A DNA stretch of 64,000 bases from Dehalococcoidia bacterium (GCA_965197805.1 OZ240229.1:2309039-2373038); one strand, 5' to 3'; shown: positions 1 to 64,000, numbered from the stretch's first letter. Notes: generated from the letters alone by a model not told the origin. Program-made: numbers and translations.

Positions 1-1153
1 CCTCCTCCCAGCATCGCATCGAGTTGTCTTTAACGATCTGGTAGGCAGCTTCTCGCGATAGACCCTTCTCAACCAACGCCAGCAACACCCTCTGGCTGAA
101 GACTATTCCTCTGGTGCTCTCTAGGTTGTGCCACATGCGTTGCGGGTAGACCCTCATCCCGTCGGTCACATACCGGAAGAGGTCGAGTATGTAGTCCAAG
201 GCGAGGCAGGAGTCGGGCAACACCAAGCGTTCCGCCGAGGAATGGCTGATATCGCGTTCGTGCCAGAGGGCCACGTTCTCCATGGCGGTGAGGCTGTAGC
301 CACGAATCAAGCGGGCTAGCCCACACACTCGCTCCGTAAGTTCAGGGTTGCGCTTGTGCGGCATGGCTGAGGAGCCGGTCTGCCCTGCTCCAAAGGGTTC
401 CTCCACCTCACGCACCTCGGTACGCTGTAGTGAGCGTATCTCAGTGGCGAATTTCTCGAGCGAGCTGGCGATGAGCGCTAGGGTGACCACAAAGTGAGCG
501 TGGCGGTCCCGTTGCACTATCTGGTTCGAGACCGGCTCGGGCGTTAGGCCCAATTCACCACACACTCGCTGCTCGATAATGGGAGGGACTGTGGCATGAG
601 TGCCCACGGCCCCTGAGATCTTGCCCACGGCAATACCGTCAGTGGCTTGCTTCAAACGCAGCCTCTGCCGGTTGACCTCGTCCCACCACAACGCCAGCTT
701 AAGCCCAAAGGAGGTGGGCTCGGCATGGACGCCGTGGGTACGCCCCATCATGGGCGTGTCCTTGTGCTCCAAGGCCTGACGGTGAAGCACCTCGGCGAGG
801 GCATCGATATCTTGCATGAGTATTTTCGAGGCCTCGATAAGCTGTAAGGCCAAGGCAGTGTCCATGACATCGCTGGAAGTCAGGCCTTGGTGAATCCAGC
901 GTCCGGCATCACCCAAGTTGTGGGTCACTGAGGCGATGAACGCGGTAACGTCATGCCTCGTTCGTTGAAACGCTTCCTCCATGCGCTGCGGGTCAAATCG
1001 GGCCCGGCGCAGGTTCTGCATGTCCTCGACGGGGATGACACCCTCGTCGGTCCATGCCTGGCAGGCCGCCAATTCGACCTCAAGCCACTTGGCGTACTTG
1101 TTCTCGTCGGACCACACCCACTTCATTTCCGGGCGGCTGTAACGGTCTATCAT
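1..1153 (-). CDS. purB: Adenylosuccinate lyase (3' end runs off the window start)
   Basis: Hand translation of the minus strand from ATG at 1153 gives [27 protein letters not shown]...[16 protein letters not shown]...[10 protein letters not shown], which contains the fumarate-lyase SSxMPxKxN signature. It is absent from the ORF track because it is truncated by the window edge. Confidence 0.9.
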
Positions 1154-1212
1154 CGGGGTCTCACCTCGTCACCGCTCACCTTAGTCTGACCTTCGCCTTC
1201 CCTGATACCCAG

Positions 1213-1881
1213 TTAGGACCTGACATTCGTTCGGGGCCTGATTTTCAGTTGGGCCAGCACTTGGTGGAAATCCTCGAATTCGTGGCAGGGCACGCCTTCG
1301 CTGGCACACTTTTCGACCAAATGGCTGCGGGCAAACACCATATCCGCCTTGGAGGCGGGGCAGAAGTCGGACGTGCCGTCGCCGACGTAAGCGGTGTCGT
1401 AGCCTGCCCTACGGTAGGCCCAGAGCGCCACGCACTTGCAGGTGCCCCACTTTGTGCAGCCGTCCCACGTATGGGGGTAACGGTAGCTGATGCCGTTGGG
1501 TGTAAAGCTAGTCTCCACGGAGTAGGTCTTAACGCCGCTGATGTGTTCCCGCTGCAGGATGGCATCAATGTAAAAATCGAGGCCGAGGCTGGCGACGGCT
1601 AGAGGGATCTCAGCCCGCCGGCAGTGCTCCAATAGCTGGTGAAAGCCGTCGCGAACTATGACCTCGCTTTCGACGTAGCAGCGCATTTCCTCCTCGGCAA
1701 CTGTCACGGCGTCAAAAGACCGCTCTTGGTACTGCCGGAAGTTGATGTCCCCTTGACGCAACTGCTGCCGTAGCACCTGCCATTTGCCTTGCCCAAAGCG
1801 GTCCAGCAAAAGCTGGGCGACATTCTGCAGGGCTATGGTGTCGTCGAAGTCGCAGAGCACCGCCAGTGGGCGATCAGCCAT
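1213..1881 (-). CDS. HAD-superfamily phosphatase, MtnX/PSP-like
   Basis: ORF 1213..1908. The HAD motif I DxDxT is present (LCDFDDTI) and a late GDGTSD motif. The likely start is MADRPL at 1881, overlapping the purE stop. Confidence 0.6.
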
Positions 1882-2356
1882 CTCTTTGTTTGCGTCGGTA
1901 CTCCTCATACGCCTTCTTGATCTCTTCGTACTTCAGGCCCAGGATGGACGCTGCCATGAAAGCCGCATTGCGAGCACCCCAGTTGCCCACAGCCATACAG
2001 CCTACGGGGACTCCGGGAGGCATCTGCGCGATGGCCATCAGTGCGTCGATGCCGTTGAGTTCGCTCGAGGCCACTGGCACACCCAAGACGGGCAGCGTTG
2101 TCCACGCTGCGATGGCGCCCGGAAGGGCGGCGGCGCCACCAGCCAGACCGATGAACAACTCGACGCCACGCTGAGGGGCTTCTTCTACATAGCTGGCCAA
2201 TCGCCCTGGTGCTCGGTGAGCCGAAAGTACCCGGACTTCATAGTCGATGCCCAGTTGTTCCAGCACCTGTACTACCTGCTGGGCCACAGGGTCATCGGAA
2301 GAGCTGCCCATGACTATGCCCACACGCGGCAAAATCTGACCTCCTTGGGCGAGCAT
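1874..2356 (-). CDS. purE: N5-carboxyaminoimidazole ribonucleotide mutase
   Basis: 160 aa with [14 protein letters not shown] and GGAAALPG motifs typical of PurE. It sits in a purine gene context. Confidence 0.9.
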
Positions 2357-2379
2357 GCATGAATAAGTCAGTGCAGGGA

Positions 2380-2907
2380 CTAGAGCAGGCCTAGTTCATC
2401 GGCGAAGCCCCTCTTGAGCGCTTCACGCAATGCCATGTCATTCGTGGGTACGTCCTCGCCATTGACTTGCCAGTAGATGTGGTCGTCCTCCAAGCCAATG
2501 TCAATCGCCAGCTCACACTCACCGTTTGACCAGACAAGTATAGCAGAAGCTACCTCCTGCTCCTCCGCCTCGTCGTTCTCGTCCTCGTCCTCGTCTTCGT
2601 CATCATCCTCGTCTTCTTCCGGCTCGTCATCATCGGCCTCGTCCCTATCCAGTTCGTCTTCATCATCTTCATCCGCGTCTTCGTCGTCCCAGGGCAGGTA
2701 CACCTCCAGCTCTCCCTGCCCATCCAGCAGGACACGGTTCATCTCTGCCAGGTATGTTTCGGGCTGCAGTTCCTCGAAGGCGGTCCGTATTAGCCCCAGC
2801 CGCGCTTCTAGCTCTTCCTCCCCGATCTCGCGCGGTTCCGGGGGCTGCTGTTGAGCAGCCGTAATCGACTCGCGAAACTTCTGAAGGTCGTCGGCCCACT
2901 CCATCAA
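2380..2907 (-). CDS. Hypothetical highly acidic protein with a long D/E tract
   Basis: 175 aa ORF with a central D/E run of about 60 residues (DDEDADEDDEDELDRDEADDDEPEEDEDDDEDEDEDENDEAEEQE). Its start overlaps the purD stop by 4 nt. No homolog recognised. Confidence 0.5.
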   Translation of the reverse strand: MMEWADDLQKFRESITAAQQQPPEPREIGEEELEARLGLIRTAFEELQPETYLAEMNRVLLDGQGELEVYLPWDDEDADEDDEDELDRDEADDDEPEEDEDDDEDEDEDENDEAEEQEVASAILVWSNGECELAIDIGLEDDHIYWQVNGEDVPTNDMALREALKRGFADELGLL

Positions 2908-4223
2908 AGCTCTCCTCCAACTTGCCCTAGGGTTACACCTGAATCCGCGACAGGCATTGACGCTAGCAGGGCGATATCCCGCCGGTAATAGGAGTCGTTG
3001 AAGCTGATTCTATCGATGTTGGCGTACGCCCGCTGGCGAGCGGCAGCCAAGTTCCCCCCTCGCCCCACCACTGTCAGCACGCGGCCTCCGTCGGTCGAGA
3101 TGACTTCCTCGTCCGGAGGCATGACAGTGCCAGCGTGGAAGACGAGGATGTCGTCGTCGACATCCTCCAGCCCACCAATCGGCAATCCTCGCCGATAGTC
3201 GCCAGGGTATCCCCCAGACACCAGCACGACGCCAACACAAGCCTCCTTCGACCACCGCACGTCGCATCGGGAGATGTCGCCACTTGCGCAGGCTTTCAGC
3301 ACAGGCAGTAGGTCAGCCTCCAATAGAGGCAACACCACCTGAGCTTCTGGGTCTCCGAAGCGACAGTTGAACTCCAGCAGCTTGGGTCCCTCGTCCGTGA
3401 GCATCAGACCAGCGTATAGCATACCTCTGTAGGGCGTGCCTCTCTGGGCCATGGCGGTGACCGTTGGCTGCATGATAGTGCGGCGCACCTGCTCTTCGAG
3501 CGCCGGGGTCCAAGTCGATGGAGGCGTATAGCATCCCATTCCACCGGTATTCGGCCCCTCGTCGCCGTCCAGAGCGCGTTTGTAGTCGCAGGCTGCTACC
3601 ATCGACGAGAGTTGTTCGCCGTCAGAGAACGCGAAAACACTTATCTCAGTACCCCTGAGCCTTTCCTCCAGCACGATACTGTCCCCAGCAGTGCCAAAGG
3701 ACCTTTGAGTCATGCAGAGGTAAACAGCAGCCAGAGCCTCCCTCCGGTCCTCACATAACAGTGCGCCCTTCCCCGCAGCCAAGCCATCGGCCTTCACCAC
3801 GATGGGGCCATCGTGTCGCTCCAAGAAGGCCTCGGCATCAGCAGGGTCGGCGAACACTTTGAAGTCGGGACCGGGCACACCCAGTTCTTGCGTGAGGCAC
3901 CGAGCGAAGGACTTGCTCCACTCCAGCTGTGCACCCGCGCGTGTCGCGCCGAACACTGCTAGGCCCTGCTGCTGGAAAGTATCGGACAGCCCGGCCGCCA
4001 AGGGGATCTCGGGCCCTACTACTGTCAGGCCTAATGAGCGCTCTCGGACCAGCCTCAATAGGCCATCTACGTCGTCGGCGGCTACGGGCACGTTCTCAGC
4101 AATGGAGGCGGTACCGCCGTTGCCGGGAGCTACAACGAGTCGGCCCACGGACGCGCTTTGCCGCAGCTTCCACGCGAGGGCGTGCTCGCGGGCGCCGCTA
4201 CCAACAATGAGGATGTCTGTCAT
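2904..4223 (-). CDS. purD: Phosphoribosylamine-glycine ligase
   Basis: ORF 2904..4259 with the ILIVGSGAREHALAWKL N-terminus and an ATP-grasp body. MTDILIVG at 4223 is the more typical start and avoids overlap with guaA. Confidence 0.9.
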   Translation of the reverse strand: MTDILIVGSGAREHALAWKLRQSASVGRLVVAPGNGGTASIAENVPVAADDVDGLLRLVRERSLGLTVVGPEIPLAAGLSDTFQQQGLAVFGATRAGAQLEWSKSFARCLTQELGVPGPDFKVFADPADAEAFLERHDGPIVVKADGLAAGKGALLCEDRREALAAVYLCMTQRSFGTAGDSIVLEERLRGTEISVFAFSDGEQLSSMVAACDYKRALDGDEGPNTGGMGCYTPPSTWTPALEEQVRRTIMQPTVTAMAQRGTPYRGMLYAGLMLTDEGPKLLEFNCRFGDPEAQVVLPLLEADLLPVLKACASGDISRCDVRWSKEACVGVVLVSGGYPGDYRRGLPIGGLEDVDDDILVFHAGTVMPPDEEVISTDGGRVLTVVGRGGNLAAARQRAYANIDRISFNDSYYRRDIALLASMPVADSGVTLGQVGGEL

Positions 4224-4245
4224 AAGCTGAAAGGCAGAAGGGAGT

Positions 4246-5907
4246 TCATTCCCATTCAATGGTACCGGGTGGCTTGCTGGTCACGTCGTACACTACACGG
4301 GTGACGCCCGGCACTTCATTAGCAATTCGGTTGGAAATGCGCGACAGCACCTCGTAGGGCAGGCGCACCCAGTCGGCGGTCATAGCATCTTCGCTGGTGA
4401 CGGCGCGTATGGCCGCCACATGTCCATAGGCCCGGAAATCGCCGGTGACGCCCACGCTCTGCGTATCGGTGAGCACAGCAAAAGTCTGCCACAACTGGTG
4501 GTACAGGTTGGAGCCTTTGATTTCGTCGATGACGATCCAGTCGCAAGCCCTCAGCATCTCCAGCTTCTCGGCGGTCACCTTTCCCATGACGCGTATGGCC
4601 AAGCCGGGGCCGGGGAAGGGCTGCCGGTAGACGACTTCCTGGGGCAGGCCCAAGGCTAGCCCTACCTCGCGGACCTCGTCCTTGAACAGGTCTCTAAGTG
4701 GCTCAACCAGCTTCAAAGTCATGTGCTCCGGAAGGCCGCCTACGTTGTGGTGGGTCTTGATCTTGGCCGAGGCGCGGTCCCCCGGCGCCTGGCTTTCTAT
4801 GACGTCGGGGTACAGGGTACCTTGGGCAAGGTACTCGGTGTCGCCCAACTCTACCGCAGACTCCTCGAACACCCGGATGAACTCCTCCCCCACCACATGG
4901 CGTTTCTGTTCAGGGTCGACTACGCCCTCCAAGCGGCGCAGGAACCGCTCCGAGGCATCCACATAGAGCATGTTCAGCTTGAGCCTGTTCTGGAAGGTGT
5001 CCAACACACGCTCCGGCTCTTCCCGACGCATCAAGCCGTTGTTCACGAATATAGACGTGAGCTGATTCCCGATAGCCTCGTGTATGAGGGCCGCCGTGAC
5101 TGCCGAATCGACACCCCCCGACAACGCGCAGATGACCTTCCCGGAGCCGACTTGGTCGCGCACCGCTTGGACCGACTGCTCGATGAAGTTGTCCGGCGTC
5201 CATTTGGCGTCGCAGTTGCAAACGCTGAACAGGAAGTTTTCCAGAATCGTTTTACCGTTGGCGGTGTGCACGACCTCAGGGTGGAACTGCAAGCCTAGAA
5301 TGTTGGCTCCGTTCCCTATGGCTGCCATGGGTGAACTATCGGTGTAGGCCAAGGAGCGAAACCCCGGGGGAAGCTCCACGATCTGGTCGGAGTGGCTCAT
5401 CCATACTGGCATCGAGGTGGGTAGATCAGCGAATAGGGGGGCATCGGATTGGTTCTGGTGCAGGACGGCGTGCCCGTACTCCCGGGTCTCCCCAGAGTCG
5501 ACCCTTCCGCCGAGCTGTTGCACCAAGGCTTGAGTGCCATAACAGATGCCCAGAATCGGTAGGCCATGCTGGTACACCCACGCCGGAGGCATCGGAGCGC
5601 CGGAGTCGTAGACGGAAGCCGGACCGCCGGAAAGTATGATACCCCGCGGGTTCGCAGCAGCTACGTCTTGCCAGGTTGCAGTAGGTGGCACGACGGCGCA
5701 GTAGGCTCGCATCTCCCGCACCCGCCGCGCGATGAGGCGGCTGTATTGGGAGCCGAAGTCAACCACGACCACACCATGAGCCCCAGCTGATTCGGACGCG
5801 CCAGTGGGGGTGCCTTCCCTCTCTTGGGCAATCTCCAGATAGGCGGAGACCTCTAGGTGGTCGCTGGTGGAGACCCTTCTGCTGGAGTCTGCCCGTCGTT
5901 CAGTCAT
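4246..5907 (-). CDS. guaA: GMP synthase (glutamine-hydrolysing)
   Basis: 553 aa with a GATase domain (VVVDFGSQYSRLIARRVRE, ICYG), the ATP-PPase SGGVDS motif, and a C-terminal PPGTIEWE. It carries an N-terminal extension of about 45 aa, so the start is uncertain. Confidence 0.9.
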   Translation of the reverse strand: MTERRADSSRRVSTSDHLEVSAYLEIAQEREGTPTGASESAGAHGVVVVDFGSQYSRLIARRVREMRAYCAVVPPTATWQDVAAANPRGIILSGGPASVYDSGAPMPPAWVYQHGLPILGICYGTQALVQQLGGRVDSGETREYGHAVLHQNQSDAPLFADLPTSMPVWMSHSDQIVELPPGFRSLAYTDSSPMAAIGNGANILGLQFHPEVVHTANGKTILENFLFSVCNCDAKWTPDNFIEQSVQAVRDQVGSGKVICALSGGVDSAVTAALIHEAIGNQLTSIFVNNGLMRREEPERVLDTFQNRLKLNMLYVDASERFLRRLEGVVDPEQKRHVVGEEFIRVFEESAVELGDTEYLAQGTLYPDVIESQAPGDRASAKIKTHHNVGGLPEHMTLKLVEPLRDLFKDEVREVGLALGLPQEVVYRQPFPGPGLAIRVMGKVTAEKLEMLRACDWIVIDEIKGSNLYHQLWQTFAVLTDTQSVGVTGDFRAYGHVAAIRAVTSEDAMTADWVRLPYEVLSRISNRIANEVPGVTRVVYDVTSKPPGTIEWE

Positions 5908-6056
5908 AGCGCAGATATTGTATCACCATCTTCAACGACCACAAGGGGTAGGATGCGCTCCAGCAAGAACCAACCGAACGTCTCGACCCAACTTAGCACC
6001 CATGCTATACTTGGTCAAGTTGGCTGGGGGTACGTTGGCCCCTGGGGAATGCCCCC

Positions 6057-6698
6057 ATGATATCCCATTGTATTTGGAGAGAGTTGCTGTCCGACGACCG
6101 AATACATCGAGCCGTGGAGCGCTTGCGACAGGGAGGCCTCGTTGCTTTCCCGACGGATACTCTCTACGCTTTGGGGGCCGATGCCTTCAACTCTCAAGCG
6201 GTTCAACGAGTTTTTCGCGCGAAACACCGGCCACCCGACATGGGACTGCCCCTGCTGCTCTCAGATTCTGATATGTTGCCACAGGTCGCCACAGATGTGC
6301 CGCCAATAGCTAAAGCCTTGGCTGATAGGTTCTGGCCCGGCTCCCTGACCATACTGCTGCCCAAGTCGGTGAAAGTGTCCGACATGGTCACAGGCGGCCA
6401 CAACACAGTCGCGGTACGGGTTCCCGACCACGCACTAGCATTGGAACTGATCGCCGCTCTAGGTAACCCCATAACCGGCACGAGTGCGAACGTCACCGGA
6501 GGGCCCGACCCCGTTACGCCCCAGCATGTAAGAGAGCAAATGGGCGCGTCTTGCGACATGGTACTGGATGACGGGAAGGCGGAGCTGGGAGTCTCTTCGA
6601 CTATTATCGATCTGGCGACTGCCCGGCCAACTCTGGTGCGGGCTGGAGCCATACCATGGGAGGACATCGAACCCTTCCTCATGGCGAGCGCGGGATGA
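6057..6698 (+). CDS. tsaC: L-threonylcarbamoyladenylate synthase (TsaC/YwlC/Sua5 family)
   Basis: 213 aa with GGLVAFPTDTLYALGADA, RVFRAKHRP and NPITGTSAN motifs. Confidence 0.85.
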   Translation: MISHCIWRELLSDDRIHRAVERLRQGGLVAFPTDTLYALGADAFNSQAVQRVFRAKHRPPDMGLPLLLSDSDMLPQVATDVPPIAKALADRFWPGSLTILLPKSVKVSDMVTGGHNTVAVRVPDHALALELIAALGNPITGTSANVTGGPDPVTPQHVREQMGASCDMVLDDGKAELGVSSTIIDLATARPTLVRAGAIPWEDIEPFLMASAG

Positions 6699-7561
6699 AG
6701 ATGGCTACATCTCAGGTAAACCGCTTCGGTAGAGTCCTCCAAACGGAGATCGAGCGCACCGTGGCCAGCCCGGTGCGACTTCTACACGACATGCTGTCCT
6801 TCCAGACCGCGAACGAATCGTCGGAAGGAGACACCCAGCGCCTTCCGTGGCCACGAGGAACCCTTTGCCTGCTGGTTGGTGCGGGCCTATCCGGCGAGCA
6901 TCGTGCTGCTTTGCCAATGGCGGCCGCAGTGGAGCTCGCCCACCAGCAGTTCGTCGTCCATCATGGCATCGAATTAACTGGCAACCAGTTAGTCGGCGAC
7001 GACACTCGTATCGAGGGGCGCTGGGGGTGTGGGCAAGCTATCAACGCTGGCGACGGAATGCACGCGTTGGCCAGACTGTCGCTCATGCGTCTTGGTGACA
7101 ACGGCTGCGACGCAGAAGCCGTGCTGGGAGCCCTTCGAGCTTTCGACGATGCTTGTGCTCGCACCTGTGAGGGCCTTCATCGGGAGTTGCTGGCCCATAA
7201 TAGCTACTGGAACGTTGACGGATATGTCGAGATGGCTGCGCTCAAGACTGGCTCTCTCATGGGCTGCGCCGCCCAGTTGGGAGCCTTGATTGCCGGGAAA
7301 GGCGCCGGGGAGCAACAACGGTTCCAGCAGTGTGGTGCCGACTTGGGCGTGGCATTGCAGATAAGCGAGGAGGCCGCCACCTCGAACAGCTTCCGAGCGG
7401 GCCGCTTCAGAAAGGACTTGGAGCAGGCAGCACGACATAAGGTGCGTCAAGCAGGGGAGGGCATGCGTGGGCTCGGATTGGGCCATGAGGCCTTGGTCGA
7501 GTTGGAACGACTAGCTGAGGCAATTCTATCAGCAGTTGGAGCGGAGGAGAGGCTTGACTAA
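6695..7561 (+). CDS. Polyprenyl-synthase-like protein lacking both Asp-rich motifs
   Basis: ORF 6656..7561. The likely start is ATG 6695, overlapping the tsaC stop (ATGA). AAAVELAHQQFVVHHGIEL and GVALQISEEAAT align to the FARM and SARM regions, but DDxxD is replaced by HHGIE and SEEAA. Confidence 0.5.
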   Translation: MKMATSQVNRFGRVLQTEIERTVASPVRLLHDMLSFQTANESSEGDTQRLPWPRGTLCLLVGAGLSGEHRAALPMAAAVELAHQQFVVHHGIELTGNQLVGDDTRIEGRWGCGQAINAGDGMHALARLSLMRLGDNGCDAEAVLGALRAFDDACARTCEGLHRELLAHNSYWNVDGYVEMAALKTGSLMGCAAQLGALIAGKGAGEQQRFQQCGADLGVALQISEEAATSNSFRAGRFRKDLEQAARHKVRQAGEGMRGLGLGHEALVELERLAEAILSAVGAEERLD

Positions 7562-7577
7562 GCGGTGCCTGCAGGAT

Positions 7578-8750
7578 ATGGACGTTTTTGATAAGAGGGT
7601 GCTGGTTCGCGTCGACTTCAATGTGCCCATAGAGCAGGGACGCGAGTACATCGCCTCCTACGACCACCGCCTGCGCCAGACACTGCCCACCATCATGCAC
7701 CTTCAGTACAGGGGAGCGAGAATCGTCCTCTGTTCCCACTTGGGAAGGCCCGCAGGCAAGGTGGTGGACGAATTGCGCCTGTGGCCCGTGGGCGACCGCT
7801 TGTCCGTCCTGCTGGGTGCACCGGTTACGTCAATAGACCAGTGCGCGGGCGCGAGCGTTTCGTCCGACGTCGACGGCATGGCCCCGGGTGAGGTGCTGCT
7901 GCTCGAGAACCTGCGGTTTCACGCGGAGGAAGAGGCTAACGACGCCGATTTCGCCAAGGAACTGGCCGCGTTGGCCGACCTGTTCGTGATGGACGCCTTC
8001 GCTGTGGCACACCGCGCTCACGCCTCCACGGTTGGTGTCCCTCGCTACGTACCCTCGTGCGCGGGCATGCTGTTGCAGCGTGAAGTCGAGTTTCTGGACC
8101 GGGCGCTGGCATCGCCGGAGAAGCCGGTGGGCGCGCTGTTGGGCGGAGCCAAGGTCAGCGACAAGATTACCCTGCTGGACAACCTGGTAGGCAGGGTGGA
8201 CCGGGTCTGTATAGGCGGGGCCATGGCCTCCACATTCCTCAAGGCCCAAGGCTATGATGTGGGGGCTTCCATGGTGGAAGAGGACCGCTTGGAGTACGCT
8301 TCCTGCTTTCTGCAGCGGGCATCCAGTGAAGGGATGCAGGTGCTCTTGCCCACCGACGTCACCGTGTCCAAGGGATTGAGCGACACTGCCGGCCCGCAGA
8401 CTTCCGATGCCCATGCTGTGCCCGCCGGGCTTTGCGTCTTCGACATTGGTCCCCAAACGGCCAGTGACTACGGCGCAGCCATGAGCGATTGCAAGACCAT
8501 TATCTGGAACGGGCCGATGGGTGTGTTCGAACGCGCCCCCTTCAGGCTTGGCACGGAGCGAGTGGCTCAAGCTGTGGCCGACAGTGATGCCGTCTCTATA
8601 GTTGGAGGAGGCTCCACCGCTGAGGTGGTCGAGACCTTGGGCCTGAGTGACAAGATAAGTCATGTCTCCACCGGTGGAGGCGCCGCCTTGGAGTACCTTG
8701 AAGGAAAGGAACTGCCAGGCATCGCCGCCCTGCCCGACGCAGAGACTTAG
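7578..8750 (+). CDS. pgk: Phosphoglycerate kinase
   Basis: ORF 7536..8750. MDVFDKRVLVRVDFNVP at 7578 is the canonical N-terminus. GGGSTAE and STGGGA motifs lie near the C-terminus. Confidence 0.9.
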   Translation: MDVFDKRVLVRVDFNVPIEQGREYIASYDHRLRQTLPTIMHLQYRGARIVLCSHLGRPAGKVVDELRLWPVGDRLSVLLGAPVTSIDQCAGASVSSDVDGMAPGEVLLLENLRFHAEEEANDADFAKELAALADLFVMDAFAVAHRAHASTVGVPRYVPSCAGMLLQREVEFLDRALASPEKPVGALLGGAKVSDKITLLDNLVGRVDRVCIGGAMASTFLKAQGYDVGASMVEEDRLEYASCFLQRASSEGMQVLLPTDVTVSKGLSDTAGPQTSDAHAVPAGLCVFDIGPQTASDYGAAMSDCKTIIWNGPMGVFERAPFRLGTERVAQAVADSDAVSIVGGGSTAEVVETLGLSDKISHVSTGGGAALEYLEGKELPGIAALPDAET

Positions 8751-8764
8751 GGGTTACGGGAATC

Positions 8765-9976
8765 ATGAGTGCAATTGATAACGAGGCCTTGAGAGGCTCT
8801 TTCGCTACCACGCCTTCCAAGATTCTGATGCTGGTGGTGGACGGCTTAGGGGGACTACCCCACCCCGACACTAGATTGTCAGAGTTAGAGACCGCCAGTC
8901 TGCCCAATCTGGATGCCCTAGCACGCGAGAGCGCTTGTGGCCACACTATTCCGGTGCAGACGGGCGTGGCCCCAGGCAGCGGGCCGGGCCATCTTGCACT
9001 ATTCGGCTACGACCCCATCAAGTACCTTATCGGACGTGGGGCTCTGGAGGCCTTGGGCATAGACGTGGAGCTCGCAGAGGGCGATGTGGCCGCCCGTGGC
9101 AACTTCTGCACCGTCGACGCCCAAGGCAACCTGACCGATCGCCGCGCAGGGCGCATTCCGACCGCAGAAAGCGCGCCACTCTGTAGCATCCTACAGGACA
9201 TAACACTGGACGGCGTGGAGGCTACAGTGTACCCAGTGCAGGACTATCGTTTCGTCCTCCACCTGCGAGGAAGGGACCTCAGCGATCAGGTAAGCGAGAC
9301 CGACCCGCAGCAGAGCGGCGTCCGCGCGTTGGAGGCGCAAGCCCTGTCGCCTGCGGGGTTGAAAACGGCCGCCGTGGTGCGTCAGTTCGTCGACTCGGCA
9401 GCGAGGCTGTTGTCGGAGCGGGACAGGGCCAACATGATAATGTTACGGGGCTTCTCCCAATTGCCCCACCTGCCTTCCATGGGTGATGCCTTCCAGCTTA
9501 ACCCCGGAGCCATCGCAGCATACCCGATGTACCGCGGACTGGCTTCCGTAGCCGGTATGCGGGTCATACCCACGGGAAGCACCTTCACCGACGAGATATA
9601 TACCCTGCGGGAGCACTATCACGAGCACGACTTCTTCTTCCTCCATTACAAACCTGCCGATGCTGCAGGTGAGGACGGCAACTTCAAGGGTAAAGTGGCA
9701 GCCTTGGAGGCCTTGGACAGGCACATACCGGACCTTCTGGACCTAGACCCCGATGTATTGCTTGTGGCGGGCGATCACTCGACCCCGGCCATCATGGCCA
9801 GCCACAGCTGGCACCCTGTGCCCTTCATGATTCGGTCGAAATGGACCCGTGGGGAGGGTGTTGATGCCTTCTCGGAGCGCGACTGCGTAGGGGGCTCACT
9901 CGGCACCTTCCCCGCCAGCGATGTGATGCTGTTGGCCACGGCGCATGCTGGTAAACTGCTGAAGTTCGGACCATAG
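8765..9976 (+). CDS. apgM: 2,3-bisphosphoglycerate-independent phosphoglycerate mutase, archaeal (ApgM) type
   Basis: 403 aa with KILMLVVDGLGGLPHP and GDHSTP motifs. It lies between pgk and tpiA. Confidence 0.85.
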   Translation: MSAIDNEALRGSFATTPSKILMLVVDGLGGLPHPDTRLSELETASLPNLDALARESACGHTIPVQTGVAPGSGPGHLALFGYDPIKYLIGRGALEALGIDVELAEGDVAARGNFCTVDAQGNLTDRRAGRIPTAESAPLCSILQDITLDGVEATVYPVQDYRFVLHLRGRDLSDQVSETDPQQSGVRALEAQALSPAGLKTAAVVRQFVDSAARLLSERDRANMIMLRGFSQLPHLPSMGDAFQLNPGAIAAYPMYRGLASVAGMRVIPTGSTFTDEIYTLREHYHEHDFFFLHYKPADAAGEDGNFKGKVAALEALDRHIPDLLDLDPDVLLVAGDHSTPAIMASHSWHPVPFMIRSKWTRGEGVDAFSERDCVGGSLGTFPASDVMLLATAHAGKLLKFGP

Positions 9977-9978
9977 TT

Positions 9979-10746
9979 ATGCCCACACCAATCGTAGCCG
10001 GCAACTGGAAAATGAACACCTCCCTTGCTGAAGGTGTGCGTTTAGCTGCCCAAATAGCCGCCAACGTAGGCATCCCCTCAGGCATCGAAGTGGTGCTCTG
10101 CCCTCCCTTTACTTCGTTGTCAGCGGTCGGACAGGCGTTACAGGGTACAGTAGTCCAGGTTGGCGCCCAAAACATGCACTTCGAGGAGAAAGGCGCGTTC
10201 ACGGGCGAGGTTGCCCCGGGTATGCTCACCGGCCTGTGCAGCTTCGTGATTATAGGACACTCTGAGAGGCGCGCCCTCTTTGGAGAGTCCGATGACATGG
10301 TGAACCACAAGGTGGTGTCGGCCATCGCCGCAGGACTCCGCCCCATCTTCTGCGTAGGAGAAACGCTGGCTCAGCGTGAGTTAGGACGCGCCTCCGAGGT
10401 GATTTCGCAGCAGATACGAGGTGGCTTGTCGGGCTTGAATGACGTTCCCGGCTTGGTTGTAGCATACGAGCCAGTCTGGGCTATCGGTACAGGGCAAGCC
10501 GCCACTCCGGAAATCGCGGACGAAATCATGGGAGGGGTAATCCTACCTGTACTTGAGGAGCTTCTATGCCGGACCATTGCGCAGGGTACGCCCCTGCTCT
10601 ATGGTGGCAGCGTCAACCCCGGCAACATCGAGAGCTTTGCCCAACAGGACTCGGTATCCGGGGCATTGGTCGGCGGGGCCAGCTTGGACGCTTCACAGTT
10701 CGCCGATATCGTCCGGCTCACGGCTAGCGCCAAGGGTGTGGGGTAG
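9979..10746 (+). CDS. tpiA: Triosephosphate isomerase
   Basis: 255 aa with IVAGNWKMN, IIGHSERR and AYEPVWAIGTG motifs. Confidence 0.9.
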   Translation: MPTPIVAGNWKMNTSLAEGVRLAAQIAANVGIPSGIEVVLCPPFTSLSAVGQALQGTVVQVGAQNMHFEEKGAFTGEVAPGMLTGLCSFVIIGHSERRALFGESDDMVNHKVVSAIAAGLRPIFCVGETLAQRELGRASEVISQQIRGGLSGLNDVPGLVVAYEPVWAIGTGQAATPEIADEIMGGVILPVLEELLCRTIAQGTPLLYGGSVNPGNIESFAQQDSVSGALVGGASLDASQFADIVRLTASAKGVG

Positions 10747-10756
10747 CGGGAACGCT

Positions 10757-11704
10757 GTGCCGTCGGTCGGCCCCCGCGTACTCGCCCTAGTCGGGCCCAC
10801 AGCGTCGGGCAAGAGCAGGCTGGCCCTTGACCTTGCCAAGACCTTCCACGGGCAGATAATCAGCGCCGACAGCAGGCAGGTCTACCGCCACATGGACATC
10901 GGCACTGCTAAGCCGTCTCGCACGGACCGGCAGGAAATCCCCCACCATCTATACGACCTGCTTGATCCCCGCCAACGCTTTGACCTTGCCACCTTCCTAG
11001 AGCTTGCCAGTAGCGCTATCGCGGACATTCATGGGCAGGACCAGCTTCCCATCGTGGCCGGCGGGTCTGGTCAATACGCATGGGCCCTGCTCGAAGGCTG
11101 GCAGTTGCCTCCGGCGCCACCGGACGAGGCGCTACGAGCAGGCTTGGAAGCCGAAGATCCAGCAACTCTGCACCAGAGGTTGACGTTATTGGACCCGGAA
11201 GCCGCCTCTCGCATCCACCCCCATAACCGCCGGCGCTTAGTGCGAGCCTTGGAAGTCAGGCAGGGTGATAGCCACGAAGGCACAACCGTAGCCCCGAAGA
11301 AGACGCCTCGATATGAGTCGCTCATAATCGGGCTGACCATGGAGCGGGACGTCCTCTACCAGCGCATCGACCGGCGGGTAGACCAGATGATGGAGGATGG
11401 GTTGTTGGACGAAGTGCGTAGCCTGATGAGCGAAGGCTATGCGCCTGAATTGCCGTCAATGCAAAGCACTGGCTACAGGGAGCTGGGGCAGCACATTCAG
11501 GGACAGATGGAACTGCCGGAGGCCGTGAAAAGAATCAAGTACGCCACCCACCGTCTGGCGCGTCGCCAATACATGTGGTTCCGTCTGGCCGACCCGCGAA
11601 TACACTGGATTGACGCGTCTGTCGTCGACCCCTTTGAGCCGGCAGCGAATATGGTGCGCTCCTTTCTGGCCGGCCGGTGGGCCTGTGATACAATGCCTAG
11701 CTAG
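10757..11704 (+). CDS. miaA: tRNA dimethylallyltransferase
   Basis: ORF 10553..11704 overlaps tpiA in another frame. In-frame GTG at 10757 gives VPSVGPRVLALVGPTASGKSRLAL (P-loop) followed by ADSRQVYR. Confidence 0.85.
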   Translation: MPSVGPRVLALVGPTASGKSRLALDLAKTFHGQIISADSRQVYRHMDIGTAKPSRTDRQEIPHHLYDLLDPRQRFDLATFLELASSAIADIHGQDQLPIVAGGSGQYAWALLEGWQLPPAPPDEALRAGLEAEDPATLHQRLTLLDPEAASRIHPHNRRRLVRALEVRQGDSHEGTTVAPKKTPRYESLIIGLTMERDVLYQRIDRRVDQMMEDGLLDEVRSLMSEGYAPELPSMQSTGYRELGQHIQGQMELPEAVKRIKYATHRLARRQYMWFRLADPRIHWIDASVVDPFEPAANMVRSFLAGRWACDTMPS

Positions 11705-11747
11705 CGGCCAACATAGTCAGGCTAACATAACGGCGTAAGGCTTACTC

Positions 11748-12608
11748 ATGCGATTCACCAAAATGCACGGCGCGGCCAACGACTACCTGTTCATTGACGC
11801 CCATCAACTGGATGCGGATTGGCCTGCTCTGGCTGTGGCCATGAGCGACCGACATTGTGGCGTCGGCTCCGACGGTATCATCCTAGTGCTGCCATCTGAG
11901 CAGGCCCAACTGCGCATGCGCATCTTCAATGCCGACGGCTCCGAGGGCGAGATGTGTGGCAATGGCATCCGATGCTTCGCGAAATATGCCATCGAGCGAG
12001 GGCTGGCCGAGGCCAAAGGCGTCGGCCTCCTGGTGGAGACTCTCGCAGGCATACGCACCGTAATGCCTCAAGTGGTCGATGGAAATGTCGTAGCGGCGCG
12101 AGTCGCGATGGGGTACCCCGAACTGCGCCCAGAGGCGGTCCCAGTGGCCCTGGACCCTTCCCCTCGATTGGCCGAGGGCCAAGCCCTGCTGGACCATCCT
12201 TTGCATGTGGGCGGAAAGGCGTTAGCCCTCTCCTTCGTATCTATGGGAAATCCCCATGCCGTCGCGTTCATAGACGAGGATGTGAGCGACTTCCCACTGC
12301 ACCAAGTGGGGCCCATGGTTGAGCACCATCCCAGCTTCCCACGTCGCACCAACTTCGAGATCGTCAACTTGGGTCAAGGACCTGCCATGCAGGCTCGTGT
12401 ATGGGAGCGAGGCTCCGGTGAGACGATGGCCTGTGGCACTGGCGCCTGCGCCATCGCCGTCGCAGCTCGCCTGCACGGCTACGACTATGACCGATTTGAC
12501 GTAGCTCTCCCAGGAGGCATCCTCACCATCGAGTGGGACGGCCATTCCGAGGTCTACCTGGAAGGCCCGGCGGAAGATGTCTTCACTGGCGAGTGGCAAT
12601 CAGCATGA
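11748..12608 (+). CDS. dapF: Diaminopimelate epimerase
   Basis: 286 aa with MRFTKMHGAANDYLFID and the two catalytic Cys contexts, CGNGIRC and ACGTGA. Confidence 0.9.
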   Translation: MRFTKMHGAANDYLFIDAHQLDADWPALAVAMSDRHCGVGSDGIILVLPSEQAQLRMRIFNADGSEGEMCGNGIRCFAKYAIERGLAEAKGVGLLVETLAGIRTVMPQVVDGNVVAARVAMGYPELRPEAVPVALDPSPRLAEGQALLDHPLHVGGKALALSFVSMGNPHAVAFIDEDVSDFPLHQVGPMVEHHPSFPRRTNFEIVNLGQGPAMQARVWERGSGETMACGTGACAIAVAARLHGYDYDRFDVALPGGILTIEWDGHSEVYLEGPAEDVFTGEWQSA

Positions 12609-13177
12609 GTACGACAACGCACAAGCTGACCTATGAGAAGTGGCTGAATCTCCCCGAAACGAAACAGCGCTACGAGATTGTCGACGGGGTGATGTGTATG
12701 CCGCCAAGTCCAACCGCGGGTCACCAGCGCATTCAGCAGCGGATCAATGTACCTCTGACTATGTTCGTTGGAGACCGAGGTATCGGAGAGGTGCTCACGG
12801 CTCCACTAGACATATTAGTGCAGAGGAAACCTTTGCGTACTCGTCAGCCCGATATCCTGTACTTGAGCAACGCTAGGTCTCTCGGCGATCAGTTTGAAGA
12901 TGTACAACGGATGACATACTTGGAACTGGCCCCTGACCTAGCGATCGAAATATTGTCGCCTAGCAACACCATGTCCTATATGGACCGGAAGCTTGAGGAC
13001 TACCAGCGAATAGGCGTGAGTGAGTGCTGGCTTTTCGACCCTGTGGCGCGTATCGCTGCCATAGTGGACCTGACAGGCGATGTCCCCCGAGTGGCGGCGA
13101 ACTTTGGAGTTGACGAAAAGTTTCGTTCAGGCTTGCTGCCCGGATTTCAGTTGGACCTGCGGGAAGTGTTCAGGTAG
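12605..13177 (+). CDS. Uma2 (DUF820) family PD-(D/E)xK endonuclease
   Basis: ATG 12605 overlaps the dapF stop (ATGA). The sequence MSTTTHKLTYEKWLNLPETKQRYEIVDGVMCMPPSPTAGHQRIQ...PDLAIEILSPSN is typical of Uma2. GC is visibly lower than in the neighbours. Confidence 0.75.
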   Translation: MSTTTHKLTYEKWLNLPETKQRYEIVDGVMCMPPSPTAGHQRIQQRINVPLTMFVGDRGIGEVLTAPLDILVQRKPLRTRQPDILYLSNARSLGDQFEDVQRMTYLELAPDLAIEILSPSNTMSYMDRKLEDYQRIGVSECWLFDPVARIAAIVDLTGDVPRVAANFGVDEKFRSGLLPGFQLDLREVFR

Positions 13178-13221
13178 CAAAGATTCTATGGCAGACCTTT
13201 TACAAAGAAAGAGTAGTCAAC

Positions 13222-14406
13222 ATGAAACTATCCAAGCGACTTGACCTGCTGAAACCCTACCCCTTTGTCGAAATTTCACGCATCATCGCTGAGAAGCGCG
13301 CTGCTGGTATTGATGTTGTGACCTTCGGTATCGGCGATCCCGACATCCCTACGCCGGACCATATCGTGGGGCGCTTGGAGCAGGCCTCGCACCATCTGCC
13401 CAATCATCGTTACCCTGAGAGCGACAGCCTGCCCGAATTCCGGCGAGCAGTGGCCCAATGGTATGAGAATAGATTCGGGGTGAAGTTCGACCCGGACAAA
13501 GAAGTGCTGCCTCTCATAGGGGCCAAGGAGGGCATCGGACATGTGGCCTTCGCCTTGCTCGACCCAGGCGACCTCGCCCTGCTGCCAGACCCAGCCTACC
13601 CGGTGTATGCGGTGGGCACGATGTTCGCGGGGGCCGACTCATACACTATACCCCTCACCGAGCGAGGAGGCTGGCTGGCCGACCTAGAAGCAATACCAGA
13701 GGACGTCGCGCAACGGGCTAACATAATGTGGATCAACTACCCCAACAACCCCACTGCGGCCGTGGCCGAGTTGGACTACTTTGAGCAGGTCGTGCGCTAC
13801 GCCAAGGAGCACGATATCGCGGTACTGCACGACGCGGCCTACAGTGAGGTCACCTTCGACGGGTACCGTTGCAGCAGCTTCATGCAGGCCGAGGGGGCGC
13901 AGGACATTGGGCTGGAGTTCCACTCCCTCTCCAAGAGCTACAACATGACCGGATGGCGTGTCGGTATGGCCGTGGGCAACGCCGACCTTATACGTGGCCT
14001 GCTCAAAATCAAAGAGAACCTCGATTCAGGCATTCCCCAAGCCATACAAGAGATGGCGATGGAAGCCCTCCTAGGTCCTCAGGATTGCATCGAACATAAC
14101 AATGCGACATACAAGGCGCGACGAGACAAGGTCGTAGGTGTGCTCCGGGATATAGGCTTGGAGGTGGAGGCCCCCAAGGCCAGCCTCTACGTTTGGGCAA
14201 AGGTACCCCGCGGATTCACCTCCGCCGAGTTCGCCGCTCGCCTCCTCGACGACAACAGCATCGTCGTCACCCCTGGCTCCAGCTACGGCGCGAACGGCGA
14301 AGGTTACATACGCCTCTCCTTGACTACCCCGGACGAGCGGGTGGAGACGGGCTTGCAACGACTGGCCTCATGGGAGATACCCTCACCTTCCAATCCCGCC
14401 AGCTAG
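13222..14406 (+). CDS. dapL: LL-diaminopimelate aminotransferase-like class I aminotransferase
   Basis: 394 aa, starting MKLSKRLDLLKPYPFVEI, with FGIGDPD, NYPNNPT and the SLSKSYNMTGWR PLP-lysine motif. Adjacent to dapF. Confidence 0.75.
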   Translation: MKLSKRLDLLKPYPFVEISRIIAEKRAAGIDVVTFGIGDPDIPTPDHIVGRLEQASHHLPNHRYPESDSLPEFRRAVAQWYENRFGVKFDPDKEVLPLIGAKEGIGHVAFALLDPGDLALLPDPAYPVYAVGTMFAGADSYTIPLTERGGWLADLEAIPEDVAQRANIMWINYPNNPTAAVAELDYFEQVVRYAKEHDIAVLHDAAYSEVTFDGYRCSSFMQAEGAQDIGLEFHSLSKSYNMTGWRVGMAVGNADLIRGLLKIKENLDSGIPQAIQEMAMEALLGPQDCIEHNNATYKARRDKVVGVLRDIGLEVEAPKASLYVWAKVPRGFTSAEFAARLLDDNSIVVTPGSSYGANGEGYIRLSLTTPDERVETGLQRLASWEIPSPSNPAS

Positions 14407-14424
14407 CAGGAGACTGGGCCGATC

Positions 14425-15594
14425 TTGGGCATTCCCTACACTACAGAGCCGGACGCCGAAAGGGCCGTCCTAGTAGGTGTGACTGTCAGGGGCGCATCCC
14501 ACCCTTGGAAATTGGAAGAATCACTGGATGAGCTCGCCATGCTGGCCCGTACCGCCGGGGCCGATGTCGTCGCCCGTGTGGGGCAAAGACTTCCCCGCCC
14601 CGAAAGACACTACCTAGGGTCGGGTAAGCTGGCCGAATTACAGGACTTGGTGCGGGAGTCCCAAGCCGGCACAGTCATCTGCGACGACGAACTCAACCCA
14701 ACGCAACAACGGGCCTTGGAAAACGCCCTCAAGGTGAAAGTCATCGACCGCACCGCCCTGATCCTTGATGTGTTCGGTCGCCACGCTCACACGCGGGAAG
14801 GCCAGCTTCAGGTGGAGCTGGCACAGCACCAATACTTGCTGCCACGGCTTGTGGGCCAGTGGTCCCACTTGGAGCGGTTGGGCGGTGGTATAGGTACCCG
14901 AGGTCCCGGTGAGACCCAGTTGGAGACGGACCGCCGTCTCATCCAGCGTCGTATCCAGAAACTGCAACAGCAATTAGACCAGGTGAGTAAGCGCCGCGAG
15001 CAGTACCGCTCCCGTCGGCACCGCGCTGGCATTCCGGTGGCATCGCTGGTGGGCTACACCAACGCCGGCAAGAGCACCCTGTTCAACGCCCTCAGCGACG
15101 CCAAGGTGCCTGCGAGAGACCAGCTCTTCTCCACGCTGGATCCAGTGACCCGTCTCATCTCCCTCTCGCCAGAGAAGCGGTTTTTGCTCACCGACACTGT
15201 GGGATTCATTCAGAAGCTCTCGCCCACAGTGGTGGCGGCCTTCCGTGCCACGCTGGAGGAGTTGCAGGGTTCTGACCTTCTGCTGCATGTCGTAGACATA
15301 ATGCACCCTCACGCACCGGAACAGGCTGAAGCAGTGGATTCCACGCTACAGGGGCTAGGTCTGCAGGATACGCCACGGCTGTTGGTCGTAAACAAGATGG
15401 ACCTGATGGCTTCGTCGCCCAACGGGACGGCGGCGTCCGACACACTTCCGCTGGACGGACATCCCAGTGTGCTGGTGTCGGCCGCCAAGGGCTGGAATCT
15501 CGGCGAACTGCTCGAGATGATCGCCGACAGGCTGGACCTCGAGGACGAGGAGTTGGAGGAGGAGGAGTGGTTGGATCAGGAGAGTGGGTTCTGA
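14425..15594 (+). CDS. hflX: GTPase HflX
   Basis: 389 aa with the HflX N-domain (RTALILDVFGRHA), G1 GYTNAGKSTLFNAL, DTVGF and NKMD. Confidence 0.85.
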   Translation: MGIPYTTEPDAERAVLVGVTVRGASHPWKLEESLDELAMLARTAGADVVARVGQRLPRPERHYLGSGKLAELQDLVRESQAGTVICDDELNPTQQRALENALKVKVIDRTALILDVFGRHAHTREGQLQVELAQHQYLLPRLVGQWSHLERLGGGIGTRGPGETQLETDRRLIQRRIQKLQQQLDQVSKRREQYRSRRHRAGIPVASLVGYTNAGKSTLFNALSDAKVPARDQLFSTLDPVTRLISLSPEKRFLLTDTVGFIQKLSPTVVAAFRATLEELQGSDLLLHVVDIMHPHAPEQAEAVDSTLQGLGLQDTPRLLVVNKMDLMASSPNGTAASDTLPLDGHPSVLVSAAKGWNLGELLEMIADRLDLEDEELEEEEWLDQESGF

Positions 15595-15681
15595 GGGTCT
15601 GATTCGCTAATTTCTGGTGGTTCGCACAATAATTGTTATGTGGGCTCACAAAGCTTTTTGGCTCGGACTCGACATAACAAA

Positions 15682-15718
15682 CGAGAGGGCAGGCTCAGAG
15701 CCTGCCCTCTCGTTTTTG
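15682..15718. terminator. Bidirectional intrinsic terminator between the convergent hflX and thiolase genes
   Basis: Perfect hairpin CGAGAGGGCAGGCT-CAG-AGCCTGCCCTCTCG, followed by TTTTT on the plus strand and by a T-rich run (GTTTGTT) on the minus strand. Confidence 0.6.
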
Positions 15719-15748
15719 CGCTCGATGAGCTTGCGGAACGAGCCGTGA

Positions 15749-16921
15749 TCAGTTGGCCCGCCCGAAGATGGATACCGATCCGGTGAACGAGCCGGGTCGC
15801 CCGCCCAAGTTGTGGGTGAGCCCGATGTCGGCCTTCTGCAGTTGGCGGTCTCCCGCCTTGCCCTGCAACTGCTTGTAGACCTCGTAGATCATGCGGATGC
15901 CACTGGCCCCGATGGGATGGCCGAAGCACTTGAGCCCTCCGTCGGTGTTCACCGGCAGATCACCCTCCAATGTGAAGGCTCCAGCCTCAACGTCCTCACG
16001 GGCACGGCCTTGGGGGCTGAAGCCCAAGTCCTCCATGATGATCAGCTCGGTAATGGTGAAGCAATCGTGGACGCTGGCCAAGTCGATCTCCTGGCGCGGA
16101 TTGGTGATGCCCGCCTCTTGGTATGCAGCTTGGGCTGCCTTCACGTTCTCAGGGAAAGAAGTGAAGTCCCAGTCTTCACGGAGCATCCCGAAAGCCCCAA
16201 CGGCCAACCCCAGACCCTTCACCAGCATGTAGTCCTGGCGGAAGCTCTTGGCGATCTCAGGCGTGGTGATGATTGCGGCTGCACTACCATCACTGACGCC
16301 ACAGCAATCGTAGAGGCCCAAGGGCCAAGCAATCATCGGGGCACCCATGATCTGGTCCACCGACACCTCGCGCTGGAAGTGGGCCTTGCTGTTCATGGTG
16401 CCGTTATGATGGTTCTTGGAGGCGATCTGTGCCAGTACGCGCTTCCCTTCCTCGTAGGGGATGCCGTAGTGGTGGAAGTAGCGGGTGGCGGCCAGAGCGA
16501 ACTGGGAAGGAGGGGGCACCGGTGGGGCCACATCGCTGCCCGGGGCTTCGTAGCTGGCCAAGCCTGAAAACCCGGAGTCCTTCAGTTTCTCCACCCCGAG
16601 GGCCAACACGATGTCGTAGATGCCGGCAGCTACGGCATAGCAGGCATTCCGGAAGGCGTCGGTGGCAGTGGCGCAGGCGTTCTCCACGCGAGTGATAGGC
16701 AGATAGTCCAGCTTGAGGGCCTGCGCCAAAGGCTGGCCGGTGCGGAAGCTGCCAACGGTGCCCAGCCAAGCGGCCTGGATGTCCTTGGAGTCGATTCCGG
16801 CGTCCTCGTAGGCCTCATAAGCGGCTTCCACCATCAGGTCCGGCACACCGGCATCCCAGCGCTCGCCGAACCTACTGCATCCCATACCTATGACTGCGAC
16901 CCTGTCCTTGATGCCCTGCAT
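15749..16921 (-). CDS. Thiolase (SCP-x / archaeal acetoacetyl-CoA thiolase type)
   Basis: 390 aa, starting VAVIGMGCSRFGE, with catalytic Cys context VENACATATDAF and C-terminal GHPIGASGIRM plus NLGG. Confidence 0.8.
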   Translation of the reverse strand: MQGIKDRVAVIGMGCSRFGERWDAGVPDLMVEAAYEAYEDAGIDSKDIQAAWLGTVGSFRTGQPLAQALKLDYLPITRVENACATATDAFRNACYAVAAGIYDIVLALGVEKLKDSGFSGLASYEAPGSDVAPPVPPPSQFALAATRYFHHYGIPYEEGKRVLAQIASKNHHNGTMNSKAHFQREVSVDQIMGAPMIAWPLGLYDCCGVSDGSAAAIITTPEIAKSFRQDYMLVKGLGLAVGAFGMLREDWDFTSFPENVKAAQAAYQEAGITNPRQEIDLASVHDCFTITELIIMEDLGFSPQGRAREDVEAGAFTLEGDLPVNTDGGLKCFGHPIGASGIRMIYEVYKQLQGKAGDRQLQKADIGLTHNLGGRPGSFTGSVSIFGRAN

Positions 16922-16974
16922 GCCTAACCCCCTGTCGTTATGTTAATGGCCCACCAGTGTTCTAGCAGTATACG

Positions 16975-18381
16975 CTAGTTGCGGGCGGGAACAGACTTCC
17001 AATAGTAGTTACTGATGCCGTTTACCACCCTCAGCTTGCGGAAGCTCATGTCCACAGGCATATCGATAGCTATCTCGTCCAACTCGCGGTCGGTCATCAT
17101 GCACAGCATCCGCCCGCCGCCCTCGAAGTTCACAACCGTGATCACCAAGGGCACATCTGTAGCCCCGGCCAGATAGTCCATAGAATAAGTGAAGACCGTT
17201 CCCCTGCGGTCCGACAGCCTTACAGGCTCGCTCTGGTCACGGGCCTGGCAGATGGTGCAGACCCGCTGGGGCGGGTATTGGACGGTGCCACAACTGGTGC
17301 AGCGAGCGCCGTACAAGCGCAGGTTCTGCTCGCTCTCACGCCACATGGCGGTGACCGATGGGGATTGCGCCGCAGGACGCCTAGCGGCCGTGTCGGAGAC
17401 CCAGACGTTGCGCCAGCGCGCATATATCTCGTAGTTGTTCAGTACCTTCTTTGCTTCCAAACCCTGCTTCACCAGTTGCCGCTCTTTCAGTGATGCAATG
17501 GCGCTGTTGGCCTTCACAGAGAGGGCGTCTGAGCCGTCACCGTAGCCGATGACCAGCAGCAGGTCACCCTCGTTGGCATCCTCCAAAGCCCCGACTAACA
17601 GCATGAGGGGGAAGGCGGTGCCGGTGTTGCCTACCTGGCCGTACAGAGGATCCTGTATCTGGCCTTCAGCGAACCCCATACGCCGACCCAGCGCGGTGTG
17701 ACGACGCCCATCGGGGGAGTGGAAGGCGACCTTCGAGAAACTTTGGGGGGTGAGGTTGTACTTCTCCATGAAGCTCTGGGCCGCCTCAACCAAGATACGC
17801 TCAAGGCCCTCTTCCATCATGAACCGGTCTTCCCAAGAGCGCAGAAAGGGGTCGCCAGGAGAGCGCCACATGTCCAGCATGTTCTCAGAGATGGTGTTGG
17901 TGCCCTCGATGGTTGCTGCACCTTCATCCGTTGTTAGCAGGAAGGCTATGGCCCCATCGCCCAAGTTGCGCTCGATGTCAGCCCGGGGTGCCGATTGCCG
18001 AGAGTCTGAAGCTATCACCAGCACGGTCTTGGCCGACCCTGCGTTGAGGGAGTCCATAGCCATGCGCAGAGCCGTGGTCCCTGCCCGCAGTACGCCGGTG
18101 ACGTCCGCAGTAGAGATGTCGCGTCGGAGGTCCAAGGCAGTGGCGATGATTGAAGCGCACTGCTTCTCCTCGTATGGCGGTGTGGTGGTCGCGAAAAGTA
18201 GCGAGTCGATGCTGTCCCGACTTATGTCAGCCAAACAACTGACCCCGGCGGACACTGCCATGGTCACACTATCTTCATCGAAGTTGGCGATGGCGCGCTC
18301 GGTAGAGCTGCCCCAACCAGTAGTCTCGCGCCCCAAACGGTAACGCGGAATATGGACTCCGTACGACTTGATTCCGACCAT
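16975..18381 (-). CDS. HMG-CoA-synthase-like domain fused to a C-terminal DUF35 (Zn-ribbon plus OB fold)
   Basis: 468 aa. The N-terminal roughly 330 aa align to archaeal HMGCS (YGVHIPRYRL, FHSPDG). The C-terminus has CTSCGTVQYPPQRVCTICQ and the OB-fold region VVNFEGGGRMLCMMTD. See the corresponding finding for the missing catalytic residues. Confidence 0.7.
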   Translation of the reverse strand: MVGIKSYGVHIPRYRLGRETTGWGSSTERAIANFDEDSVTMAVSAGVSCLADISRDSIDSLLFATTTPPYEEKQCASIIATALDLRRDISTADVTGVLRAGTTALRMAMDSLNAGSAKTVLVIASDSRQSAPRADIERNLGDGAIAFLLTTDEGAATIEGTNTISENMLDMWRSPGDPFLRSWEDRFMMEEGLERILVEAAQSFMEKYNLTPQSFSKVAFHSPDGRRHTALGRRMGFAEGQIQDPLYGQVGNTGTAFPLMLLVGALEDANEGDLLLVIGYGDGSDALSVKANSAIASLKERQLVKQGLEAKKVLNNYEIYARWRNVWVSDTAARRPAAQSPSVTAMWRESEQNLRLYGARCTSCGTVQYPPQRVCTICQARDQSEPVRLSDRRGTVFTYSMDYLAGATDVPLVITVVNFEGGGRMLCMMTDRELDEIAIDMPVDMSFRKLRVVNGISNYYWKSVPARN

Positions 18382-18528
18382 AAACTGCTCTCTCCCGCCT
18401 GCTGGTCGCTTCTGCTGCTGATGCGGCTCTAATCGTAGCGGTGGCCCGTCAGAGTGTCAACGCGAGGGCGGCGTTACGGAAAGCGGAGGCACATGTTCCG
18501 TCGGGGTAAGAGGCCCCCATGCTAAAAT

Positions 18529-19755
18529 ATGAACACGTTCCCTTACCCATTATCTGGAGGCGTCGTGCGCAAGCTGGAAATGGTGGTCGCGGCCATGGGC
18601 CTCATCGCCGTGGTGGCGTTGCTGGTGGCCTTGGTCAGCTGGGCAGTGCTGCCCGGCGACGATGACCAAGCGGTCGCGGAGACCGACGAAGGCCTTCCAC
18701 CTGGCTTCGGCAAGGTGTCGGAGGTGTGGGAGGTGTTGCAGCGAAGGCATATCGACCGAGACGAGTTGGGAACGGGAGCCATGGAGGAGGGGGCTGTCAG
18801 GGGTATTCTCCAAGCCTTGGACGACCCCCACGCCACCTACCTGAACCCAGACCAGTTTGCCATCGCCCAAGACGACTTCTCGGGACAGTTCTCCGGCATA
18901 GGCGCTGAAGTGTCCACGCGCAACGGACGCATAATGATCCATGCACCCATGCCTGACACTCCTGCCGAGATGGCGGGGTTGCGTCCCGGCGACATCATCC
19001 TATCCATCGACGGCCAGAGTACCGACGGTCTTTCCTTGGGGGAGGCTGTGGCCTTGGTGAGGGGGCCAGCCGGTGAAGCAGTGGACCTGCTCGTACTCCA
19101 CCAAGATGGTGGCGAGCCGGTGACCATCACCATCGTGCGCGACAACATCCGAGTCCGTAGCGTGAAATTCCGCAGCCTAGTGGGGGGCGTCGGACACCTG
19201 AGAATCTCCTCCTTCACCAATAATACTGAGGGCGAGATCGCCGAGGCGATCGACACTTTTACCCGGCGCAACAGCAAAGGCTTGGTGGTCGATGTGCGCA
19301 ACAACCCCGGCGGGCTTCTGAATGCCACAGTGGACGTCGTAGACCAGTTCCTCGACGGTGGTCTGGTGCTATATCAGTTGGACAGCAACGGGCAGCGTAT
19401 AGAATTGCATGCCAACTCAGGAGGCATCGCCAGCGAGATACCTATGGTGCTTTTGATGAACGAATATAGTGGCAGTGGCAGCGAAGTCTTTATAGGTGCC
19501 ATAAAGGACCATGAGAGGGCTTCCACCCTCGGGGCTACCAGCTACGGCAAGGGCAGCGTCAGCTCTTTCCATAAGTTCAGTGACGGTTCGGGGGTATACT
19601 TCACCATCGCCCGCTGGTACACCCCCGACGGCACTCTCATCGAAGGCGAGGGTATCGAGCCTGACTTCACCGTAGATGTACCTGAAGACAGCAAGGGCGA
19701 CCCCCAACTAGAAAGGGCTATCGAGATGCTAAACGGAATGATTGGCAGTTCCTAG
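18529..19755 (+). CDS. ctpA: Carboxy-terminal processing peptidase (S41) with PDZ domain
   Basis: 408 aa with an N-terminal TM segment, PDZ (GLRPGDIILSIDG), VDVRNNPGGLL and a SGSGSEVF catalytic Ser context. The true start is probably downstream (GTG/ATG near 18565-18580), because a TAAAAT -10-like box sits at 18523-18528. Confidence 0.8.
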   Translation: MNTFPYPLSGGVVRKLEMVVAAMGLIAVVALLVALVSWAVLPGDDDQAVAETDEGLPPGFGKVSEVWEVLQRRHIDRDELGTGAMEEGAVRGILQALDDPHATYLNPDQFAIAQDDFSGQFSGIGAEVSTRNGRIMIHAPMPDTPAEMAGLRPGDIILSIDGQSTDGLSLGEAVALVRGPAGEAVDLLVLHQDGGEPVTITIVRDNIRVRSVKFRSLVGGVGHLRISSFTNNTEGEIAEAIDTFTRRNSKGLVVDVRNNPGGLLNATVDVVDQFLDGGLVLYQLDSNGQRIELHANSGGIASEIPMVLLMNEYSGSGSEVFIGAIKDHERASTLGATSYGKGSVSSFHKFSDGSGVYFTIARWYTPDGTLIEGEGIEPDFTVDVPEDSKGDPQLERAIEMLNGMIGSS

Positions 19756-19757
19756 AC

Positions 19758-20249
19758 ATGGCACGCGCTTCTAAATCCAACGCAATTAAGGGTGGCGGCA
19801 GCAAGACTATCGCCACCAACCGTAGGGCCCGTTTCGACTACGAGATTTTGGATACGATGGAAGCTGGCATGGTGCTGACCGGCACGGAGATAAAGTCACT
19901 CCGCGCAGGCATGGCGACCATTGCCGAAGCCTATGCCCGTCCGCAGGACGGAGAACTGTGGCTCCACAACGCTCACATCGCTCCCTACTCCCAAGGTGGA
20001 ATCTACAACCACGAGCCCACTCGTCCCCGTAAGCTGCTGCTGCACAGGGGCCAACTGGCGCACCTAGCCTCGGAAACAGGCGAGAAGGGTCTGACCATCG
20101 TACCCCTGCGAATGTACCTCAAGGGGCACTACGCCAAGGTGGAGGTGGGTCTCGCCAAGGGCAAAAGGCAGTACGATAAGCGGCGCACCCTCATCGATCG
20201 GGAGAAGGACCAAGAGGCACGACGGGCAATACACCAAGCCTCACGCTAA
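19758..20249 (+). CDS. smpB: SsrA-binding protein
   Basis: 163 aa with IATNRRARFDYEI, GTEIKSLR and the basic C-terminal tail. Confidence 0.9.
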   Translation: MARASKSNAIKGGGSKTIATNRRARFDYEILDTMEAGMVLTGTEIKSLRAGMATIAEAYARPQDGELWLHNAHIAPYSQGGIYNHEPTRPRKLLLHRGQLAHLASETGEKGLTIVPLRMYLKGHYAKVEVGLAKGKRQYDKRRTLIDREKDQEARRAIHQASR

Positions 20250-20320
20250 CGGTCTTATGTGAACTCGACTAGGTGTGGGTCTGGCGCAATGGCTCGAATT
20301 GCACGATAATCGAGATGTCT

Positions 20321-20673
20321 GGGGACGCGTGGGTTCGACAGAGGAACGCACTGGACGATTGCAGGCCGAGTTGCCGTTACCTCGCTAAACTGGCGGCAAA
20401 AAGTAACTGGCGAACGTGAATTCGCACTAGCTGCCTAAACTAGGCAGCTACGTCCGCCCTCGCTAACCCTGGATGCGGGGCAACGGGCGCCATAAATCCG
20501 GGGCGCTTCTGCCCTTGTGCCGGTAGGGGGCAGACTAAGAAATGCCGGATGGTTCGCTCGCATTGTGCTGGCGGAAGGCGAGTGGAACGAGATCAAAGCG
20601 CCGGATAAGCCTGTAGCATATCCACCCAGGGTGCCCTTTGGACGGGGAGTTCGACCCTCCCCCGTCTCCACCA
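20321..20673 (+). ncRNA. ssrA: tmRNA (transfer-messenger RNA)
   Basis: The 5' end is GGGGACGCGTGGGTTCGACAG. The 3' end is a tRNA-like GGACGGGGAGTTCGACCCTCCCCCGTCTCCACCA. The internal tag frame GGC GAA CGT GAA TTC GCA CTA GCT GCC TAA (20409-20438) encodes GEREFALAA*. It lies directly downstream of smpB. Confidence 0.85.
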
Positions 20674-20805
20674 ACTTCTATCCTATGTTTCAACCGTCGT
20701 TGCCGATTCCTCGGTCATAACGGCGGCGCACGTAGATTGGATCCGAAATCATGTTTGGATCGACGCTGAGTCGACGGAATTGCGAGCCCTAGGAGGTGCC
20801 TTGAA

Positions 20806-21933
20806 ATGACGAGCGCAACTGTCGACGTGAGAGAGTTCTTGGCCCTGTTTCCCGTCGAAGATTTGGCTACAACAGGAATACTTCGTGGCGCGACTCGACT
20901 TCTCAACTTTATGAGCATAGACCCTCTGCTTGCCCTCATGCCCGAGCGAGGCGTTCTTCGTATCGAACCGCAAGACCGAGGATGGTTTCTGACCACTACG
21001 GGAGAGTTCTCAAATCCCCTCTCCGCAGAGGCTGGTAGCGGACGAGTAGATGACCTGGGACAAAGAGGCAACTTATTCAATTTTCAGAACAGGTCTATTA
21101 ATCCACATTACAGCCGCTTGACCAGCTCGCAACAAGAAGAGTTAGAAGTGGCAGAGGGCCTCCAAGAGGCGGAGGCAGAATCGGTCGACTTCCCAATGGA
21201 CATCAGGGAATTCCTAGAACAGTTCACCGCCATAGACTTGGCTCAAAGAGGAATTCTCCGTGGGCCCACGGGTCTCCTTAACGGCTTCAGCATCGAACCA
21301 CTTCTCCGACTAATGGCAGAGCACAGTGTAGCTCGTATAGAGTCTCAAGGCCGTGACTGGTTCCTAACCTGTACCCGAGAGTTCTCAAATCCTCTTTCAT
21401 CGGAATCTACGACGGGCACTTTAGAGAATCTTGTGCGCCCCGGCAGTTTGTTCCAAGCACAAAACAGGTCGATCAACCCACACTATGCCCGGGGGATTGG
21501 AGGCCCACAACTGGACGAATCAGAAGATGAATCGGACCTGGTAGAAGAGGTTGTGTCTCCCCTTACATTCCGCTTAGAACAAGATCTTCAAGAAGCATTG
21601 AGAGTTAGCATCGACCAACTAGAGCCTGGGCTTCGGATTGTAGATGGCGGCCGCGAACGGGTATTGGAAGGGCGTAGGCGCATAGATATTACTGCAGAAG
21701 ACGAGAATGGCCGTCTGGTTGTCATCGAACTTAAGCGTGGGCCTGCCGACCTGGGATCAGTGGGACAGCTCTTGTCCTACATGGGTAGCGTGAACGTCGA
21801 GGAAGCACGTCCGGTTCGCGGTGTGCTGATTGCCGGGGAATTACCACATCCTGTAGTTATGGCTGCAAGGGTCGCTCCGAACATCTCGCTTAAGGCCTAT
21901 ACCTTCCGTTTCTCGTTCACCGATCCCACCTAA
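20806..21933 (+). CDS. Tandem-duplicated unknown domain fused to a NucS/DUF91-like PD-(D/E)xK nuclease domain
   Basis: 375 aa. Residues 6-102 and 131-227 are about 60% identical by hand alignment, and both end in QNRSINPHY. The C-terminus RRIDITAEDENGRLVVIELKRGPADLGSVGQLLSYMG matches the NucS-type nuclease core. GC is lower than the flanks. Confidence 0.55.
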   Translation: MTSATVDVREFLALFPVEDLATTGILRGATRLLNFMSIDPLLALMPERGVLRIEPQDRGWFLTTTGEFSNPLSAEAGSGRVDDLGQRGNLFNFQNRSINPHYSRLTSSQQEELEVAEGLQEAEAESVDFPMDIREFLEQFTAIDLAQRGILRGPTGLLNGFSIEPLLRLMAEHSVARIESQGRDWFLTCTREFSNPLSSESTTGTLENLVRPGSLFQAQNRSINPHYARGIGGPQLDESEDESDLVEEVVSPLTFRLEQDLQEALRVSIDQLEPGLRIVDGGRERVLEGRRRIDITAEDENGRLVVIELKRGPADLGSVGQLLSYMGSVNVEEARPVRGVLIAGELPHPVVMAARVAPNISLKAYTFRFSFTDPT

Positions 21934-23102
21934 ATAAGCACCAACTCCCCATACAACTCCTCCACTTCGCTCAAGACCGATGTCATGTCGTGTCGTTGGA
22001 TGCGCTCCATGCTGCTTTGGCCCATAGCGTTCCAGTGGTCGCGGTGCTCCAGCATGAGAAGCATCTTTCGGGCCAGGTCTTCCGGCGTTGCCTCAAACAG
22101 GTAGCCATTTACACCATCCTCCACCAGTTCCGGCAGGGCGACGGCATTGACTGCGAGGATAGGTAGCCCCGTAGCCATCGCCTCCATCACGGCGAGACCC
22201 TGCAACTCTGCTGTCCCGGGACCAACATAGGCGTCTGCTAAGCTGTAGAGTCCTCGTAAGTCGTCATCCGGGACATAGCCGGTGAACCGCACCACATCTT
22301 CTGCGCCGAGGCGCTTGGAGAGGTCCCAAAACTCCGATTGGTCTTTCCCCTTCCCCACAATCACTGTCTGTAAGTCGGCCGAGGCGGCCGCTTCCGCAGT
22401 AGCTCGGATCGCGAGGTCGGCCTTCTTGTCTCTTTCGAGACGCCCCACCACCATAAACATAGGCACCCCGGGGCGGAGACCGTATCTCCTATATAGAGTC
22501 TCTGGGGAGTGAGGCCCCGAATAGCGTTGCAGGTCAATCCCGTTGGATATGACACGAGCGGGGGCGGTCAAGCCAGCTTCGTTCAGGAGATCCAGGCCAG
22601 CGTATGACGGGGTGATGACGCAGTCCAGACGGTTGTAGACCTTGGTGCATTCCTTCCACATCATTGAAGCGCTCATGGGTCTTAGGGGTTTGGGGATATA
22701 ACTCAGGACGTTATCAGGCATGAAATGGTTCGTACCCACTACGGGCAGTCCGAGTTTCCGACCCTGCTTCAGACATCCCTTGCCTAGTATGAAGTGGTTC
22801 TGGATATGCACGATGTCAGGGTCGACATGGCGAAAGATACGTTCCAGCTTGGCCCCAATCCGGGCTACAGAGACAATACGGAAGTCGGGGTGTATTGGCT
22901 TGGTGGTAAAGGACTTGACCCGGTGGACCGTCACGCCTCCGCAGGAAGGGTCTTGATGCACCTCGTCGCGATAGGCCATGCTGGGCGCAACTACAGCGAC
23001 TTGATGGCCCCTTTCAGTCAGGCCCTTGGCCAGCCGTTGGGTCGCCACTGCCGCGCCGTTCAACTGCGGTGGGTATGTATCGTTGGCTAGCAGCACCTTC
23101 AA
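21930..23102 (-). CDS. Glycosyltransferase family 4 (GT-B)
   Basis: 390 aa, starting MKVLLANDTYPPQLNGAAV, with the C-terminal EAMATGLPILA motif. Confidence 0.8.
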   Translation of the reverse strand: MKVLLANDTYPPQLNGAAVATQRLAKGLTERGHQVAVVAPSMAYRDEVHQDPSCGGVTVHRVKSFTTKPIHPDFRIVSVARIGAKLERIFRHVDPDIVHIQNHFILGKGCLKQGRKLGLPVVGTNHFMPDNVLSYIPKPLRPMSASMMWKECTKVYNRLDCVITPSYAGLDLLNEAGLTAPARVISNGIDLQRYSGPHSPETLYRRYGLRPGVPMFMVVGRLERDKKADLAIRATAEAAASADLQTVIVGKGKDQSEFWDLSKRLGAEDVVRFTGYVPDDDLRGLYSLADAYVGPGTAELQGLAVMEAMATGLPILAVNAVALPELVEDGVNGYLFEATPEDLARKMLLMLEHRDHWNAMGQSSMERIQRHDMTSVLSEVEELYGELVLI

Positions 23103-23154
23103 CAGTTGTTCCCCCGTGTTCCGGTTCCCTCTTGCGACCCGGCAGAGAATTCAC

Positions 23155-23832
23155 CTATTCCAGTACATCGTATGGCGTGTTATGTTGCGCGGTCGGCTCG
23201 TAGCTGGCCGGTTCATCGCCGATCTGTCCATCGTTCATAGATTGTTGCATCCTCCGGGTATAGCGGCGGGCGATGCGGCTGTAGACGTAGGAGGCCGCCA
23301 CGAATGATACAAAAATAGCCGCCAGCCACAGCGGTCCGTATCCAAAGGCTGTGCGCAGCATCCCGTAGCCCTCGCCGGAATAGTAACCCAAGACGGTGAA
23401 CATCGCGGAGGTGAGGGCTACGATGGCGATGTCCCACCAGATGAAACGCCGGATGGAGACGCCCAGCGCCCCCATGACCGCCAAGCCGGGCGGGCTGATG
23501 AATGGGATCGTCTTGATAAACAGGAGCCACTTACCCATGTTGTTGTCAATCAGCCCGGCCGCCCGTTCCCGTCTTGGAGGTGGGATTCCGATGCGGGACC
23601 CGAACTTGTCCACCATCCACTGTCCGCTCCAACTCCCCAGCAGATAATACAAGACGTCGGGCAGGAAGTTGGCGAAAAAGGACAGCCCTAAAACGATAAA
23701 GACGTTGAAGTGTCCTTGAGAGGCACCCAACGAGGCAGATGCGGTGACTGCCGGCCCCTCCACCAGCATCACCAAGAACATCAACAGGTAGCCGTACCTG
23801 ATGAGCCAGTCCAGTATCTCCGTTTCAATCAA
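23155..23832 (-). CDS. DedA/SNARE-associated family membrane protein
   Basis: 225 aa, multi-TM. YGYLLMFLVMLVEGP is the DedA signature context. Confidence 0.7.
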   Translation of the reverse strand: MIETEILDWLIRYGYLLMFLVMLVEGPAVTASASLGASQGHFNVFIVLGLSFFANFLPDVLYYLLGSWSGQWMVDKFGSRIGIPPPRRERAAGLIDNNMGKWLLFIKTIPFISPPGLAVMGALGVSIRRFIWWDIAIVALTSAMFTVLGYYSGEGYGMLRTAFGYGPLWLAAIFVSFVAASYVYSRIARRYTRRMQQSMNDGQIGDEPASYEPTAQHNTPYDVLE

Positions 23833-24084
23833 GGGGACTCAGCCTGCGCAGGGTCTCTGGCCCCGATTTCATTTCCGCAAAGGCGAGCGGTTGCGCAGCA
23901 ACCGGTGAATTCTCCACGTTGACTCGGATCCTCGACAGTGTGTGGGAGCGATATACTTCGTATGTCAACGCCCTCTTCTGGGAACGCTATTGGCAATTGT
24001 AACCCAAAAGGCCGAACGCGAATCAGCGTCCCAGAGACAACCGCCATCGAGGACACCTTTTAACCCTCTTGGTTTCACCCTTAA

Positions 24085-24113
24085 GTTGACACCCCTATGG
24101 GGCGCTAATAGAC
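24085..24113 (+). promoter_or_regulatory. Putative sigma70-type promoter upstream of the amidohydrolase gene
   Basis: TTGACA (24085-24090), a 17 nt spacer, then TAGACT (24108-24113), about 60 nt upstream of ATG 24174. Confidence 0.3.
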
Positions 24114-24173
24114 TGACCGCACAAACCCACCATAGCTTAGGTGCCATAGTCAGGTAACGAGAGAGGAGAGCCC

Positions 24174-25412
24174 ATGAAAGACGGAATGAGGTTTGTTGAC
24201 TGCGATATGCATATCATGGAACCGCCAGACCTGTTCGACAGGTACTTGGACCCCAAGTACAAGGACAGGGTAATCCTGCCGCGTGGGGCCGACGGCAGGG
24301 CCAAGCGCGGCACCATGATCATTGACGGTCTCGCAACATCAGCAGACCCCGACATGCAGCAGTACCGCAAGCGCTCTGCCCCAGCCAAGAGCAACTACGG
24401 CAGCCATTCGGGCCTCTCCTCCGTGGCCCTTTCCGGTTCCCGTATCGCCGAATCCGGCAGGCTCGACTTTGCCATCCAGCGGGACTACGACGCCGAGGCC
24501 CAAGTGATGGCCTTCGACATGGAAGGCATCGACATCGCGGTGCTGTTCCCCACTACCGGCTTGAGCTTGGTGGCTCGCGACGGCATGGACCCTGAGCTGT
24601 CTCTGGCTCTGTGTCAGGCCTACAACAACTGGATCTCCGAATTCTGCAGCTACAGCCCCAACCAGTTGAAGTTCGCCGCCATGCTGCCGCCCCAAGATGT
24701 GAACCTCGCGTGCCAAGAGCTGGTGCGGGCCGTCAAGCAGTTGGGTGCCGTTGGTTCCTTCATGCGACCGAACCTGTGCAACGACCGTTACTGGCATTCC
24801 AACCAGTGGGACCCTCTCTACTCCCTGCATGAAGAGATGGACGTGACCTGGGGATTCCACGAGGGCACGGGTGCTTGGAACTCCCATATGAACACCATCT
24901 ACGGCGAGAACCGCTTCTACCGCCATGTGGCCAGCCACTGGATTGAGATGCAGCAGGCCTTGGTGGCCATGATTATTGGTGGCGTCTTCGAGTTCCATCC
25001 CAAGCTGCGAGTAGGCTTCCTCGAAGCCCAGAACTCTTGGGTGCCGGGCCTTCTGACCCGTATCGAGTGGGACTATCCCCAGTACCGTGATTCCCACGCA
25101 CCCTACCTATCCATGACCCCCAAGGAGTACTTCCGGCGCAACTGCTGGGCCGCGGTGGAAGGCAGCGAGCCGGAGATTGAGGCTACGGCCTCACTCATTG
25201 GTGCTGACAGGATGTGCATCTCCACCGACTACCCTCACTTCGACTCCAACTTCCCCAACGTCACCAGCAACTTGGTTGGCGTAGCCTCCCGGGAAACGGC
25301 ATCCCAGATTCTCATGGGCGGAGCGTCGCTGTGGGGATTCAGCGAAGTGGACTTCCAGAAGGCCAAGGCTGCGGCCGCTGAGCACCGCAAAGAGGCAGTA
25401 GCCGCCGACTAA
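24174..25412 (+). CDS. Amidohydrolase-2 (ACMSD/TIM-barrel metal-dependent hydrolase) family protein
   Basis: 412 aa. FVDCDMHIMEP is the N-terminal metal-binding H-x-H-like motif, and STDYPHFD lies near the C-terminus. Confidence 0.75.
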   Translation: MKDGMRFVDCDMHIMEPPDLFDRYLDPKYKDRVILPRGADGRAKRGTMIIDGLATSADPDMQQYRKRSAPAKSNYGSHSGLSSVALSGSRIAESGRLDFAIQRDYDAEAQVMAFDMEGIDIAVLFPTTGLSLVARDGMDPELSLALCQAYNNWISEFCSYSPNQLKFAAMLPPQDVNLACQELVRAVKQLGAVGSFMRPNLCNDRYWHSNQWDPLYSLHEEMDVTWGFHEGTGAWNSHMNTIYGENRFYRHVASHWIEMQQALVAMIIGGVFEFHPKLRVGFLEAQNSWVPGLLTRIEWDYPQYRDSHAPYLSMTPKEYFRRNCWAAVEGSEPEIEATASLIGADRMCISTDYPHFDSNFPNVTSNLVGVASRETASQILMGGASLWGFSEVDFQKAKAAAAEHRKEAVAAD

Positions 25413-25472
25413 GTCGCAGACCGCGGGCAACCACAAGGGTTGGCCTTATGACAGGCGACGGAGCAAACTGTA

Positions 25473-25499
25473 GGGGCGCCCTCAAGGGGCGCCCCTTAT
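25473..25499 (+). terminator. GC-rich hairpin downstream of the amidohydrolase gene (possible terminator)
   Basis: GGGGCGCCC-TCAAG-GGGCGCCCC forms a 9 bp stem, followed by TTATGTT. The T-tract is weak. Confidence 0.4.
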
Positions 25500-25570
25500 G
25501 TTCAGCCTTTGTGCCTAGGGATGATATGGTAGCTCGGCGTACACACCACAATGGTGAGAGGAGGTGGGTG

Positions 25571-26872
25571 ATGACAACAGACGTAAGAGGGCTGGTGGAT
25601 TCGGAGCAGGGCCTGATGAGCAGGCGTATCTTCATTGAGGACGAGATTTATCAACAGGAACTGGAGCGTATCTTCGCCCGCTGTTGGCTCTTCCTCTGTC
25701 ACGAAAGCCAGATACCCCACCCCGGCGACTTTTTCTCCACCTACATGGGCGAGGACCCAGTTCTTGTCACCCGCGACTCCAACGGCAAGATCGGCGCATT
25801 CTTGAATGTTTGCCGGCATCGAGGCAACCGCGTCTGTCGTGCTGATTCGGGCAATGCTTCCGCCTTCGTGTGCGCCTACCACGGTTGGACCTACGCCAAC
25901 GACGGCAAGCTCATTGCTGTGCCCAGCCTGAAGGAGGCCTACTACGACGAGTTGGACACGTCCAAGTGGGGGTTGGTGCCGGTGGCTCAACTGGATAGCT
26001 ACAAGGGTCTGGTGTTCGCCACTTTCGACGCCTCTACCCCGTCTCTGCTGGACTATCTCGGCGAGATGACTTGGTACCTTGATGCCTTCTTCGACCGGCG
26101 TGAAGGGGGCGTCGAAGTATTTCCCGGCATGCATAGGTGGACCATCCCCTGCAACTGGAAGTTGCCAGCGGAGAATTTCGGCGGCGACAACTACCATGTG
26201 CCCTGGACCCACCTATCCGCCCTGCGCACTGGCTTCACCTCGCAGTCGCGACAGCAAGAACAACAGGGCGCGCCCCTACTGGGCCGACTGATAGCATCCG
26301 GGACGGGGCACTCCATCATCTGCCGTGGTCCCGACGCCAACTACGAAACGGTTTTGCCGGAGGTCCAAGACTACGAGGATGAAGTAAGGGCGGAGGTAAG
26401 AGAGAGGCTGGGTCCACGGCTCGACATCGTCAAGCCCATCGTGGGTACCATCTTCCCCAACTTCACCTTCATCCGCGCCTCCACAACCCAGGAATTCCGT
26501 GCCTGGCACCCCCGGGGACCGGGGAAACTGGAAGTCTGGTCGTGCAGCTTTGTGGACACCGCAGCGCCAAGGCACATCAAGGAGGCCTATCGCCGTACAG
26601 CCCTGCGCACCTTCGGTCCCGCAGGCACCTTCGAGCAGGACGACTCGGACAACTGGGAGGAGTGCACCCATACGGCCCGTGGGCCGATGGCCCGGCGCAT
26701 TCCGGTCAACAACCAGATGGGCATGGGACGAGACCGGTTCGATGAAGAGCTGATGGCATACGCCAACGACCAGCCGACCAGCGAGCACACCCATCGCGCC
26801 TTCTACCGCCACTGGGCCAATGTTATGTCTGCCGAGACCTGGGCCGATGTGCCCGGCATGGTAGTGCGGTAA
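25571..26872 (+). CDS. Rieske-type aromatic ring-hydroxylating oxygenase, alpha subunit
   Basis: ORF 25448..26872; the likely start is ATG 25571 (MTTDVRGLV). It has the Rieske motif CRHRG...CAYHGW and a catalytic-domain NYHVPWTH. No beta subunit lies adjacent. Confidence 0.85.
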   Translation: MTTDVRGLVDSEQGLMSRRIFIEDEIYQQELERIFARCWLFLCHESQIPHPGDFFSTYMGEDPVLVTRDSNGKIGAFLNVCRHRGNRVCRADSGNASAFVCAYHGWTYANDGKLIAVPSLKEAYYDELDTSKWGLVPVAQLDSYKGLVFATFDASTPSLLDYLGEMTWYLDAFFDRREGGVEVFPGMHRWTIPCNWKLPAENFGGDNYHVPWTHLSALRTGFTSQSRQQEQQGAPLLGRLIASGTGHSIICRGPDANYETVLPEVQDYEDEVRAEVRERLGPRLDIVKPIVGTIFPNFTFIRASTTQEFRAWHPRGPGKLEVWSCSFVDTAAPRHIKEAYRRTALRTFGPAGTFEQDDSDNWEECTHTARGPMARRIPVNNQMGMGRDRFDEELMAYANDQPTSEHTHRAFYRHWANVMSAETWADVPGMVVR

Positions 26873-27292
26873 GTGGACTCGAAGCAGGCCGTTGGCCAAG
26901 TCCGGGTTCTCGTAGACGGTAACAACGTCATGGGGTCTAGGCCCGATGGCTGGTGGCGCGATCGAGGTCAGGCGATGCGGCGGCTCGTGAACGAGTTGGC
27001 GCAGAACAAGTGGCGAGCAGGGGGCGAATGGACCATAGTCTTCGATGGCCAGCCCCGGCAAGGACTGGCAGACGCGCCAGCCGGCGTACAAGTCGAGTAC
27101 GCTCTTAGGGGTGGCGCTAATGGTGCGGATGACCGCATCGTGGAAATCGTCGACCAGACGACTCGCAGCTCGAAAGTGCAGGAAGTGCTCGTCTACACAT
27201 CCGACCGGGCTCTCAGGGAACGGTTACTGCCGCTCGGAGCGCGAGTCGAGGGGGCAAGCGCACTGCTCAGGGCCCTCCGCGAGTTGCCTTGA
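26873..27292 (+). CDS. NYN/YacP-like predicted RNase domain protein
   Basis: 139 aa with a GTG start immediately after the Rieske stop. VLVDGNNVMGSRPDGWW, IVFDG and ADDRIVE match the YacP-like pattern. Confidence 0.6.
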   Translation: MDSKQAVGQVRVLVDGNNVMGSRPDGWWRDRGQAMRRLVNELAQNKWRAGGEWTIVFDGQPRQGLADAPAGVQVEYALRGGANGADDRIVEIVDQTTRSSKVQEVLVYTSDRALRERLLPLGARVEGASALLRALRELP

Positions 27293-27383
27293 GACTACAC
27301 ATGGGGATAGCAGGGGCGACATGACACTGCCCCTACCCCCGAAATCATCCAGAATTTCCAAAGCAGGCTGAGGAGAAGATACG

Positions 27384-28586
27384 ATGGCGAAGGCGTTGGA
27401 AGGGGTCCGAGTGATCGACCTGACCCAGTTCGAAGCAGGAACGTCCTGCACTGAGGTGCTGGCTTGGATGGGGGCTGACGTCATCAAAGTTGAGGAACCC
27501 AACCGTGGCGACCCTGGGCGTGGCCTATGGCCCGACTCCTCCGGCACCGACAGCTACTACTTCATCCTCCTGAACCTGAACAAACGCAGCGTGACACTGG
27601 ACCTCAAGAGTGAGACTGGCAAGTCGATGTTCCTGGATATGGTGCGGCAAGGGGACATAGTTGCCGAGAACATGGCCCCCGGCGCCATGGAGAGGCTGGG
27701 GCTGGGCTACGATGTGCTGAAAGAGGTCAACCCGCGCATCATCATGGCCCGCATCAAGGGGTTCGGCACCTATGGCCCCTATAGCGAGTTCAAGTCCTTC
27801 GACATGATTGCCCAAGCGACCGGCGGGGCCATGACCACCACCGGCTACGCCGATGGCGTACCTCTGAAGCCCGGCCCCACTATTGGCGACACCGGCACCG
27901 GAGTGCACGCCGCCATCGGAATCATGGCCGCCCTATGGCAGCGGGAGCATACCGGTGAGGGGCAGGTGGTGGAGGTCTCGATGCAGGACGCTGTGATGAA
28001 CTACTGCCGTGTGCGCATGGTCGACTACTACCGCACCGGCGAGTCGCCTCCCCGCACAGGCAACCCGCGCAACAGCGTACCGGGCGGCATTTACAAGTGC
28101 CATCCCGGCGGCCCCGACGACTACTGCTACCTCTTTGCCCAAGCGGTGCGTCCTCGCATGTGGGACTCGGTATTGGAGGTCATTGGCCGCGAGGATCTGA
28201 TTGGCGACCCCAACTACTCCGACCCGCAATGGCGTTTGGACCACGCCGACGAGGTCAATGGAATGATTGAGGAGTGGACCTCCCAACGCACCAAGCACGA
28301 GGTGATGCGACTCATGGGCGAGGCCGGAGTGCCTGCTGGAGCTACGCTGAACGCTGCCGACCTCCACTCGGACCCTCAGTTGCTGGCGCGGGAGATGATC
28401 ACCGAGATCGACCACCAAGTGCGAGGAAGAATGACCCTGCCGGGATGCCCCATCAAGCTGGGCGACTCGCCAGTCGAAATCACCACCTCACCTCTGCTGG
28501 GTGAGCACAACGCCGAGGTCTACCGCGAGCTTCTCGGATATGGAGATGAGGAGATCGCTCGCCTCAAGGAAGAGCGGATAATCTAG
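27384..28586 (+). CDS. CaiB/BaiF family III CoA-transferase
   Basis: 400 aa with GVRVIDLTQFEAGTSCT and VENMAPGAMERLGLGY motifs. Confidence 0.85.
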   Translation: MAKALEGVRVIDLTQFEAGTSCTEVLAWMGADVIKVEEPNRGDPGRGLWPDSSGTDSYYFILLNLNKRSVTLDLKSETGKSMFLDMVRQGDIVAENMAPGAMERLGLGYDVLKEVNPRIIMARIKGFGTYGPYSEFKSFDMIAQATGGAMTTTGYADGVPLKPGPTIGDTGTGVHAAIGIMAALWQREHTGEGQVVEVSMQDAVMNYCRVRMVDYYRTGESPPRTGNPRNSVPGGIYKCHPGGPDDYCYLFAQAVRPRMWDSVLEVIGREDLIGDPNYSDPQWRLDHADEVNGMIEEWTSQRTKHEVMRLMGEAGVPAGATLNAADLHSDPQLLAREMITEIDHQVRGRMTLPGCPIKLGDSPVEITTSPLLGEHNAEVYRELLGYGDEEIARLKEERII

Positions 28587-29686
28587 CCGCCGCCATAGAC
28601 TCGGTTCAGGTTGGCGTAGCGCCCAGGGTCTAGCTCCTTGCCTTGCAGTGCGGTATGGTCTGGACCGTAGCGATGGGTTCGGAAGACGCGATTCGCGTAG
28701 CCGTCAGGTTCATTACGGAAGAAGGGGCTGACGTACTCCCATACTACCTGTCCCTTGGTCGTGACCTCGAACAGGCGTCCATCATACCCCTCGCAGATTA
28801 ACGTATTGCCGTTGGGCAACCTCTCGCACCCCCCAGTGAAATGGGTGAAGAAGGACGACGCAGGGTCGGCACGATACTCCCACACGATGCTGTCGGAGTT
28901 TGGGTCCACTTCCACAGCCCGTGAGAAGCTTAGACCTCGGCGGTGGCAGCCGTTGTCCAGCAGCAGCACATTCCCATTGGCCAAGGGCCTCGGATTATGT
29001 TGATGGGAAATCTCCCCCTTCCCCCACTTCCAAAGGAAGGGGCCTCCACCGCTGCCCACCTTCGCCACCGTGTCTAGGATCCGAAAGCTGATGAGGAAGC
29101 TGCCGTCGTCCAAAGCGGTGAGATCGTTGGCTCCACCACGCGCGTCCCGCGGTTCCAGTGGGCAAATGACGTCCTCCTCGTCATCCAAGCAGTCGATGGA
29201 GTGCCACTCGTAGACTGTAGATCCGTCGGGTGCCACTTCCCGCACCAAGTCCCCGAGCATCCTCTGCTGCCCGTCGCCAGACTCAAACCCGCCCCGCACA
29301 GCGTGGCCCTGCCCTGGGGCGAGCTGCTCCCAGAACAGCATCACTGTGTTGCCGTTGGGCAGCCGGCTGAAGCGCTTAACTGTTGGGTCACGATATTCCC
29401 ACACCAACTCGCCGTCCCAAGTAAGCTCCTGCACTCGGTCCGACGCCGGAGCGCCGGGAAACCCGCCAGCCCCAGGTACTGGGGGAGTCCGCAGCAGCAG
29501 GTTGCCCGTGGGCAGCAGATACGCTTGCGCCACACCCATGGGACACCGCCAACGATGCACAAAACGGCCTTCCATATCGATGAGATAGGTAGCATCGCTA
29601 GCATTGGGGACCAAAAGCGTATATCCGGCAAAGGCGCGGTTGGCCTCGTGCAAGGTCACTCCGGTCGGTCGTCGTGGCCATCCCAT
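28583..29686 (-). CDS. Arylsulfotransferase (ASST)-like beta-propeller protein
   Basis: 367 aa with GYTLLVPNASDATYLIDMEGRFVHRW and repeated NGN(T/V)L blades. Its stop codon shares the palindrome CTAG with the convergent CaiB stop. Confidence 0.5.
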   Translation of the reverse strand: MGWPRRPTGVTLHEANRAFAGYTLLVPNASDATYLIDMEGRFVHRWRCPMGVAQAYLLPTGNLLLRTPPVPGAGGFPGAPASDRVQELTWDGELVWEYRDPTVKRFSRLPNGNTVMLFWEQLAPGQGHAVRGGFESGDGQQRMLGDLVREVAPDGSTVYEWHSIDCLDDEEDVICPLEPRDARGGANDLTALDDGSFLISFRILDTVAKVGSGGGPFLWKWGKGEISHQHNPRPLANGNVLLLDNGCHRRGLSFSRAVEVDPNSDSIVWEYRADPASSFFTHFTGGCERLPNGNTLICEGYDGRLFEVTTKGQVVWEYVSPFFRNEPDGYANRVFRTHRYGPDHTALQGKELDPGRYANLNRVYGGG

Positions 29687-29950
29687 AGGGGGCCTCCTTT
29701 ATTGCTATCGTGGGTTATGTGTCAGGAAGGCCAAGTATACTTGAGAATGGGATCAGCTGGGTGCTTGTTCGCGGAGTCCGTTGCTCGGGAGACCGTTTTG
29801 ATCTGGGAGGTCAATATACGCCTACGGCTGGAAGCTAGTCTCGCAATTCCACCCGGGGTGCTGCTGAAGGTCGAGCGCACAACCGCCCTAGCATATTACG
29901 CAACTGCCTAGTCATCCGAGGTACCTTGGAGGATGGTCGGAGCGTCCCAC

Positions 29951-31084
29951 CTACCATTGTACGAACATGGGCATGACCACATGGACGTAGTCGTTGGTGG
30001 TGGTGGGTTTGAAGACGCCGGGACTGGAGGGTGAGGTGGCTTCAAGCGCAACCTTGCCTCGCTCGAGTACGCCGAGCACGTCCAGCAGATAGCGATTGCT
30101 GAAGGCGATCTTCGCCTCCTCGCCCTCAATCTCCGTGTCGATTTCGTCTGTATGCTCGCCGACCTCTTCCGCCCGTGCGGAAATGACTATCTTGCCCGGA
30201 GCCCCATCGCTGCCTGGGATCACCTGCAAGCGTACGATGCCGCTGCCGTCGCGGGCAAAGATAGAGGCGGTACGGGCCGCCCGCTGGAATTCCTGCAGGT
30301 CGAACACTGCCCTTGTCTGATAGCTCTGGGGGATTAGCTGTCCATAGTTCGGGAAGGCGCCTTGAATTAGCTGAGACACCACCTCAATGCTCTTCAACTG
30401 GAACAGGGCCTGCCCTTTAGCCGACGACATCATCATTTCCACCGGCTCGTCCTGATCGCCGAGGAACCGGCTGATTTCGGTCAAGGTCTTGGCAGGGATG
30501 ATTACACTGGTGGGCTCGGCCACGGGTTCCACTAGCTTCTCTTTGTGCACTGCCAGACGGAAACCATCGGCGGCTGCCATGGTGAAGTCGTCCCCTTCCA
30601 TCTCCAGCTTCACGCCGGTAAGCACAGGGCGAGACTCCTCAGTGGCTGCTGCAAAGGCCACTTGGGCGATTGCCGTACGCAGCTTGTGTACATCCAGCTT
30701 GGCTGCCAGCCCTTCCTCCACTGTTGGTATCGGGGGGAACTCCTCGGCGTCGGTACCGTTGATGGTCGCCTCTGAGCGGGCACAGGTGAGATGCACAGCC
30801 TTGGGACGCTGCGTGACGTTCAGGTCGATGCGCTCCGCCGGAAGGGAATCTACGAAGTCGCTCAGCAGCCTAGCAGGCACCGTTATGGCGCCTTCCTCTT
30901 CCACCATGGCGCCCACCCATGTGGTGATCCCGATTTCGAGGTTGGTGGCTGAGAGTTTCAGCATAGAGCGGTCCGTGGAAAGCAGCACGTTTTGGGTGAT
31001 GGGTAGCGTGCTCCTAGTAGCCACGGCCCGCCCAACAATACTCAAGCCTCGCTTGAGGTTCTCCTGAAGACACGACAGCCTCAT
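29951..31084 (-). CDS. dnaN: DNA polymerase III beta sliding clamp
   Basis: 377 aa, MRLSCLQENLKRGLSIVGRAVATRSTLPITQNVLL, with three-domain length and a PMFV C-terminus. Confidence 0.9.
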   Translation of the reverse strand: MRLSCLQENLKRGLSIVGRAVATRSTLPITQNVLLSTDRSMLKLSATNLEIGITTWVGAMVEEEGAITVPARLLSDFVDSLPAERIDLNVTQRPKAVHLTCARSEATINGTDAEEFPPIPTVEEGLAAKLDVHKLRTAIAQVAFAAATEESRPVLTGVKLEMEGDDFTMAAADGFRLAVHKEKLVEPVAEPTSVIIPAKTLTEISRFLGDQDEPVEMMMSSAKGQALFQLKSIEVVSQLIQGAFPNYGQLIPQSYQTRAVFDLQEFQRAARTASIFARDGSGIVRLQVIPGSDGAPGKIVISARAEEVGEHTDEIDTEIEGEEAKIAFSNRYLLDVLGVLERGKVALEATSPSSPGVFKPTTTNDYVHVVMPMFVQW

Positions 31085-31110
31085 AACACCCCTCCCGGAA
31101 AGTGGGCTGT

Positions 31111-31139
31111 AGTATATGGGAGGGCCCCAATAGCGTCAA
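31111..31139 (-). promoter_or_regulatory. Putative dnaN promoter
   Basis: On the minus strand: TTGACG (31139-31134), a 17 nt spacer, then TATACT (31116-31111). A GGGAGGGG RBS precedes ATG 31084. Confidence 0.45.
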
Positions 31140-31190
31140 CGGAAGAAACGGGCATCTCAGGCCCGCCTCCGTATGTATCGAGGAGCTTTT

Positions 31191-31760
31191 TCAGGGCGTC
31201 GCCGTGAATGTGCCAAACATGGTTATGTTATGTGCGGGGAAGGTGCATACGAACTGGTAAGTCCCCGCCGGAGGCACGGTGAACGTCACCTTCTTGGTGG
31301 TCTTCGGTTCCAGCAGTCCGGTCTGAATAATGACACGTTCATCGCCCGGTGCTACCCAATCGTTGTCCTCGCCAGACTCAACGCCATCGGCAGTTACGTC
31401 ATCCTTGGTCCCATTCTCTACCAAGACCCAGTTATGTTGCTGAGCCTCGGAGATGTTGCGGAACTGAACGGTGACTTCCTGGCCTGCTGGGGCTGACATC
31501 GCCTCTTTGTCGTACTTCAAGTCCTCGCCTTGGACAGAGACATCCAAGAGAAGTTCCTCGCTTGAAGCTACAGCCTGAGCCGCCGCTGGATCTGGGGCGG
31601 AAGTCGCATCAGAGGGGGCAGAGGACCCGCCGCAGGAGGCAAGGCTCATAACGGCGAGGGTTAGAAGGGCTGAGGCTAGGATTACCACCTTAAACAAAAA
31701 AACTCTCCTCAGGGCCGTAAGCGTTACACTTACTATAAGCCCAAAGGAGAGCGTCCACAA
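31191..31760 (-). CDS. Auracyanin/azurin-like blue copper protein (lipoprotein or membrane anchored)
   Basis: 189 aa with an N-terminal hydrophobic segment and SLASCGG lipobox. The copper ligands are in azurin-type context: QQHNWVLV and VCTFPAHNITMFG. Confidence 0.65.
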   Translation of the reverse strand: MWTLSFGLIVSVTLTALRRVFLFKVVILASALLTLAVMSLASCGGSSAPSDATSAPDPAAAQAVASSEELLLDVSVQGEDLKYDKEAMSAPAGQEVTVQFRNISEAQQHNWVLVENGTKDDVTADGVESGEDNDWVAPGDERVIIQTGLLEPKTTKKVTFTVPPAGTYQFVCTFPAHNITMFGTFTATP

Positions 31761-31824
31761 ACACCCACTACCAGAGCCCGGAGGGAAAGGGCTCCGGTAG
31801 CGGGTATCGACTACACGCGGTGCA

Positions 31825-32049
31825 TTAGCTGGCCCGCTTGACCTCGAGGGTTTCGCCGGGAGCGAGGGCTACACGGCGGACATTGATACCGAGCTTGAGG
31901 ATCCAGTACCCCAGTGTCGCCTTGCTCACTCCCAATTCCGTTGCGGTCGCCGACAGACCCAGGTCGTTGACTTTCTCGGGAACAAGGTTCTCGAGGGGCC
32001 TCTGATACTTCTCTTCTACCTCTCGCATCAGTCTCGTTTTTCGCGCCAC
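31825..32049 (-). CDS. Small helix-turn-helix DNA-binding protein
   Basis: 74 aa. LSATATELGVSKATLGYWILKLGI is HTH-like. A GAGGAGG RBS lies upstream, and a very AT-rich region precedes it. Confidence 0.5.
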   Translation of the reverse strand: MARKTRLMREVEEKYQRPLENLVPEKVNDLGLSATATELGVSKATLGYWILKLGINVRRVALAPGETLEVKRAS

Positions 32050-32284
32050 TTTTTGTACCTCCTCTCGTGCTCGTACTTACACTATCAGGTTGTTCTAAAG
32101 GGTGTCAATGAGTTCTGTGTCGATTTTGAAATCTTTTTGGAACATCGGTCAGTATTATTCCTAACTTTATGAATATACTAAGATTATATATTTCAGGTAA
32201 CGAACACGTTTTGTAGAGCGTGCTTACATAGTGTAGAACGGGAACGATACCGGTGTCTATTGACCTGTGAGAGCAGTTTGCGCG

Positions 32285-32743
32285 TTATCCGAGTAGGTGT
32301 AGCCCTAGCTCGGTTAGGGCGGTGACTACACCACCAGCGATTACGGCGCCGAGGGCGATACATAGAAAAGCAGGACGAAAAGGTATCTCGAAGACCCAAG
32401 CCGCCAGTGAGCCGGACCAGACACCCGTGAAGGGTAACGGCACTGCCACCAACAGAATCAGGGCCAAGTTGCGATGCCTGCGGAAGCTCTCGCCCTTCAT
32501 GCGACGCAGCCTCTCGCTTCGCCATGTGAGCAGTCGGCCGACAGGGTTGGGGAAGGATCTCAGGTAACCGCCAATGCGAGGCAACGCCACCAGCCAGAAG
32601 AGGGCAGGGACCAGGTTGCCAGCCACCGCAATGGGCAACACCCGGTACCAGTCCAGTCCGTAGGTCTCGATGCCCAAGGGTACGCTCGCCCGTAGCTCGC
32701 CTATGGGAGTCATACTTACCAGGAAGGTGATCAGGTAGTCCAT
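32285..32743 (-). CDS. Small multi-TM membrane protein (COG2426 / small multidrug export-like)
   Basis: ORF 32285..32815; the likely start is MDYLITFLVSMTPIGELR at 32743. It has four predicted hydrophobic segments. Confidence 0.55.
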   Translation of the reverse strand: MDYLITFLVSMTPIGELRASVPLGIETYGLDWYRVLPIAVAGNLVPALFWLVALPRIGGYLRSFPNPVGRLLTWRSERLRRMKGESFRRHRNLALILLVAVPLPFTGVWSGSLAAWVFEIPFRPAFLCIALGAVIAGGVVTALTELGLHLLG

Positions 32744-32926
32744 ATATAGTGCATGCCAAGGGAGCCTCGGTGGGAGTCCACATCGGAGACTACACCATAT
32801 TGGCCCCTCTTTCACGGCAGGCTACCGCCCCTGCTGTGCCCTATTCGGTATCTCCCCTCCAGCTTCGTGGTAGACTTCTACCCCGCTGCTTCCATAGCAC
32901 AGGAGTCGTTACTTGGTAGGGTCCAC

Positions 32927-33949
32927 ATGCAGCTAGGCAAAGTACCACAACGCCTGTTGAGCGAGCTCCTCGGCACCATTGGCACCCCCGCTCCGAGTGT
33001 ACTGGTAGGGCCCCAGGTTGGCGTCGACGCGGCAGTACTCGACCTCGGCGGACAGCTATTGGTGGCATCTAGCGACCCCATTACATTTTCACATGACCTG
33101 TCTGGCTGGTACGCGGTACAGGTGAATGCCAACGATGTAGCGGCCATGGGCGCCACACCCCTCTGGTTCATGTCCACTATCCTGCTACCCGCTGGTACAC
33201 TTCCCGAAACTGCGACTGAGCTCTTCAATCAGGTATTGCATGCATGTGAAGAGCTGCACGTAGCTTTGGTCGGTGGCCATACGGAAGTCACCCAAGGTAT
33301 TTATCGCCCCATCATAGCAGGCTGCATGCTCGGCACAGTGGACAGAGATAGTTTGGTAACAACGAGTGGAGCACGGCCGGGAGATAGTGTACTAGTGACC
33401 AAAGGCATCGCTATCGAGGGCACAACTCTGTTGGCCGGGGACTTCCCCGACCAACTCGTTACCGCTGGCATTACCCCTGTTACCCTCGCTCATGCAAGCC
33501 GCTTACTGACCCTGCCCGGAATCAGTGTAGTACTTGATTGCGCGGTACTCGCCGGTGCAGCGCGAGTGCATTGCATGCATGACGTCACTGAGGGCGGCCT
33601 TGCTACTGCACTTCACGAGATCGCTCAAGCGGCAGGAGTTGGTATCGTAATCGAGGAAGGATCGGTACCCGTGTTACCTCAGTGCGCCAACATTTGCCAA
33701 GCCATCGGGATTGACCCCCTAGGCCTTCTGGCCTCCGGCTGCCTGGTCGCTACCCTTCCGCCTGAGGACGTACCTGCAGTGCTATCCGCGCTGGAATCCG
33801 AGGGCATCGATGCTTACGAGATCGGCCATGTAACCGAGGCGGAGGAAGGTGTGAAGATGATCGGAGCCAGCCACGACCCCGAGGACCTGCCGGTCTTCAG
33901 CCGCGACGAGCTAGCGAGGTTTATCGAGCAAGTGTCGACGCAGGACTAG
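32927..33949 (+). CDS. AIR synthase-related (PurM/ThiL/HypE superfamily) protein
   Basis: ORF 32753..33949; the likely start is ATG 32927. GVDAAVLDLGGQLLVASSDPITF, NANDVAAMGATP and VGGHTEV motifs are present. It lacks the SelD N-terminal Cys/Sec motif. Confidence 0.7.
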   Translation: MQLGKVPQRLLSELLGTIGTPAPSVLVGPQVGVDAAVLDLGGQLLVASSDPITFSHDLSGWYAVQVNANDVAAMGATPLWFMSTILLPAGTLPETATELFNQVLHACEELHVALVGGHTEVTQGIYRPIIAGCMLGTVDRDSLVTTSGARPGDSVLVTKGIAIEGTTLLAGDFPDQLVTAGITPVTLAHASRLLTLPGISVVLDCAVLAGAARVHCMHDVTEGGLATALHEIAQAAGVGIVIEEGSVPVLPQCANICQAIGIDPLGLLASGCLVATLPPEDVPAVLSALESEGIDAYEIGHVTEAEEGVKMIGASHDPEDLPVFSRDELARFIEQVSTQD

Positions 33950-34122
33950 GGAGGTGGCCCTTGATCCTGTTGTGCGCCTGAGCCCCAGCCTGGTCGTCTA
34001 TTGGGGTTGAGAGCTATGCATTCAAGCGAAGACACGCCAATCCTGAGCCATCCTTCACCACCATCCTCCCCGCGCGCATCGCCCGCAAAAACTTTCTCTG
34101 GGTCAGCGGGCCGGCAAATTGT

Positions 34123-34181
34123 CCCGTACATTATGTAGACCGGGTTTCGGAGGGGGTGTCTCTCTTATTTTTGCAACATCA
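34123..34181. repeat. Copy 1 of a duplicated intergenic element of about 60-150 bp
   Basis: CCCGTACATTATGTAGACCG...GGGGTGTCTCTCTTATTTTTGCAACATCA. It has a diverged second copy 312 bp downstream. Confidence 0.7.
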
Positions 34182-34434
34182 GTCCAATGCGGGATACCGA
34201 GCCTGCAGGCTAAATGAGAGCGGAGTGAATCGAAGAATCCTTGGAGCGTACGAAATGAGAGAGGGGGAGGCATCAGTGAGGGTCAGTCGACTTGGCTATG
34301 CTAGGACACAGACGGCGTAGACAAACCATGCCATCGCCAACCTGTATCTACGTTAGGTTTTCCTTAGCCAGGAGGGGTTGCCAGAAGGACGGCACCAGCG
34401 ACAGTTTCGCTGGCTCGCACCACCCAGTAGTCTT

Positions 34435-34492
34435 GCCCGTACGTTATGTAGACCGCTGTAGGCCGGGGTGTCTCTCCTATTTGGCAACATCA
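34435..34492. repeat. Copy 2 of the duplicated intergenic element
   Basis: GCCCGTACGTTATGTAGACCG...GGGGTGTCTCTCCTATTTGGCAACATCA. Further similar blocks (GAGCCTG, GTGAATxGAAGA, ACGAAATGA) follow both copies. Confidence 0.7.
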
Positions 34493-34671
34493 TCATAAAC
34501 GCGCGGATGCGGAGCCTGAGTACCGTGAATAGAAGACCTTTGCAACCCCACTTCCCCCTCGATGGAGGAAGACGAGTATAGGGACGAAATGACAGTGCCA
34601 CAGGCTGTAGTCCGCTGTTCACGCACTCACCACCGTATACCACGTGCCCCCGAGGTGTAACCAGCGGACCA

Positions 34672-35640
34672 TCATCCCCCCAGCACTCCACGCACCTGAT
34701 CGGGCGTTATGTTGCCCCCGGAGACGATGACGGCAACTCGCTTCCCTTGCAGTTGGTCGGCCAGCTTGATGGCCCCCGCCGTGGCCGCTGCGCCGGCACC
34801 CTCAGCCAAGGTGTGGGCCTTCTCCAGAAGCACCCGTATGGCGTTGTCGATCTCGTCGTCGCTGACGAGTATGAAGTCGTCCAGCAGTTCCCACAGTATG
34901 GATTGGGTCATCTCATACGCCGTGGCAGTGGCCAGACCCTCAGCTCGCGTCTTCATGGGAGAGTCGATGATGCGACGCTCCTTCCACGACAGGTAGCCCG
35001 CGGGGGCTTGTGCCGATTGGACTGCTATGACCCTGACATTAGGAGCTATCGCCTTGGTCACGATGCAGGCCCCCGACGCCCCACTGCCTCCGCCCAGCGG
35101 CACTAGTATCACGTCCACGTCGGGCCAGTCCTCCATGATTTCCAGGCTGGCGGTGCCGACACCCTCTACAAGCCTTGGCTCGTTAGCGGGGTGGACGTAC
35201 AAGTAGCCCTCTTCTTGGGAGAGACGTTCCGAATGGGCACGGGCCTCGTCGAATTCGCTGCCGTGGAAAACAACTTCGGCACCCAAATTGCGCATGGACT
35301 CGACCTTAAGGGGGTTGGCGCCTTCCGGCAGGCAGATCACCGCGCGCACCCCGAACACAAAGCAGGCGTAGGCGATGGATTGTCCATGGTTTCCACTGGA
35401 GGCGGTGACCAGCCCCCGGCTCTTCTCCACGTCGCTGAGCTGCGACAGCAGGTTGATCCCTCCCCGCACCTTGAAGGCCCCTAACGCATGATGGTTCTCG
35501 TGCTTCAGGCGCACCTCGCATCCCAGCAGCTTACTCAGGGCTGCGTAGTGGTGCAGCGGAGTCCGGGGCACATAAGGCGCGATGCGCCGGCGGGCTGCCA
35601 GGATGTCCTTGAAGGCGGGTGCGGGAGGAATCTCTGCCAT
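34672..35640 (-). CDS. Threonine dehydratase / PLP-dependent (Trp-synthase beta-like fold) ammonia-lyase
   Basis: ORF 34672..35775; the likely start is MAEIPPAPAF at 35640. It has the PLP-Lys context HHALGAFKVRGG and the glycine loop PLGGGSGASG. Confidence 0.8.
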   Translation of the reverse strand: MAEIPPAPAFKDILAARRRIAPYVPRTPLHHYAALSKLLGCEVRLKHENHHALGAFKVRGGINLLSQLSDVEKSRGLVTASSGNHGQSIAYACFVFGVRAVICLPEGANPLKVESMRNLGAEVVFHGSEFDEARAHSERLSQEEGYLYVHPANEPRLVEGVGTASLEIMEDWPDVDVILVPLGGGSGASGACIVTKAIAPNVRVIAVQSAQAPAGYLSWKERRIIDSPMKTRAEGLATATAYEMTQSILWELLDDFILVSDDEIDNAIRVLLEKAHTLAEGAGAAATAGAIKLADQLQGKRVAVIVSGGNITPDQVRGVLGG

Positions 35641-35670
35641 CTTATGTATGCTCCTTGTTTGGGAGTCTAT

Positions 35671-35706
35671 CCCTTCCCCCTCAGAGGGAAGGCTAGGATG
35701 GGGGTG
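35671..35706. repeat. REP-like hairpin element, type A, single copy
   Basis: CCCTTCCCCCTCAGAGGGAAGGCTAGGATGGGGGTG, the same family as the 53.8-55.7 kb array in the opposite orientation. Confidence 0.75.
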
Positions 35707-35857
35707 TGCGCGACGTTGTCCGTCTGGGCATGTGCACGAACCTCGATGTTGTGCGCTCGCTTGGACATACCGCACAAACTCAGAAATAGCAACGGGGCCC
35801 CTGAACGCATCAGGGACCCCGCTATTGTACCGAAAGCTTGGTGGGTCGGCGCGTAGG

Positions 35858-36853
35858 CTAGTCGTCGAGCCTGGGATGTACCGGCATCACACCCGGCAGG
35901 TACCACTCCTCCCAGCTCTGGTCCACTTTACTCTGGAAGTACTTGTGGTCTTCGTCAGTGAAGTGGGCGAACCGGCCTTGGCGCTCCAGATACTCACGCA
36001 CAGGCTTGCGCCTCTTCATGCCCTTGGCGATGGCACGGGAAGGCCCGTTCAGGATCAGTTCGCCATCGATGATCTCATAGAGCACCCAGAGGCCCGTCTC
36101 GATGGCGAGCATGCCCAACTCGTGGGAGTACTTGGGGTCGTAGTCCCAGCCCTTCGGGCAGGGGTCGATGCTGTGGATGAAGGTGGGCCCGCCGATGGTG
36201 AGGGCTCGCCTCATCTTGTTGGTCATGTCCAAGCCGTAGGAACCACAGGCGGTCGCTACGTAGCGGCACTCAGGATGGCCAGCGGCCAGCATGGGGGCGG
36301 TATTCTTCTTCCAGCGCCGGTTCATGATGTGCTTCGCCGTGCCCGGCGGGCTGAAGGTGGAGTTGGCGCCCCAAGGCGAACTGCCCGACACCTGGATGTC
36401 GGTGTTGGCGTAGGACTCGTTGTCGTACAGGAGGATGAGCATGTTGTACTCGGTGAGCGTCAGGGCAGCCGATATGGCTGACAGGCCCATGTCTGCCCCG
36501 CCACCGTCGCCACAGAAGGCGATGACGTTGATAGGCTCATCCTTGATCTTGCCCTTGCGCATGAGAGCCTTCAGGCCGGCAGCGGTGCCGGTGGCCGCCG
36601 AGCCAGAGGAGCCCAACTGCGTGTGCATCCATGGCACGACCCAAGGGGTGCTGTAGTAGGTGGTGTTGGCCACGTACATGCAGCCGGTGCTGCCGACTAC
36701 GATGGTCCGAGGACCGGCTGCCTTGATCATGAGCCGCATCACCAAGGCCGACTCACACCCCTGACAGGTGCGGTGACCAGAGGTGAACAGCTCTGAGATG
36801 GGGATATTCTTCACCCCTTTTACTTGGGGGAGATCAACTAGCGTCGTCATCAC
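35858..36853 (-). CDS. 2-oxoacid:ferredoxin oxidoreductase, beta (TPP-binding) subunit
   Basis: 331 aa with GHRTCQGCE and the IAFCGDGGGADMGL TPP motif. Confidence 0.85.
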   Translation of the reverse strand: MMTTLVDLPQVKGVKNIPISELFTSGHRTCQGCESALVMRLMIKAAGPRTIVVGSTGCMYVANTTYYSTPWVVPWMHTQLGSSGSAATGTAAGLKALMRKGKIKDEPINVIAFCGDGGGADMGLSAISAALTLTEYNMLILLYDNESYANTDIQVSGSSPWGANSTFSPPGTAKHIMNRRWKKNTAPMLAAGHPECRYVATACGSYGLDMTNKMRRALTIGGPTFIHSIDPCPKGWDYDPKYSHELGMLAIETGLWVLYEIIDGELILNGPSRAIAKGMKRRKPVREYLERQGRFAHFTDEDHKYFQSKVDQSWEEWYLPGVMPVHPRLDD

Positions 36854-38074
36854 TTACCTCCTTACGCCTATCCACTCGGTCTGCTGGTCCATCTTCCCGC
36901 TGGCCAAGCCCTGCTGCACCATGTCAATCATCTCAACGACATCACCTTGGTGGATTTCCCGCCCACCCAGTCCGCAGATGAAGGGGAAGAGCATTGGTCT
37001 ATTCTCCAGAGGGTAAAGCGTAGACCTCACCTCGTTGAACACCACTCCCCCATTGCCGGGGGAGCCGTAGGAGTAGTCCCTGTCGATGACGGCTACTGCC
37101 TTGAAGCGGGACAGGGCTTCCCTTATCTCCTCTGTTGCGAAGGGCCGGAACCATTTTAGCCTGATGAACCCCATTTTGATACCCCTGTCGCGGGCGCGCC
37201 TCACGGCCACTCGCAACGGCAGGGACATCGTGCCCAGACCGATGAAGCAGAAATCGGCGTCCTCGGTCATGTACTCCTCGAACCACGGGGTCTCGGTGCC
37301 CCGGCCGAAGATGCGCTTGAACTCCTCGTGAGTCTCCTGTATGACGCCCTTGGCCCGCTTCATGGCCTCGTCGGTCTGTTTCCGCATCTCCATGAGCCAG
37401 TCTTCATTTACCTGGGGGGCAATGGTGATGGGGTTGTCGGGGTGCAACACAAGGTTGCCCCGGTTGTACTGGGGCAGAAACTCGTCGACCATGCCCTGCG
37501 GGGGAACTTTTACCAGCGACTGGGAGTGGGTCAGGAATGCGCCGTCGCAGCTGATGGCGCATGGCAGGAAGACCCTGGCGTCCTCCGCAATTCGCCATGC
37601 CATGAGGCAGGTGTCGTAGGCCTCCTGAGGAGTGGCCACCCAGTTCATCAGCCAGCCCAAGTCACGTACGGCCAGCGCGTCGTTATGTTCGGTACCGAAA
37701 GCGCCTGGATCGTCAAGGGCGCGGTTGCCCACCATGGCTACCACCGGCAGGCGCAGGCCTGCGGTCACAGTGATGGCCTCGAAGGCGTAGAACCAGCCCA
37801 CGCCACTGGAGCCCACAAACGTGCGAGCGCCTACGGAGCTGGCGTGCTTCACGATCTCAAACTGGGAATGTTCGCTCTCGGCGACGATGAACTCGCAGTC
37901 GAAGTCGCCGTTGGCAATCAGGCGCGACACGTACTGCATCACCGTGTCGTATGGGCGGATGGGATAAGCGGTGATGGTGTCCACGTCGGCCATGGAACAG
38001 GCGATGGCGATGGCCTCGCTGCCGCTTATCAGCTCCTCACGTTCTTGCTGTTGGATGGCGGGGCTAGTCGTCAC
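36854..38074 (-). CDS. 2-oxoacid:ferredoxin oxidoreductase, alpha subunit
   Basis: ORF 36854..38134. In-frame GTG at 38074 overlaps the upstream gene stop and gives TTSPAIQQQEREELISGSEAIAIA...AYPIRPYD. Confidence 0.85.
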   Translation of the reverse strand: MTTSPAIQQQEREELISGSEAIAIACSMADVDTITAYPIRPYDTVMQYVSRLIANGDFDCEFIVAESEHSQFEIVKHASSVGARTFVGSSGVGWFYAFEAITVTAGLRLPVVAMVGNRALDDPGAFGTEHNDALAVRDLGWLMNWVATPQEAYDTCLMAWRIAEDARVFLPCAISCDGAFLTHSQSLVKVPPQGMVDEFLPQYNRGNLVLHPDNPITIAPQVNEDWLMEMRKQTDEAMKRAKGVIQETHEEFKRIFGRGTETPWFEEYMTEDADFCFIGLGTMSLPLRVAVRRARDRGIKMGFIRLKWFRPFATEEIREALSRFKAVAVIDRDYSYGSPGNGGVVFNEVRSTLYPLENRPMLFPFICGLGGREIHQGDVVEMIDMVQQGLASGKMDQQTEWIGVRR

Positions 38075-39269
38075 TTGCCACCTCCTCCATCTCTGCAATG
38101 TCTTCGGCATACTGGCTTGGGTGGTGGAAACCATGGGACCTCTTGTCGACCTTGGCCTTGTCCACCAAGGCGGTCATCCACTCGCGGTAGCCCTCTTTGT
38201 CCCGGGTCCAGTGTTCCCATTGGCCACCGTTGTCGTTGAACTCGGACTCGTTGACCATGGTCACACAATCGGGGACAGGGCAAACGTCGTCGCACACACC
38301 ACAACCGCAGCACGCTTCCATGTTGGCGTCGTACAGGCCGTCGGGCGTCACGTCGAAGCAGGTGTCGGGGCAGTGCAGCCAACAGAGGGTGCACTTGATG
38401 CAGGTGTCGAAGTTGACCACCGGCCGCATCGAACGGGTGCTGAACTTCTTGAATAGTTGGTTCCGGTCGGGCTCGTAGCCAGCCCCACCCAGTGTGTTGT
38501 GATGGGGGTCGAATTCACCCACTGCCTCGGCCCCACGGAATCCGGTGCCTTGGCCGTGGCCCTGCACCACCAACGCCTCTTCCATCTGGGTCCAGCCCGG
38601 CAGCGTGAAGCTGTAGGGGGTTTCAGGATTGCCCTGGCCAGGTTCGACCACACGGGTCTCGGTGCGCTCGTAGGTCTTGCGGGCCGAGGCGACCTTGAGC
38701 TCGTCATTCCACTGGTCGCGTATAGCGGCCTCCATGGACTCGAGGCTCACCAGCTCGGGGCATACTTTGGCCAGCGCGCCCAATACGCGCACATCGGTAT
38801 GGTCCTCTTTGTATACCCACAGACCGGAGAAACTTACGCTGCCCCGCACCACGCCAAGACTGTAGGGCTCGGCGCGGGTGTGGATGTCCTGGATCAGGTC
38901 GCCACGCCCCTGCTTAGAGGTGACCAGTACGGTACCTCCGGCCTTGGTGGGACGGTTGATGGGTTGCAGTCCGTACCAAGCCCAAGACTCCACACCCTTG
39001 CACAGTGTGTCGTCCACGGCGATAGTTACGTCTACATCCTTGGGTTCGTACTGGGCCAGATGCTCCTCGAGCTCCAACTCAGTGTCGGCGACTACGGCGA
39101 ACTGCTTGGCGGGGATGCCGTTACGCTCAGGGGAATCTCCATAGCGCCCGAAAGCGGTGCCCACCTTGCCTTCTTTGTTGGCGGCGAACACGATGGCTCG
39201 GGTGATGCGTGACGCCAGGGTCTTCTGGAATATCCCCCGGTATACCACTTCTACGGCAACTCTGGTCAT
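38064..39269 (-). CDS. 2-oxoacid:ferredoxin oxidoreductase, fused gamma-delta subunit (2x[4Fe-4S])
   Basis: 401 aa with an N-terminal gamma-like domain, a linker of about 100 aa, then CIKCTLCWLHCP and CCGCGVCDDVCP ferredoxin motifs. Confidence 0.8.
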   Translation of the reverse strand: MTRVAVEVVYRGIFQKTLASRITRAIVFAANKEGKVGTAFGRYGDSPERNGIPAKQFAVVADTELELEEHLAQYEPKDVDVTIAVDDTLCKGVESWAWYGLQPINRPTKAGGTVLVTSKQGRGDLIQDIHTRAEPYSLGVVRGSVSFSGLWVYKEDHTDVRVLGALAKVCPELVSLESMEAAIRDQWNDELKVASARKTYERTETRVVEPGQGNPETPYSFTLPGWTQMEEALVVQGHGQGTGFRGAEAVGEFDPHHNTLGGAGYEPDRNQLFKKFSTRSMRPVVNFDTCIKCTLCWLHCPDTCFDVTPDGLYDANMEACCGCGVCDDVCPVPDCVTMVNESEFNDNGGQWEHWTRDKEGYREWMTALVDKAKVDKRSHGFHHPSQYAEDIAEMEEVASDD

Positions 39270-39309
39270 ACCTTCCCTCCTGTGTACAAGTTATGCTCCC
39301 TCGGTGTGC

Positions 39310-40020
39310 TCATGCGGCGCTCTCGACCTCCGTATGACTGGTTTCGATGACGGATATGTGGTGCTCCATTGCTTGGCGCGCTCCCTCGCAATCATGGCTG
39401 CGCACCAACTCCAGCATCTCCTCGTGCGATGCCAAGGAGCGTTGCGCCCGGTCTGCAGTCTGCAACGATCGGTCCCTAGATTGGTGCAGCGTGTCCGCCA
39501 CGGCCATCACCACCTTGATGAGGGCTGCGTTGTAAGTAGCCTTGGCCAGTGCGAAGTGAAATGCAGTGTCGCCAGCGACGCCACTCTCCCCGCGCTCAAT
39601 CTGTTCCCGCTGCTCGTCCAGCGCCGCCTCCATGTGGCAGATGTCAGCTTCGTTGGCGCGCTCAGCAGCGAGCGCAGCTATGCCGGGTTCGAGGATACGG
39701 CGCATCTCGAACACGTCCTGCACCGTATGCTGGGAGTCCGACAGGCAGGCCGCGATGACCGCCGCCATGGCGTCGAATTGTCCAGTGTTTATGAATGTGC
39801 CCGCACCGGGGCGGCTGGCCACCATCCCCTGAAGTTCCAAAGCCCGCATGGCCTCGCGCAGTGAGCTGCGACTGACCTGCAACCGCTCCGCCATCTCCCG
39901 CTCAGGAGGCAGTCGGTCGCCATGCTTCAGGCTCCCATCACGCACGAGGTCGCGTATCTGCTCCACGATATCCTCATGGAGCCGTCGCCTCTTGATAACC
40001 TTCAGCTGCTCTTCCAGCAC
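39310..40020 (-). CDS. GntR/FadR-family transcriptional regulator
   Basis: 236 aa with the winged-HTH region LPPEREMAERLQVSRSSLREAMRALELQGMV and an all-helical FCD-like C-domain. Confidence 0.85.
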   Translation of the reverse strand: MLEEQLKVIKRRRLHEDIVEQIRDLVRDGSLKHGDRLPPEREMAERLQVSRSSLREAMRALELQGMVASRPGAGTFINTGQFDAMAAVIAACLSDSQHTVQDVFEMRRILEPGIAALAAERANEADICHMEAALDEQREQIERGESGVAGDTAFHFALAKATYNAALIKVVMAVADTLHQSRDRSLQTADRAQRSLASHEEMLELVRSHDCEGARQAMEHHISVIETSHTEVESAA

Positions 40021-40055
40021 CGCTCCCTCGCTTCCACAACAGGCCCAATGGCCTG

Positions 40056-40068
40056 TTGGTCAGACCAA
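40056..40068. promoter_or_regulatory. Candidate GntR operator palindrome
   Basis: TTGGTCAGACCAA is a perfect palindrome of the GntR-type (t)GT-N-AC(a) class, located 36 bp upstream of the gntR-like start. Confidence 0.45.
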
Positions 40069-40525
40069 TTTAGTCAACATCGGCTAGGTTGTCAAGAGTA
40101 AAACGGTAGTTGAGCTAAAGGCTGCATGGAATGATCGCCAAGACGTTGGACGACGCTCTCAAGCACAGACGTCGGAGCCTAATCCATTTCGACTGGTGGC
40201 CATGAGTCTCCCTAGCTCGGCACAAACCAGCACACGAGGAGGAAGGCTCGACCAACAGCACGACGGCGGTCACTCGGACTGCGATGACCACTTCTTTCGT
40301 CTACTTGTGCTCGACGACCTCATTCCGGTACGTCTTCTTAAGCTCGTCGAAGGACCGTCTACTGGCGGCTGCGGACTCCCTAGCAGGCTGCGGAAAAACT
40401 GTTCCTGACCTTCTTCAAGCTCTTTTCTGGTACGAGGAAAGAGGGAAGATTATATCTGAGGGGACACCCTCAGACTACCGACAAAGGGGCCCCGCCTCTC
40501 TGCCACCCCTTTCTTCAGCAGCCTG

Positions 40526-41179
40526 CTAGTGTGACAGACCGAGTTGTATGCCGACTTCTTGAGAATAGGACGGGTTGATATAGTCTCCAAAAACAATCAG
40601 TGACCAAGGGTCAAACTCTTTGCGCATACCGACCAGTTCATCTGCGGAGCAAGGTCTTCCATCGTACTTGGAACGCATCGAGAATTCCTCTGCGGCCCTC
40701 GCCTTGATTCTGCCCGCGACAGCTACTTCATAGACCAGTGCTACGTGGCGAGAGGACTCTACCGAAGAATGGTCAATAACTAGTCCGATAGGCTTGGCAT
40801 GAGGGGAGAGGTGTACGATACTCAACTCCTCATTGAGTTCTCTTACTAGAGTAGCTGTGGCCAATGAAGAAAAGTCACCCCTTCCAATGTCTTGATCTAT
40901 GTGCCCTCCTATAACGAGGCTTATTCGCCTACGCAAGTCTGTTCTACCTTCATTGATTCGACGAAAGGCATGATAAAGACGAGATTCGTTCACGACCAGT
41001 GCACAGGGAATTGGCTGTACTAGAACATTGGAAGCTTCGGCCTCGACTCGTGGAAGCCATATCATATGTTTCTCTGCTGCGTGAAGTATTTTCTGTACGA
41101 TTCCCCATCGAGTAAACCGTTTGCAATTTGCAATATACGACCGAGGGAAACAGAGGACTGATTGCCTATGAGTGCTCAT
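40526..41179 (-). CDS. Divergent Nudix-like protein
   Basis: 217 aa. GGHIDQDIGRGDFSSLATATLVRELNEELSI resembles a degenerate Nudix box (REUxEE retained). Low GC. It lies 9 nt downstream of the kinase-like gene. Confidence 0.5.
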   Translation of the reverse strand: MSTHRQSVLCFPRSYIANCKRFTRWGIVQKILHAAEKHMIWLPRVEAEASNVLVQPIPCALVVNESRLYHAFRRINEGRTDLRRRISLVIGGHIDQDIGRGDFSSLATATLVRELNEELSIVHLSPHAKPIGLVIDHSSVESSRHVALVYEVAVAGRIKARAAEEFSMRSKYDGRPCSADELVGMRKEFDPWSLIVFGDYINPSYSQEVGIQLGLSH

Positions 41180-41188
41180 CGTAGAGAC

Positions 41189-41896
41189 TCAGCGAGTTTT
41201 GGATTCAAGCAGGCCCAGAATTAGCGCAGCAGCTTCAGACGCTGTTGATCTGGGTGTCGTCCCTGCCGCTGCGCTGGTGTCTATGGGCCGGAATTCCGAG
41301 AATTCGGTGGAGTACTTTTTCTTGACGCTGTCATAGGCCGTATTCAGTTGTTGAAGGGTTTCCGGGTTCATAGCCCTTCCTTCTTCTGAGGTTAGCGTAT
41401 CCTGATTTTCGCGTTTCAAAGAGGTTTCAGGGTCTGTTGTAATGAGTAGTACCAAATCGATTAGATTGCGCCAGTCATCTATGCAGAGAAAAGCTTGCAC
41501 CTGGTCACGTTCCTTTACAGTTATATCACCTTTGAGTTGCAATAGTTCAAACCAAGCAAGTGCGTCAAACAATCCTCTGTCAAGAATAGCGAGGTCGTAG
41601 TTGTCAGGGCTGTGCAAGCCCTGCAAAACGTGCTGCAGTGCATATGACGCGGACCATGTGTTGAACGCTACCCAATCTCGCTTCAGGTAATATGGTGTTC
41701 GCTTCGACGCTCCTTCTGAAGGAGCATGTATTCTGAAACCAGCTCGCCTGAAGAAGTGGGTGACAATGTCGATGCAGTTGCTTTTACCGCTTTTGGGTGT
41801 ACCGGAGAACTCTACAAAGAGCGGTTTACGCTGACTACCTAGCCGAAATGCTTGCAACACGTCTCTTGCACGCTCCAATGATATGGAGTCAATCAT
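41189..41896 (-). CDS. P-loop NTPase, deoxynucleoside/nucleotide-kinase-like
   Basis: ORF 41189..42040; the likely start is MIDSISLE at 41896. It has Walker A GTPKSGKS, a dNK-like LAILDRGLFDALAW, and a lid-like TSLKRENQD. Low GC. Confidence 0.55.
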   Translation of the reverse strand: MIDSISLERARDVLQAFRLGSQRKPLFVEFSGTPKSGKSNCIDIVTHFFRRAGFRIHAPSEGASKRTPYYLKRDWVAFNTWSASYALQHVLQGLHSPDNYDLAILDRGLFDALAWFELLQLKGDITVKERDQVQAFLCIDDWRNLIDLVLLITTDPETSLKRENQDTLTSEEGRAMNPETLQQLNTAYDSVKKKYSTEFSEFRPIDTSAAAGTTPRSTASEAAALILGLLESKTR

Positions 41897-42211
41897 TAAA
41901 CAGTCCTCTCTATGTGGCCAGTCTTTAAGGGCTTGCGTGAAGGATACTCGTATTTGTACCATCCCATCGGTCGACTGGCAAGACAAAGCGGCTGTACCGA
42001 AGGGCAAGTGGAATACTCTGCGCACCGATGGGCACCGCATCTAGCAAGGTGACGAAAAGCGTCTGTCTTGTAGAGATGGGAGGGCGATGGGGGTAGGCTT
42101 GGCGCAGCACGAACAGGAGGCGGCTACGCAACAAATCCGGGGAAGGTTTGAGTAGGGGTGAAATCCCCCCTTGACAACCCACGCACACCCGTTCTACCAT
42201 AAGAACAGAGC

Positions 42212-42258
42212 GCGCAGGGGACCGACCCCTATAGGGGTACCCCTGCGCCTATTTTTTT
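42212..42258 (+). terminator. Strong intrinsic terminator-like hairpin with no upstream plus-strand gene
   Basis: GCGCAGGGG...(inner CCCCTATAGGGG)...CCCCTGCGC, followed by CTATTTTTTT (7 T). Confidence 0.5.
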
Positions 42259-42285
42259 GGCCAACATCATTCAGGAGGCAACACC

Positions 42286-42798
42286 GTGGAGACCCAGCTC
42301 GACCAGTCCCAAGCCCCCGATGCCACCCGGAATGCCCTTTCCACTCTACACTGTAGAGTGCCCTCCGTAGATACGGACTCAAAGCTGGACGAGCCCGTCT
42401 ACTCTACAAACTCTACACCTCCCAGCTACGAAAACGCTGATTCCAGCTACGCCCGGTGTAGAGTAAACCGTAAGGACAAGTTTCTCGCAGCCCAGCGCAT
42501 GGGCGCCTCCATCACCGACGCCGCCGGCATCGCTGGCATCCACCGCACTACCCCTTACTTCTGGCGCGACCACGACCCCGAATTCGCCCAAGCCTGGCGC
42601 GAGTCCCGCGACTCCCTCCTCGAAGACCTCGAAATGCAGGCCTTTCAACAAGCCATGCACGGTGACCGCACCCTTCTCATGTTCCTCCTCAAGTCCTACA
42701 AGCCCGCGACCTTCAACCAGCGTCCCCACTCTGGGAAAGAGCAACAGGAGGGCTTCTCCTTCGCCGACATTGCAGAGAGGCTGCGCGCATGTCCCTAG
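42286..42798 (+). CDS. Phage terminase small subunit-like / HTH protein (orphan)
   Basis: 170 aa with a GTG start. KFLAAQRMGASITDAAGIAGIHRTTPYFWRDHDPEFAQAWRESRDSLLEDLEMQA...TLLMFLLKSYKPATF matches the common phage TerS-like HTH pattern. No other phage genes lie nearby. Confidence 0.5.
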   Translation: METQLDQSQAPDATRNALSTLHCRVPSVDTDSKLDEPVYSTNSTPPSYENADSSYARCRVNRKDKFLAAQRMGASITDAAGIAGIHRTTPYFWRDHDPEFAQAWRESRDSLLEDLEMQAFQQAMHGDRTLLMFLLKSYKPATFNQRPHSGKEQQEGFSFADIAERLRACP

Positions 42799-43019
42799 GC
42801 CAGTGCCAAAAGCCGTTCTCGCACCCCCCTCGGTTGACGCCCAAAGGCCCGCAGCTTAGAATCGAATTACGGCAAGCTACGGGGAAGCATCCGCAAAGTC
42901 CCGCCAAGAGCTTCAAAGGTAAGCGCAACTTCCCGCCTGGTGGTCGTAGCTGGGCCGTCCCTGTAGCCCCCCGCCCTAACCCCCCCGGTCGCCGGGGAGC
43001 TTCATGCTAGGAGGCCGTT

Positions 43020-43322
43020 ATGCACCTGAGAGTTGTATGGGGAAAGATTCGCCGAGGTCGCTGGGACGAGTACAAGCAGTGGTACATGGACAACGTGATC
43101 CCCGCCACCGAGAATGCCCCCGGCTTGCGGGGCCGCCGCCTCTCCCGCAGCGTCGATGACCCCGACGAGGGCATTTCCGTCACGTTCTGGAACACCGAGG
43201 CCGACATGCAGGCCTACGAGCACAGCGAGAAGCGCCAAGAAATCTCCCGCTCCGCTGAGCACCTCTACGCTGGCGAGTACTGGATTCGCCACTTCGAAGT
43301 CGAGTATTCCGACGACAAGTAG
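43020..43322 (+). CDS. ABM/Dabb-fold (antibiotic biosynthesis monooxygenase-like) small protein
   Basis: 100 aa. ISVTFWNTEADMQAYEHS is typical of the ABM fold. A GGAGG RBS is present. Confidence 0.6.
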   Translation: MHLRVVWGKIRRGRWDEYKQWYMDNVIPATENAPGLRGRRLSRSVDDPDEGISVTFWNTEADMQAYEHSEKRQEISRSAEHLYAGEYWIRHFEVEYSDDK

Positions 43323-43358
43323 CCTGCTCCCCAAGCAGGCTGCCATAGGGAGGGCCAG

Positions 43359-43682
43359 TTGCCCGATTCCGTAGCACCCATAAATGTCGAGTTGGCGGAG
43401 AAATCAGTCCGCATCGAGTGGGACGACGGTCACCAGAGCGTTTATCCCCACCGGTTTCTCCGCCTAGCCTGCCCCTGCGCCAGTTGCCTCGACGAGATGA
43501 CTCGCGAGGCACGACTGGATCCGGCCACGGTGTCGGAAGAGGTGCGGGCCGACGATTACATGCCTGTGGGCAGCTACGCCCTCCAGTTTCTCTTCACCGA
43601 CGCCCACTACACGGGCATCTACACCTTCGAGCTTCTACGAGAACTCTGCACCTGCCGCGAGTGCTGGGAGAGCCGTGCCTAG
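43359..43682 (+). CDS. DUF971 domain protein
   Basis: 107 aa with a TTG start. VRIEWDDGHQSVYPHRFLRLACPCASC...YALQFLFTDAHYTGIYTFELLRELC is the DUF971 pattern. Confidence 0.65.
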   Translation: MPDSVAPINVELAEKSVRIEWDDGHQSVYPHRFLRLACPCASCLDEMTREARLDPATVSEEVRADDYMPVGSYALQFLFTDAHYTGIYTFELLRELCTCRECWESRA

Positions 43683-43695
43683 GCCTCACGACCCC

Positions 43696-43723
43696 GTCAT
43701 TCCCGCGCAGGCGGGAATCCACG
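43696..43723. repeat. REP-like hairpin, type C
   Basis: GTCATTCCCGCGCAGGCGGGAATCCAC. Related copies occur at about 49296-49320 and 52255-52400. Confidence 0.65.
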
Positions 43724-43867
43724 GTCCGGACTATCGACCAAGTTAGCTCCCCAGAAGTCGTCCAATTGTCGATCTCGGCCGCCTCACGCATTTATGGACA
43801 ATGCATGTGGTCGGGAGCAAAGACGTTTACGGGATTGAAAGACATTGGACTGATTTTAGGTCTCCCT

Positions 43868-45097
43868 TCAGATAATCCCGTCCCGCTCCAAGGACGAGAT
43901 TTCCGCGTCGGAGCACCCCAGCAGTTCCGATAATACCCGGTGAGTGTGCTGCCCCAAGGTCGGAGCTGGCTCGAACGTCTCCTCTTGTCCCAGCTTTATC
44001 GGATTCCCCGGCATCCTGTGATGCCCTGCCTTGGGGTGCTCTGCTTCCACCACCATGTTGCGATGCAGCACCTGCGGGTCGCGCAAGGCTTGCCCAACGT
44101 CGTTGATGGGCGCGATAGGCAGTATTTCACCCATCAGCTCCATCCACTCGTCGGCGGTCTTGGTGGAGAACCCTTGCTGAAGCACCTCCCGCAACTCGGG
44201 CCAATGTCGGCGCCGGGCATCCATGGTGATAAATCGCTCGTCCTGCGGTAGCCCTTGCAGACCGGGCACGTTGGCGGCCAGACTCTCCGCCAACACCTCA
44301 TAGAATTTCTGAGTGGCGCAATGCACCTGCAGGTAGCGTCCGTCCTTGCTCAGAAACGCTCCGTTCGGCAGGTTGGCTGATTGAGTCGATCCGCCGCGCT
44401 GAGGGATGTTCCCTGCGCCCAAGTACACCTCCGAGAGATGCCCTTGGAAGCTGACATTCACATCCAGCAGGCTCAGGTCCAGATACAAACCCCGCCCAGT
44501 GCGTTCCCGCGCCCAAAGGGCCGAGAGCAGCCCTACGGCGGCCCCATAACCCCCTCCGATATCCACCACGGCGAAACCCATCACCGAAGGAGGACGGTCG
44601 GGTTCGCCGGTCACGCTCATGCCACCGCTCAGAGCTTGCGCCACCGAATCGAAAGCTGGTCGCTGGTGATACGGGCCATCCTGCCCGTAGCCGGATATGG
44701 AGCCGCAGATGATTGACGGGTTGATTTGCAGCAGGGTCTCATGGTCGACACCGAGTCGTTTGGTCACGCCAGGACGAAAGTTGTCCATCACCACATCAGA
44801 CACCGCCGCAAGCTGATAGAAGAGTTCGCGTCCTTGGGGGTTGCGCAGGTCTAGGGTCATGCTCTTCTTGTTGCGGTTGAAGGTCATGAAGTAGAGGCTT
44901 TCGCCCGCCGGGTGGTTGGTGCCCATGCGACGGGCTGCATCGCCTATTCCGGGGATCTCTATCTTGATGACCTCGGCCCCAAGGTCGGCCAGCAGCCTCG
45001 TGCCCATCGGCCCGGAGAGGGCCTGTGTTAGGTCGAGGACCCGTATGCCCGCCAAAGGGGCCAAAGGAGGTAGCGGCGGCGACGGTAGGCCATCCAT
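43868..45097 (-). CDS. CaiB/BaiF family III CoA-transferase
   Basis: ORF 43868..45331; the likely start is MDGLPSPP at 45097, sharing TGATG with the PrpD-like stop. GIRVLDLTQALSGPMG is present. Confidence 0.85.
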   Translation of the reverse strand: MDGLPSPPLPPLAPLAGIRVLDLTQALSGPMGTRLLADLGAEVIKIEIPGIGDAARRMGTNHPAGESLYFMTFNRNKKSMTLDLRNPQGRELFYQLAAVSDVVMDNFRPGVTKRLGVDHETLLQINPSIICGSISGYGQDGPYHQRPAFDSVAQALSGGMSVTGEPDRPPSVMGFAVVDIGGGYGAAVGLLSALWARERTGRGLYLDLSLLDVNVSFQGHLSEVYLGAGNIPQRGGSTQSANLPNGAFLSKDGRYLQVHCATQKFYEVLAESLAANVPGLQGLPQDERFITMDARRRHWPELREVLQQGFSTKTADEWMELMGEILPIAPINDVGQALRDPQVLHRNMVVEAEHPKAGHHRMPGNPIKLGQEETFEPAPTLGQHTHRVLSELLGCSDAEISSLERDGII

Positions 45098-46521
45098 CAG
45101 CCGCCCGTCAGCCAAGCCAAGTCTCGTACGTCGTCCATAGTCTCCAGCGCGTGGACGGCGGCGATGATTTCGTCTTGCCGAGAGGACGAAATCACAGGGC
45201 TCGTAATCGAGCGGAACTTGTCCTCCAACTGCTCCCATGAGAGGGGGTTCTCCGGCTCGCCCAAGGGATACTGTACCTCGGAGCGCATGCTGCGCCCGTC
45301 TGTCGTATCCACCTCCACCCAAGCAGGCCACTGCCGGGGATAGACGGCGTCCAAGGCAGCGTCGCGCACCGATTCGACACGCGCCATCACCCCGCGCACA
45401 TCGTCGCGGGCAATCACATCGTCGGTGTACTCCTCCAACGAAGCCCGACCACAGACGGCCGCCACTGCTATGGCAAAGGGCACGCTGAACTGCGCGTCCA
45501 CTATGCTACGGGCATTGCGTTTGTATTCATCCGGCTCTGAGACTATGGGAAAGCCCGCCGAAAGCATCCCCACTCTCACTCCTTCGATCTCCTCCGGCAG
45601 CACGTTATGTTCCCTGCGAATTGCTAGCATGCAGTCGATGGGTCCTTGATTGTAGCGACAGCAGGCATGGGGCTTGATGGCCACCCGGGTGATGTAGAAC
45701 CTCTCGCCTAGGGATTCAGTCAAGCGCGACGGCTCGGCGTTGTCAGAGTAGCCCGAAAGGGTGCCGTGCTTACCTTCGAGGATCGTGTCAGGGCCCATGA
45801 ACCCCTGCTGCGCCAGCATGGCCGCAATGATGCCACTGTGGGCCGCCCAACCGGGGTGCATCCGCTTGGTCCAAGCGCCGCCTGCTAGGAACTCCAGCGA
45901 CCCCGCGGCTTGGCTGCCGGCAATGCCGATGGCGGACGCAGTGTCGGCAGCATCGAGGCCCAACAGGCGGGAGGCCACTAGAGCGGCGCCAAAAGTGCCA
46001 CAGGTGCCAGTGGGATGGAATCCACGTGCATAGTGAGACTGCGGGTCGAGGGCATATCCCAGCCGTATTGTGAAGTCGTAGCCTGCAACCATGGCCGCCA
46101 AGAAGGACCGGCCGCTAACAGGAGTCATGTGGGCACAGGCGAATGCTGCGGGAAAGGTCGGCACGCCGGGGTGTATCGACGCTTCATTATTCACGTCGTC
46201 CATCTCCAAGCTGTGGGCCGCGGTGCCGTTGGCCAAGGCGGCATACTCCGGCGATAGGCGCTGCGTTGTGCCCGCGACGGGGGATACAGATGCGCTCCCC
46301 AAGCGCCCCAGCGCCTGCACCATCGTGGTGGCCGAGGGCGTGATCGAACCTCTAATCGCCACGGCTAGGTAGTCGAGGCAGAAGTACTTGGCTAGGTCCA
46401 CCACCTCCGGCGAAAGCTGTTCGTAGTCCAGCTCCGAATAGAAGCGGGCCAAGCTGCGGGTAAGTCCATCTTGAGAGGCCACTATCTCCTCCTGACGACT
46501 AGGTGGACGCCACGGCGCCAC
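45097..46521 (-). CDS. MmgE/PrpD family protein (2-methylcitrate dehydratase-like)
   Basis: 474 aa with typical PrpD N- and C-domain length. AHSLEMDD and GFHPTGTCGTFGAA motifs are present. Confidence 0.85.
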   Translation of the reverse strand: MAPWRPPSRQEEIVASQDGLTRSLARFYSELDYEQLSPEVVDLAKYFCLDYLAVAIRGSITPSATTMVQALGRLGSASVSPVAGTTQRLSPEYAALANGTAAHSLEMDDVNNEASIHPGVPTFPAAFACAHMTPVSGRSFLAAMVAGYDFTIRLGYALDPQSHYARGFHPTGTCGTFGAALVASRLLGLDAADTASAIGIAGSQAAGSLEFLAGGAWTKRMHPGWAAHSGIIAAMLAQQGFMGPDTILEGKHGTLSGYSDNAEPSRLTESLGERFYITRVAIKPHACCRYNQGPIDCMLAIRREHNVLPEEIEGVRVGMLSAGFPIVSEPDEYKRNARSIVDAQFSVPFAIAVAAVCGRASLEEYTDDVIARDDVRGVMARVESVRDAALDAVYPRQWPAWVEVDTTDGRSMRSEVQYPLGEPENPLSWEQLEDKFRSITSPVISSSRQDEIIAAVHALETMDDVRDLAWLTGG

Positions 46522-46675
46522 ACCTGGGCCAATTCACACGGGGACAATTCAATCGGGCCATTCCCGCCCATTCTATGCAGACGGTCTATCCGGGGCAAGG
46601 TTGCCCAGCGGCAACGCGCCCGCTAAACTGTTCAGGTCTAGATACAAACAACCTCACCATAGTCAGGGGGCGCTC

Positions 46676-47719
46676 TTGAAGTTCGGGACCTTTCTGCTGC
46701 TGCAATCCCCGGAGATGCTAACGTCCAAGGAGGTGTACGCCCGGGCGGTGGAGCAGGCCGAGGCGGCGGAAGACTTGGGCTTCGAATCCGTATGGCTGGC
46801 CGAGCACCACTTCTCCTCCTATGGCTACTGCCCCTTCCCCCTGCTGCTGGCAGTGAAAATCGGCGAGCGCACCCAGCGCGTTCGCATCGGCACCGCCGTC
46901 GTTGTGCTGCCCCTGCACCACCCACTGCAACTTGCGGAAGAGATCGCCATGGCCGACGTGCTCACCGACGGGCGCATGGACATTGGCATCGGGCGCGGCT
47001 ACCAGCCCTACGAATTCGAGCGGGTAGGCTTGGACATCTCCAACAACACCGGCATGTACGACGAGTCCGTTGATGTCATCGAGAAAGCCCTGCGCGGCGA
47101 GTCCTTCACCTACGAGGGCCAGTTCTACAACTTCCCCGAGACCACCATCTTCCCCATACCGCTGCAGCAGCCACGCCCTCCCTTCTGGGTGGCCAGCCAG
47201 CAGCTCTCCAGCGTGGAGGACTCAGTGCGTCGTGGCTTCAACGTAATTACCGGAGGCTCAGGCACATCGGCAGCGATGGTCGCCGAGTTCCGCGCCCATT
47301 TCGACCAAGCCGTGCAGAAATACGAGATGTCTCACCCGCCGATCTTCGGCGTGCAGCGTCAGGTCTACGTCACCGAGACCGACGAAGAGGCTTCGAAAGA
47401 AGCGCGCCAGAGTCTTTGGCATACCAGAGTGGCCCGCCACCTGCGCGCGGGCACAGGTCGCGTGGAGCAGGGCCGGGCCATCGCCGAGCCCCTCGCGGGA
47501 GAACCCAGCGAGCAGGAGATACTGGACACCGGAGTCATCTTCGGCTCCCCCGAGACATGCCTGCGTAAGCTAAGAGAGTACCGCGACATCGCTGGCGTGG
47601 AGCACTTCAACTGTAGCTTCTGGGTGGGCAGCCTGTCCCAAGAGCAGGTTCTCTCCTCCATGGAACTTTTCTCCAAGCACGTCATGCCCCATCTCAACGA
47701 CGTCACCAACGGTCACTAG
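46676..47719 (+). CDS. LLM-class (luciferase-like) flavin/F420-dependent oxidoreductase
   Basis: ORF 46601..47719. TTG at 46676 gives LKFGTFLLLQSP, the canonical LLM N-terminus. FESVWLAEHHF is present. Confidence 0.8.
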   Translation: MKFGTFLLLQSPEMLTSKEVYARAVEQAEAAEDLGFESVWLAEHHFSSYGYCPFPLLLAVKIGERTQRVRIGTAVVVLPLHHPLQLAEEIAMADVLTDGRMDIGIGRGYQPYEFERVGLDISNNTGMYDESVDVIEKALRGESFTYEGQFYNFPETTIFPIPLQQPRPPFWVASQQLSSVEDSVRRGFNVITGGSGTSAAMVAEFRAHFDQAVQKYEMSHPPIFGVQRQVYVTETDEEASKEARQSLWHTRVARHLRAGTGRVEQGRAIAEPLAGEPSEQEILDTGVIFGSPETCLRKLREYRDIAGVEHFNCSFWVGSLSQEQVLSSMELFSKHVMPHLNDVTNGH

Positions 47720-47734
47720 GCCGCCTCAACAACA

Positions 47735-48283
47735 ATGCAGGAGGGGGACATGCTGCCTGGCGTGCTGGACCGCGACAGCATTTCCGAGTTGCTGAGAGGT
47801 TCGCCTCCACTGGTGGAAGGCTACTCGCGCTTGTCGCAGCAACTCCAACCCCACGGCTTTGACCTCACGTTGAAGACGGTATCCATCTACTCCACGCCCG
47901 GTTACCTTGGACGTTTGCAGCACCAGCGGGTGGTCTCCAGCCTTAAGGAAATGAGTGGAGACGAAGATGGGATACTCCACCTTGTGCCCGGTCCGTATCT
48001 GGTCACGTTCAACGAGGTGGTAAACCTGCCCAACCACATCATGGCATTGGGGCTGCCCCGCTCGACCCTGCTACGGTCTGGCGTCGCGGTGCATACCGCG
48101 GTATGGGACGCTGGGTACAGTGGTCGCTCTGAAGCCATGCTGGCTGTGTATAACCCCCAGGGGTTCCGGTTGGAACTGGGGGCGCGCATCGTCCAGCTCG
48201 TATTCCTGCCACTCAATCGCCCGGTGACTGAGGGCTACCAAGGAGCGTATCAAGGCGAGAATCTGAACAAACCTGCGGAATGA
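47735..48283 (+). CDS. dCTP deaminase/dUTPase-superfamily protein (archaeal-type Dut-like)
   Basis: 182 aa. PRSTLLRSGVAVHTAVWDAGYSGRSEAMLAVYN...ARIVQLVF matches the beta-barrel dUTPase-fold pattern. Confidence 0.7.
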   Translation: MQEGDMLPGVLDRDSISELLRGSPPLVEGYSRLSQQLQPHGFDLTLKTVSIYSTPGYLGRLQHQRVVSSLKEMSGDEDGILHLVPGPYLVTFNEVVNLPNHIMALGLPRSTLLRSGVAVHTAVWDAGYSGRSEAMLAVYNPQGFRLELGARIVQLVFLPLNRPVTEGYQGAYQGENLNKPAE

Positions 48284-48301
48284 CGGGTCAAGGAGTAGAC
48301 C

Positions 48302-48958
48302 GTGACGGAATCGTTCTCCGAGCAGCTACGCCAAGAGGCCGGACCCATATGGGAGGAGATTTTCCGCAACCCCTTCCTGCGTGAGATAAACGACGCGGCC
48401 TTGCCCTTGGAGAAGTTCCGCTACTACCTCACTCAAGACTACCTGTATCTAGAAGGGTTCGCCCGCTCCGTAGCCTTGGCTCTTGCCAAAGCCCCTGACT
48501 CCGCCAGCCTGGAATCCCTCGCCCACCGGGTTCTCACGCCTGTTGAACGTACCCTGCACCACCGACTGATGGACGCCGCCGGGCTCAGTTTGGAAGAGCT
48601 GCTGGCCGCGAGTCCGTCCCCCACCAACCTAGCCTACATCAACCACATGGTACGCACCGCCTCCGAAGAGGGGCTTGGAGCCACCGCCGCCGCCCTGCTG
48701 CCCTGTCCTTGGACGTACCATCTGCTGGGAGAACGCCTGAACACCCCAGCGCACCCGGTCTACAGCCTGTGGACCTCCTTCTACACTGAAGGCGGGCTGG
48801 AGAACAGCGTCGCAGCCTGGCGCTCCTACGTCGACACCGAAGCCGCCCAAGCAGGCCCCCGCGAACGCGACTCCATGCGTCGAGCCTTCATCACAAGCAG
48901 CCGCTACGAGTGGATGTTCTGGAGCATGGCCTACCACATGGAGGCGTGGCCGGTGTAA
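48302..48958 (+). CDS. tenA: TenA-family aminopyrimidine aminohydrolase (thiaminase II)
   Basis: 218 aa with a GTG start. NPFLREINDAALPLEKFRYYLTQDYLYLEGFAR is present. Confidence 0.8.
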   Translation: MTESFSEQLRQEAGPIWEEIFRNPFLREINDAALPLEKFRYYLTQDYLYLEGFARSVALALAKAPDSASLESLAHRVLTPVERTLHHRLMDAAGLSLEELLAASPSPTNLAYINHMVRTASEEGLGATAAALLPCPWTYHLLGERLNTPAHPVYSLWTSFYTEGGLENSVAAWRSYVDTEAAQAGPRERDSMRRAFITSSRYEWMFWSMAYHMEAWPV

Positions 48959-49448
48959 GGGCATGCTCTGCACACTACATGATTGGCAGCCGGCGGCCTA
49001 CCGCGTAAACGGCCTCTCCATCATTGCCATGAAACCAGCCTCGCGAGCCTGAGCGATCAGTCGCTCCCGTCATTGCTATGAAAATAGCGGTTGCACACAC
49101 CCACAAGGCACTCACTTCATCCGTTCGCCCTGAAGTGGGATGGCGCGCGGGTAGCGCGTCGTCCCACGCAGTCGAAGGGCGGGACGCTGGCAAGCAAGAC
49201 GTCCAGCTCAGGCGGCTGCCCATCCTTCGACTTCGCTCAGGACGAACGTGGAGAAATTTCCAACTCTTACGTGGGCCCCCACCAAGGCCATGAGCAATTC
49301 CCGGGGAGGCGGGAATGACGGCCCGGACTACAAGACAAATCCGCGTCCCACAGGGCGTGACCCATGCTCATTCTCATAAGTGGTTCTCATGGGGCCACAT
49401 GGCGAATTGCTATTGAAATGGGACCAAGGAGCCCGCCGAAACGAGAAT

Positions 49449-49520
49449 CCCTCTCCCTTGGGAGGGCAGGTTAGGACCGAGAATCCCTTCCCCCTCAGGG
49501 GGAAGGTTAGGATGGGGGTG
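49449..49520. repeat. Two adjacent REP-like hairpins (types B-like and A)
   Basis: CCCTCTCCCTTGGGAGGGCAGGTTAGGAC is followed by CCCTTCCCCCTCAGGGGGAAGGTTAGGATGGGGGTG. Confidence 0.75.
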
Positions 49521-49624
49521 AACGGTCAATCGAAACCGCCCCTTCCCGCACCCCGCTACAAGGATGACCGTGGCCTAACCGCTGGTCCCGCAGCCTATCG
49601 ATGGAAACGGCAAGTTGACGATGC

Positions 49625-51065
49625 CTACTCCGCGAACTCAGGCGACCCCAACAGTGCCTTCGCTACAAGGAACGCCTTGCCCAAGAGTTCGGGCTGCACG
49701 AACTCCAACCGGTCGTTCGGCGTGTGAATTCGGCTGACATCGGGGCCGTACATCAATAGCACCGGCACGCCGACGCTCTCGAACGGCTGGTGGTCGCTGG
49801 AAGCACCCGGCGGCAATGGCTGGGGTTGTGCCTCCACTTCCAAGTCTGCGGCTATCTTCAGGGCGAGATCAGCGAGTTCTGCTTCCCCTGTCACTACCAG
49901 CCACGGGCCGGACGCCAGTACGTCAAAGTTCAGCATCGCCTTTATGTGACCCAGGTCGGCTTCGCTCAATGACGAGACGTGGTAGTTGCTGCCGTACAAC
50001 CCTAGCTCTTCAGCTCCGAAGAAAATGAACTATACAGAGAAGGGCAGTGACTGCCCGGCGAGGGATTCCGCCAGAGCTAGCACTAAGGCAGTGCCCGATG
50101 TGTTGTCGTTGGCCCCAGCCTCCGTCTGCGGAACAACGTCGTAGTGGCCCCCCACAACAACAAGGGCATCTCCGCTGCCCGCCAACTCGGCGACCACATT
50201 GCGAGACTCCAATTCCTCGGTGTCTATCCTTACTGACAGGGTTACTTCACCCTGTTGCGACATAGCGCTGAGCTGTTCACCAATCTCCGCTTGAACAAGG
50301 ATTAGCGCCTGAATCGCGGACTCCACTAGGAATAGCGGGCGGTATGCATCCAGACCCCCCCGGCTGTATCAAGGCGATCTTGCCGGACAGTCCCTCTGGA
50401 GGCAGGTCCTCACTGTCTCCCGGTCCCACCGCAACGAGGGGGCCGGACTTGCTTCCTCCAGCAGGCGTTGTGGTCAGAATCAGGCCGGGCACTTGCGCTT
50501 GCATGGGCGACTCGATAACAACCTGCGTGTTTCCTCCGCCGGTCTGGATGCTCTGGGCAAAATAGGCGAGATCAAAAAGCTCAAGCGTGAAAGACTGAAT
50601 TTCCGCCGAGTAGCCCATCGCATCCAGACGTTCTTTCAGGTGGTCGGCAGCCCGGAGTTCCTCGACGGTACCTGCTTCCCTGTGGCCCAACTGATTCACC
50701 AGTTCCTCCACCAAGCCGAACACTCGCTCCGAAGCTTCCGAAACTTCGCTCTGAACAGCAGTCGTTGCTTCGGGAGTCTGCGGTGTGGCTGTAGCCGCTG
50801 GAGTTGGCGTAGGTATAGCCGCCGGAGCCAGCGTAGCTGTCGGAGCCAAGGTTGCCGTGGGCGGAGTCGTTTGGGCCGGTGGCTCTGGAGTTGAGGGAGA
50901 GGCAACAACTGTGGCCGCCGGTGTGACGGCTTCCGTTGTCGGCGCTGCCGTGGATGTCGCATCGGAACAGGCAACGAAAACAGAGATTGCTAGGAGGGCG
51001 AAAAAGAGGCCGAGCAGCCGTACCGCTGCATGAAGTTGGACAGCTCTAGTAGCTCTTCGGATCAT
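49625..51065 (-). pseudogene. M28-family aminopeptidase, disrupted (one frameshift plus one in-frame TAG)
   Basis: Three ORF fragments (50277..51065, 50030..50326, 49625..49999) concatenate to a signal/Thr-Pro-rich linker, a PA-like region, HYDVVPQTEAGANDNTSG, and FFGAEELGLYGS. The frame shifts at the C7/G7 run at 50355-50361. The TAG is at 50030-50032. Confidence 0.7.
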
Positions 51066-51270
51066 GGTGCCTGTTCCTCCCAGTGAGGTCTCAGTTTAGT
51101 TTCCATTCCGCCCAGTTCATTTCCCTTGCTGCGGCGCTTAGCAGACAGCGGCAGACGGATGCGGTAATAAAGGTGTCTGGCACACTACATCGGACGGGTC
51201 AAGGAGAACCTATCCAGTGGGAGGAGGGCGGAAGGGATAGTGCCGAGTCAATGGCCCCACGATAACTCCG

Positions 51271-52192
51271 CTACCCGCCTGAAGGAGACCTTTGATTAAC
51301 CGGTGAGTTTCTCACGAGACGGTGGTATAGGGGCCGCTGAGGCTCTTCCCAATGGGCGTTGCCCCGTGAAAGGGCACAGGCTACAGCCCCAAAACCCTGT
51401 CTTCGGGAGAATACTGCCTCCCGTCTCTCGTCCCCTATGCACACTGCCCCTAGGCCGAACCATGCCGAATCCGGGCAGCTCTCCTCAGGTTGTAGGCCAT
51501 CAGCTTGAACCACATCTCCTAGGCGTTGCGCTTAGTCCCACGGTATCGCACCCGTTGGTAGCCATAGCTGCGCTTCAGCGTCCCGAACACCTTCTCCACC
51601 TTCGACCGTATCGGCGATATCAACTCATTGCGACGCTGCTGCCAGTGAGACAGCACTGGCTGGTGCTTGTTGGCCCGATCGGGGTCGTTAGGACTCTTGG
51701 CCCCGCGTCCCTTGTCCAGAGGCGGGCGTCGTACTTGGGCCTGTACCAGTGTGGCGTCCATCAGTGTCCCACGCTTCAACACCATCCCCTGCTCCTCAAG
51801 CTGCCTCTCCAATTCCGCGAATAGCTGGCCACTCAGCTCCTCTCCCAATGCGGTGCGGAACCGGCTGATGGTGGAGTAGTCTGGCGCGTCCTTTTGGAAT
51901 CCCAATCCCACGAAGCGACGAAAGGCCATCCGGTCGTTCAATGCCTCTTCCATCTGAGGGTCGGAGAGGTTGTACCACTGCTCCAGCAACAACACCCTTG
52001 ACCATCATCGGGGACCATCATCAGGGGTGGATAGCTGGGTCTGCCTTCCTTGGCCGAGTAGACCCCTTCTACCAGCTCCTCCAGCCTGTCCCACTCCACC
52101 GCCCGGTCGATTCGCTCCAATCTCTGGTTTTGCCCCAGCTTCGCTGACACCAAAGTCTCCGCCAATGATCCCTGGCCCATCTCCCTATGCAT
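51271..52192 (-). mobile_element. Degraded IS5-family transposase remnant
   Basis: The fragments AKEGRPSYPPLMMV, LLLEQWYNLSDPQMEEALNDRMAFRRFVGL, ...SKVEKVFGTLKRSYGYQRVRYRGTKRNA*EMWFKLMAYNLRR match the IS5 transposase N- and C-termini. The DDE core is missing, and there are frameshifts and an in-frame TAG. Confidence 0.7.
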
Positions 52193-52254
52193 GCTCCCTC
52201 TCCCTTACTTCACTCCCTCGATTGTCGGAGCAAATCAGAAGTTATGCAAAGGTC

Positions 52255-52400
52255 TCCGTAGGCGGGAATGACGAAAGGGGGCAGGCTCTGCGCGGGAACG
52301 ACGGGTCGGTGGTGAGGGTACGTTGTTAGAAGCTAGTAACTTGGGGTGAGGGTCCGGGTTGCGTGGGTTCCCGCCTTCGCGGGAACGACGGAAGGGGCAG
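52255..52400. repeat. Cluster of type C REP-like hairpins
   Basis: GGCGGGAATGACG, GCGCGGGAACGACGG and GTTCCCGCCTTCGCGGGAACGACG, with repeated GGGGCAGGCTCTGCGCGGG modules. Confidence 0.6.
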
Positions 52401-52457
52401 GCTCTGCGCGGGGAAGGGGGGCGTACTGGGGTTCTTTCGCTGTAGTATGATTGATGT

Positions 52458-53711
52458 ATGAGGTACGGCGCGGCGGCGATAATGGCGGGGCTCTGCCTCG
52501 TGGCGGTGGTGCTTGGAGGGTGCGGAGGAACTAGCGTGGCCGACGAGAGCTCCTTGCCTGCGCAGACTGGTGGCGCGGCGGAGAGTGACGCTGCGTCGAC
52601 GGGCTCCCCTGCTGCATCGGCGGCGACCTCCGGGGAACGGACAAGGGCACCTGCGTCGACCACGGCGGAGGCTACCAACTCCGCCAGCACTCCTTCAACC
52701 GCACAGCCTGATACCGCGGCGTCAACGACTGATGATCGAGTTATAGAAGAAGAGGAGAGCGAGTACGAAATCCATACCATTATTGCGCGGGACAGGATTC
52801 CGGCGATTCTGGACCCGGAGTTTCTTGGTGCGGGCGAGGCTATCGAGGCCTATAACGAGCATGAGCAGGTGCTGGGGTTGTCCATAAATGGCGACCATCG
52901 CGCCTATCCCATCCCCTACCTGAGCCAGCACGAGATCGTGAATGATGTTGTTGGAGGCGAGCCTGTCGCCGTAACCTGGTGACCGCTGTGTTATTCCGGC
53001 ATCGTGTATGCCGCTGAAAACCAGGAGCAGCACCTCACGTTTGGTGTTTCGGGCAAGCTGATAATGAACGCGCTGGTGATGTACGACCACCAGACGGATA
53101 CCCTGTGGAGCCACTTCACCGGCGATGCCGTAAAGGGTCCCCTGAAAGGGGAGAAGCTACAGATTCTGTCAGCTTTGCATACGACGTGGGGGCAATGGCT
53201 GGCGCTGCATCCCGATACGGTGGCCTTGGACAAGTTCGGATACGGCAGCAGAGACGGTTACGCCTCCTACTATGATAGTGAACAGACTGGGATCATAAGC
53301 GAGACGCGCAAGGATGACCGCGTCGCCCCGAAGACGCTGGTAGCTGCTGTCTCCATAGGCGACCAACACCGGGCTTACTCAGTGGGAGACCTGCGAGAAT
53401 ATACGGTGGTGAATGATACTCTGGCTGACGTGCCCCTGTTGGTGGTCCATCATGCCGGATCTGCCACCAGCGCCATCTTCGAACGGGAAGTGGATGGAAT
53501 GCTGCTGGAGTTTACCGGGCTACCGGTGGAATGGGCGGATGCTCCGCTGGTTGTGGACCAAGAGGGTACTACGTGGCACGGCTTGAGCGGGATGGCTCTA
53601 GAGGGGCCTCGGGCCGGGGAGCAACTCAGGCGGATGCAGACGCACTACTCCTTCTGGTTCGCTTGGAAGGACTGGCGCCCTGAGACGGATGTGTGGGTGC
53701 CCGAGGGGTGA
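52458..53711 (+). CDS. DUF3179-family lipoprotein with one in-frame TGA (candidate Sec codon) at 52980-52982
   Basis: The same-frame ORFs 52458..52982 and 53004..53711 join as ...GGEPVAVTW[TGA]PLCYSGIVYAAENQ...FGVSGKLIMNALVMYDHQTDTLWSHFTG. The N-terminus has a signal peptide with an LGGC lipobox. There are no other lesions. Confidence 0.7.
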
Positions 53712-53985
53712 GGGTTTCTCGCTGGTCTGGGTTCCACCTTAGCTAGGGAAGGCCATGGCTACGGTGGTTGCGGCGAAGGCAAGAGCGGGAGTGGTGATCA
53801 GAGTGGCGGCTCCCTTTACTGGGCTTTCCACCCCCATCCCAACCTTCCCCCTGAGGGGGAAGGGGCGGGCAAGGGCGAGTTTTGGGACAGGATAAGGACT
53901 TCTGGAACAGATGGGTTAGGGACAGCGGCTCGCGTTTCGCCTGGCGCTCGCCCTGCAACCGGGACGGAGGCATGTCGGCCCCGGC

Positions 53986-54393
53986 TTAGCTTGCCTGAGT
54001 GGAATACCACGCGCAGAGACTATCGGCCTCCGCTTTGGGCGGGAGGCTGTAGTCACCCGTCATCACAGCTGCCATGAGAATGATGGTCGCGCAGTCCTCA
54101 TCGGGCGTCGTCTGCATTGAAGGGTGCACCAACATCGCACTAGTGAAATCCTCAACCCAAGCATCGTCGTCAAGGTACGCTTGGTAGGCCGGGTGGGCCA
54201 ACATCGCATCTACCATCTTGGCGACGGTAGAGTCACGCAACTCCGTAGGCGTCCCGGCTTGTCGCTCCATCATGCGGTCAACGAGATGCTCAATCGTCTC
54301 GTCGCTTAGATTGCCCTGAACACGCTCCATGAGCCCTACGCCCACCAAGATGCCGACTCCGACCAGAACGGCTCCGACGATCCAATTCTTCAT
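53986..54393 (-). CDS. Hypothetical membrane-anchored protein
   Basis: 135 aa with an N-terminal TM (WIVGAVLVGVGILVGVGL). A GGGAGA RBS and a TATACT -10-like box lie upstream. No homolog recognised. Confidence 0.45.
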   Translation of the reverse strand: MKNWIVGAVLVGVGILVGVGLMERVQGNLSDETIEHLVDRMMERQAGTPTELRDSTVAKMVDAMLAHPAYQAYLDDDAWVEDFTSAMLVHPSMQTTPDEDCATIILMAAVMTGDYSLPPKAEADSLCAWYSTQAS

Positions 54394-54699
54394 GTCATTC
54401 TCCCAAATCGATGCCGCGCTGAAGTATAAGCTAGCGGGGCTGCCACCAGACCAGTGTTGTGCTACTCGGCCCCGTGCAGCCTGGTCGCAATTGTATCCCT
54501 CTTAGCCTCAGCGCCCGCGACCACCGGGCAATGGCCTTACGGTTTCTTAACCACGCTACAGGGTCCTCTCACCCCCACCCAACGACGGTGCACCGGGCGC
54601 ACCACTGGTGATGCCATTTTCACCGGATACCAGCAAGCCGGTGTTGCACCCTTTCGGAGCAACACTAACGACTTTGGAACAACCCGACCTTTTGGACCC

Positions 54700-55740
54700 A
54701 TGTTCAACCTTCCCCCTGGGGTAAGGGGTCTTCTCTAAGAAGGAATCCGGGAGTGGTGCTCAGGGGGGCGGCTCCCTTTAACTGGCTTTTTCACCCCCAT
54801 CCCAACCTTCCCCCTGAGGGGGAAGGCGTCGGGCAAGGGCCTTCCTTCGAAGGGGGGTCTTCTCTACGAAGGAATCCGGGAGTGGTGCTCAGGGTGGCGG
54901 CTCCCTTTGCTGGCTTTTTCACCCCCATCCCAACCTTCCCCCGAGGGGGAAGGCGGATGCAGACGCACTACTCCTTCTGGTTCGCTTGGAAGGACTGGCG
55001 ACCTGAGACGGATGTGTGGGTGCCCGAGGAGGGGTGAGGGTTTCTCACTGGTCCGACCGCCGCCTTAGCTAGGGAAGCCATGGCCGCGCTGGTTGCGGCG
55101 AAGGCAGGAATCCGGGAGTTGTGTTCAGGGTGGCGGCTCCCTTTGCTGGCTTTTTCACCCCCATCCCAACCTTCCCCCGAGGGGGAAGGCGGATGCAGAC
55201 GCACTACTCCTTCTGGTTCGCTTGGAAGGACTGGCGACCTGAGACGGATGTGTGGGTGCCCGAGGAGGGGTGAGGGTTTCTCACTGGTCCGACCGCCGCC
55301 TTAGCTAGGGAAGCCATGGCCGCGCTGGTTGCGGCGAAGGCAGGAATCCGGGAGTTGTGTTCAGGGTGGCGGCTCCCTTTGCTGGCTTTTCCACCCCCAT
55401 CCCAACCTTCCCCCTGAGGGGGAAGGGGTCGGGCAAGGGCCCACCCGTCGAGGGGGGTCTTCTCTAAGAAGGAATCCGGGAGTGGTACTCAGGGGGGCGG
55501 CTCCCTTTACTGGCTTTCCACCCCCATCCCAACCTTCCCCCTGAGGGGGAAGGGGTCGAGCAAGGGCTTCCTGTCGAGGGGGATCTAAGAAGGGATCCGG
55601 GAGTGGTGTTCAGGGTGGCGGCTCCCTTTACTGGCTTTTCCACCCCCATCCCAACCCTCCCCCTGAGGGGGAAGGGGTCGGGCATGGGCCTTCCTTCAAA
55701 AGGAGTCTTCTCTAAGAAGACGAAAGGCGGTCCTTCTTGT
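54700..55740. repeat. Tandem array of 120-128 bp REP-like units (type A hairpin CCTTCCCCCTGAGGGGGAAGG), including two 236 bp units that carry a copy of the DUF3179 gene 3' end
   Basis: Core CACCCCCATCCCAACCTTCCCCCTGAGGGGGAAGG is found at 53829, 54792, 54920, 55156, 55392, 55519 and 55641. The gene-tail copy GGCGGATGCAGACGCACTACTCC... is found at 53638, 54952 and 55188. Confidence 0.85.
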
Positions 55741-55766
55741 CCTTCTGGGGCTCTGATCTTCCCAGC

Positions 55767-57455
55767 CTAGTAGGAGAGGGTGGCGCGGTGGGGGCGCATT
55801 TTTCCGCCGGGGCCGGGGAAGGGTGCGCGGGGGTCCAGCTTGACGTTGATGCAGGCGGCTTTACCGGAATCGAAGGCCCGTTGCATCGCTGGTTGGATGT
55901 CTTCGGGGCGCTCAACGTACTCGGCGTGACCACCGAAGGCGGTGATTACGCGCTCGTAGTGGATATCCTCAAGGTACATCATGACCCGCTCGGGGTGGTC
56001 TGGCATGTTGGCATCCTGAATCGTTGCGCCGGATATGCCGTCGTTGTTGGCGATGAGATACACCACAGGGATGTTATGTCGCAGGGCCGTTTCCATCTCC
56101 ATGGCGCTGAAGCCGAAGGCGCAGTCCCCGATTATGCCGACGACGGGCTTGTCGGGCCGTGCCAGCTTTGCGCCTAGGGCGAAGGGTACGCCCACGCCCA
56201 TGCAGCCGTTGGAGCCGGAGTTGAGGCGGGTGGCAGGCTCGTAGGAGGGTATTACTTGGCGTCCTGCGCCTAGGATGATGTTGCCGTCCACGACCACGGT
56301 GGTGTCGCGTGGGATGAAGTCTTTGATTTCCTTGAGCATGCGGTGCGGTGTCATGGGAATCTGGTCGGCTTCCACGTAGAAATTCTCCAGGCCGGACTCG
56401 TTCTCCGACCGCTTCTCCTGTAGGCCAGTGACCCAAGGGGACTCGGCGGCCCGCTCTGCCACGCCGCCAGTGCGACCTTCCATCTCGCCCAACAGCTGTC
56501 TCAGAACCGATCTCACGTCGCCGACGAGGCCCACGGTGGGCTGCCGGTTGAGGCCGATCTCTGTGGGGTCGATGTCAATCTGGATAATCTTGGTGTCCGG
56601 TCCCAGTTCCGTGCCCAAGCGGAAGGTCCAGTTGAGGCGCGTACCCACCAGCAGCACGACGTCGGCGCCACGCTGAGCCATAGACCGGGCGGCGCCGAAG
56701 CAGAGGGGATGATCGTCGGGTATGTACCCTCGCCCCATTGGGGACGTGAGGAAGGGCATTCCCAAGCTCTCTGCCAACTCCTTCAATTCGGCAAAGGGCT
56801 CAGACCAGCGTACGCCCTTGCCCACGATCATCAGAGGGGACTCGGCTCCCAGCAGAAGCTCTGCGGCTTCCTTCACCAGTTCGGGGTCGCCTCCGGGGCG
56901 AGCGGGGCCCTCATAGGGGTGAGGCAGGGATATCTTCTCTTCATCGGTCTGCGAGAGCAGCACATCTTGCGGGAGGTCGAGGAAGACCGGGCCAGGGCGG
57001 CCCGATGTGGCGGTGCGTACAGCGCGGGCTAGGAAGTCGGGGATTCGGGTAGCCCGGTCCACAGCCTCGGACCACTTGGTCAATGGGCGGAAGATAGGCA
57101 CACCATCCAGTTCTTGGAAGGAGCCGAGGTCACGCGTGCCAAGGGCGCTACGCCCTCCAAGCACGAGAAGGGGCCAGCAGTTGTCCTTGGCGACCAGCAT
57201 GCCGGTGGCGGCGTTGCTGACACCGGGACCCGACGCCAGTATGGGCACGCATACCAGCTTGCCCGCGCAGTAATTTTGAGCGGCGGCCATCATGACAGCC
57301 GACTGCTCGTTGCGCATCCCGATGGGGCGGATGCCCTCCTCGCCACAGGCTGCTATGGTCTCCAGCACCGGGCCTCCAGGCACGCTGCACACATGGGTGA
57401 CCCCCAGCCTTTTCAGGGACTTGGCTACGATGCTGTACCCTGCTATATCTGCCAT
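55767..57455 (-). CDS. Thiamine-diphosphate enzyme, oxalyl-CoA decarboxylase / 2-hydroxyacyl-CoA lyase-like
   Basis: 562 aa. GSFQELDGVPIFRPLTKW and ARAVRTATSGRPGPVFLDLP resemble OXC/HACL, and the GDCAFGFSAMEMETA TPP motif is present. Confidence 0.8.
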   Translation of the reverse strand: MADIAGYSIVAKSLKRLGVTHVCSVPGGPVLETIAACGEEGIRPIGMRNEQSAVMMAAAQNYCAGKLVCVPILASGPGVSNAATGMLVAKDNCWPLLVLGGRSALGTRDLGSFQELDGVPIFRPLTKWSEAVDRATRIPDFLARAVRTATSGRPGPVFLDLPQDVLLSQTDEEKISLPHPYEGPARPGGDPELVKEAAELLLGAESPLMIVGKGVRWSEPFAELKELAESLGMPFLTSPMGRGYIPDDHPLCFGAARSMAQRGADVVLLVGTRLNWTFRLGTELGPDTKIIQIDIDPTEIGLNRQPTVGLVGDVRSVLRQLLGEMEGRTGGVAERAAESPWVTGLQEKRSENESGLENFYVEADQIPMTPHRMLKEIKDFIPRDTTVVVDGNIILGAGRQVIPSYEPATRLNSGSNGCMGVGVPFALGAKLARPDKPVVGIIGDCAFGFSAMEMETALRHNIPVVYLIANNDGISGATIQDANMPDHPERVMMYLEDIHYERVITAFGGHAEYVERPEDIQPAMQRAFDSGKAACINVKLDPRAPFPGPGGKMRPHRATLSY

Positions 57456-57620
57456 CAGCTACCTCTCGCTCGTTGTCTCGTATTCAGGTCGTATCGGGCG
57501 CGATTCTACCCTTTGCCACGTTGGGCTGCAATGATGTCGGAGAGCCGCTGCACGCATGCTTCTGACTCTTGAGGGTGACTCTTGAGGGGCGGCCCATTTG
57601 GGCCATGCTATGATGAGGCT

Positions 57621-57827
57621 GTGAATGGTCGGCAGTTTGTTCGACGGGCGCAGCGGTACGCTCGGAGACATGGTTTGGAGTTCGCTTTTGACCCCGTTCG
57701 CGGCAAGGGCAGCCATGGTGAAGTCTATGTGGGCGAGTTTCATACAGTCGTCCAGCACGGCGAGATTCAACCCGGCACCTTCCACAACATGCTGAGGGAC
57801 TTGCGTATTGACAGAAGGGAGTTCTAG
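57621..57827 (+). CDS. hicA: HicA-family toxin (mRNA interferase)
   Basis: ORF 57582..57827; the likely start is GTG at 57621. RRHGLEFAFDPVRGKGSHGEVYVG...IQPGTFHNMLRDLRI is the HicA pattern. Its stop abuts the hicB ATG. Confidence 0.7.
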   Translation: MNGRQFVRRAQRYARRHGLEFAFDPVRGKGSHGEVYVGEFHTVVQHGEIQPGTFHNMLRDLRIDRREF

Positions 57828-58334
57828 ATGCGTTATGTTTACCCATGTACCATCGTCCGCGACGAGGAAGAGAAGCGGTTAACCGGAAGAGAAGCGTACA
57901 CTGTGAGCTTTCCCGATGTGTATGGGTGCAATACGGGTGGATGGTCATGGAGGGAAGCGGTGGAGATGGCGATCGACGCGCTAGAAGTTGCAATCAGCTT
58001 TTATGTCGATGAGGGCAAAGACATTCCCACACCCAGCCCCGTTGCCGACGGTCAGGTGATGATCCCTATGCCACCCCTTGCCGCAGCCAAACTGTCCCTG
58101 TACATCGGCATGCGGGAGCAGGGCATCTCCAGTTCAGACCTCGCCGCCCGCTTGCAGTTGAGCGAAGATGCGGCGCGAAAGCTGTTTGACTTGCGCTATC
58201 GCACGCGCATCCGGCAAGTCGAAATCGCCCTGCTGGCTATCGGTCGCGCGGTGGCGACGGAGGATATGGATTTGGAGGCAGCGCCTCCCAAGTCACCAGA
58301 GCTCGTCGGAGGCAAGGCGGGCGCCCTCCGCTAG
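57828..58334 (+). CDS. hicB: HicB-family antitoxin with C-terminal HTH
   Basis: 168 aa. MRYVYPCTIVRDEEE...YTVSFPDVYGCNTGGWSWREAVEMAIDALEV is the HicB N-domain, and GISSSDLAARLQLSEDAARKL is an HTH. The 3' end overlaps the convergent metE-like gene by about 42 nt. Confidence 0.75.
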   Translation: MRYVYPCTIVRDEEEKRLTGREAYTVSFPDVYGCNTGGWSWREAVEMAIDALEVAISFYVDEGKDIPTPSPVADGQVMIPMPPLAAAKLSLYIGMREQGISSSDLAARLQLSEDAARKLFDLRYRTRIRQVEIALLAIGRAVATEDMDLEAAPPKSPELVGGKAGALR

Positions 58335-59429
58335 GGAGGCCAGCTTGGCCCACACGATCTCCGGCTCGACGGTTGCGATGGTGCGGGCGAAGGTGCCGAA
58401 GCCGCAATCGGAGCCGGCGATGACCCTATCGCGGCCTACTACGCGTGCATAGCGTGCTATGCGCTGGGCCACCAACTGCGGGTGCTCGATAAAGTTGGTG
58501 GTGGAGTCGACCACGCCGGGGATGATGACCTTGTCTTCCGGCAGTTTCATTTCTTGGAAAAGCGCCCACTCGTGCTCGTGGCGAGGGTTGGCCCCCTCGA
58601 AGGAGATGGCTTGTGGCCTCGCCCGGAGGGCCACGGAGAGCGCACTGCTCAGGGGGATGTCCTTGTGGTGGGGCCCTTCGTAGTTCCCCCAGCATAGATG
58701 AAGGCGCATCCGGTCCGGCGGGATGTCGCGGGTGGCGTGGTTCAAGGCCTCCAAGCTGGCGTCGGAGGCTCGAAAGAACTCTTGGTCACTAGCGTTGGCG
58801 AACTTCATATGGCGACCCATGGCGAGGTCGGGACAGTCCACTTGCAGCAGGAACCCCGCTGCCACGATGGCCTCGTATTCTTCCTTCATCAGTTCGGACA
58901 GCCTGCCTACGTATGCCTCGTGGCTGGGGTAGTGCTCGTTGCCTAGAAACAGGGCAATGACGCCTGGGGATGCTGCGGTCATGAAGGCCTCTGTGGGACT
59001 GGCGCCCTCTACCGCATCTCGGAAATTGGAGATGTCGGTCTGGTACGCCTCGCGGTCGGCCCACTCAAGGGGGGCGTTGCAGGCAGGCCGGTTCACGGTG
59101 GAGGACTGGCCGTACCGCTTCGAGGCTTCCGGGAAGTCGGCCCAATCGGCCCTGGCTGGGGCGGAGCTAATGCCACCAAAGCCGGTCAAGCGATGGCGCG
59201 GGTAGGTGGAGTAACCGACCTTCCCCTGCTCGCCGTCGCTTACGACGTCGATGCCTACCTCCACCTGCTTGCGCACTACTTCTGCGACTGCATCTCGTGC
59301 CTGTTGGGCTAGTGAGGCATCGTCTACGTCCTCGCCAGCGTCCTTGGCCTCGAGCATACGGGCAAGTTCGATTGGTCTGGGAAGGCTGCCGGTGTGGGTG
59401 GTGAGGATGCGCTCGGTGCTGTGCTTCAC
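58293..59429 (-). CDS. Cobalamin-independent methionine synthase II (MetE C-terminal-like) family protein
   Basis: 378 aa with ILTTHTGSLPRP, HLCWGNYEGPH and AGSDCGFG motifs. Confidence 0.8.
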   Translation of the reverse strand: MKHSTERILTTHTGSLPRPIELARMLEAKDAGEDVDDASLAQQARDAVAEVVRKQVEVGIDVVSDGEQGKVGYSTYPRHRLTGFGGISSAPARADWADFPEASKRYGQSSTVNRPACNAPLEWADREAYQTDISNFRDAVEGASPTEAFMTAASPGVIALFLGNEHYPSHEAYVGRLSELMKEEYEAIVAAGFLLQVDCPDLAMGRHMKFANASDQEFFRASDASLEALNHATRDIPPDRMRLHLCWGNYEGPHHKDIPLSSALSVALRARPQAISFEGANPRHEHEWALFQEMKLPEDKVIIPGVVDSTTNFIEHPQLVAQRIARYARVVGRDRVIAGSDCGFGTFARTIATVEPEIVWAKLASLAEGARLASDELW

Positions 59430-59459
59430 GAGAGACCTCCGTGTGTGCGTTCGGTCCCC

Positions 59460-59690
59460 TCTCTTCTCTTAGTGGGAGAGGGTTGAGGGTTAGGGTCTTA
59501 TGGAGGCTTTACGGGTAGCGTGGTCGAAATCATAGAGAGCTGCGATTCCGCTTTATCCCCTTCACCCCCGGATCAGGTCCGGGGCAGGCTCTAACCCTCT
59601 CCCGCCGGGGGAGAGGGGATATTCTGAGATAGCCTCCTTGGGGAGAGGGGATATTCTGAGGCGGCCTCCTTGGGGAGAGGGGGCTAGTAG
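59460..59690. repeat. Type B REP-like hairpins plus a 32 bp tandem repeat
   Basis: CCCTCTC...GAGAGGG and CCCTCTCCCGCCGGGGGAGAGGG hairpins are present. GGGAGAGGGGATATTCTGAGnnnGCCTCCTTG repeats at 59609 and 59641, with a partial copy at 59673. Confidence 0.75.
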
Positions 59691-59694
59691 GCCG

Positions 59695-60747
59695 CTACTT
59701 GAAGGCGGGCATTACTTCTTGGGTGAGGAGTCGCATGCTGCGTTGTACGGCTTCCTTTGGTAGCAGGCCGCCGGGGTTGAGTTCGGCGGTGAAGCCTGTC
59801 AGGCCTAGGGTCTCCTTGAACTGGATCAGCCGGTCGGCGACGCGGTCCGGGGTGCCGAAAATCACCTTGGTCTCCAGTATCTCCCCGTAACTGAGCTTCT
59901 CGAGGCGACGCACCCTGTCCTGGCGTGCGTGGGTTGGCTCCGAGCCGGAGCGGCCCAACCCTTCCTCGAATACCTCGCGCATCCGGGAGAAGTAAGCTTC
60001 GATGCTCTCCTTGGGTTCCTCCATGGCCTCGCGCTCGCTGCCGGCGACGTACACCGGGAAGCGCACCGAGACATCGCCCGCCTCTCCAGGGTGCCCTGCC
60101 TCTTTCCATGCCTTGCGGTAGTCGACTAGGTTGCGCTCCAAGTCGTCGATATCCATGCCGCGCATCGACAGGAATATGGGGTAGCCGAGGCGCCCCACGC
60201 GGGCAAAGCTGTCGTCGGTGGTGGACGCGAGGCGTATGGGAGGGTGGGGTTTCTGGTAGGGGGCAGGTGCGACGGTGGCGTCGTCGATGTTGTTGAACGT
60301 GCCGTGGTAGCTGAAGGGCTCGCCCTTCCATGCTTCCAGGATGATCTCCAAGGCCTCTTGGAACCGCTCCCTGCTCTCTGAATAAGGGACGCCCATTATG
60401 TCGTAGGCGCGGGCGTTACCGCTGCGCCCCACGCCGAACTCAAAGCGTCCCTCGCTAATCTGGTCGACGGTGGCGGCCTCTTCGGCTATGCGCAGGGGGC
60501 TTATCAGGGGCAGCACCTGCACAGCCATGCCGATGCGCAGCTTCTTGGTGCGCGCGGCGATGGCGCTGGCGACCACGATGGGGGCCGAGAGGACGGAGCG
60601 GTTGGGGTTGAAGTGCATCTCTCCGAGCCAGACGGAGTCGAGGCCCAGCTCTTCGCCCAAGTCCACCAAATCGAAGGACTCGCGGAAGGTCTCTTCTTGG
60701 GAATACCCACGGCGGCGAATGAAGTCGAGGAATACTCCGAAGTCCAT
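59695..60747 (-). CDS. LLM-class flavin/F420-dependent oxidoreductase
   Basis: 350 aa, with MDFGVFLDF...LGLDSVWLGEMHFN and LLM length and architecture. Confidence 0.8.
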   Translation of the reverse strand: MDFGVFLDFIRRRGYSQEETFRESFDLVDLGEELGLDSVWLGEMHFNPNRSVLSAPIVVASAIAARTKKLRIGMAVQVLPLISPLRIAEEAATVDQISEGRFEFGVGRSGNARAYDIMGVPYSESRERFQEALEIILEAWKGEPFSYHGTFNNIDDATVAPAPYQKPHPPIRLASTTDDSFARVGRLGYPIFLSMRGMDIDDLERNLVDYRKAWKEAGHPGEAGDVSVRFPVYVAGSEREAMEEPKESIEAYFSRMREVFEEGLGRSGSEPTHARQDRVRRLEKLSYGEILETKVIFGTPDRVADRLIQFKETLGLTGFTAELNPGGLLPKEAVQRSMRLLTQEVMPAFK

Positions 60748-60774
60748 GCTGCTTCCTCCTACTCGGACTCAATG

Positions 60775-61062
60775 GGCTTGGTTCCATGGGCTTGGTTCCA
60801 TGGGCGGGCGGGCAACCACGAGGGTTGCCCCTACGATGGTCTGGATCCTAGATGCGCGGGCAGCCACAAGGGTTGCCCCTGCGATGGGTCTCCGATCTAG
60901 ATGGGCTAGCAACCTTGTTGCGGGAAGCCCCACCCTGTGGCATCTTCGGCCCCTTCCCCGTCGAGGGGATGGGCTCAGGACTTGGGTCATTATACCAGCA
61001 GGGTGAAAGGGGGCGGGCAATAGACGCCAATCGGCATCAGGCGGCATCAGGCGGCATCAGGC
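60775..61062. repeat. Mixed short tandem repeats in the divergent intergenic region
   Basis: GGGCTTGGTTCCAT occurs twice. A unit of about 46 bp with the hairpin GGCAACCacgagGGTTGCC occurs 2-3 times. GGCATCAGGC occurs three times at 61033-61062. Confidence 0.75.
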
Positions 61063-61142
61063 GGCGTGCGCCTACGTTTGACGGCCTGTTGGCCGGTTTG
61101 TAGACTACCGCGAACAGAGGGTTGGCCTCTCAGCGGTGCTGG

Positions 61143-61185
61143 ATGCTGACCTAGCAATATGCTGACCTAACCACATGTTGACCTA
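61143..61185 (+). promoter_or_regulatory. Three direct repeats ATGYTGACCTA with an exact 16 bp period upstream of the MFS gene
   Basis: The copies start at 61143, 61159 and 61175. The last ends 34 nt before ATG 61219. Confidence 0.35.
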
Positions 61186-61218
61186 GAGGAGCCGTTTCCG
61201 CTGAACCTGCCTGCCGCC

Positions 61219-62502
61219 ATGCGCTACCCGTCTTACCGGACCTTCTGGTTGGGTAGCGTGGCTTCGATCAGTGGCTTCCAGATACTACGTTTCGGCCAGT
61301 TCTGGATCATCTACGAAATCACCGGGGCGTACCTGTCGTTGGGCTATATCGGGCTGGCCAACGGGCTGCCCGCGATATTCCTGAATCTGGCGGGAGGCGT
61401 TGCCGCCGACAAGGTGGACCAGCGGCGCCTCATCGTCGCCACTCAGCTGATTACGGCTGCTCTGACATTCCTGCTGGCCACCATCACCCTGCTCGATTGG
61501 GTGGAGGTGTGGCATCTGCTGGTCATCGCCTTTCTGGCGGGGTCTGTGGAAGCATTTGATCAACCGGCGCGGCGCGCTCTCTTCCCCCACTTGGTGGAGC
61601 GCAAGGACATGATGAGCGCCGTCGCCATGAACTCGTCCATCTGGCCCGGCACTCGTATCGCTGCTCCCGCCGTGGCTGGCTTCATCATCGCCGGTGCTGG
61701 GACAGCGGCGTGCTTCTATGTGGCGGCTGCGGGCTTTCTGGTCATGGCGGTAGTCACCTACGGGTTGAGGCTCCCTCACATCAGACGCTCCTCCGGCGGA
61801 GGCGCTGCCAGCGACATGAAGGAAGGCTTGGGCTTTATAAGGAGGAACTCCTCATTCTCATTCGTCATGGGACTGACCTTCTTCAACAGTTTGTTTGGCA
61901 CCAGCTACATCATGCTGATGCCCATCTTTGCGGTGGATATCCTGAAGATTGGGGCTGACGGCCAGGGCTTGTTGTTGGGCGTAGGGGCCGTCGGTTCACT
62001 GGTCACTGCGCTGTGGCTGGCCTCGCGCAGCAACGACGCCCCCCGAGCCTGGATCATCCTCATCAGCTGCGTGATGAGCGGGATCAGCGTAGCCGCCTTT
62101 GCGCTTACCTCGGAGTACGTGGGGTCCTTCGCCCTAGCCATGGGGTTGATGGTCATCCTGGGTATGTTCACGACGGCATTTAACACCTGCACACAGAGCT
62201 CCCTGCAGATGATGGTGCCCGACGAGTTCCGTGGGCGGGTGATGGGGTTCTACGGCATGACGTACAACATACGCCCGTTGGGCGGAGTGCAGGCCAGCGC
62301 CCTTGCAAGCATTGGGGCAGTGGGCGCGCCCCTCGCCCTAGCTATCGGCGGGGCCGCGGTGGTGGTGTACACCGTGGTCTCCGCCGCCCTCAAGCGCGAT
62401 TTGCGCTCTCTCGATGCGCAGGGGCCTCAGGACTCCGCTCCGGAGGCTGGGGCCGAGGGCGGTGCGCAGTCCACCGCGTCGTCGGAGGTGCGCTCGGGGT
62501 AG
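61219..62502 (+). CDS. MFS transporter
   Basis: 427 aa with about 12 hydrophobic segments. GGVAADKVDQRRL is the MFS loop 2-3 motif. Confidence 0.85.
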   Translation: MRYPSYRTFWLGSVASISGFQILRFGQFWIIYEITGAYLSLGYIGLANGLPAIFLNLAGGVAADKVDQRRLIVATQLITAALTFLLATITLLDWVEVWHLLVIAFLAGSVEAFDQPARRALFPHLVERKDMMSAVAMNSSIWPGTRIAAPAVAGFIIAGAGTAACFYVAAAGFLVMAVVTYGLRLPHIRRSSGGGAASDMKEGLGFIRRNSSFSFVMGLTFFNSLFGTSYIMLMPIFAVDILKIGADGQGLLLGVGAVGSLVTALWLASRSNDAPRAWIILISCVMSGISVAAFALTSEYVGSFALAMGLMVILGMFTTAFNTCTQSSLQMMVPDEFRGRVMGFYGMTYNIRPLGGVQASALASIGAVGAPLALAIGGAAVVVYTVVSAALKRDLRSLDAQGPQDSAPEAGAEGGAQSTASSEVRSG

Positions 62503-62572
62503 GGTTTCACCCTTGGATGAAGGTGCCACAATAGTGGTCGTGGTCAAGCTGTCCTAAAATCGGACGCCAGCC

Positions 62573-63118
62573 TTGGACAAAGTTTCACAACTTAAGGGGA
62601 TGAGATGGTCCAATTCCTCACAACGACAGGCGTTTCCCACCAACTCGAGGAAATCATCAAGAGCGCGAACGAGCCGGCTCGTGCTCATTAGCCCGTATCT
62701 CAAGATAAACACGCGCATCAAAGATCTCCTAGAAGATCAAGACCGTATGAAGCTTGACATTCGCCTCGTATATCGGAGTAGAGAGTTACGTCCAGGAGAA
62801 AACGATTGGCTCGAATCGATGACCTCCATAAGGACCAGCTATTGCGAGAGCCTACATGCCAAATGCTACTTGAGCGAACGCGAGGCTCTGACTACATCAA
62901 TGAATCTATATGAGTTCTCTCAGGTCAACAACGATGAGATGGGCCTGCTCGTGTCCCGTGAGGAAGACCCGTATCTCTACAACGAAATTTCCGAGGAGTC
63001 CAAGCGGATCATCAGAAAAAGCGAAGAGATTCGCGTGACGGTCGCGAAGGTCGCTGATTCAGAAGATGTCGGAGAGCCTAAAGGCTCCCAACCGGTTCCG
63101 TTTGCTTATAGGGTCTGA
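62573..63118 (+). CDS. PLD/HKD-superfamily nuclease-like protein, N-terminus apparently frameshifted
   Basis: LVLISPYLKINTR...LHAKCYLSEREALTTSMNLY is an HxK...(G/T)SxN HKD-like motif. A better N-terminus, MVQFLTTTGVSHQLEEIIKSANE, starts at 62605 in another frame and would join if one C near 62671-62675 were deleted. Low GC. Confidence 0.6.
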   Translation: MDKVSQLKGMRWSNSSQRQAFPTNSRKSSRARTSRLVLISPYLKINTRIKDLLEDQDRMKLDIRLVYRSRELRPGENDWLESMTSIRTSYCESLHAKCYLSEREALTTSMNLYEFSQVNNDEMGLLVSREEDPYLYNEISEESKRIIRKSEEIRVTVAKVADSEDVGEPKGSQPVPFAYRV

Positions 63119-63253
63119 CCTATGCCAGCATCTGGTCGCAATAGGGATCGAGGACACGGGGTGGTGCCGCAGTCTGATCCACTACGCGGACACGCAAGAA
63201 ATTGTGGTACGCTATGCAGTATTCCTGCGCCTGAAGAGAGATGGGAGAGACGG

Positions 63254-63970
63254 ATGCCTAATATCTTCTTTCTGGCCAAGTTCTTTGAGAAACCTGAGTA
63301 CGCTGTAGATTTCGTCCAAGGAAGGATATACGCGAACACACTCAAGTTCTTCCAAGAACTCGAATGCAGCAATCCCTCAGACAGAGCGGACCGTTACGAG
63401 GGCATAATGGCATGGCTCCAGCCGGAGGGAACTATCATGGAAATTGGGGGAGCCGTCATCACCGCTGACGACTTAGCTGGTCCGGTTGAAATAAGAACCA
63501 ATTGGGCAAACTACCTAAACGTCTTTTCCATGCATGCCGGGCACAGCGAGGCACTGGATGTACCAAGCCCCGCAGGGCTAACTGCCGAAGACATTCGGCG
63601 AGAGTTGCTGGTGCCGGAGGCCTGCGCTTCCTTCGGTGAGGATGCAGTCCTGGTGACTAACGCCTCCGAATTCATTGCTAGGGTCAAAACTGCATTACCG
63701 GCCGGATTTAAGCTCTACAGGGACCTAGTGCAGTACTACGACCCCGATGCATATAGCGGTCACTTTTATGGGGTAGAACCGGCCTTCCGAAAGCAACTTA
63801 GACACAGCTATGAACGCGAATATCGCTTGGCCTTCGAAAGTCCCTCCGAGCGCAAAAAGCCCTTGGATTTCAAGGTCGGTGACTTGAGCGACATCACCGT
63901 GAGAGTGAAGTTCTCCGACCTGAATTCAAGTCTCAGAGTGACGAGCCGCGACGACCTCAATCTCCCGTAG
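63254..63970 (+). CDS. Hypothetical protein, DUF2971-like pattern (weak)
   Basis: ORF 63122..63970; the likely start is MPNIFFLAKFFEKPEYAVDFVQGRIYANTLKFF at 63254. The C-terminal FRKQLRHSYEREYRLAF resembles the DUF2971 E-x-E-x-R region as I recall it. Low GC. Confidence 0.4.
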   Translation: MPNIFFLAKFFEKPEYAVDFVQGRIYANTLKFFQELECSNPSDRADRYEGIMAWLQPEGTIMEIGGAVITADDLAGPVEIRTNWANYLNVFSMHAGHSEALDVPSPAGLTAEDIRRELLVPEACASFGEDAVLVTNASEFIARVKTALPAGFKLYRDLVQYYDPDAYSGHFYGVEPAFRKQLRHSYEREYRLAFESPSERKKPLDFKVGDLSDITVRVKFSDLNSSLRVTSRDDLNLP

Positions 63971-64000
63971 CCAAGGCCAAGGGGACAGTGCGAAGCCAGC

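Follow-up and report, generated by a model that had tools for sequence, protein, structure and literature searches.

A mobile kinase-Nudix gene pair from a Dehalococcoidia genome as a candidate nucleotide-based conflict module

Related systems and the gene pair

Phage T4 reshapes a single nucleotide pool with a kinase and a pyrophosphatase, the dNMP kinase gp1 and the dCTPase gp56. Nudix enzymes include alarmone hydrolases, and RelA/SpoT-type genes as a class include the toxSAS toxins. The PnuC transporter works with the NadR ribosylnicotinamide kinase, in a layout of membrane protein plus kinase. NadR (NMNAT plus an AAA_28 kinase) and NadM-Nudix are NAD salvage enzymes (PMC9503650). Among Nudix proteins, YmaB, encoded in the nrdEF operon of Bacillus subtilis, has a reported dNTP pyrophosphohydrolase activity (PMC5960316), and TM1382 has no assigned function and is listed as undetermined (PMC5389931).

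The window analyzed here is a 64-kb stretch (64,000 nucleotides) of a Dehalococcoidia genome containing a gene for a P-loop kinase and a gene for a Nudix-like protein, referred to, together with their fused relatives, as the cassette. The cassette resembles the dNTP-depleting dCTP deaminase and dGTPase systems and CBASS/Pycsar in being a small, mobile, AT-rich operon in which nucleotide enzymes accompany a small multi-pass membrane protein and, like nucleotide-based anti-phage systems, it sometimes lies beside other defense systems. Unlike these, it has no cyclase, deaminase, HD-dGTPase, or PADLOC match, and the copy in the window lacks the membrane partner. The pairing of a kinase with a pyrophosphatase follows the logic of T4 gp1 and gp56, but the cassette is chromosomal and cellular and is not part of the replication machinery of a phage, its sequence relation to the T4 proteins is at the superfamily level only, and viral contigs hardly ever carry the family. 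A likeness to toxSAS and the small alarmone hydrolase antitoxins lies in the RelA_SpoT or HD genes that adjoin about 8 of 58 fused loci; most loci, including the window, have no RelA/SpoT gene, however, and the kinase is not of the RSH fold. Finally, NadR and NadM-Nudix are nucleotide salvage proteins in which, respectively, an AAA_28-class kinase and a Nudix domain are joined to other partners, and the PnuC-NadR layout resembles the membrane protein and kinase of the cassette. Unlike NadR and NadM, the cassette has no NMN adenylyltransferase domain and the window kinase falls below the AAA_28 cutoff; unlike PnuC, the membrane partner is a four-helix protein that did not match NMN_transporter.

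Analysis of open reading frames confirmed two codirectional genes on one strand, 9 nt apart, with the Nudix gene downstream of the kinase gene, and the four motifs cited in a preliminary description of this DNA (GTPKSGKS, LDRG, KRENQD, and RELNEEL) were all found in the translations. The features are as follows.

40526 to 41179, minus strand: predicted TM1382/COG4112-type Nudix-like pyrophosphohydrolase, 217 aa (open reading frame, alignment, profile, and AF2/Foldseek)
41189 to 41896, minus strand: predicted P-loop kinase of the dNK/thymidylate-kinase/AAA_28 fold class, 235 aa (open reading frame, homolog alignment, and AF2/Foldseek)
41897 to 42127, minus strand: upstream noncoding region, presumed promoter/5′ region, which travels with both genes and forms the right-hand end of a 1.6-kb block of 97% identity
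42286 to 42798, plus strand: TerS-like HTH open reading frame, with a match to PHROG phrog_4044

The kinase-like open frame extended from 41189 to 42040, and a start at 41896 (MIDSISL...) agreed with 35 homologs. No convincing sigma-70 consensus was detected on the minus strand of 41897 to 42127, and an Rfam scan of 39900 to 43100 detected no riboswitch or other RNA leader. The cluster of GntR and 2-oxoacid:ferredoxin oxidoreductase genes previously proposed as one flank was recovered through Pfam matches at an orthologous locus (L055).

The predicted kinase and Nudix proteins

The kinase gave an AF2 model with a pLDDT of 87.8, whose top Foldseek matches in the PDB were deoxyadenosine kinase, Dm-dNK, thymidylate kinases, and AbmG (probability of 1.00 and TM-scores of 0.6 to 0.7 to 2JAT, 1ZM7, 1E98, 2PBR, and 8J5F), and viral dNK and dTMP kinases headed a structure search of BFVD. 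On this model, the first protein is predicted to have a dNK/TMPK-like P-loop kinase fold with a lid and a DR(x) motif, in agreement with its initial description as dNK-like. The window kinase and the dNK/TMPK kinases (dNK, dAK, TMPK, and AbmG) have in common the fold with its lid, Walker A, an acidic residue that follows strand 2, and the lid arginine, and the DR(G) of the window kinase occupies the position of their ERS/DRY motif. The key residues (Walker A G32-x-P-K35-S-G37-K38-S39, E61, N79, W81, D106-R107-G108, and lid R162-E163) were near-invariant over the 150 best representative clusters. Unlike the dNK/TMPK kinases, the family has its own invariant motifs, PxEGASxRTP and FNxWSAxYAL, and the window kinase was far below the family cutoffs and reached only the TM-scores given above. 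Matches to Thymidylate_kin (PF02223; 12.2 bits, cutoff of 27), TIGR00041 (17.2 bits, cutoff of 83.25), and the NadR-type AAA_28 (PF13521; 15 bits, cutoff of 27) were subthreshold, there was no match to dNK (PF01712), and a search of PDB sequences with the kinase profile gave nothing significant (dNK, E of 0.7). Matches to AAA_28 were weak throughout the family; a distant relative, P0220, scored 59.8 bits, above the cutoff, and also exceeded the Pfam dNK cutoff.

Two other assignments of the kinase were considered. Nudix genes accompany polyphosphate kinases (PMC12995831), from which came the idea of a TMPK-like polyphosphate kinase, PPK3; this was set aside because its structure (5H70) was missing both from the profile search and from the 50 best Foldseek matches listed and because no ppx or CHAD family was among the most frequent neighbors. 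A MeaB-like GTPase, suggested by weak Pfam matches and by one locus downstream of a methylmalonyl-CoA mutase gene, was rejected since the matches spanned the P-loop only and the fold is that of dNK/TMPK.

The second gene encodes a divergent Nudix protein of the uncharacterized TM1382 family. A Nudix profile matched TM1382 (PDB 3E57) with an E value of 5.9e-11 over profile positions 28 to 193, and the AF2 model (pLDDT of 90.7) had 3E57 as its first-ranked Foldseek match (E of 3e-11; target-normalized TM-score of 0.80), both of which bear out the divergent Nudix proposed at the outset. All of the listed matches among the 26 PDB matches at an E value of ≤1e-3 belonged to the Nudix clan (Nudix hydrolases, isopentenyl-diphosphate isomerases, and GDP-mannose mannosyl hydrolase). 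Three homologs were labeled COG4112 "predicted NUDIX family phosphoesterase" by JGI, and YmaB is presumably in the same COG as the window protein. The latter also matched phrog_8902 (E of 9e-18) and scored 12.4 bits against Pfam PF00293, for which the cutoff is 21.1; some homologs and fused relatives passed this cutoff (P0226, 25.1 bits; P0305, 33.9 bits).

The preliminary description credited the protein with only the RELNEEL half of the Nudix box. The catalytic helix R113-E114-x-x-E117-E118 is intact, and R113-E114-L-N-E117-E118-L was invariant in 36 aligned homologs of the split family, while a longer loop stands in for the canonical G-x5-E half: relative to the box G-x5-E-x7-R-E-U-x-E-E-x-G-U, the interval from G91-G92 to R113 exceeds the expected spacing by 8 residues, and no conservation of the first Glu was seen in the 36 homologs. 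Other residues (E48, Q55, H93, H145, and W192) were invariant and specific to the family. TM1382 and the window protein share a GGH...RExxEE layout with the lengthened loop, an N-terminal extension, and a C-terminal xWS motif at ∼18% identity; the steady pairing or fusion with a kinase was not described for TM1382 in the literature searched. Both proteins of the window retain the residues needed for catalysis. Searches of Pfam, NCBIfam, PADLOC, and PHROGs with the two enzymes gave only subthreshold matches or matches of "unknown function."

Coupling, base composition, and movement of the cassette

Of 48 loci retrieved with the kinase, 46 had a Nudix gene directly downstream of the kinase gene; all those with a record title came from Dehalococcoidia or other Chloroflexota. 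The order was always kinase and then Nudix, with tight or overlapping spacing, and no third conserved gene was found at the Dehalococcoidia loci. Fusion of the two into one protein of ∼450 aa was detected in 78 of the best-scoring 150 representative clusters (77 kinase-Nudix fusions and 1 kinase-Nudix-Nudix fusion), more than 510 fused loci were present in JGI metagenomes, and the sources of the family included soil, freshwater, rumen, termite, and human-gut samples. The RExxEE motif was intact in 61 of 79 fused Nudix domains, and the Nudix box was degenerate in the remaining 18. The window pair is the split two-gene form of a widespread cassette that usually occurs fused. Co-occurrence outside this genome, on which the preliminary description had staked the pairing beforehand, was observed, and adjacency and fusion support its treatment of the two genes as a functional unit. 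The literature searched contained no description of a kinase-Nudix fusion, of the membrane partner described below, or of a function for TM1382.

The GC content of the pair was 0.484, compared to 0.597 to 0.598 for the window, a lower value than that of any other 1371-nt stretch in the 64 kb (rank 1 of 1253 windows; z = −4.5), and the GC3 values of its genes were 0.49 and 0.44, compared to 0.74 for the neighboring HTH gene. A low-GC island had been claimed for this locus; the deficit was real but was not peculiar to this genome, being a trait of the whole family. Split cassettes were below their flanks in 46 of 46 loci (mean, −10.8 points) and fused cassettes in 56 of 59 (mean, −8.4 points), giving atypical GC in 102 of 105 loci overall. 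A family-wide deficit of 8 to 11 points needs explaining even if the module is a salvage device.

Comparison with related loci separated the cassette from its surroundings. In blastn alignments with the closest relatives (L055 and L056), positions 40526 to 42127 were 97.1 to 97.2% identical, compared to about 83% (80 to 88%) for the flanks; in other syntenic pairs, the cassette was 66 to 81% identical and the flanks 77 to 92%. Two further pairs, both of fused loci, had only a cassette-sized block in common, of 2.26 kb (L143 and L140; 93.5%) or 1.93 kb (L123 and L130; 90%), within unrelated contexts of 16 to 21 kb. One fused copy, with its upstream partner, occupied a prophage slot (L051) as a low-GC, opposite-strand insert between the portal and terminase genes of a viral contig that also carried an integrase. 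The history of the cassette is decoupled from that of its flanks, and the module moves as a discrete unit of 1.6 to 2.3 kb. The pair is very probably a coupled, mobile kinase-Nudix nucleotide module.

Several Dehalococcoidia clades carried the cassette at one stable syntenic position, which looks like vertical inheritance. The GC deficit persisted even where the cassette appeared to be vertically inherited. Only 3 of the 2.9 million contigs of IMG/VR carried the family, and a tblastn search with one fused member (P0226) gave no match in PLSDB plasmids or INPHARED phages.

Of 58 fused loci left after dereplication, 44 encoded a predicted four-helix membrane protein of ∼170 aa directly upstream. 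This protein had no relative in Pfam or the PDB, including no match to NMN_transporter (Pnu-type) or another known transporter family, and no homolog was detected at the Dehalococcoidia loci or in the window. Other neighbors of fused loci were RelA_SpoT genes (6, directly adjacent), HD genes (2), integrases (3), transposases (4), Phage_GPA, and N6_Mtase, and an HD_4 hydrolase accompanied a phage kinase homolog.

Possible roles of the kinase-Nudix module

A mobile AT-rich cassette, usually fused and beside a small membrane protein, is a reasonable candidate for a conflict system, and a conflict role for the kinase-Nudix module is possible, at somewhat less than even odds. In such a role, the kinase would phosphorylate a nucleoside or nucleotide and the Nudix protein would cleave a diphosphate bond in metabolites of that class; both would set the level of a phosphorylated nucleotide, through an alarmone-like signal being made and destroyed or through (d)NTPs being drained. 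The nucleotide may be alarmone-like because RelA/SpoT and HD partners recur. In complete systems (the four-helix membrane protein and the kinase-Nudix protein, sometimes with a RelA/SpoT-type synthetase or HD hydrolase), the nucleotide step would probably control a membrane effector, and the setting would be phage or mobile-element conflict, with the module serving as a defense, abortive-infection, or addiction system. The window carries a Dehalococcoidia version that either lost the membrane partner or never possessed it and that, therefore, would act directly on the nucleotide pool. The most far-reaching form of this reading, to which we assign a probability of roughly one in four, is that the module is the core of an unrecognized class of nucleotide-based conflict systems, in which the fusion makes and destroys, or else gates, a phosphorylated nucleotide controlling the ∼170-aa membrane effector and so brings about abortive infection, and that the window pair is an effectorless offshoot acting through nucleotide depletion.

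A conflict system of this type would represent a new enzymatic logic in bacterial immunity, in which a P-loop kinase works together with a Nudix hydrolase, and would add a new small membrane effector with links to RelA/SpoT enzymes. It would also provide the first function for TM1382/COG4112 Nudix proteins, a family with an orphan structure dating from 2008. The abundance of the family across many sample types makes it testable in tractable hosts.

Evidence from defense genes argues in part against a conflict role. PADLOC-DB v2.0.0 gave no match for the kinase, the Nudix protein, the HTH protein, the fused proteins, or the membrane partner from the prophage slot, consistent with the earlier statement that no named defense system matches the pair. 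Among 150 open reading frames within 1.8 kb of the pair at 47 Dehalococcoidia loci, a set that includes HEC-01A of L052, PADLOC detected 3 DNA methyltransferases and 4 matches to mad2, while 150 open reading frames at 4.5 to 8 kb contained DarG, one type I RM gene, and others. Enrichment of defense genes near the pair was not clearly seen in Dehalococcoidia, but single cases were suggestive: HEC-01A/B lay directly upstream of a 77%-identical pair in L052, and the prophage slot and the mobile-element genes at fused loci point in the same direction. Also against a conflict role are the mostly ordinary metabolic genes flanking the cassette in Dehalococcoidia, the single syntenic site in each of several clades, the rarity of the family in viral contigs, the missing membrane partner in the window, and the fact that a small membrane protein with a kinase is the layout of uptake-and-trapping salvage systems too.

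Salvage or pool maintenance of a nucleoside, nucleotide, or vitamin riboside is the alternative that survives best, although we consider it unlikely rather than likely. The membrane protein would import the substrate, the kinase would trap it by phosphorylation, and the Nudix protein would trim or sanitize the di- or triphosphate, with Dehalococcoidia keeping only the two soluble enzymes. The dNK/TMPK/NadR-like fold class of the kinase, the scores of P0220 above the AAA_28 and dNK cutoffs, the reported activity of YmaB, the metabolic flanks and within-clade synteny in Dehalococcoidia, and the PADLOC results are all consistent with this explanation. It accounts poorly for the near-universal GC anomaly, for cassette-sized blocks common to unrelated contexts, for a copy carried as prophage cargo, and for integrases, transposases, and RelA_SpoT genes as neighbors; moreover, the membrane partner belongs to neither the Pnu type nor a known transporter family. 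The degenerate Nudix box in 18 of 79 fused proteins is easier to reconcile with regulation than with metabolism.

A toxin-antitoxin-like addiction pair with no dedicated anti-phage role is improbable. Under this explanation, the kinase would act like zeta toxins by producing a phosphorylated metabolite that is toxic, or would deplete ATP, and the Nudix protein would detoxify the product; the cassette would thereby be stabilized wherever it inserts. The two genes form a mobile unit that is small, self-contained, and tightly spaced or overlapping, which would suit such a pair, as would the association with RelA/SpoT-type genes and the toxin-antitoxin genes near some loci (PIN in L052, NTP_transf_2/PaREP1 in L001, and HicB in L063). 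However, toxin and antidote in one polypeptide, as would apply to half of the best-scoring representative clusters, are not typical of toxin-antitoxin systems, the fold matches were to nucleoside and nucleotide kinases with zeta toxin ranking far down, and the conserved membrane partner is left unexplained.

The HTH open reading frame matched phrog_4044, a terminase small subunit family, with an E value of 5e-15, over residues 48 to 127 and profile positions 14 to 93 of 180, corresponding to the HTH half; Pfam gave only subthreshold HTH matches, and no TerL or portal gene was found near it. Although this match and the proximity of the low-GC pair favored the preliminary view of both as remnants of a single decayed prophage or mobile element, that view is very improbable, given the host-like composition of the HTH gene (GC, 0.604; GC3, 0.74), the lack of an integrase in the flanks of the pair, of any tRNA in the window (the only tmRNA match being ∼20 kb off), and of flanking direct repeats above chance level, and the absence of the HTH gene both at the L055/L056 locus, where the cassette is kept at 97% identity, and from the fetched flanks (≤8 kb on each side) of all other cassette loci compared. 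The TerS-like HTH gene has no relation to the cassette, and its orthologs (86% and 78%) sit elsewhere, next to the Septu genes PtuA and PtuB.

The kinase-like and Nudix-like proteins

Two ORFs were present in the low-GC region as the preliminary description had proposed, and all of the motifs quoted for them were found in the translations. The start of the first ORF, an assumption at that stage, was backed by homolog alignment.

Low-GC gene pair
41189-41896, minus strand: kinase-like ORF, open from 42040, with the start at 41896 (MIDSISL...) taken from alignment with 35 homologs
40526-41179, minus strand: Nudix-like ORF, 9 nt after the kinase-like ORF

GC content was 0.46 to 0.50 over positions 40600 to 41800 and about 0.60 to 0.63 in the flanks. 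The low GC noted earlier was borne out, the pair (GC, 0.484; GC3, 0.49/0.44) having the lowest GC of any 1371-nt stretch in the 64-kb window (rank 1 among 1253; z = -4.5).

Matches of the kinase-like protein to AAA_28, Thymidylate_kin and TIGR00041 in the curated libraries were sub-threshold. Its AlphaFold model (pLDDT, 87.8) matched deoxyadenosine kinase, Drosophila dNK, thymidylate kinases and AbmG in Foldseek searches with TM-scores of 0.6 to 0.7, and viral dNK/dTMP kinases were also matched structurally; a sequence-profile search from the protein did not reach structures of the dNK/thymidylate kinase type. The description of this protein as a dNK-like P-loop kinase was, therefore, upheld at the level of the fold but not as membership of any named kinase family. 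For both AAA_28 and dNK, the Pfam cut-offs were exceeded by a distant relative, P0220, which is a tandem kinase-kinase protein. When the kinase profile was searched exhaustively, 1105 representative clusters were recovered, 737 of them at E<=1e-10; over the best 150, which were those examined, the near-invariant residues were the Walker A motif, E61, N79, D106-R107 and R162-E163. In one homolog, P0286, the kinase was fused to an N-terminal domain of ~450 aa that had no Pfam match.

The NUDIX match of the second protein was likewise sub-threshold in the curated libraries, and a match to phrog_8902 carried no function in PHROGs. A profile of 36 homologs matched one solved structure, the "putative Nudix hydrolase" TM1382 (3E57; E = 5.9e-11), which is without assigned function (PMC5389931). 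In Foldseek, the AlphaFold model (pLDDT, 90.7) likewise had this structure as its best match (E = 3e-11; TM-score normalised to the target, 0.80), and many Nudix hydrolases ranked below it. The earlier statement that only half of a Nudix box is kept was accurate: the catalytic helix R113-E114-x-x-E117-E118 was invariant among the 36 homologs, while a longer, GGH-containing loop took the place of the G-x5-E half. Over the 150 clusters, E48, Q55, H93, H145 and W192 were near-invariant. The protein is accordingly a conserved member of a divergent subfamily and is probably active.

Pairing, fusion and a membrane partner

A word-indexed search returned 524 homologs of the kinase and 76 of the Nudix-like protein, and the 44 loci from a scan of one genome per species were all in Dehalococcoidia, SAR202 or other Chloroflexota MAGs. 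Conserved adjacency, which the preliminary description had proposed to examine across genomes, was observed in 46 of the 48 loci in hand, with the Nudix gene immediately 3' of the kinase gene; the two exceptions were a truncated contig and a disrupted copy. No third conserved gene was found around the split pair in the fetched loci. Many of the best 150 of the 1105 clusters were 430 to 475 aa in length, and inspection and hmmsearch identified 77 kinase-Nudix fusions, 1 kinase-Nudix-Nudix protein and 1 tandem kinase among them. The domains of the fusions follow the gene order of the split pair, and this "Rosetta stone" arrangement offers strong evidence for joint action of the two activities. 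Of 79 fused Nudix-like domains, 61 had an intact RExxEE helix; in the other 18 (P0256, P0266 and 16 others) the helix was degenerate, its glutamates being lost, but E48, Q55, H93 and H145 were kept; on this pattern of residues, the domain may serve in ligand binding rather than hydrolysis in that subset. The kinase of P0305 (marine bacterium AO1-C, OJJ17260.1) was followed by two Nudix-like domains.

A metagenome scan with the fusion alignment confirmed more than 510 loci, a lower bound, of which 80 (L066 to L145) from soil, freshwater, rumen, termite and human-gut samples were kept. In another locus (L057, 6086-9422), a complete 16S rRNA gene, not followed by a 23S gene within the contig, lay ~330 nt upstream of the fused gene. 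Directly upstream of the fused gene, 44 of 58 dereplicated loci from L066 to L145 contained a gene for a homologous ~170-aa protein, co-directional with the fused gene; in 48 of 57 loci, the two were <60 nt apart. About four membrane helices were predicted in this protein by a hydropathy scan; its conserved motifs were YIRKLYK, F-x-RP-x-F and GF-x-SG (near-invariant residues, Y67, Y72, K73, Y98, R102, P103 and G151), and no Pfam family or PDB relative was found for it. It was also present in the viral contig L051 and in L059 but was not found in the window or in any Dehalococcoidia locus, indicating that the version in the window is a reduced, split one.

Among the 150 nearest other neighbours of the fused loci, RelA_SpoT was the commonest Pfam family (6 proteins by Pfam count, 5 of them located).

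Genes beside the fused kinase-Nudix gene (metagenome loci)
L142, 9375-9965: membrane-partner gene, upstream, co-directional
L075, 9486-9986: membrane-partner gene, upstream, co-directional
L096, 9233-9970: RelA/SpoT-type gene, adjacent upstream, co-directional
L075, 11404-12123: RelA/SpoT-type gene, adjacent downstream, co-directional
L069, 2013-2771: RelA/SpoT-type gene, adjacent downstream, co-directional
L111, 3169-4152: RelA/SpoT-type gene, adjacent downstream, co-directional
L095, 5616-6596: RelA/SpoT-type gene, adjacent downstream, co-directional
L117, 2683-3387: HD-domain gene, directly adjoining, co-directional
L122, 11360-12007: HD-domain gene, directly adjoining, co-directional

The RelA/SpoT-type (nucleotide pyrophosphokinase) and HD-domain neighbours suggest a link of the fused gene to alarmone-like nucleotides. 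In an IMG/VR phage contig (L049/L050, 6691-8621), three genes lay in a row: an HD_4 gene, one whose 246-aa product had a single hydrophobic segment, and a kinase-only homolog (34 to 38% identity; no Nudix). The HD_4 gene (RelA/SpoT-type hydrolase) occupied the place where the Nudix gene would be.

Composition and mobility of the cassette

The low GC of the pair was not special to this genome. The split pair was AT-richer than its flanks in 46/46 loci (mean, -10.8 points), as was the fused gene in 56/59 (mean, -8.4 points, down to -23), with flank GC in the latter spanning 0.31 to 0.69. Against the closest relatives (L055/L056), which have the same synteny, block 40526-42127 was 97.1 to 97.2% identical while the flanks were 80 to 88% identical; such a difference requires the cassette to have been exchanged recently. 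Conservation of the cassette (66 to 81%) was below that of its flanks (77 to 92%) in other syntenic Dehalococcoidia pairs; hence, the site is stable within clades, yet the history of the cassette is decoupled from its surroundings. For the fused form, the sole block common to L143 and L140, within unrelated contexts of 16 to 21 kb, was 2.26 kb (93.5% identical) and comprised the membrane gene, the fusion and 0.28 kb; L123 and L130 similarly shared only 1.93 kb (90% identical). In the viral contig L051, the membrane gene and fusion lay, in opposite orientation, between the portal gene and the gene for the large terminase, and had a GC content of 0.46 to 0.48 versus 0.59; the contig also encoded an integrase, a replication initiator and the small subunit of a terminase. 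The family was otherwise nearly absent from IMG/VR, and tblastn with the fused protein P0226 gave no match in PLSDB or INPHARED. For the kinase-Nudix pair, three points are established: both active sites are conserved, the coupling is obligatory, and the character of the pair is mobile and accessory.

The neighbouring TerS-like gene (42286-42798, plus strand) had been taken to mark a decayed mobile element. It matched terminase-small-subunit PHROGs over its HTH half only, had a host-like composition and yielded only 13 homologs. L055/L056 lacked the gene and had another segment, of 1.1 kb, in its slot; nor did the gene occur in the flanks fetched for the other cassette loci in the comparison. 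Two orthologs (86% and 78% identical) lay in another chromosomal neighbourhood, directly downstream of and on the same strand as the Septu genes ptuA (AAA_15/21 ATPase) and ptuB (HNH); these regions are L062, 5806-8513, and L063, 5473-8534. These observations ruled it out as part of the cassette and spoke against the decayed-element interpretation; it is at most a marker of a variable slot and may be a regulator or variable-defence-slot marker rather than a terminase.

Possible role, and other features of the window

The kinase would phosphorylate a nucleoside or nucleotide and the Nudix protein would cleave a diphosphate bond within the same metabolite family, so that the two together might control how much of a phosphorylated nucleotide is present. 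Pyrophosphorylated (alarmone-like) nucleotides are suggested by the RelA/SpoT and HD partners. YmaB is presumably in the same COG as the Nudix-like protein. Its reported dNTPase activity (PMC5960316), together with the dNK/TMPK fold, points to dNTPs.

A role in conflict (defence, abortive infection or addiction) is our leading but tentative reading, with a probability of about 0.4. Counted in its favour were the mobility and AT-richness of the cassette, the fitting layout of a small membrane protein with nucleotide enzymes, the integrases, IS110/IS5 transposases, Phage_GPA, DUF5131 and N6_Mtase genes around the fused loci, and one locus (L052, 5916-7729) in which a full-length copy of the PADLOC candidate system HEC-01A/HEC-01B (E = 4e-130 and 2e-64) lay immediately upstream of a 77%-identical pair. 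A weak PIN-domain gene was located about 2 kb farther along. Counted against it were the PADLOC models, none of which matched the pair, as the preliminary description had anticipated in naming no defence system, and the mostly metabolic genes in the flanks. Within 1.8 kb of the pair in 47 Dehalococcoidia loci, there were 3 type II/III DNA methyltransferases and 4 mad2 matches, versus DarG, type I RM, one mad2 and others at 4.5 to 8 kb, and clear defence enrichment was not found in this PADLOC comparison. A role in salvage or pool maintenance is somewhat less probable than one in conflict, and a pure TA role is improbable. Both domains are within known superfamilies; the kinase-Nudix architecture with its conserved membrane partner, the family-wide compositional anomaly and the RelA/SpoT association appear undescribed in the libraries and literature searched.

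A ~150-nt element (40380-40529) bounded by 19-nt inverted repeats (CTAGCAGGCTGCGGAAAAA / TTCTTCAGCAGCCTGCTAG) started where the Nudix-like gene ends, at its stop codon, and had a strong predicted fold (-72.7 kcal/mol; z, -3.2). It was absent from the otherwise collinear L055/L056, and no second copy was found in the window or the 145 fetched loci; a MITE-like insertion is one possible origin, an acquired terminator another. Within 19758-21933, Rfam detected a tmRNA at 20321-20673 (137 bits) that was unreported by ARAGORN. The ORF just upstream was labelled smpB-like by eye, and just downstream lay an ORF of 375 aa and lower GC, in which a stretch of ~125 aa was duplicated internally and the C-terminal segment resembled, also by eye, nuclease domains of the NucS/DUF91 type. 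Two more stretches had a GC content of <0.54: 62401-63972 and 30951-32422, the latter covering the interval that separates a dnaN-like gene from an ORF for a cupredoxin-like lipoprotein (both by-eye labels).
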